NCBI GenBank assembly: GCA_036700245.1 | Contig: JAUBOM010000168.1 | Span: 1 to 12,772 of the forward strand | Reading direction: 5' to 3' | Length of the DNA stretch: 12,772 nucleotides | Source of the DNA: Microcoleus sp. herbarium2 | GTDB lineage: Bacteria; Cyanobacteriota; Cyanobacteriia; Cyanobacteriales; Microcoleaceae | Part shown: one piece after another, positions 1 through 12,772 of the stretch | How positions within the stretch are numbered: the stretch's first letter is position 1 | Layout of the letters: every line of letters begins with the position of its first letter | Made by a program: the position numbers and the translations under genes | The notes under the pieces: model-generated | Seen by the model: only the letters and a program-made list of their open reading frames with translations | Database searches by the model: none | What the model was told of the DNA's origin: nothing

Positions 1-148
1 TTAACCAGCCACCGATGGCTAGGTAGGCGCAGGGGAATAGCAGGATGCCAGACCAGCCTACGAAGACGAAGCGATCGCGTTTGAGCCAGTCGTCGAGTAC
101 ATCAAAGATGCCTCTTTCGTTCTGGGCGCGTCCGACTGCGATTGTCAT
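1..148 (-). CDS. psbD: Photosystem II D2 reaction-centre protein, N-terminal ~49 codons only (gene runs off the left edge)
   Basis: Reverse-strand translation from the ATG at 148-146 gives [49 protein letters not shown], which I recognise as the highly conserved D2 N-terminus. GGAG lies 10 nt upstream of the ATG. The fragment is too short for the 60-aa ORF track. Confidence 0.9.
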
Positions 149-279
149 TTACGCAAATCTCCAAATGGATATAATTACAACGGATTTGTCTCTAGTCAGT
201 AGTCTCCGACCGTTGCCTCTGCTTAGCAGAAAACGAGTTGGATTATGAACAGACTTTACTTTTCTTTACCGTAATCAAG

Positions 280-308
280 ATTATAGAGGTAATTCTTTAC
301 AATGGCAA
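280..308 (-). promoter_or_regulatory. Candidate sigma70-type promoter for psbD (TTGCCA-N17-TATAAT on the minus strand)
   Basis: On the minus strand, -35 TTGCCA (plus coordinates 308-303), an exact 17-nt spacer, then a perfect TATAAT (285-280). It sits about 130 nt upstream of the psbD ATG. Motif match only; the transcription start is unknown. Confidence 0.4.
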
Positions 309-342
309 CTATTTCTTAAAAAACTTCCGGATCTTGATTTGT

Positions 343-396
343 CCGAAGTCCCGGAAGTCCCAGAAGCCCCCGAAGCCCTGGAAGTCCCGGAAGTCC
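343..396. repeat. Six tandem copies of a 9-bp unit (consensus CGGAAGTCC)
   Basis: CCGAAGTCC CGGAAGTCC CAGAAGCCC CCGAAGCCC TGGAAGTCC CGGAAGTCC read directly from the sequence. An inverted partial copy, CTTCCGG, lies at 324-330. The array is in the divergent intergenic region between psbD and the 575 ORF. Confidence 0.85.
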
Positions 397-574
397 TTGC
401 GCTGCATTGGGGAACTTCTACTATATAGGAGTATCTGCGCTTGGCGTCAGATGCCCGGTGGCTTGGTAGATATATCGGCCTCAACGTCTTATTTTTCTGA
501 GAAACTGGGTGTCTTTGGGTAAGTCCTATATATATACTGAGGATAGAGCTCCAAACTTAGGTTTTTAAGACTAT

Positions 575-844
575 ATGTTCAGCATTGACATCATTGTGAA
601 GAACACGCCCGTCTCGCTGTCGGTGCAGCGGAAGTTGGAGGCGGACGCTGAGACTGTTTACCAGCAGGTTCTGGAGGCGATTCGCAACTCCCAACATCAA
701 ATTTTGGAACTCACCTGCGAGAAAAATCCTGAGAAAAAGGTGGCTGTCGTCAGCAGCGAGATTTCTGGGGTGGTGGTTTCTCAGAAATCGGGGGCGTCAT
801 CTACAGGCAGATCCCCTGGCTTTGTCTCGATGGGAGCAGAATGA
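575..844 (+). CDS. Small conserved cyanobacterial hypothetical protein (89 aa)
   Basis: The ORF MFSIDIIVKNTPVSLSVQRKLEADAETVYQQVLEAIRN... resembles small cyanobacterial proteins I recall but cannot name a family for. Its stop overlaps the next start in ATGA (841-844), which suggests translational coupling. The SD is weak. Confidence 0.6.
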   Translation: MFSIDIIVKNTPVSLSVQRKLEADAETVYQQVLEAIRNSQHQILELTCEKNPEKKVAVVSSEISGVVVSQKSGASSTGRSPGFVSMGAE

Positions 845-1539
845 GGGCTGGGGGTGTTGGTGCCGAGATGAGCCAGTCAGCGGTTGCTGTGCGGGATTTG
901 GGTTTTTGCTGGCCGTCGGGCGATCGAGTATTGCAAGGTTGCTCTCTGGATGTACCTAAGGGCGAGTTTTGGATGCTTTTGGGCACTAACGGCAGCGGCA
1001 AGTCTACGCTGTTGAGGCTGATGGCTGGGCTGCTGCACCCCCAGTCGGGGGAAATTGACCTGAGTGGGCGGGTGGGTTTTGTGTTCCAAAATCCGGATCA
1101 CCAATTGGTGATGCCGACGGTGGGTGCGGATGTGGCTTTTGGTTTGGTTGAGGAAAAGCTTTCTAATCTTCAGGTGCGGGCGAGGGTGGCGGAGGCTTTG
1201 GAGGCTGTGAATTTGCTGGATTTGCAGCGGCGGCCGATTTATGCTTTGAGTGGGGGCCAGAAGCAGCGAATTGCTCTTGCTGGGGCGATCGCCCGTCACT
1301 GCGAAATTCTGCTGTTGGATGAACCGACGGCTTTGTTAGATCCTGATTCTCAGTTGGATTTGGTGGCGGCGGTGCAGCGGTTGGTGAAAAATCGCGGGAT
1401 TACGGCTTTGTGGGTGACTCACCGTTTGGATGAGTTGAATTACTGCGATGGGGCTTTTTTGTTGGAAAAGGGCGAGGTGGTCGATCGGGGAGATCCGGCG
1501 CGTTTGAAGCAGCGGTTGATGCAAAGCCAAGATGTTTAG
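841..1539 (+). CDS. ECF/CbiO-type ABC transporter ATP-binding protein
   Basis: Walker A GTNGSGKST, Q-loop region VFQNPDHQLV, ABC signature LSGGQKQR, Walker B ILLLDEPT and an H-loop (VTHRL). The FQNPD.Q and AFGL motifs are typical of EcfA/CbiO. An alternative start is the ATG at 868 (MSQSAV...). Confidence 0.9.
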   Translation: MRAGGVGAEMSQSAVAVRDLGFCWPSGDRVLQGCSLDVPKGEFWMLLGTNGSGKSTLLRLMAGLLHPQSGEIDLSGRVGFVFQNPDHQLVMPTVGADVAFGLVEEKLSNLQVRARVAEALEAVNLLDLQRRPIYALSGGQKQRIALAGAIARHCEILLLDEPTALLDPDSQLDLVAAVQRLVKNRGITALWVTHRLDELNYCDGAFLLEKGEVVDRGDPARLKQRLMQSQDV

Positions 1540-1664
1540 CCCTGAAGCAATTTGAGAATTAAGTCACTTGGCGATTGAAATCGCTGCATAGAGTGAAACG
1601 AAGTCTGCCTCCGCAGACTAAGAAATAAATAGGGTATTTAACCTGATTTTGGCGGCACGGCAAA

Positions 1665-2450
1665 TTAATCTCGCAATCCCCGATCGCGCAACCAAGCATC
1701 TGCCCAAATTGTATCTGTTTCAGACAATGGCGGTATTGGCTCCCGAGAGTAATCAATTTCCATGTCATAACCGGCAATATCGTATACTTGATTAAAAAGC
1801 ATTTGCAAATCAACAATAGGTTCCGAGTCTTCTGGACGCAAAGGCACTGGGAAAACAGGAATTGAATTTTGAAGATTAAAAGCATACATATCGCCTGAAG
1901 GAAGGCGATTTCCCCTACAAACCAAAATCCGATATTGACTCTCAAGATTATTCCCAAGCACTGGCATTGGTTCACCGCGTCGCAGCAAATCAATCTCAAT
2001 CAAATGAGTGCGACTGCCCAGTATTTTTTCGCGTTTTTTCTCATACATTTGCCGACCTTTTCCAGGTCGTTTATTAGTAGGTGAAAGTATTTCGATCGTT
2101 GTGACTACTTCTTTGGTTTCCACTCCTCTTATCTCTAAATAACCTTCCTTGATAATTTCAGGCATAGGAAGTGTCACCGTCACCGGTTGTGCTGGAGGTG
2201 ATAAAAGAGCTAGATTCGCTGCGGGGTTATTTGATGTCTGAGAACGCTGTATAGTCACATCGGGAATACCGACAAGCAGTGAATTTTCGCCGCTGGTTTC
2301 ATACATTCGCAACTCTACGGCAACTCGATATTTAGGACGCAGTTGCGGAGATAAAAATCTGGCAATTTCACTAATCAACCAGTGATGCAATTCAGGCCAT
2401 AGGTTAGGATGTTCTAAATACGGATCCATACCGGGAAAGGGAGATGGCAT
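1665..2450 (-). CDS. DUF4058-like protein with a PD-(D/E)xK-type nuclease-fold motif
   Basis: MPSPFPGMDPYLEHPNLWPELHHWLI... matches my recollection of the DUF4058 N-terminus. GIPDV ... IEILSPTNK ... YEKK resembles the Uma2/PD-(D/E)xK pattern. I place the start at ATG 2450, which has AAGGAG 8 nt upstream, rather than at the TTG at 2519 used by the ORF track. Confidence 0.8.
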   Translation of the reverse strand: MPSPFPGMDPYLEHPNLWPELHHWLISEIARFLSPQLRPKYRVAVELRMYETSGENSLLVGIPDVTIQRSQTSNNPAANLALLSPPAQPVTVTLPMPEIIKEGYLEIRGVETKEVVTTIEILSPTNKRPGKGRQMYEKKREKILGSRTHLIEIDLLRRGEPMPVLGNNLESQYRILVCRGNRLPSGDMYAFNLQNSIPVFPVPLRPEDSEPIVDLQMLFNQVYDIAGYDMEIDYSREPIPPLSETDTIWADAWLRDRGLRD

Positions 2451-2687
2451 TGATTTGACTCCTTGACTCAAGTCTATTTCCAGTTTAACAATACTTTTCT
2501 GACGCGAAGGGCTTGCCAACAGGTTTTAGGGCATAGCTTTGCTTGTTGCAGATGATGACTGAAGACTCGATCGACCTTTTGCAATAATAGGTTCGATCGC
2601 ACATCTTGCACTTATTGGCATATTCCGTCGGGCGTTTAAACCCCTGCCGGAATATGGCAACAAATGCAAGATATCAGTTCGATCGCA

Positions 2688-2930
2688 TTAACTTTCGATC
2701 GACAATTGCATGGGAATTGGAACGCTGTTTTCATCCAAGACAGACAGCGCATTCACAAAAACAATTGTATGCGGGACTGCGGGCATTAAGCGGCGCAGTG
2801 CTTTGAGGTAAGATTCGGCATCGGGGCGGCGGCTGAAACGGGTGACTGTTAACCGCTGACAGTTGGGGAGGTGGCGAATTATGCACCAAGGTTGAAGTCG
2901 ATCGCGATATGTCGGTTGTTTTGGTATCAT
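2688..2930 (-). CDS. Hypothetical protein (80 aa)
   Basis: The ORF has an ATG at 2930 preceded by GAAGGA 8 nt upstream. The segment PWCIIRHLPNCQRLTVTRFSRRPDAESYLKALRRL resembles small conserved cyanobacterial proteins from memory. No family name assigned. Confidence 0.5.
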   Translation of the reverse strand: MIPKQPTYRDRLQPWCIIRHLPNCQRLTVTRFSRRPDAESYLKALRRLMPAVPHTIVFVNALSVLDENSVPIPMQLSIES

Positions 2931-3054
2931 AGGAAAATCCTTCCCACTTTTGTGGGTGGTGAATGAAAGGCGATCGCTCTTGATTTCTCAGGTCGGAGGG
3001 CGATCGCTGTATTTAACTATTAAAAGCCAAAGACGTAGCTTCTGTCAAGCATAA

Positions 3055-3267
3055 ATGGGGTTAATTAGGTTGCGAGTTCGAGAACTGGCTGAGGAGAAGA
3101 GTTGGACGCTGAAAGAAGTTTCCGAGAGAACGGGTATTCCGTACAGCACGGTCAAAAATTACGCGCAAGCTCCTAAGCTGGCAACGGTGGACTACACGGC
3201 TTTGCAGAAACTTGCTGAAGTCTTCGATGTGATGGTGGAAGATTTGGTTGAGGTTTTGGAACGGTAA
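3055..3267 (+). CDS. Small XRE/Cro-C1-type HTH protein (70 aa), paralog 1 of 3
   Basis: MGLIRLRVRELAEEKSWTLKEVSERTGIPYSTVKNYAQ...VDYTALQKLAEVFDVMVEDLVEVLER fits the single-domain Cro/C1 layout: helix, turn, recognition helix, then the 'D..tL.kla.afd....DL.e' tail. I recall this as HTH_26-like. Confidence 0.85.
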   Translation: MGLIRLRVRELAEEKSWTLKEVSERTGIPYSTVKNYAQAPKLATVDYTALQKLAEVFDVMVEDLVEVLER

Positions 3268-3287
3268 ACTGATTTTTCAGCGGCAAA

Positions 3288-3500
3288 ATGGGGTTAATTC
3301 GATTGCGGGTTCGAGAACTAGCCGAAGAGAAGGGTTGGACACTAAAAGAAGTTTCTGAGCGATCGGGCATTCCTTACAGTACGGTTAGAAGCTATGCCCA
3401 TTCTCCCAAGCTGGCAACTGTAGACTATACAGCTTTGAATAAGATGGCTCGTGCTTTCGATATTGCGATCGAAGATTTAGTTGAGATTTTGGAAGAGTAG
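3288..3500 (+). CDS. Small XRE/Cro-C1-type HTH protein (70 aa), paralog 2 of 3
   Basis: Same length and architecture as 3055-3267, starting 233 bp downstream of it. Confidence 0.85.
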   Translation: MGLIRLRVRELAEEKGWTLKEVSERSGIPYSTVRSYAHSPKLATVDYTALNKMARAFDIAIEDLVEILEE

Positions 3501-3516
3501 GCTGATTTATCGGAAT

Positions 3517-3729
3517 ATGGGACGAATTAGGCTGCGAGTTCGAGAATTTGCTCAAGAGAAGGGTTGGAATATGACAGAAGTATCCAAAAGAACAGGTATT
3601 CCATATACCACGATCATTACCTATGCCAATTCTTCAGGCATGGCTACCGTTGACTACACAGCTTTGGACAAGATGGCTCGTGCGTTCGATATTGCGATCG
3701 AAGATTTAGTTGAGATTTTGGAACACTAA
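3517..3729 (+). CDS. Small XRE/Cro-C1-type HTH protein (70 aa), paralog 3 of 3
   Basis: The ATG at 3517 (MGRIRLRV...) aligns with the starts of paralogs 1 and 2. The TTG at 3481 in the ORF track would overlap paralog 2 and adds non-homologous residues. The last ~54 nt are nearly identical to paralog 2. Confidence 0.85.
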   Translation: MGRIRLRVREFAQEKGWNMTEVSKRTGIPYTTIITYANSSGMATVDYTALDKMARAFDIAIEDLVEILEH

Positions 3730-3747
3730 ACTGATTAGTTCGCGATC

Positions 3748-3842
3748 GCACGGGTGGTCAGAAACCGGGTCTTTTCGAGAATACTACGTTACAGCGGGCA
3801 GACTCGGTAAAAACCTGGTTTCTGTGGTCGTAGCAGGTAAGT
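3748..3842 (+). repeat. Hairpin repeat element, copy A (MITE/REP-like, left end degenerate)
   Basis: CAGAAACCGGGTCTTTTCGAGAATACTACGTTACAGCGGGCAGACTCGGTAAAAACCTGGTTTCTG...GGTAAGT aligns along its length with copies at 6750-6849 and 7859-7948. The internal arms CAGAAACCGGGT / ACCTGGTTTCTG are inverted. The left boundary is approximate. Confidence 0.75.
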
Positions 3843-3942
3843 CCTGACTGATTTGTCGCTCTTTGCAGTAAAAATATGGATATTGGAATTTTCCGGCTGT
3901 AGACTAGAGTCAGGAGTTGTTCAGTCTGCCGGAGTTATATTA

Positions 3943-4434
3943 ATGCCGATCAATCGCCTGTCTCAAATTGAAAAAAACTTGGAATTGCTGCAAGAGCAAT
4001 TAGGGGGCAAGGAGGAGGCTCTAATTGTAGCAGCGCAAGAAGAAAAGATCCGAATTAAACAGCAAATCCGAGAGCTACGCAAGGAGATTCGGGAGCAGGA
4101 AGAGGAGTATTGGCAGGTTCTCGCTCAGCAAACGAAAACGGTGGAAATTCCCGAACATGAGGCTGAGATTATTGTTGCCGAGATTGTCGAAGAAGTTGGG
4201 AAAATAGAAGTGCAGGGACAGTATTCAGATGAAGTGCTTCAGATTTTGCAGGAGATTCGGGACAAGCTAAACCAACCGGGAGCGACAGCGGCAGCGAAAG
4301 TTAAATGGGTGATCTCAACTAATTTCCCGTTCGTGGCAATTTCCTGCGAGGGTGAAGTGGATACACAGAAGTCATTAAAGCAGCATTTCCCAACGTTTCA
4401 TAACTGGGCTAAGGCATTAGCAAAAAAGTCCTAG
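3943..4434 (+). CDS. Coiled-coil N-terminal module (163 aa), probably the N-terminal domain of the downstream NB-ARC-TPR protein
   Basis: ATG at 3943 with GGAG 8 nt upstream; the TTG at 3853 in the ORF track runs into the repeat element. Residues 1-60 are heptad-rich and charged (LSQIEKNLELLQEQL...IRELRKEIREQEEEY). The C-terminal part contains a short hydrophobic stretch (VKWVISTNFPFVAISC). The ORF ends GCA AAA AAG TCC TAG inside the region where the NB-ARC frame is already open. Confidence 0.7.
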   Translation: MPINRLSQIEKNLELLQEQLGGKEEALIVAAQEEKIRIKQQIRELRKEIREQEEEYWQVLAQQTKTVEIPEHEAEIIVAEIVEEVGKIEVQGQYSDEVLQILQEIRDKLNQPGATAAAKVKWVISTNFPFVAISCEGEVDTQKSLKQHFPTFHNWAKALAKKS

Positions 4435-4465
4435 ACCTGGAGCGAAAAACACCTAATCCAGGTTT
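4422..4465 (+). other. Candidate -1 recoding site: in-phase A_AAA_AAG heptamer plus downstream hairpin
   Basis: The heptamer at 4422-4428 is in X_XXY_YYZ phase with ORF 3943-4434. A hairpin can form between 4433-4441 and 4457-4465 with a 15-nt loop. A -1 shift enters the NB-ARC frame. Confidence 0.45.
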
Positions 4466-4538
4466 CACAAGTTTTTACCAACTATACGATATTCCCTCCG
4501 AACTCGGTTCAAAAAACTTTGTCGGACGGGATGAGGAG

Positions 4539-6716
4539 ATGCAGCAATTGCACGGATTGTTGCAGGATGGGAGCCGCGTTGCGATCGCCGCGGCGTCGGG
4601 AATGGGCGGCATCGGCAAGACAGAATTGGCATGGCAGTATGCAAACTTTCACCGCGAACACAACACCTATCCAGCAGGGATTTGGTGGCTGTTTGTCCGG
4701 GACAACGATTTAGCGCCGCAGGTGTTGCAGAAAGCGCTGCGAATGGGAATTGAGCCGCCGGATACTCTCGACAATCTGGAGGAACGGTTGCAGTTTTGCT
4801 ACGAAGAGTGGGCAAAAAAAACCTCTGGCAATGCTCTGCTGGTATTGGATGATGTCAACGATTACCGCGCGGTGCAGCGGTTGCTGCCGAGAAATCCCCG
4901 CTTTAAGGTGTTGCTGACTGCGCGACAGCGACTGGAAGAAAAAACCTTGCAGCGATTGGATTTAAAGAAGCTCAGACCCTTGGATGCTTTCAAGTTACTG
5001 TATGAAGTTAGTCAGGCAGAGACTCGCATTGTTCAGGAACAGATTGTTGCTGAGAAATTATGTGCTTGGTTGGAGTATTTGCCCTTGGGGATTGAACTGG
5101 TGGCAACCTTTCTCAAGGTAGAGCCAGATGTGTCGGTAGCAGAGTTATTGGCACAGTTGCAGCAAAAGCTGTTGCAGGATGAGGTGCTGACTCCTGTAGC
5201 GGCGGCTTTTGAGTTAAGTTGGGTGCAGTTAAATGCTGCCGAACAGCAGTTGGCGGTATTGCTGAGTGTGTTTGCTTTGGCTCCCATGCCTTGGCAGTTG
5301 GTGGAGTCAGTGGTCGTAGTTTGTAGAGTAGAAGCCCCAAAGCAAAACTGGCTGAAGAAATTGTTGGCGGTGTGGGGAAAGGTGCAAGCACCCCAGCAGT
5401 GGTGTTTGCTACTGGACGATCGGGTTTTGAGCCAGAGTCGGCGGCGTTTAGTGGAGTTGAGTTTGCTGGGGCGGGTGGAGCAAAAGCAGTATCAACTTCA
5501 TGCTTTGATTCGAGAGTTTTTTGCAGCCAAATTGCAGGAACGCGCCGATGCTGAGATTTTGCGGAGAAGTTTTGCCGCGGCGCTGACAGCGGTGGCAAAG
5601 ACGATTCCGCAGACTGTGACGCTGGAGGTGCAGCAACGGGTGAAGGAGGCGCTGCCCCATTTGGAGGTGGTGGCGGAGCAATGGTCGCATTTGCTGGAAG
5701 ATAGTGATTCTGTGTGGTCTTTCACGGTTTTGGGGCTGATTGCTCAGGGACAGAGTTTGTCGGCAGAGGCAGAAAAGTGGTTCAAAGCTTGCCTCCAGAT
5801 GACAGAGAAACGTTGCGGAGCCGAACATTCCCTTACGGCAAAGAGTTTGAACAATCTGGCATTGCTGTACGATGCAATGGGACGCTACCCAGAGGCGGAA
5901 CCCTTGTATGTGCGATCGCTCTCTATTTACGAGCAGCAGCTCGGAGCCGACCATCCCGATACAGCTCTGAGTTTGAACAATCTGGCAGCCCTTTACTATG
6001 CAATGGGTCGCTACGCGGAAGCGGAACCTTTGTATGTGCGATCGCTCTCGATTTACGAGCAGCAGCTAGAAGCCGACCATCCCAATACGGCTACGACTTT
6101 GAGCAATCAGGCAGAGCTATACCGTGCGATGGGACGCTACCCAGAAGCGGAACCCTTGTATGTACGCTCGCTCGCCATCAGGGAGCAGCAGCTCGGAGCG
6201 GAACATCCCGATACAGCTCTGAGTTTGAACAATCAGGCATTGCTGTACCATGCAATGGGACGTTACCAGGAGGCGGAACCCTTGTATGTGCGATCGCTCG
6301 CGATCAGAGAGCAAAAGCTCGGAGCAGAAGATCGCTATACGGCAACGAGTTTGAACAATCTGGCACAACTATACAGTGCAATGGGACGTTACCAGGAGGC
6401 GGAACCCTTGTATGTGCGATCGCTCTCTATCAGGGAGCAACAGCTCGGAGCCGACCATCCCGATACGGCAACGAGTTTGAACAATCTGGCAGGGCTGTAC
6501 AAGGAAATGGGACGCTACCCGGAGGCGGAACCTTTGTTAGCGCGAGCATTAGAAATCTTTTTGAACCGATTGGGAGAAAATCATCCCAACACCCAAACCG
6601 TTAGGAGCAATTTCATTTATTTTCTCCAGCAGACCATATCAGCGGGTCAAGACTCGCAACTTTCCCAGAATCCAACAACGCAAGCAATACTGAAGCAACT
6701 TCGGGAGACGGAGTAG
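4539..6716 (+). CDS. NB-ARC (STAND) NTPase with C-terminal TPR array. The first ATG is at 4539, but homology-like coding sequence extends upstream to about 4428 with no start codon.
   Basis: Walker A GMGGIGKTELA, Walker B LLVLDDVND, LLTAR (RNBS-B-like) and YLPLGIEL (GLPL-like), followed by six 42-aa kinesin-light-chain-type TPR pairs. The same frame upstream of 4539 reads ...YDIPSELGSKNFVGRDEE, the usual pre-P-loop motif. Confidence 0.9.
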   Translation: MQQLHGLLQDGSRVAIAAASGMGGIGKTELAWQYANFHREHNTYPAGIWWLFVRDNDLAPQVLQKALRMGIEPPDTLDNLEERLQFCYEEWAKKTSGNALLVLDDVNDYRAVQRLLPRNPRFKVLLTARQRLEEKTLQRLDLKKLRPLDAFKLLYEVSQAETRIVQEQIVAEKLCAWLEYLPLGIELVATFLKVEPDVSVAELLAQLQQKLLQDEVLTPVAAAFELSWVQLNAAEQQLAVLLSVFALAPMPWQLVESVVVVCRVEAPKQNWLKKLLAVWGKVQAPQQWCLLLDDRVLSQSRRRLVELSLLGRVEQKQYQLHALIREFFAAKLQERADAEILRRSFAAALTAVAKTIPQTVTLEVQQRVKEALPHLEVVAEQWSHLLEDSDSVWSFTVLGLIAQGQSLSAEAEKWFKACLQMTEKRCGAEHSLTAKSLNNLALLYDAMGRYPEAEPLYVRSLSIYEQQLGADHPDTALSLNNLAALYYAMGRYAEAEPLYVRSLSIYEQQLEADHPNTATTLSNQAELYRAMGRYPEAEPLYVRSLAIREQQLGAEHPDTALSLNNQALLYHAMGRYQEAEPLYVRSLAIREQKLGAEDRYTATSLNNLAQLYSAMGRYQEAEPLYVRSLSIREQQLGADHPDTATSLNNLAGLYKEMGRYPEAEPLLARALEIFLNRLGENHPNTQTVRSNFIYFLQQTISAGQDSQLSQNPTTQAILKQLRETE
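5847..6602 (+). repeat. Six tandem 126-bp (42-aa) TPR units with very high nucleotide identity
   Basis: Units start at 5847, 5973, 6099, 6225, 6351 and 6477. The 27-mer GCGGAACCCTTGTATGTGCGATCGCTC is exact in units 1, 4 and 5. The protein consensus is LNNLAxLYxAMGRYxEAEPLYVRSLxIxEQQLGADHPDTAxS. Confidence 0.9.
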
Positions 6717-6749
6717 CTGTTAGAGCGATTATTGCCAATTTCCTACAAA

Positions 6750-6849
6750 ACTTACGCATGGGGCCCAGAAACCGGGTTTTTGCGGGAATACTTCGTTACA
6801 GCCCGCAGATAAGGCAAAAAACCCGGTTTCTCTGAGGAAGCGCATAAGT
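6750..6849 (+). repeat. Hairpin repeat element, copy B (MITE/REP-like, complete)
   Basis: Terminal inverted ends ACTTACGC ... GCATAAGT and inner arms CCCAGAAACCGGGTTTTT / AAAAAACCCGGTTTCTCTG. It lies between the convergent stops of the STAND gene (6716) and the 253-aa gene (6879), so it may also serve as a bidirectional terminator. Confidence 0.8.
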
Positions 6850-6878
6850 CCCGATCGCACTCAATTCGATCGCCACCT

Positions 6879-7640
6879 CTAGAAATCGCAAAAATCTTCA
6901 CTTTCTTTCTCCATCGCAAAAAGTGCGATCGGCGTTGCAAGTTTTGATGGAAAACCGCTGCTTGATGCTAAAAATTCTGCGATCGCAGCTATCAGAACAG
7001 GCAATTTTTCTTTCATATCCTCCTGACAGATAACAGTGCGACACCGAGAGCTTAACTGTTCTAACAAATCAGATTCAATGTCTGTATTTCCCGCTGCAGT
7101 CGCGATCGATCGTGCAGCTTTTTCTAAATTTCCCTCGCACTCCTGAATCGTATCAAGAGCAGCTAATGCTTCTGGATCGTGTTTTAATTGTTCGCGGAAC
7201 CGATCGATTTCTTCAGCCGTGACTGTAGCGGTAGTTGGGCGATCGAATTCTTGATTTTCCCCGGTGATTTTTGGCAGCAGCCTTGCCTCAATTTCTTTTT
7301 CTAACTTTTGCCGCAACTTCTGTTCCACTTCTAATTCAATTTGCGGTCGAAGTTTTTCCTCAATTTCTTGTTCTAATTTTTGGCGTAGTTTCTCCTCAAT
7401 TTCTTTTTCCCTTTCTTTTTGTTTTTCCCGAGCGACTTCAGCTTTTTTCTTAATTGCTTCCTCAGCGATGCGAATATTTTCTGCAATTGGCACACCATCT
7501 TCTGTCACTAAAGGAGGCATTTGTTGGTATTTCAGACTCGGATGATGAAATAATGCCCGAAGAGCTTCCATATCGTCCCGGTGTGCGAGCACATATTTCC
7601 TGAGTTCAGCAACGGTCATTTCATTAAAGTTGGGTTTCAT
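6879..7640 (-). CDS. Hypothetical protein (253 aa): small conserved N-terminal domain, repetitive charged coiled coil, and an unknown C-terminal domain
   Basis: ATG at 7640 with GGAG 9 nt upstream. The N-terminus MKPNFNEMTVAELRKYVLAHRDDMEALRALF resembles a short cyanobacterial family I recall as DUF6887; this is from memory and needs checking. The middle has EKLRQKLEQEIEEKLRPQIELEVEQKLRQKLEKEIE internal repeats. I do not recognise the C-terminal ~110 aa. Confidence 0.75.
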   Translation of the reverse strand: MKPNFNEMTVAELRKYVLAHRDDMEALRALFHHPSLKYQQMPPLVTEDGVPIAENIRIAEEAIKKKAEVAREKQKEREKEIEEKLRQKLEQEIEEKLRPQIELEVEQKLRQKLEKEIEARLLPKITGENQEFDRPTTATVTAEEIDRFREQLKHDPEALAALDTIQECEGNLEKAARSIATAAGNTDIESDLLEQLSSRCRTVICQEDMKEKLPVLIAAIAEFLASSSGFPSKLATPIALFAMEKESEDFCDF

Positions 7641-7815
7641 CTAAAAAACTCCAGTTTCCTGATGGGAAAACCATAATTTGCAATTCGTCGCTTAGGAAAA
7701 CGTAAACTTCGCGACTTTCTGGGTCAAAGCACAATAGCTGAATATCCTTGTAGTAGTTAGACAATATCTGGCACAGGCGCAGACAGGCTTGGGATTGTTC
7801 GTCAGTGGGATTAAT
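7624..7815 (-). CDS. Small ORF (63 codons), DUF6888-like from memory, with no canonical start codon (possible ATT start or decayed ATG)
   Basis: My minus-strand translation is (I)NPTDEQSQACLRLCQILSNYYKDIQLLCFDPESREVYVFLSDELQIMVFPSGNWSFLDETQL. It overlaps the 253-aa gene start by 17 nt. GAGGAA lies 6 nt upstream of the ATT at 7815-7813. There is no ATG/GTG/TTG upstream before the stop at 7863-7861. It is absent from the ORF track. Confidence 0.4.
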   Translation of the reverse strand: MNPTDEQSQACLRLCQILSNYYKDIQLLCFDPESREVYVFLSDELQIMVFPSGNWSFLDETQL

Positions 7816-7858
7816 CGATCGTTCCTCAATTGTGGCACCAACTTTAGGATATAATATA

Positions 7859-7948
7859 ACTTACGCATAGGAACCCAGAAACCCGGTTTCTTCGATAATA
7901 CTTCCTTACAGTGCAAAGACTCGATAAAAACCCGCTTTCTTTGTCGGA
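7859..7948 (+). repeat. Hairpin repeat element, copy C (MITE/REP-like)
   Basis: ACTTACGCATAGGAACCCAGAAACCCGGTTTCTTCGATAATACTTCCTTACAG...AAAAACCCGCTTTCTTTG...GCATAAGT aligns with copies A and B. As in copy B, it is followed by TC(C/T)CGATCGCA. Confidence 0.8.
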
Positions 7949-8003
7949 GTGCATAAGTCTCGATCGCATTAAAAAGAGGTAGCTTGCGATTTTTCGTTGG
8001 GTG

Positions 8004-8060
8004 GGGGCGGGTTTTTGAGATTGTCTATCTGTGTGATAAATGGTTCAAAAAACCCGCCCC
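8004..8060. repeat. Long GC-clamped inverted repeat (hairpin)
   Basis: GGGGCGGGTTTTTG (8004-8017) pairs with CAAAAAACCCGCCCC (8046-8060), with one extra A in the right arm and a 28-nt loop. No U-tract follows on either strand. Confidence 0.7.
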
Positions 8061-8173
8061 TACAGGTCGATATAGGATGTGGGATATCTCATATCAACTC
8101 CGCTAGCATCGTCGGGCGTCAAATCGAATCAACAGTCAATACTCAACTATCATTCAGTTTTTCGACCCCTCCT

Positions 8174-8208
8174 TCAACAGTCAACAGTCAACAGTCAACA
8201 GTCAACAA
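8174..8208. repeat. STRR-type heptanucleotide tandem repeat (TCAACAG x4 + TCAACAA)
   Basis: Read directly from the sequence. A degenerate block TCAACAG TCAATAC TCAACTA TCATTCA lies at 8129-8156. The unit is a rotation of CAACAGT, which I recall as one of the short tandemly repeated repetitive (STRR) heptamers of filamentous cyanobacteria. Confidence 0.85.
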
Positions 8209-8209
8209 T

Positions 8210-8230
8210 AATTCCGGTGCAACCGGAATT
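8210..8230 (-). terminator. Possible ubiD terminator hairpin
   Basis: A perfect 9-bp stem, AATTCCGGT-GCA-ACCGGAATT, lies 27 nt past the ubiD stop (8257-8259). On the minus strand it is followed by TATTGTTGACTGTTG, which is only moderately U-rich. Confidence 0.3.
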
Positions 8231-8256
8231 GATATCTGATTTTACGGTTGATTCCC

Positions 8257-9765
8257 CTACTTCATCTCATATCCAAACAAATTCGGATCGACTTCACCCA
8301 AATTCAAATCAGCCAAACCGTACTCAGCCCAACGGCGATCGACCATCGCCGCCACATCAGGATCGGATTCCAAAACTTCCCCCCATTCGTGATCCGTTTC
8401 CGGCGGCATCTTCGTAGTAGCATCAATCCCCATTCTGCCCCCCAAACCAATCTTTTCACTGGCAAAATCTAACGTATCAAAAGGCGTATTCGGCAGAATA
8501 AATACATCCCGAACCGGATCGACTTTAGAACTAATTGCCCAAACTACTTGACGCGGGTCGCGAATGTTGATACTTTTATCCACAACAATCACAAACTTAG
8601 TGTAAGTAAACTGCGGTAAAGCACTCCAAAATGCTAAAGCAGCCCGGCGCGCTTGACCCGGATATGCTTTATCGATCGAGATAATTGCCGCCTTATAACT
8701 CAGCGCTTCCATCGGTAAGAAGAAATCGACAATTTCCGATACTTGCTGCCGCAAAATAGGCGTATAAATACGGTTAAGCGCGATCGCCATCATTGCTTCT
8801 TCTTTCGGCGGCCGCCCGCTAAATGTCGTCAGATAAATCGGGTCTTTGCGGTGCGTCATGCAGTGGAACCGCACCAAGGGCGAATCCTCCACGCCGCCGT
8901 AATAACCCATGTGATCCCCAAAGGGCCCGTCGGGCAGAACTTCCCCGGGCGTAATCGTTCCTTCTAACACGATTTCCGAGTCCGCCGGTACTTCCAAATC
9001 TACCGTTTTGCACTTCGCCAATTGCACGCCGGAACCGCCGTAAAGTCCGGCAAATAACCATTCCGATAAATCTACAGGAATTGGCGTTGCTGCAGCGAGA
9101 ATAATCAGCGGGTCAACTCCCAGGGCGATCGCAACTTCCAACTTTTTACCAGCCTGCGCCGCTTTCCGCAAGTGCCGCGCGCCGCCCCGCACCGATAACC
9201 AGTGTACAGTCATCGTGTTTTTTGACTGCAACTGCAACCGATAAACCCCCACATTCGGCGTACCCGTTTCGCAATCTTTGGTAATTACCAAACCCAGGGT
9301 GATAATTTTGCCCGCATCTCCCGGATAAGGGCGAATCATCGGGATTTTGTTCAAATCCAGCCCTTCTCCCTCAAATACCACTTGCTGACAAGCTGGGAAA
9401 AAGTCGCGGCCCGGTTTGGCTTTCACTACGTCGAACAGCACTTTGCCGAATTCTATCGCTTGGGAAATCTTTTTCGGCGGTTTTGGCTGTTGCAGCATTC
9501 CCAGTTTTTTGCCGAGCTCTTCTAGTTCGATCGGCTTTTCCATGTTCATCGCCCAGCAAACGCGCTCTTCCGTACCCAACAGGTTAATGGCGACGGGGAA
9601 TTCGGCCCCTTTGACGTTTTCAAACAGCAGTCCTGGGCCGCCTTTTTGCAGCATTTGGTTGGAAATTTCGGCAATTTCGAGGTCGGAATCGACTAAGGCG
9701 CTAATCCGGCGCAGTTGTCCCCGTTCTTCGAGTAGTTTTAGGAATCCCCGCAAGTCTCTTGCCAT
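8257..9765 (-). CDS. ubiD: UbiD-family (de)carboxylase (4-hydroxy-3-polyprenylbenzoate decarboxylase-like; plastoquinone pathway in cyanobacteria)
   Basis: 502 aa. N-terminus MARDLRGFLKLLEERGQLRRI, with the characteristic GPFGDHMGYY and SVRGGARH motifs and a family-typical length. Confidence 0.9.
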   Translation of the reverse strand: MARDLRGFLKLLEERGQLRRISALVDSDLEIAEISNQMLQKGGPGLLFENVKGAEFPVAINLLGTEERVCWAMNMEKPIELEELGKKLGMLQQPKPPKKISQAIEFGKVLFDVVKAKPGRDFFPACQQVVFEGEGLDLNKIPMIRPYPGDAGKIITLGLVITKDCETGTPNVGVYRLQLQSKNTMTVHWLSVRGGARHLRKAAQAGKKLEVAIALGVDPLIILAAATPIPVDLSEWLFAGLYGGSGVQLAKCKTVDLEVPADSEIVLEGTITPGEVLPDGPFGDHMGYYGGVEDSPLVRFHCMTHRKDPIYLTTFSGRPPKEEAMMAIALNRIYTPILRQQVSEIVDFFLPMEALSYKAAIISIDKAYPGQARRAALAFWSALPQFTYTKFVIVVDKSINIRDPRQVVWAISSKVDPVRDVFILPNTPFDTLDFASEKIGLGGRMGIDATTKMPPETDHEWGEVLESDPDVAAMVDRRWAEYGLADLNLGEVDPNLFGYEMK

Positions 9766-9940
9766 TTTTTTTAAGAATTGTTAACGTTCTTTTGTTATTA
9801 TGAGCCGATCGACTGCCACAATTTACTCTTGAACCCCTCAAAGAATATCTATTTAACGAACCGCGAAGACGCAAAGGGCGCGAAGGAAGAGGAAGAAGAA
9901 GATAGGTAATGTCTTGTTCGGTTCCGGAGTAGGCTGCATA

Positions 9941-11128
9941 ATGGGTTACATGGAATGTCCTCGATGCGAATCTGACCAAGTTCGTAAAAACGGCCGTCCC
10001 AACGGTCGCCAGCGGTATCTTTGCAAAGCTTGCCGCAAACAATTTTTTGAGCCCGCCGGTCTGCAGTCCTTAAGTCGCAAATGCACCGAAACACGGTTAA
10101 GCGAAGCTATCCCGAAGGAAATCGCCCCTGCAACCACCACAGAGTCCGGCCCGATTGCGATTTTGCTGTTGGATGCCGAAAATCTGAAACTTAAGGTTAA
10201 TACAGAACAATTTTTAGCCGGTTTGTGCGACTATCCCCTGCAAGTTAAAATTGCTTTTGCTAACTGGAAAAACCCGAGTATCGGCAAGTTGGATGCTGAA
10301 CTTTACGATCGCGGTTACGAACTGATTCACGTTCCGGGCGGTGCTAATAGTGCTGATGGTAAGATGATTGCTTTTGGCGCTGCTATTTTATATCGATATC
10401 GGGATGTGCGACAAGTTTTTGTCTGTTCTTCGGATGGTTTGTTAAATCATCTTTGCAATCAGTTACAAAATCAGGGCTTGACTGTATTTCGGGTGCGCCG
10501 GCAAAATTCGGTCTTGTCTGTTGAAAATCCTCTGACTGGTGATACTCATCACTATTCTTGTGAGAGGGAAATGGAAATCCCTAGTTTTGAAGAATTGGCT
10601 AGTCAAGTTGCAGAGTTGTTGAAGGCTGAATACAAATCTATTGAGGAGCGAATCGCTCGTTTTTCTAGTGTGGCTGAGCTTTTTCAAGAGCGCCGGACTG
10701 TTGTTTTCCCTTCTACAACTTCCCCTGCTGCACTGTCGGAGTCAGCACAAAACGAAGTTACCCCCGTGCTTGAAGCATCTTTGGCTACCCTTGCTGTCAA
10801 TCAAAATGTTGCCGAGCCAAATTTGCCCGAAACAATACCTGGTCTCAATTCTAATGCTATTGAGTCGCTGGATGTTTTTCAAACTATACTTGTAGAAATA
10901 ATAGAATCTGCAAAAATTGAGTTAAAAGAGGATGCTATTCCTGTGGCCAAAATCAAGAAAGATTTTTTGGCTAAGTATCAAACTCAGGCTGATTTAGTTG
11001 TGAAAAACTTTTTGGGTAAAAATTCCAGTTTAATCAAATATTTGCAGTCGGAATCTGGGGTTTTTGAAGTAAAATTAATCGGTCAGGAACATCAAGTGGC
11101 GATCGTCGCCCAAAAATCCTCCACTTGA
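9941..11128 (+). CDS. Zn-ribbon + NYN (LabA-like, PIN-fold) + OST-HTH/LOTUS-like domain protein, ending at an in-frame TGA
   Basis: CPRCESDQVRKNGRPNGRQRYLCKACRKQF is a CxxC...CxxC ribbon. IAILLLDAENL, NSADGKMI and VCSSDGLL fit NYN acidic motifs. The C-terminal ~75 aa (FQTILVEIIESAK...FEVKLIGQEHQVAIV) look LOTUS-like. I prefer the ATG at 9941 (GGAG 11 nt upstream) over the TTG at 9914. Confidence 0.8.
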   Translation: MGYMECPRCESDQVRKNGRPNGRQRYLCKACRKQFFEPAGLQSLSRKCTETRLSEAIPKEIAPATTTESGPIAILLLDAENLKLKVNTEQFLAGLCDYPLQVKIAFANWKNPSIGKLDAELYDRGYELIHVPGGANSADGKMIAFGAAILYRYRDVRQVFVCSSDGLLNHLCNQLQNQGLTVFRVRRQNSVLSVENPLTGDTHHYSCEREMEIPSFEELASQVAELLKAEYKSIEERIARFSSVAELFQERRTVVFPSTTSPAALSESAQNEVTPVLEASLATLAVNQNVAEPNLPETIPGLNSNAIESLDVFQTILVEIIESAKIELKEDAIPVAKIKKDFLAKYQTQADLVVKNFLGKNSSLIKYLQSESGVFEVKLIGQEHQVAIVAQKSST

Positions 11129-11383
11129 AAAACTCATTCCTCTGCAGCCCTGGAAGCATCTCTAGTCAAAATTATCACAGGATTAACTGCTCGCTCTCCC
11201 GGTAGTTATATTCCGATTAACCAGGTTGCCAGCGAATTTAATAAGTTATACAATCAACCAATTACTAAAAAATTGCAATCTCTGAATTTGGGCAGCAAGG
11301 TGATTGATTTTTTGCAGTCATGCCAAACTTTTAAAGTTAAAAAAGATGGTAAGAATTATCAAGTGGCGATCGCACTTCCCTAG
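11129..11383 (+). other. Post-stop in-frame extension encoding a second OST-HTH/LOTUS-like domain, with no start codon of its own
   Basis: The same frame as 9941-11128 continues after the TGA as KTHSSAALEASLVKIITGLTARSPGSYIPINQVASEFNKLYNQPITKKLQSLNLGSKVIDFLQSCQTFKVKKDGKNYQVAIALP*. It parallels the first LOTUS-like domain, including the ...YQVAIA ending. Confidence 0.6.
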
Positions 11384-11553
11384 CTTTTTTATAAATACGG
11401 CCCTATCTGCGCTGTAAATCGCCCGCCGAACCGTGCAAAATTACCAGAGTGCGATCGGAAAAATATTTTTTTATTTACGGCTATCGCCAATTACGAGCGC
11501 CAATCATACGCGCAATAACTCCAATAGAACTTGCAGCAGCTAACCGTCAAAAA

Positions 11554-11594
11554 TTTAATCTAATCTTAACCATAATTTTAAACAACCTTAGGGT
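11554..11594 (+). promoter_or_regulatory. Pho-box array 1 (candidate SphR/PhoB binding sites)
   Basis: TTTAATCT-aat-CTTAACCA-taa-TTTTAAAC-aac-CTTAGGGT: 8-bp boxes on an 11-bp period. The first two match PyTTAAPyPy(T/A) exactly. Confidence 0.6.
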
Positions 11595-11623
11595 TTTTGC
11601 GCCCCTTTGTTAACTGTTAAAAA

Positions 11624-11686
11624 CTTAATCAACAGTTAACCATAATTTAAAACAAGCTTATTGTTTCCTAGACCTTTACTTAAACA
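11624..11686 (+). promoter_or_regulatory. Pho-box array 2 (candidate SphR/PhoB binding sites), proximal to pstS
   Basis: CTTAATCA-aca-GTTAACCA-taa-TTTAAAAC-aag-CTTATTGT, plus an in-phase CTTAAACA at 11679-11686. This is a 70-bp-offset direct repeat of array 1. A possible -10 element, TATCCT, lies at 11695-11700. Confidence 0.6.
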
Positions 11687-11743
11687 TTTCCGTCTATCCT
11701 ATTGAGGGGATTCCCCAAATTCTGCTATTTAAGGAGGAGGAAT

Positions 11744-12772
11744 ATGATTTTTTTCACAGCACGTTGGCGACGTGCCTTTATACTTACGTTAGCAGCAGCA
11801 GCATTTTCACTCTCGTTGATTAGTTCTGCTGTAGCTGCTGTAACGCTAAACGGTTCGGGAGCAACTTTTCCCAAACCCCTTTACGATCGCTACTTCTCTC
11901 AGATGAGAAGTGCAAATCAAATTACTGTAAACTACGAAGGAACTGGCAGCGGTGCTGGTATCAAAGCATTAATTTCAGGCACTGTTGATTTCGCAGGCAG
12001 CGACGCGCTGATGACAGCCGCACAAATCGCTCAGGTAAAGCGTGGCGTCATGGCAGTTCCCACTGCTGGCGGCGCTGTTGCAGTTGTTTACAACTTGCCC
12101 GGAGTGACCAATCTGAGGCTAAATAACGATGCCATGAAAGGCATCTTTGAAGGCAAAATTACCCGCTGGAACGATCCTAAAATAGCCGGAATTTCTGGAC
12201 AAGCTAAAGGCTTGCCAAATACTCCAATTCGAGTAGCTGTACGGGCAGACAGCAGCGGTACTAGCTTTATTTTTGCTAATCACTTGCAGGCAACTGGTAG
12301 CAGCATCAAAGCTGCCGCTCAGCCGAGTTGGCCCGGAAGCCCTGTCAGCGGTCAAGGAAACCCCGGCGTAGCTGCTTTGGTGAAGAATACAGCGGGTGCG
12401 ATCGGCTACGTTCAAGATACTTATGCTCGGCAAAACAAGCTTCAGACAGCATTTATTCAAAATAAAGCTGGTCGGTTTGTAGATCCTAGCTTGGCTGAAG
12501 CAGAGAAAGCTTTAGCAGGGGAAACATTCCCCGCAGATTTCCGCTTAGTAGAAGGCAATCCTAACGACGGTTATCCGATTGTTGGTTTGACTTGGCTGTT
12601 AATCTACAAACAGTATCCTGCTGCCAAAGCAGAGGCTATTAAAAAGATGGTTAATTGGGTGATGACTACAGGTCAAGGTATCAACAAACAGCTAGAGTAT
12701 ACTGCAATTCCTTCAGCTACAGCTCAAAAGGTGGTTCAAACAGTTAATCAGACTGTGGTTGCCAGAAGTTAA
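11744..12772 (+). CDS. pstS: Phosphate ABC transporter substrate-binding protein (PstS family)
   Basis: ATG at 11744 preceded by AAGGAGGAGG; the TTG at 11702 in the ORF track is unlikely. Signal peptide with an AVA-AV cleavage-like site. PstS motifs GSGATFP, YEGTGSGAGI and DFAGSD are present. The TAA stop is at the window end. Confidence 0.9.
   Translation: MIFFTARWRRAFILTLAAAAFSLSLISSAVAAVTLNGSGATFPKPLYDRYFSQMRSANQITVNYEGTGSGAGIKALISGTVDFAGSDALMTAAQIAQVKRGVMAVPTAGGAVAVVYNLPGVTNLRLNNDAMKGIFEGKITRWNDPKIAGISGQAKGLPNTPIRVAVRADSSGTSFIFANHLQATGSSIKAAAQPSWPGSPVSGQGNPGVAALVKNTAGAIGYVQDTYARQNKLQTAFIQNKAGRFVDPSLAEAEKALAGETFPADFRLVEGNPNDGYPIVGLTWLLIYKQYPAAKAEAIKKMVNWVMTTGQGINKQLEYTAIPSATAQKVVQTVNQTVVARS

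What the first reader, a model, noticed from the sequence alone, without database searches (positions are those of the whole stretch)
3055..6716. Candidate NLR-like module: three tandem HTH genes, then coiled-coil + NB-ARC + TPR
The reconstructed protein has an N-terminal coiled coil with a short hydrophobic segment, a central NB-ARC NTPase and C-terminal ligand-binding repeats. This is the domain logic of plant CC-NLRs and of bacterial antiviral STAND (Avs-like) proteins, but no recognisable enzymatic effector domain is present. Directly upstream on the same strand are three paralogous 70-aa Cro/C1-type HTH genes. The block lies between housekeeping genes and next to a PD-(D/E)xK-like gene, which resembles defence-island context. 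I do not recognise this arrangement of three HTH genes plus a split CC-NB-ARC-TPR as any named defence system. A plausible model is a sensor (TPR), a switch (NB-ARC) and a coiled-coil or membrane-perturbing effector, with the HTH proteins as regulators or sensed partners.
Basis: inference. Interest (0 to 1): 0.7.

Follow-up and report, generated by a model that had tools for sequence, protein, structure and literature searches.

The report
Frameshift-joined NLR-like sensor in cyanobacteria
The "split" immune-receptor-like gene of this Microcoleus cyanobacterium is most likely not broken: a conserved slippery sequence (A_AAA_AAG) lets some ribosomes slip back one base, so one message would give a free 163-residue helical module and a 924-residue module–NB-ARC–TPR sensor. 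The same arrangement recurs across cyanobacteria and I found no published description of it.

Summary
The window holds three tandem 70-aa Cro/C1 HTH genes, a 163-aa helical ORF, and an NB-ARC+TPR ORF one base out of frame.

The 163-aa ORF ends gcA_AAA_AAG tcc TAG. That is the dnaX-type −1 slippery heptamer, in phase, and the STAND ORF lies in the −1 frame.

- The heptamer is invariant in 22 distinct Microcoleus sequences.
- The 19 codons upstream of the annotated ATG contain no start codon. They evolve as coding sequence (dN/dS 0.01) and hold the STAND hhGRExE motif.
- Seven further lineages (module 26–44% identical) keep a slippery run, an adjacent stop and a −1-frame downstream ORF. Five have A_AAA_AAG, one an A9 run, and one G_GGA_AAA, which I predicted from its protein tail. 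Their partners are different STAND clades, or a TM+TPR protein in one lineage.
- Natural in-frame fusions exist.

The module behaves like an effector-associated adaptor. It sits C-terminal to TIR, TRADD-N, Roc-COR and SNF2 domains and N-terminal to STANDs.

The HTH array (1–5 copies) occurs only in Microcoleus and is not a family-wide partner.

No protein-level evidence is available. I rate it a new variant of known kinds, of high interest.

The parts
2688..2930 (-). orf80: conserved 80-aa ORF, divergent from the HTH array. It is a neighbour specific to the Microcoleus lineage and probably not part of the core system.
   Evidence: Called as a gene in related loci. Its homologues, 82-99% identical to the window's, lie next to the HTH array in nearly every Microcoleus locus whose sequence reaches that far upstream. 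No Pfam, NCBIfam or PADLOC hit. The orf80/HTH pair is duplicated in L031.
3055..3267 (+). HTH1, 70-aa Cro/C1 (Xre-type) HTH protein
   Evidence: Pfam HTH_26 E=3.5e-9, HTH_3 E=1.2e-6
3288..3500 (+). HTH2, 70-aa Cro/C1 HTH protein
   Evidence: Pfam HTH_26 E=7.4e-9
3517..3729 (+). HTH3, 70-aa Cro/C1 HTH protein. It is the closest of the three to the only copy in single-copy strains.
   Evidence: Pfam HTH_26 E=1.4e-8. 87% identical to the sole copy in L001. The tandem array spans 3053-3736 with period 233.
3943..4434 (+). 163-aa all-helical module. It is the zero-frame product and also the N-terminal part of the frameshift product. It behaves like an adaptor (EAD-like).
   Evidence: More than 120 homologues, nearly all exactly 163 aa. 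216 clusters at the 50% identity level. AF2 pLDDT 88.8, all helical. dN/dS 0.42. The module is fused to TIR, TRADD-N, Roc-COR, SNF2 and NACHT domains or to STANDs in other proteins.
4422..4428 (+). Slippery heptamer A_AAA_AAG in the phase of the module ORF (gcA AAA AAG): proposed −1 ribosomal frameshift site
   Evidence: CAAAAAAG is invariant in 22 unique sequences. The same heptamer occurs in lineages L023, L024, L026, L028 and L029, an A9 run in L035, and G_GGA_AAA in L036. It belongs to the V_VV.A_AA.R class, the most efficient in E. coli (PMC4066793).
4432..4434 (+). Zero-frame stop codon TAG, one codon after the heptamer
   Evidence: The stop lies 0-1 codon after the heptamer in 7 of 8 lineages.
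4433..4465 (+). Candidate stimulatory hairpin: arms 4433-4441 and 4457-4465, 15-nt loop, starting 4 nt after the heptamer
   Evidence: MFE −12.0 kcal/mol over the 70 nt downstream of the heptamer, z=−2.35. Stronger hairpins lie at the same place in L023 (12 bp, z=−5.2) and L036 (8 bp). However, 5 of the 19 distinct Microcoleus junction variants carry uncompensated mismatches.
4428..4538 (+). 37-codon linker in the −1 (STAND) frame with no ATG, GTG or TTG. It encodes VLDLERKTPNPGFTSFYQLYDIPSELGSKNFVGRDEE, including the STAND hhGRExE motif.
   Evidence: In 4483-4538, 9 of 11 variable sites are third positions of the STAND frame, P=0.0014. The last 19 codons have dN 0.003, dS 0.321, ratio 0.01. 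One locus has an in-frame 12-nt deletion (L017). HMM matches to FxSxx_TPR and AfsR start upstream of the ATG.
4539..6716 (+). Annotated NB-ARC + TPR ORF (725 aa). The Walker A motif GMGGIGKT is at 4599-4622. The TPR_10/TPR_12 array includes a 126-nt DNA repeat at 5816-6537.
   Evidence: Pfam NB-ARC 49.5 bits, TPR_12 350 bits, TPR_10 258 bits. NCBIfam FxSxx_TPR 266 bits, below its cutoff of 300. The closest solved structure by sequence is AfsR, 8k60. Tandem repeat.

Best explanation
The core of the finding is one recoded gene, not two.

Mechanism at the junction:
- Ribosomes translating the 163-aa module ORF (3943-4434) reach gcA_AAA_AAG (4422-4428).
- Most continue to the TAG one codon later and release the free helical module.
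- A fraction slips back one base (tRNA-Lys re-pairing, as in dnaX and IS3). These ribosomes read on through a 37-codon linker into the NB-ARC-TPR frame and make a 924-aa module–NB-ARC–TPR protein.
- The join reads …ALAKK|VLDLERKTPNPGFTSFYQLYDIPSELGSKNFVGRDEE|MQQLH….

One mRNA would therefore set a fixed ratio of free module to full-length sensor.

Inferred function:
- The long form is an NLR-like STAND. The TPR array senses a ligand, NB-ARC oligomerises on nucleotide exchange, and this clusters the N-terminal modules.
- The clustered modules then engage, by like-with-like contacts, the free module and/or module-tagged effector proteins encoded elsewhere (TIR–module, TRADD-N–module). This is the logic of effector-associated domains and Death-fold adaptors.
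- The likely output is cell suicide or growth arrest in a conflict setting: phage, mobile elements or non-kin.

The HTH array and orf80 are neighbours specific to Microcoleus. At most they are local transcription regulators.

Shown by comparative sequence analysis: the recoding signal, the translation of the linker, and the module's domain partnerships. Inferred: frameshift efficiency, the role of the hairpin, homotypic binding, the ligand and the output.
For: 1. Heptamer, phase and −1 relation: read directly from the sequence.
2. Conservation within Microcoleus: 22 unique junctions keep CAAAAAAG unchanged, while the module's 3' end is only 65-83% identical at the DNA level.
3. The region upstream of the annotated ATG is translated in the STAND frame.
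   - 9 of 11 variable sites are at codon position 3 (P=0.0014).
   - dN/dS is 0.01 at dS 0.32. In the other two frames all changes are non-synonymous, or stops occur.
   - One locus has an indel of 12 nt.
   - The region has no start codon.
   - The hhGRExE motif and the family HMM matches start upstream of the ATG.
4. Seven further lineages, with modules 26-44% identical to the window's, show the same design.
   - Design: slippery run + stop + downstream ORF in the −1 frame, open from just before the run.
   - The −1 translations are free of stops.
   - The codon before Lys-Lys differs in amino acid (Ala, Leu, Pro, Arg, Ser) but always ends in A. The conservation is therefore in the nucleotides, not the protein.
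5. A prediction held: a family member ending …PGK was predicted to carry G_GGA_AAR, and its DNA reads ccG_GGA_AAA TAA followed by an 8-bp hairpin.
6. Protein tails:
   - 53 of 97 representative clusters end in KK plus 0-1 residue, and 15 more have KK 2-8 residues from the end.
   - 94 of 96 relatives of P0133 end in KK plus 0-1 residue; named members among these hits come from Microcystis, Pseudanabaena, Symploca, Coleofasciculus and Geitlerinema.
7. Natural single-ORF fusions exist:
   - P0192: …ALKKVVG…FVGREAELAELH…P-loop
   - P0179: module + nSTAND1
   - P0261: module + AAA_16 + TPR
   - P0177: module + TM + TPR
8. Adaptor behaviour: the module lies C-terminal to SEFIR/TIR, TIR, TRADD-N, Roc-COR, SNF2, NACHT and vWA domains, and N-terminal to STANDs.
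9. Heptamer class: V_VV.A_AA.R heptamers are the most efficient −1 sites in E. coli (PMC4066793).
Against: - No protein, ribosome-profiling or reporter data exist, so frameshifting and its efficiency are untested in any cyanobacterium.
- The downstream hairpin is not strictly conserved in Microcoleus. Five of the 19 distinct junction variants have uncompensated mismatches. It is weak or absent in L024, L026, L028, L029 and L035.
- An upstream Shine-Dalgarno-like element is inconsistent between lineages.
- A subfamily of the module (tails …W.K.R.FF…, loci L032-L034) has no slippery site. Its partner gene has its own start codon, so covalent joining is not obligatory for the module to work.
- Lineages are homologous, so they are not fully independent samples.
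- Homotypic binding, the ligand and the output are inferred from domain architecture only. The module matches no Pfam EAD family above threshold and no known fold.
Confidence: 0.72

Rival explanations
1. Two independent genes. A small helical protein and a 725-aa STAND that starts at ATG 4539 are translated separately, perhaps by termination-reinitiation, and interact only non-covalently. The terminal Lys-Lys is conserved for a protein-level reason.
For: Both ORFs are annotated separately in every genome. The module subfamily without a slippery site (L032-L034) is followed by a gene with its own GTG or ATG. That shows the two-gene arrangement exists in this family.
Against: - It does not explain dN/dS of 0.01 in 19 start-less codons upstream of the ATG.
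- It does not explain why the hhGRExE motif is cut by the first available start, here and in L026.
- It does not explain the invariant A at the wobble position of five different preceding codons, nor the switch to another canonical heptamer, G_GGA_AAA.
- It does not explain the −1 frame relation in 8 of 8 slippery lineages, which is (1/3)^8 by chance.
- It does not explain the in-frame fusions with a KKV junction.
Confidence: 0.1
2. The fusion protein is made, but by RNA polymerase slippage on the A-run (transcriptional realignment) rather than by ribosomal frameshifting.
For: L035 has an A9 run, long enough for slippage. Runs of 7-11 A give transcriptional slippage in other bacterial genes (PMC3711429).
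Against: Most lineages have only six A followed by G, which is short for polymerase slippage. L036 uses G_GGA_AAA, which is not a homopolymer but is a canonical ribosomal heptamer. The in-phase X_XXY_YYZ register is conserved, and only the ribosome would need that register.
Confidence: 0.08
3. Decayed gene or assembly error. A once-continuous CC-NB-ARC-TPR gene suffered a 1-nt indel in a homopolymer and is a pseudogene, or the frameshift is a sequencing artefact.
For: The break lies in an A6 run, a typical site of indels and homopolymer errors. Real decay products exist nearby, such as L031 (STAND lost), L013 (rearranged) and P0157 (internal deletion).
Against: - The identical junction occurs in more than 20 independent assemblies and more than 120 protein clusters of exactly 163 aa.
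- Both halves are under purifying selection: dN/dS 0.42 and 0.30.
- The design persists at 26-44% module identity.
Confidence: 0.02
4. One reading: the three HTH proteins are integral regulators or sensed partners of the STAND, and the coiled-coil module is a membrane-perturbing effector like a plant CC domain.
For: At least one HTH gene lies upstream on the same strand in every Microcoleus locus whose sequence reaches that far. No terminator-like site separates HTH3 from the module ORF. A paralogous TRADD-N–module locus also has an HTH gene upstream (L031). Small Xre-type regulators give weak hits to PADLOC capH and mad1 models.
Against: - None of the 8 non-Microcoleus lineages has HTH or orf80 homologues within about 4 kb.
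- Copy number varies from 1 to 5, and about 1 kb separates the last HTH gene from the module gene in L010-L012, against roughly 0.1-0.3 kb in most other loci.
- The HTH/orf80 pair also occurs away from any module gene.
- The module has no TM-grade segment and no structural match to any PDB entry at E<0.25, plant CC-NLR structures included.
Confidence: 0.15

Closest known systems
dnaX τ/γ programmed −1 frameshift (E. coli)
   Same: The same heptamer, A_AAA_AAG, in phase. A downstream hairpin lies a few nucleotides 3' of it. One mRNA gives two products that share an N-terminus.
   Different: In dnaX the frameshift makes the short product and standard decoding the long one; here it is the reverse. 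The upstream SD-like stimulator is not consistently present here. The gene family is unrelated.
IS3/IS911 OrfA–OrfAB transposase frameshift
   Same: The zero frame gives a small helical or coiled-coil protein. A −1 shift at A_AAA_AAG, close to the zero-frame stop, fuses it to a large catalytic or NTPase part. The short form can associate with the long form through the shared N-terminus.
   Different: This is a chromosomal, non-mobile STAND gene, not a transposase. The downstream partner varies between STAND clades.
Effector-associated domains (EAD1-11) coupling effectors to STAND, VMAP or GAP1 cores (Kaur et al. 2020, PMC7159879; 2021, PMC8195603)
   Same: A small non-enzymatic helical domain found at the terminus of an NTPase core, and also fused to TIR, TRADD-N and other effector-type domains. 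It is enriched in cyanobacteria.
   Different: No Pfam EAD model is matched above threshold; only 2 of 65 members give a weak EAD9 hit. Those papers do not mention frameshifting. Here the free copy and the core-fused copy come from the same ORF by recoding rather than from two genes.
Phage tail assembly chaperones G/GT
   Same: A conserved −1 frameshift near the end of a small ORF gives a fixed ratio of short and extended proteins that act together.
   Different: G/GT is a phage structural system with different heptamers and no NTPase.
AfsR / SARP-type and FxSxx-COOH-associated NB-ARC–TPR STAND proteins
   Same: The best sequence matches for the NTPase and arm: AfsR structure 8k60, 53 bits, and NCBIfam FxSxx_TPR, 266 bits.
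   Different: There is no SARP DNA-binding domain. The FxSxx_TPR score is below its 300-bit cutoff. The N-terminus is the new module, joined by a frameshift.
Avs (antiviral STAND) and bacterial NACHT defence proteins; plant CC-NLRs
   Same: Three-part logic: N-terminal output module, STAND switch, C-terminal repeat sensor.
   Different: No PADLOC Avs model is hit. There is no enzymatic effector. The module has no fold match to CC domains. No defence phenotype has been tested.
HET-S/NWD2 and bacterial BASS amyloid signalling pairs
   Same: A short sequence at the NLR N-terminus is homologous to the terminus of a separately made partner protein, which allows templated or homotypic signalling.
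   Different: The module here is a 160-aa helical bundle, not an amyloid motif. Partner and sensor N-terminus are identical because they share an ORF.

Membership tests
STAND NTPase, NB-ARC (AP-ATPase) clade | Pfam NB-ARC match above the gathering score | tested here: met
   49.5 bits against a cutoff of 23.5, residues 4-212 of the 725-aa ORF
STAND NTPase, NB-ARC (AP-ATPase) clade | Walker A (GxxGxGKT/S) and Walker B (hhhhDD) motifs intact | tested here: met
   GMGGIGKT and LLVLDDV are present in the translation
STAND NTPase, NB-ARC (AP-ATPase) clade | N-terminal hhGRExE motif before the P-loop (Leipe et al. 2004, from my own knowledge) | tested here: met
   NFVGRDEE is encoded at 4515-4538, upstream of the annotated ATG. 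The motif is therefore present only if the linker is translated.
STAND NTPase, NB-ARC (AP-ATPase) clade | C-terminal superstructure-forming repeats as the sensor | tested here: met
   Six or seven matched TPR_10/TPR_12 stretches
Avs / known anti-phage STAND systems (PADLOC) | Match to an Avs or other STAND defence HMM | tested here: not met
   Only a generic TPR model hit, E=3.6e-11; no Avs model
Avs / known anti-phage STAND systems (PADLOC) | Protection against phage on expression | not testable with these tools
   Needs an experiment
FxSxx-COOH system TPR protein (NCBIfam NF040586) | Score at or above the curated cutoff of 300 bits | tested here: not met
   266.2 bits
Programmed −1 ribosomal frameshift site | X_XXY_YYZ heptamer in the zero-frame phase | tested here: met
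   gcA_AAA_AAG at 4422-4428
Programmed −1 ribosomal frameshift site | Downstream ORF in the −1 frame, overlapping the site, with coding signature and no start codon of its own | tested here: met
   The frame is open from 4413 and has no ATG, GTG or TTG before 4539. dN/dS is 0.01.
Programmed −1 ribosomal frameshift site | Heptamer conserved across diverged homologues beyond what the protein requires | tested here: met
   22 Microcoleus variants and 7 further lineages, including an alternative canonical heptamer
Programmed −1 ribosomal frameshift site | Stimulatory RNA structure 4-8 nt downstream | tested here: inconclusive
   Hairpins are present in the window (z=−2.35), L023 (z=−5.2) and L036. 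They are weak elsewhere, and no compensatory changes were seen.
Programmed −1 ribosomal frameshift site | Trans-frame protein detected | not testable with these tools
   Needs proteomics, a reporter assay or ribosome profiling
Effector-associated domain (EAD) class of adaptors | Small non-enzymatic domain found at the terminus of a core NTPase and also fused to effector domains | tested here: met
   The module is fused to SEFIR/TIR, TIR, TRADD-N, Roc-COR, SNF2, NACHT and vWA domains, and to nSTAND1, AAA_16-TPR and NB-ARC-TPR.
Effector-associated domain (EAD) class of adaptors | Membership of a described EAD family (Pfam EAD1-11) | tested here: not met
   No hit for the window protein. Two of 65 family members hit EAD9 at E about 0.003.
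Effector-associated domain (EAD) class of adaptors | Homotypic interaction between copies | not testable with these tools
   Needs pull-down assays or co-folding of defined pairs
Plant CC-NLR coiled-coil (resistosome) domain | Structural similarity to a solved CC domain | tested here: not met
   Foldseek against the PDB gave no match at E<0.25

The most novel reading that the evidence does not exclude
The frameshift is itself part of the sensing logic. Slippage at A_AAA_AAG depends on tRNA-Lys(UUU) and on ribosome speed. Infection or stress that perturbs translation would therefore change the ratio of free module to full-length sensor. Examples are attack on tRNA-Lys, loss of its modification, or a shift in translation load. 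The change in ratio would arm or trigger the NLR-like system. In this reading a whole family of cyanobacterial immune-type receptors uses recoding as a built-in dosage or trigger device. The free module would be the polymerising output, nucleated by the oligomerised long form.
Probability: 0.12. Interest if true: 0.92.

Novelty: new variant of a known kind. Interest (0 to 1): 0.8.

Why it matters
**Recoding.** Conserved programmed frameshifts in bacterial chromosomal genes are few; dnaX, prfB, copA and csoS2 are the well-known examples. This would add a whole gene family spread across cyanobacteria. The signal travels with a portable N-terminal module and is joined to several STAND clades.

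**Bacterial immunity and NLR evolution.** The finding suggests a new way to couple an adaptor to a sensor. One gene would make both the free adaptor and the adaptor-tagged receptor in a ratio fixed by the ribosome.

**Annotation.** Hundreds of "hypothetical 163-aa proteins" and N-terminally truncated STAND genes are probably mis-annotated. Surveys of STAND N-terminal domains that rely on called ORFs will miss this module.

**Testability.** The claim can be tested directly with a reporter assay, or by searching existing Microcoleus proteomes for three tryptic peptides.

Tried and rejected
- **Pfam, NCBIfam and PADLOC scans of the 163-aa protein:** no family found. A scan of 65 family members gave only noise, plus two weak EAD9 hits.
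- **Foldseek of a confident AF2 model against PDB and BFVD:** nothing at E<0.2. No fold assignment is possible, and similarity to CC-NLR or ESCRT-III is rejected.
- **Rfam scan:** nothing at the junction. Two spurious miRNA-like hits fall on an unrelated long inverted repeat.
- **Promoter and terminator scan:** counts were no higher than in shuffled sequence, so it was uninformative.
- **Profile search with alignment A1:** it returned mostly the same Microcoleus cluster, so it did not widen the sample.
- **Genome and metagenome pattern scans:** they found only Microcoleus-type loci. Distant loci had to be reached through exact-protein look-ups of the representatives.
- **Cluster look-up for organism names:** gave none.
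- **Hairpin covariation within Microcoleus:** no compensatory pairs were found, so the hairpin is left as a candidate only.
- **First dN/dS run over 170 STAND codons:** it was inflated by unaligned indels. I redid it on gap-free segments.
- **Literature:** no paper in the held library links frameshifting to STAND, NLR or EAD systems.

Full report
**1. What is in the window**

The window comes from Microcoleus sp. herbarium2: the 163-aa protein is 100% identical to an NCBI entry on a 12.9-kb contig.

On the + strand between 3055 and 6716 lie:
- Three 70-aa Cro/C1-type HTH genes (3055-3267, 3288-3500, 3517-3729). All pass Pfam HTH_26 and HTH_3. They form a 233-bp tandem array.
- A 163-aa ORF (3943-4434) with no Pfam, NCBIfam or PADLOC family.
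- A 725-aa ORF (4539-6716) with NB-ARC (49.5 bits) and six or seven matched TPR_10/TPR_12 stretches.

The STAND part is closest to FxSxx_TPR, at 266 bits, below the 300-bit cutoff. It is also close to AfsR. No Avs model in PADLOC is hit.

**2. The "split" is a conserved signal**

The module ORF ends …gca aaa aag tcc TAG. In its own phase this reads gcA_AAA_AAG, the −1 slippery heptamer of dnaX and IS3, and a stop follows one codon later.

The NB-ARC ORF is in the −1 frame. That frame opens at 4413, nine bases before the heptamer. It contains no ATG, GTG or TTG until 4539. Even so, it encodes VLDLERKTPNPGFTSFYQLYDIPSELGSKNFVGRDEE, which includes the hhGRExE-type motif that precedes the P-loop in STAND NTPases. 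The NCBIfam matches to FxSxx_TPR and AfsR begin upstream of the ATG.

More than 120 homologues of the small protein, 71-89% identical to it, are nearly all exactly 163 aa. The stop is therefore conserved, which rules out decay or sequencing error.

**3. Evidence that the start-less linker is translated**

I compared 22 distinct junction sequences from Microcoleus genomes and metagenomes (loci L001-L021).

| Measure | Result |
|---|---|
| CAAAAAAG block | invariant |
| Module 3' end, DNA identity to window | 65-83% |
| Variable sites in 4483-4538 | 11, of which 9 at third positions of the STAND frame (binomial P=0.0014) |
| Same bias in the undisputed STAND CDS | 28 of 48 (P=3e-4) |
| 19 codons before the ATG, Nei-Gojobori | dN 0.003, dS 0.321, ratio 0.01 |
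| Same 19 codons read in the other frames | every change non-synonymous, or stops occur |
| Module ORF, dN/dS | 0.42 |
| First 58 STAND codons, dN/dS | 0.30 |

One locus (L017) has a 12-nt deletion that preserves the frame. A peptide under this degree of constraint with no start codon must be reached from the upstream ORF.

**4. The design is family-wide**

An exhaustive profile-free search found 216 clusters (at the 50% identity level) related to the module. Most are stand-alone proteins of 160-175 aa. I fetched DNA for diverged members.

| Locus | Zero-frame end of the module ORF | Downstream −1-frame ORF |
|---|---|---|
| window | gcA_AAA_AAG tcc TAG | NB-ARC + TPR |
| L023 | gcA_AAA_AAG tca TAA, then a perfect 12-bp hairpin | NACHT/nSTAND3 |
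| L024 | ctA_AAA_AAG TAA | NB-ARC/AAA_16 + TPR |
| L026 | ccA_AAA_AAG TAA | NB-ARC/AAA_16 + TPR |
| L028 | cgA_AAA_AAG TAG | NB-ARC/NACHT-like + TPR |
| L029 | tcA_AAA_AAG TAA | TM segment + TPR |
| L035 | A9 run, stop three codons later | nSTAND4 |
| L036 | ccG_GGA_AAA TAA, then an 8-bp hairpin | AAA_16 |

In every case the next gene is in the −1 frame, and that frame is open from just before the run. All these −1 translations are free of stops.

The codon before Lys-Lys encodes five different amino acids but always ends in A. Selection therefore acts on the RNA, not on the protein.

In L026 the first possible start again falls inside the hhGRExE motif (…WFVGREG|VLQQLH).

**5. A prediction that held**

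Some family members end in …GK instead of …KK. If the tail reflects a slippery site, these should carry G_GGA_AAR. The one I could fetch (P0167, locus L036) reads ccG_GGA_AAA TAA. An 8-bp hairpin follows, then a −1-frame ATPase ORF.

Both heptamers belong to the V_VV.A_AA.R class, the most efficient −1 class in E. coli (PMC4066793).

At the protein level:
- 53 of 97 representative clusters end in KK plus 0-1 residue, and 15 more have KK 2-8 residues from the end.
- 94 of 96 relatives of P0133 end in KK plus 0-1 residue. Named members of this set come from Microcystis, Pseudanabaena, Symploca, Coleofasciculus, Geitlerinema and Phormidium.

**6. Rosetta-stone fusions**

A minority of homologues carry the module and its partner in one ORF:
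- P0192: …ALKKVVG…FVGREAELAELH…GIAGVGKS
- P0179: module + nSTAND1
- P0261: module + AAA_16 + TPR
- P0177: module + TM + TPR
- P0227: module + TM + periplasmic binding domain

The KKV junction of P0192 is what a −1 shift on A_AAA_AAG followed by U would produce. The covalent fusion is thus a viable functional form.

**7. What the module is**

AlphaFold2, run with a 65-sequence alignment, gives a confident all-helical model (pLDDT 88.8, pTM 0.78). It has no significant match in the PDB or in viral structure predictions. It has no TM-grade segment; the maximum hydropathy is 1.0.

Its domain partners are informative. It lies at the C-terminus of proteins with SEFIR/TIR, TIR, TRADD-N, STAS-LRR-Roc-COR, SNF2, NACHT and vWA domains, and at the N-terminus of STANDs.

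This is the signature of the effector-associated adaptor domains described for conflict systems of multicellular bacteria (PMC7159879, PMC8195603). However, no Pfam EAD model is matched above threshold. Several of the effector-tagged versions also end in …AKK (for example TIR–module P0129 and TRADD-N–module P0122). The slippery site thus travels with the module.

**8. Limits**

- A second subfamily of the module (tails …W.K.R.FF…) has no slippery run. Its downstream gene has its own start (L032-L034). Non-covalent pairing therefore also exists.
- The hairpin after the heptamer in the window has arms 4433-4441 and 4457-4465 (z=−2.35). It is mismatched without compensation in 5 of the 19 distinct Microcoleus junction variants. 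Structures are weak in several other lineages. I treat it as a candidate stimulator only.
- No experimental evidence for the long product exists in what I could search.
- I found no paper linking frameshifting with STAND, NLR or EAD systems, and no STAND or TPR entry in the recoding review or the GeneTack study.

**9. The HTH genes**

Within Microcoleus the array has 1 to 5 copies and is always paired with a divergent 80-aa ORF. About 1 kb separates the last HTH gene from the module gene in L010-L012, against roughly 0.1-0.3 kb in most other loci.

The HTH/orf80 pair occurs twice in L031, once beside a TRADD-N–module gene and once away from any module gene. None of the eight other lineages has an HTH or orf80 homologue nearby. 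Their neighbours are HicAB, BrnT, Uma2 and similar genes.

The HTH proteins may regulate the locus in Microcoleus, but they are not a defining component.

**10. Mechanism proposed**

- Standard decoding gives the free module.
- A −1 slip at 4422-4428 gives the 924-aa module–NB-ARC–TPR sensor.
- Ligand binding by the TPRs and nucleotide exchange oligomerise the NB-ARC. This clusters the modules.
- The clustered modules recruit free modules or module-tagged effectors by like-with-like contacts.
- The result is an abortive or arrest response.

The recoding step is well supported by comparative evidence (I put it at about 0.85). The downstream steps are inferred from architecture and from analogy with EAD/Death-fold systems, IS911 OrfA/OrfAB and phage G/GT.

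**11. Verdict**

The real finding is a conserved −1 frameshift cassette (module plus slippery site) that feeds into STAND receptors across cyanobacteria. I found no description of it in the literature I could search. I class it as a new variant of known kinds (−1 PRF; EAD-coupled STAND systems) and rate its interest at 0.8.

Noticed in passing
window 2585-2690: A perfect-centre inverted repeat with 53-nt arms (75% complementary, no spacer). It lies between the DUF4058 gene and the 3' end of orf80, and it produces spurious miRNA-like Rfam hits.
   Followed up: partly
window 2688-2930 (−) with 3055-3729 (+); L031 2862-3445 and 6130-6706: The divergent pair of orf80 and a 70-aa HTH_26 gene behaves as a unit. 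It is present next to the module gene in nearly every Microcoleus locus whose sequence reaches that far. In L031 it is duplicated, with identical orf80 copies, flanking a TRADD-N–module / DUF6887 / DUF6888 / DUF4058 block. It may be a repeated cassette or a toxin-antitoxin-like pair.
   Followed up: partly
window 3053-3736; loci L001-L021: The HTH array is a 233-bp tandem repeat. Its copy number differs between strains: 1, 2, 3, 4 or 5 copies.
   Followed up: yes
window 5816-6537; L001, L002: The TPR region is a 126-nt DNA tandem repeat (5.7 copies, 82% matches). Orthologues are 722-810 aa long, so the number of sensor repeats varies between strains.
   Followed up: partly
L031 4001-5221: A Microcoleus paralogue carries TRADD-N plus the module. 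It has the same slippery site and the first bases of the hairpin, but the STAND behind it is deleted. A CyanoTRADDas_TM gene lies next to it.
   Followed up: partly
L013 3978-4755; protein P0157: Rearranged relatives. In L013 the STAND breaks off after FVGRDEEMQQL and a second partial module copy follows. P0157 joins module residues 1-104 directly to the last TPRs.
   Followed up: no
window 9914-11128: A 404-aa protein with an IS1/IS1595-type zinc ribbon followed by a NYN (PIN-like RNase) domain. It is conserved at the same position in L002.
   Followed up: no
window 6879-7640 (−): A DUF6887 protein with a long run of charged EKLRQKLE-type repeats. DUF6887, DUF6888, DUF4058, Uma2, HicAB and BrnT genes recur beside module-STAND loci in other lineages (L024, L026, L029, L031, L035).
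   Followed up: no
whole window: 14 copies of the cyanobacterial HIP1 octamer GCGATCGC, against 0.15 expected from base composition. HIP1 is also enriched in L024, L026 and L028, which supports a cyanobacterial origin for those unnamed contigs.
   Followed up: yes

Follow-up and report, generated by a model that had tools for sequence, protein, structure and literature searches.

In the IS3 family of insertion sequences (IS911, IS150), the heptamer A_AAA_AAG ends a short upstream ORF (orfA), the overlapping -1 ORF has no efficient start, the orfAB fusion is the full-function product, and a structure lies 3' of the slippery site. To our knowledge, few chromosomal, non-mobile bacterial genes use programmed -1 ribosomal frameshifting (-1 PRF); examples are dnaX, copA, and csoS2. 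E. coli dnaX (tau/gamma) combines an A_AAA_AAG heptamer with an upstream Shine-Dalgarno (SD)-like stimulator and a downstream stem-loop, and yields two products with a common N-terminus (PMC3711429). Thermus thermophilus dnaX uses slippage at a nine-base homopolymer run (PMC3711429, PMC5009743), and slippage at runs of nine is highly efficient (PMC5009743). For the CsoS2A and CsoS2B proteins of alpha-carboxysomes, a -1 frameshift sets the isoform ratio (PMC5009743). A related gene arrangement is that of the Bell/NLR pairs (BASS) of filamentous bacteria, which are separate and in some cases overlapping ORFs, the Bell domain being rarely found at the NLR N-terminus (bioRxiv 10.1101/2020.01.06.895854).

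Here we analyze a cyanobacterial locus in which an ORF for a small helical protein ends at an A_AAA_AAG heptamer and overlaps an NB-ARC/TPR ORF in the -1 frame. With a probability of roughly three in four, judged from sequence comparison, we consider the site to be a dnaX-type programmed -1 ribosomal frameshift that would give a free 163-aa domain and a 924-aa fusion.

Organization of the locus

The window is a 12,772-nucleotide stretch of Microcoleus sp. herbarium2 (GCA_036700245.1 JAUBOM010000168.1:1-12772), and its relevant features are collected in Table 1. The zero-frame ORF starts at ATG 3943 and runs for 163 codons to the sequence GCA (4420) AAA AAG TCC TAG. The -1 frame is closed by a TAA at 4410-4412 and then stays open through 6716; its first ATG, GTG, or TTG is the ATG at 4539, which lies 117 nt past the heptamer and directly after the FVGRDEE motif. 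Upstream of this ATG, within 4428-4538, the frame already encodes peptide sequence, e.g. TPNPGFTSFYQLYDIPSELGSK. A preliminary description of this DNA had reported the in-phase heptamer at the end of the first ORF, an NB-ARC frame open from 4413 with no start codon before 4539, and a single short stretch where both frames are open, and each of these was found again in the sequence. The predicted length of its -1 fusion product (162 + 762 = 924 aa) was also reproduced by computation. The -1 ORF encodes a STAND/NB-ARC NTPase (NLR-like), as identified by a profile match above threshold, the hhGRExE motif, a Walker A motif, and C-terminal repeats.

Table 1. Positions of the features discussed in the text, counted from the first nucleotide of the window.
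Feature	Position	Strand	Remarks
XRE/Cro-type HTH gene, three tandem 233-bp copies	3053..3736	+	directly upstream of the locus
Zero-frame N-domain ORF	3943..4434	+	163-aa all-helical protein
Weak Shine-Dalgarno-like UAAGG	4410..4414	+	7 nt upstream of the heptamer; candidate stimulator
Overlap in which zero and -1 frames are both open	4413..4434	+	22 nt, the sole such stretch
Slippery heptamer A_AAA_AAG, phased as X_XXY_YYZ with respect to the zero-frame ORF	4422..4428	+
-1-frame linker VLDLERKTPNPGFTSFYQLYDIPSELGSKN, then hhGRExE motif FVGRDEE (4518-4538)	4428..4538	+	without start codon
Zero-frame stop UAG	4432..4434	+	one codon past the heptamer; overlaps the hairpin base
Stem-loop, 9-bp stem AGACCUGGA/UCCAGGUUU, 15-nt loop	4433..4465	+	arms 4433-4441/4457-4465
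NB-ARC	about 4530-5174	+	PF00931, E 1.3e-13, 51.2 bits vs cutoff 23.5
Rest of the -1 ORF	4539..6716	+	NB-ARC, then TPR array
P-loop (Walker A) GMGGIGKT	4599-4622	+
TPR_12/TPR_10 array	about 5673-6599	+	TPR_12 E = 2.7e-106; 126-bp tandem array

Searches of Pfam, NCBIfam, and PADLOC returned no family for the 163-aa protein (hereafter the N-domain); against Pfam there was no match at E <= 0.1 except a spurious one to CENP-Q. Its AlphaFold2 model (pLDDT 86.7) is all-helical with eight helices, and a Foldseek comparison of this model with the PDB returned generic helical bundles only, the best at E = 0.12 and none at E < 0.1. More than 120 homologs of the N-domain share 71-100% identity with it; nearly all are exactly 163 aa long and end on the same terminal residue. 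Other relatives are fused to TIR/SEFIR, ROC-COR, TRADD-N, SNF2, nSTAND1, and NB-ARC-like proteins; in STAND NTPases the N-domain is N-terminal, and in the TIR/SEFIR, ROC-COR, TRADD-N, and SNF2 proteins it is C-terminal. Two adjacent lysines fall inside the last nine residues in 72 of the 150 N-domain cluster representatives (50% identity), despite differing tail lengths. We propose that the N-domain behaves like an adaptor or an effector-associated domain (EAD). The tandem XRE/Cro-type HTH genes possibly regulate the locus; another locus of the family (L012) likewise has an HTH_3 gene on its upstream side.

Conservation of the slippery heptamer

AAAAAAG occurs no more often in the window than expected (5 occurrences against 7.3), so that within this stretch alone only the position and phase of the heptamer stand out, and its weight comes from comparative conservation. 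The preliminary description had suggested looking at whether close relatives keep the A6G run together with the frame offset, and they do: all 10-11 Microcoleus genome loci have the same heptamer, the same -1 offset, the same 22-nt overlap, and the first start 117 nt downstream, and the more than 120 homologous proteins agree. The A6G heptamer is invariant in the 19 Microcoleus-type loci. We also examined 65 metagenome loci from other cyanobacteria (33-61% identity), which were chosen independently by means of the internal peptide YEAE[LI]DTE. In 61 of them the stop comes 0-3 codons after an in-phase A_AAA_AAG or a run of nine A (A9), and the -1 frame runs open through the site; the +1 frame is never long in this set.

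Among the 62 unique junctions of the family, the stop directly follows the heptamer in 29, and A9 replaces A6G in eight. The codon before the heptamer ends in A (NNA) in every one of the 62 and is of seven kinds (GCA, CTA, AAA, CCA, GTA, ACA, and ATA), and the Lys codons at these junctions, without exception, read AAA_AAG or belong to an A9 run. Since the preceding codon is NNA whatever the amino acid and the Lys codons are fixed, selection acts on the nucleotides themselves; by this comparison, the heptamer is conserved beyond the needs of the protein sequence.

Candidate stimulatory elements

Both the hairpin of the preliminary description and its weak SD-like AAGG (4411-4414, here extended to UAAGG) were recovered. 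The stem has eight Watson-Crick pairs and one G-U pair, begins 4 nt past the heptamer, and has a predicted folding energy of -11.6 kcal/mol (z = -2.5; 3 of 200 shuffled sequences fold as well). Over 17 distinct Microcoleus-type sequences 96.7% of the stem cells are paired, and the stem is weakened in L003/L032, L008, and L009. Across the family, the mean downstream MFE of 29 junction clusters is -11.6 kcal/mol versus -6.9 kcal/mol in controls (p = 1.6e-4). A hairpin lies 3-6 nt downstream of the heptamer in about 17 of 23 A6G clusters, with differing stem sequences (folds judged by reading), and it is absent in the L045 group and mostly absent in the A9 lineages. The duplex predicted between UAAGG and the anti-SD is weak in the window (-4.1 kcal/mol); family-wide, the upstream anti-SD duplex averages -5.7 versus -2.3 in control windows (p = 1e-8).

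Several observations count against the frameshift reading. In the window the SD-like element is weak and 7 nt from the heptamer, compared with 10 nt in dnaX, the 4-nt hairpin spacer is among the shortest usually seen, and the stem shows no covariation or compensatory change within the Microcoleus subgroup (17 sequences with nearly invariant stems). An Rfam search of 4350-4550 returned no frameshift element or other family, and a scan for a terminator at the hairpin found none. One promoter-like match, at 4464-4493, is no stronger than expected by chance.

Family variants

The -1 ORFs downstream of the N-domain vary across the family and encode NB-ARC, NACHT, nSTAND3/4, AAA_22, and GUN4 proteins. 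In at least nine lineages no start codon precedes the hhGRE motif, and in L035 and the L050 group none precedes even the P-loop. The preliminary description had asked whether homologs are single fused ORFs, and such ORFs exist. In L021/L022 the run is A7, giving one in-frame fused ORF; from 11 residues past the shift site onward, its product and the -1 product of L041 share 66% identity. In P0261 and P0179 an N-domain is fused in frame to a STAND NTPase; among the 120 closest N-domain homologs listed, no fused protein occurs. In L065-type loci an inserted cassette parts the two genes, and the NLR behind it has its own ATG, which indicates that fusion is not obligatory everywhere.

Alternative explanations

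The 163-aa protein could come from a gene of its own, followed by an independent gene for a 725-aa NB-ARC/TPR protein translated from ATG 4539, from a non-canonical codon, or by re-initiation, with the products acting as a pair like Bell/NLR and the heptamer being incidental or serving termination. All 19 Microcoleus-type loci keep the ATG at 4539, with GAGGAG ahead of it, and annotated NB-ARC homologs begin at this Met, the start used by gene callers (a word-index homolog search from the NLR side gave only 12 matches). Separate initiation of the NLR in L065-type loci and the frequency of collinear, tightly spaced effector/NLR pairs in cyanobacteria (bioRxiv 10.1101/2020.01.06.895854) also speak for two genes. 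However, a start at 4539 would remove the conserved hhGRExE motif, in other lineages Met 4539 is Leu or another residue, and in several no start codon precedes the P-loop. The start-less 111-nt stretch is moreover as conserved as the NB-ARC domain: DNA identity across the linker is 92-97% and continuous over the junction. Variants at 4470-4538, the region to which this result is limited since the controls at 4539-4838 and in the N-domain were spoiled by indels in the ungapped comparison, number 8 synonymous to 6 non-synonymous when read in the -1 frame; the corresponding counts for the two other frames are 1/12 and 3/10. On these counts the linker shows a -1-frame coding signature. Two genes would also leave the in-phase heptamer, the NNA rule (62/62), and the in-frame fusions unexplained, and the N-domain's C-terminal end shares no motif with the N-terminal end of the NLR (no BLASTP alignment at E <= 100). 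We regard independent genes as unlikely.

Transcriptional slippage, in which RNA polymerase adds one A so that some mRNAs carry A7 and have the fusion (...AKKVLD...) in one continuous frame, would give a protein identical to the frameshift product. The A9 runs in 8 of 62 junctions, mostly without a hairpin, recall Thermus thermophilus dnaX, and the natural A7 allele of L021 shows that the state with one additional A is functional. Six A, though, is a short run for efficient slippage by bacterial RNA polymerase. The high efficiency on record is that of runs of nine (PMC5009743). Features of a ribosomal site, all of them enriched, are the strictly kept phase of A_AAA_AAG with G as its seventh base, the NNA codon before it, the stop next to it, an SD-like element, and a 3' hairpin at PRF spacing. 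Slippage during transcription, one of the competing explanations named in the preliminary description, is plausible in the A9 lineages and, as an account of the locus, rather improbable.

Phase variation at the DNA level, with the A-run switching between A6 (split) and A7 (fused) in the population, would fit the presence of A6, A7, and A9 states in the family, but run length is fixed per lineage (A6G in 19/19 Microcoleus-type loci), the closest homologs listed include no fused protein, and six A is short for slipped-strand switching; we consider this very improbable. The other two explanations raised in the preliminary description, a pseudogene (an ancestral A7 that lost one base, breaking the fusion gene) and a miscalled homopolymer, can draw on the A7 in-frame allele of one lineage (L021/L022) and are nevertheless excluded, because more than 120 homologs share the same end and the Microcoleus loci share heptamer, offset, and overlap; the same A6G, offset, and stop recur in more than 180 independent sequences (isolates and metagenomes from many projects, 33-100% protein identity), and both ORFs are intact downstream.

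Proposed mechanism and implications

The frameshift reading is supported by the sequence comparison, in that the site with its phase, its conservation across the cyanobacterial family, the family-wide enrichment of all three classical elements, and the natural in-frame fusions are each visible in the DNA. From these we infer a slip on the ribosome, its efficiency, and its purpose. Ribosomes translating the 163-aa ORF would reach A_AAA_AAG, flanked by the stop, the hairpin, and the upstream UAAGG. Most would terminate there and release the free helical protein, while a fraction would shift by -1 on the pair of Lys codons, cross the start-less linker, and continue into hhGRExE, NB-ARC, and TPR to complete the fusion. 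One mRNA would in this way probably make both the free and the sensor-fused domain, and we propose that the purpose is a fixed ratio of free to sensor-tethered domain.

More tentatively, the N-domain and its A_AAA_AAG cassette might be a portable recoding module, placed on at least six unrelated C-terminal modules (NB-ARC, NACHT, nSTAND3, nSTAND4, AAA_22-TPR, and GUN4) and fixing the ratio of abundant free to rare sensor-tethered domain, such that the tethered copies of an oligomerised sensor nucleate the free ones. Such nucleation would resemble ASC/CARD filaments or NWD2/HET-S templating, here with the stoichiometry set by frameshifting.

We found no earlier report of this frameshift in the GeneTack paper and its supplements, the 2016 recoding review, the EAD papers, or the bacterial NLR papers, although an earlier mention is possible; nor did this literature contain a report of recoding in bacterial NLR-like receptors. 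In the EAD papers of Kaur et al. (2020, 2021) frameshifting has 0 occurrences. If the reading is true, it adds a family of hundreds of -1 PRF genes across filamentous cyanobacteria, in which A6G, A9, and in-frame A7, with or without a hairpin, offer natural variation for studying the evolution of frameshift signals. For prokaryotic NLR systems there would also be a directly testable model of signal amplification, in which free and sensor-fused adaptor are made in a set ratio. In current annotation these loci appear as a 'hypothetical 163-aa protein' plus an NB-ARC protein whose start lies just past its own hhGRExE, so that the N-terminal domain escapes surveys of bacterial NLRs.

Comparison with known systems

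The locus resembles Bell/BASS in having a gene for a small helical protein directly upstream of, and collinear with, a cyanobacterial NB-ARC/TPR gene. It differs in that there is no Bell-type N-terminal hydrophobic helix and that the NLR ORF is start-less and would be entered by a frame shift. We rejected assignment to the Bell/BASS amyloid-signalling pairs, as the two products have no motif in common. With the EADs (Kaur et al. 2020, 2021) the N-domain shares the 'EAD principle' of an all-helical, non-catalytic domain found on sensor NTPases and effectors, but it matches no Pfam EAD family and is about 160 aa long, whereas EADs are described just as small domains. Searches of Pfam, PADLOC, and NCBIfam likewise placed it in no described EAD family.

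As in IS3 orfA/orfAB, the heptamer ends a short upstream ORF, a -1 ORF that has no efficient start overlaps it, the fusion would be the full-function product, and a 3' structure follows. Unlike those elements, the locus is not mobile, having no transposase domains or terminal repeats, and the partner is a STAND NTPase whose class varies between lineages. With CsoS2A/CsoS2B it would have in common a chromosomal, non-mobile -1 PRF in autotrophic bacteria and the setting of an isoform ratio by it; the gene is a different one, and the frameshift truncates there whereas it would extend the product here.

E. coli dnaX has the same heptamer, an SD-like stimulator to which UAAGG is a candidate counterpart, a downstream stem-loop as found here, and two products with a common N-terminus, as predicted for our locus. 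Its gene family is unrelated, and our locus had no Rfam match; the SD-like element here is weaker and closer (7 vs 10 nt), with a 4-nt spacer and a 9-bp stem. In E. coli dnaX the frameshift leads to the shorter product, whereas here it would lead to the longer one, as it does in the 'novel type' of dnaX (PMC3711429). The A9 variants of the family, in turn, parallel the homopolymer slippage site of Thermus dnaX.

The proposed shift site in the window

The zero-frame ORF encoding the 163-aa N-domain terminates with GCA_AAA_AAG_TCC_TAG, and inspection of the window bore out the preliminary description: the A_AAA_AAG heptamer shows X_XXY_YYZ phasing, the -1 frame opens after a TAA, and both frames are open together only in a short overlap. 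The earliest ATG, GTG or TTG of the -1 frame directly follows FVGRDEE, upstream of the P-loop of an NB-ARC and TPR_12/TPR_10 protein (NLR). The predicted hairpin is present as well, with 8 Watson-Crick pairs, one G-U pair and a 15-nt loop (-11.6 kcal/mol, z = -2.5), 4 nt past the heptamer. The window contains no excess of AAAAAAG (5 observed against 7.3 expected), so the case depends on where the heptamer sits, on its phase and on what other sequences show.

On these computational grounds, dnaX-type -1 ribosomal frameshifting has the most support of the possible readings, and we assign it a probability of roughly three in four. Zero-frame termination would release the free 163-aa domain, and a -1 slip would give a predicted 924-aa N-domain-NLR fusion; the purpose may be to fix how much of an adaptor or effector domain is free relative to the amount tethered to the sensor. 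No Rfam element was found at the site.

A 126-bp unit in tandem array (5.7 copies, 82% matches) makes up the NLR's TPR region. Among Microcoleus loci the -1 ORF ranges from 760 to 927 aa, a spread that fits repeat-number change. Directly upstream of the N-domain gene, a 70-aa XRE/Cro-type HTH gene (HTH_26/HTH_3) is repeated in tandem, with three 233-bp copies at 76% matches, and BLAST offsets suggest that the number of copies varies among Microcoleus loci; the homologous locus L012 likewise has an HTH_3 gene ahead of the cassette. None of the DUF4058, DUF6887 and Zn-ribbon/NYN neighbours matched a PADLOC defence model.

Coordinates of features in the window and in homologous loci
Feature	Source	Position	Strand
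DUF4058 protein	window	1665-2519	-
Tandem HTH genes	window	3053-3736	
Zero-frame N-domain ORF	window	3943-4434	
TAA of -1 frame	window	4410-4412	
Open -1 frame	window	4413-6716	
Overlap of both open frames	window	4413-4434	
A_AAA_AAG heptamer	window	4422-4428	
Hairpin arms	window	4433-4441/4457-4465	
FVGRDEE	window	4518-4538	
First -1-frame ATG	window	4539	
P-loop GMGGIGKT (-1 frame)	window	4599-4622	
TPR tandem array	window	5816-6537	
DUF6887 protein with long charged coiled-coil region	window	6879-7640	-
Zn-ribbon and NYN-domain protein	window	9914-11128	+
Single fused ORF	L021/L022	3001-5169	
Extended zero-frame ORF	L008	3323-4486	
Extended zero-frame ORF	L009	3326-4495	
Insertion	L065	3500-4200	
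Possibly rearranged segment	L030	3468-4215	
Second N-domain-like copy	L030	3950-4215	

Family-wide conservation of the heptamer and its surroundings

Exhaustive searching with the single N-domain sequence as query returned 216 cluster representatives (150 listed). Most stand alone, with a length of 160-170 aa and 26-56% identity; 72 of the 150 listed carry Lys-Lys in the last nine residues, even with differing tail length. A metagenome scan seeded solely by the internal peptide YEAE[LI]DTE yielded 65 loci. In 61 of these, an in-phase A_AAA_AAG or A9 run lies 0-3 codons ahead of the zero-frame stop and is spanned by the open -1 frame, and a long +1 frame never occurred at the 65; L078, of Microcoleus type with an upstream indel, is the 62nd locus. 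Because the codon ahead of AAA_AAG (GCA, CTA, AAA, CCA, GTA, ACA or ATA) ends in A throughout the 62 unique junctions while its amino acid varies, the target of selection is the nucleotide heptamer and not the protein. A stop codon directly follows the heptamer in 29 of the 62. The same cassette occurs in loci from Nostoc, Phormidesmis and a JGI metagenome.

Clustering junctions by their downstream 50 nt gave 29 clusters, for which windows from the same ORFs served as controls. Downstream sequences fold more stably than controls (mean MFE -11.6 versus -6.9 kcal/mol, p = 1.6e-4; mean z -1.25 versus -0.02, p = 7.5e-5). By our reading of the folds, about 17 of 23 A6G clusters have a hairpin beginning 3-6 nt past the heptamer, with unrelated stem sequences (CUGCCCCUGGC, GCGCUUCUCCUGGU, CUUCCCUUGAUC, UCCCGCG, AGACCUGGA and others); the hairpin is thus a structure conserved without sequence conservation. 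In the Microcoleus subgroup, pairing in the stem reaches 96.7% with no compensatory change, and the stem is weaker in L003/L032, L008 and L009. Anti-SD complementarity at -20 to -4 averages -5.7 versus -2.3 kcal/mol in controls (p = 1e-8), and is a modest -4.1 kcal/mol in the window.

Possible alternative routes to the downstream product

The -1 ORFs across the family encode NB-ARC, NACHT, nSTAND4, nSTAND3, AAA_22 and GUN4 proteins, usually with 16-53 residues between shift site and hhGRE motif. Independent initiation at the first -1-frame ATG, which GAGGAG precedes in the window, could give a possible third product. That a split arrangement can exist follows from L065-type loci, in which the NLR has its own ATG and lies behind an inserted cassette that carries a small RelE/ParE-like ORF. 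The Met at 4539 occurs only in the Microcoleus subgroup, the residue elsewhere being Leu or another; no canonical start lies ahead of the hhGRE motif in at least nine lineages, nor ahead of the P-loop in L035 and the L050 group.

The L065 insertion (~0.6 kb, between shift site and NB-ARC/TPR gene) has counterparts in L046, L049, L063, L067, L068 and L079, and is missing from sister loci L045, L057, L064, L069 and L071. Its 88-aa ORF is RelE/ParE-like by eye, a similar peptide (NTQNNIFNL / NNQNNTFNL) flanks the insertion, and the -1 product is just 32 aa longer. In L030, the -1 ORF passes FVGRDEEM and then turns into sequence that resembles the TRADD-N-like N-terminus of the homologous protein P0122 (...DIEEGVKLKK...TSK), with a second N-domain-like copy at 77% identity; it looks like a recombinant or rearranged locus.

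Transcriptional slippage, known from the homopolymer run of Thermus dnaX (PMC3711429, PMC5009743), is an improbable source of the fusion at A6G sites, where it leaves the ribosome-type features unexplained. The six A9-run clusters showed no structure enrichment (mean z -0.27), and A9 lineages without hairpins may, by analogy with Thermus dnaX, use transcriptional slippage instead. An A9 run (A_AAA_AAA_AAC type) replaces A6G in the sub-lineage of L011, L027, L040, L042, L043, L048 and L053, where most junctions have no hairpin after the run, L011 being a weak exception; the stop comes 2-3 codons later, and nSTAND_NTPase4 proteins lie downstream wherever the ORF was classified.

The preliminary description had also allowed for sequencing error or a pseudogene, both of which we reject, since the architecture is common to the listed relatives and to ten Microcoleus genome loci. 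A query made of the N-domain and the linker, as they would be joined in the fusion, returned 155 proteins; those listed, 120 at 71-100% identity, all span the N-domain part alone, none being an N-domain-NLR fusion, and nearly all are exactly 163 aa, the remainder reflecting alternative upstream starts. L001-L010 and the window keep the heptamer, the -1 offset and the 22-nt overlap, with the first -1-frame start codon 117 nt past the heptamer. DNA identity through the start-less 4426-4545 is 92-97%, equal to that of the NB-ARC N-terminus, and variants at 4470-4538 are 8 synonymous and 6 non-synonymous in the -1 frame, as against 1/12 and 3/10 in the others.

Natural in-frame fusions

In L021/L022, GCAAAAAAAGCT carries an A7 run instead of A6G, giving a single 722-aa ORF whose residues 165-595 are 66% identical to the L041 -1 ORF from 11 residues past its shift site. 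P0261 (N-domain, NB-ARC-like, TPR) and P0179 (N-domain, nSTAND1) are likewise in-frame fusions. As far as sequence can tell, these natural fusions mark the fused N-domain-NTPase polypeptide as a real, selected architecture. In the L021/L022 ORF, the N-domain and P-loop (GEPGAGKTT) NTPase region are followed by a glycine/valine-rich segment (GLVFGLVGGL repeats) that is probably membrane-spanning. P0157 (258 aa, from the representative search) runs from N-domain residues 1-104 straight into the C-terminal end of the Microcoleus NLR with its last TPR repeats, and is either an internal deletion or an assembly chimera. The zero frame of L008 and L009 is open for ~220 codons ahead of the N-domain, giving 386-388 aa when counted from the first Met; these ORFs may carry an additional N-terminal domain, like P0122-P0126 and P0129.

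The N-domain and comparison with known systems

The N-domain has no family match in Pfam, NCBIfam or PADLOC. The window's 163-aa protein is 100% identical to one from Microcoleus sp. herbarium2. Its AlphaFold2 model is confident and all-helical (pLDDT 86.7, eight helices), with no significant PDB fold match (best E = 0.12). Some relatives are C-terminal parts of TIR/SEFIR, ROC-COR, TRADD-N and SNF2 proteins, and the cyanobacterial members of this set again mostly end in KK, with KR or WK in two; other relatives are N-terminal parts of STAND NTPases. A Bell/BASS pair was rejected because the N-domain protein and the NLR have no common motif.

The proposed mechanism is a classical one. What appears unreported is the gene family and the biological use to which the frameshift would be put, with no mention of this case in the GeneTack study and its supplements, the 2016 recoding review, the effector-associated domain (EAD) papers or recent bacterial NLR papers. 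The N-domain is no sequence member of any described EAD; it shows the same architectural behaviour as EADs (PMC7159879, PMC8195603), occurring on both effectors and STAND NTPases.
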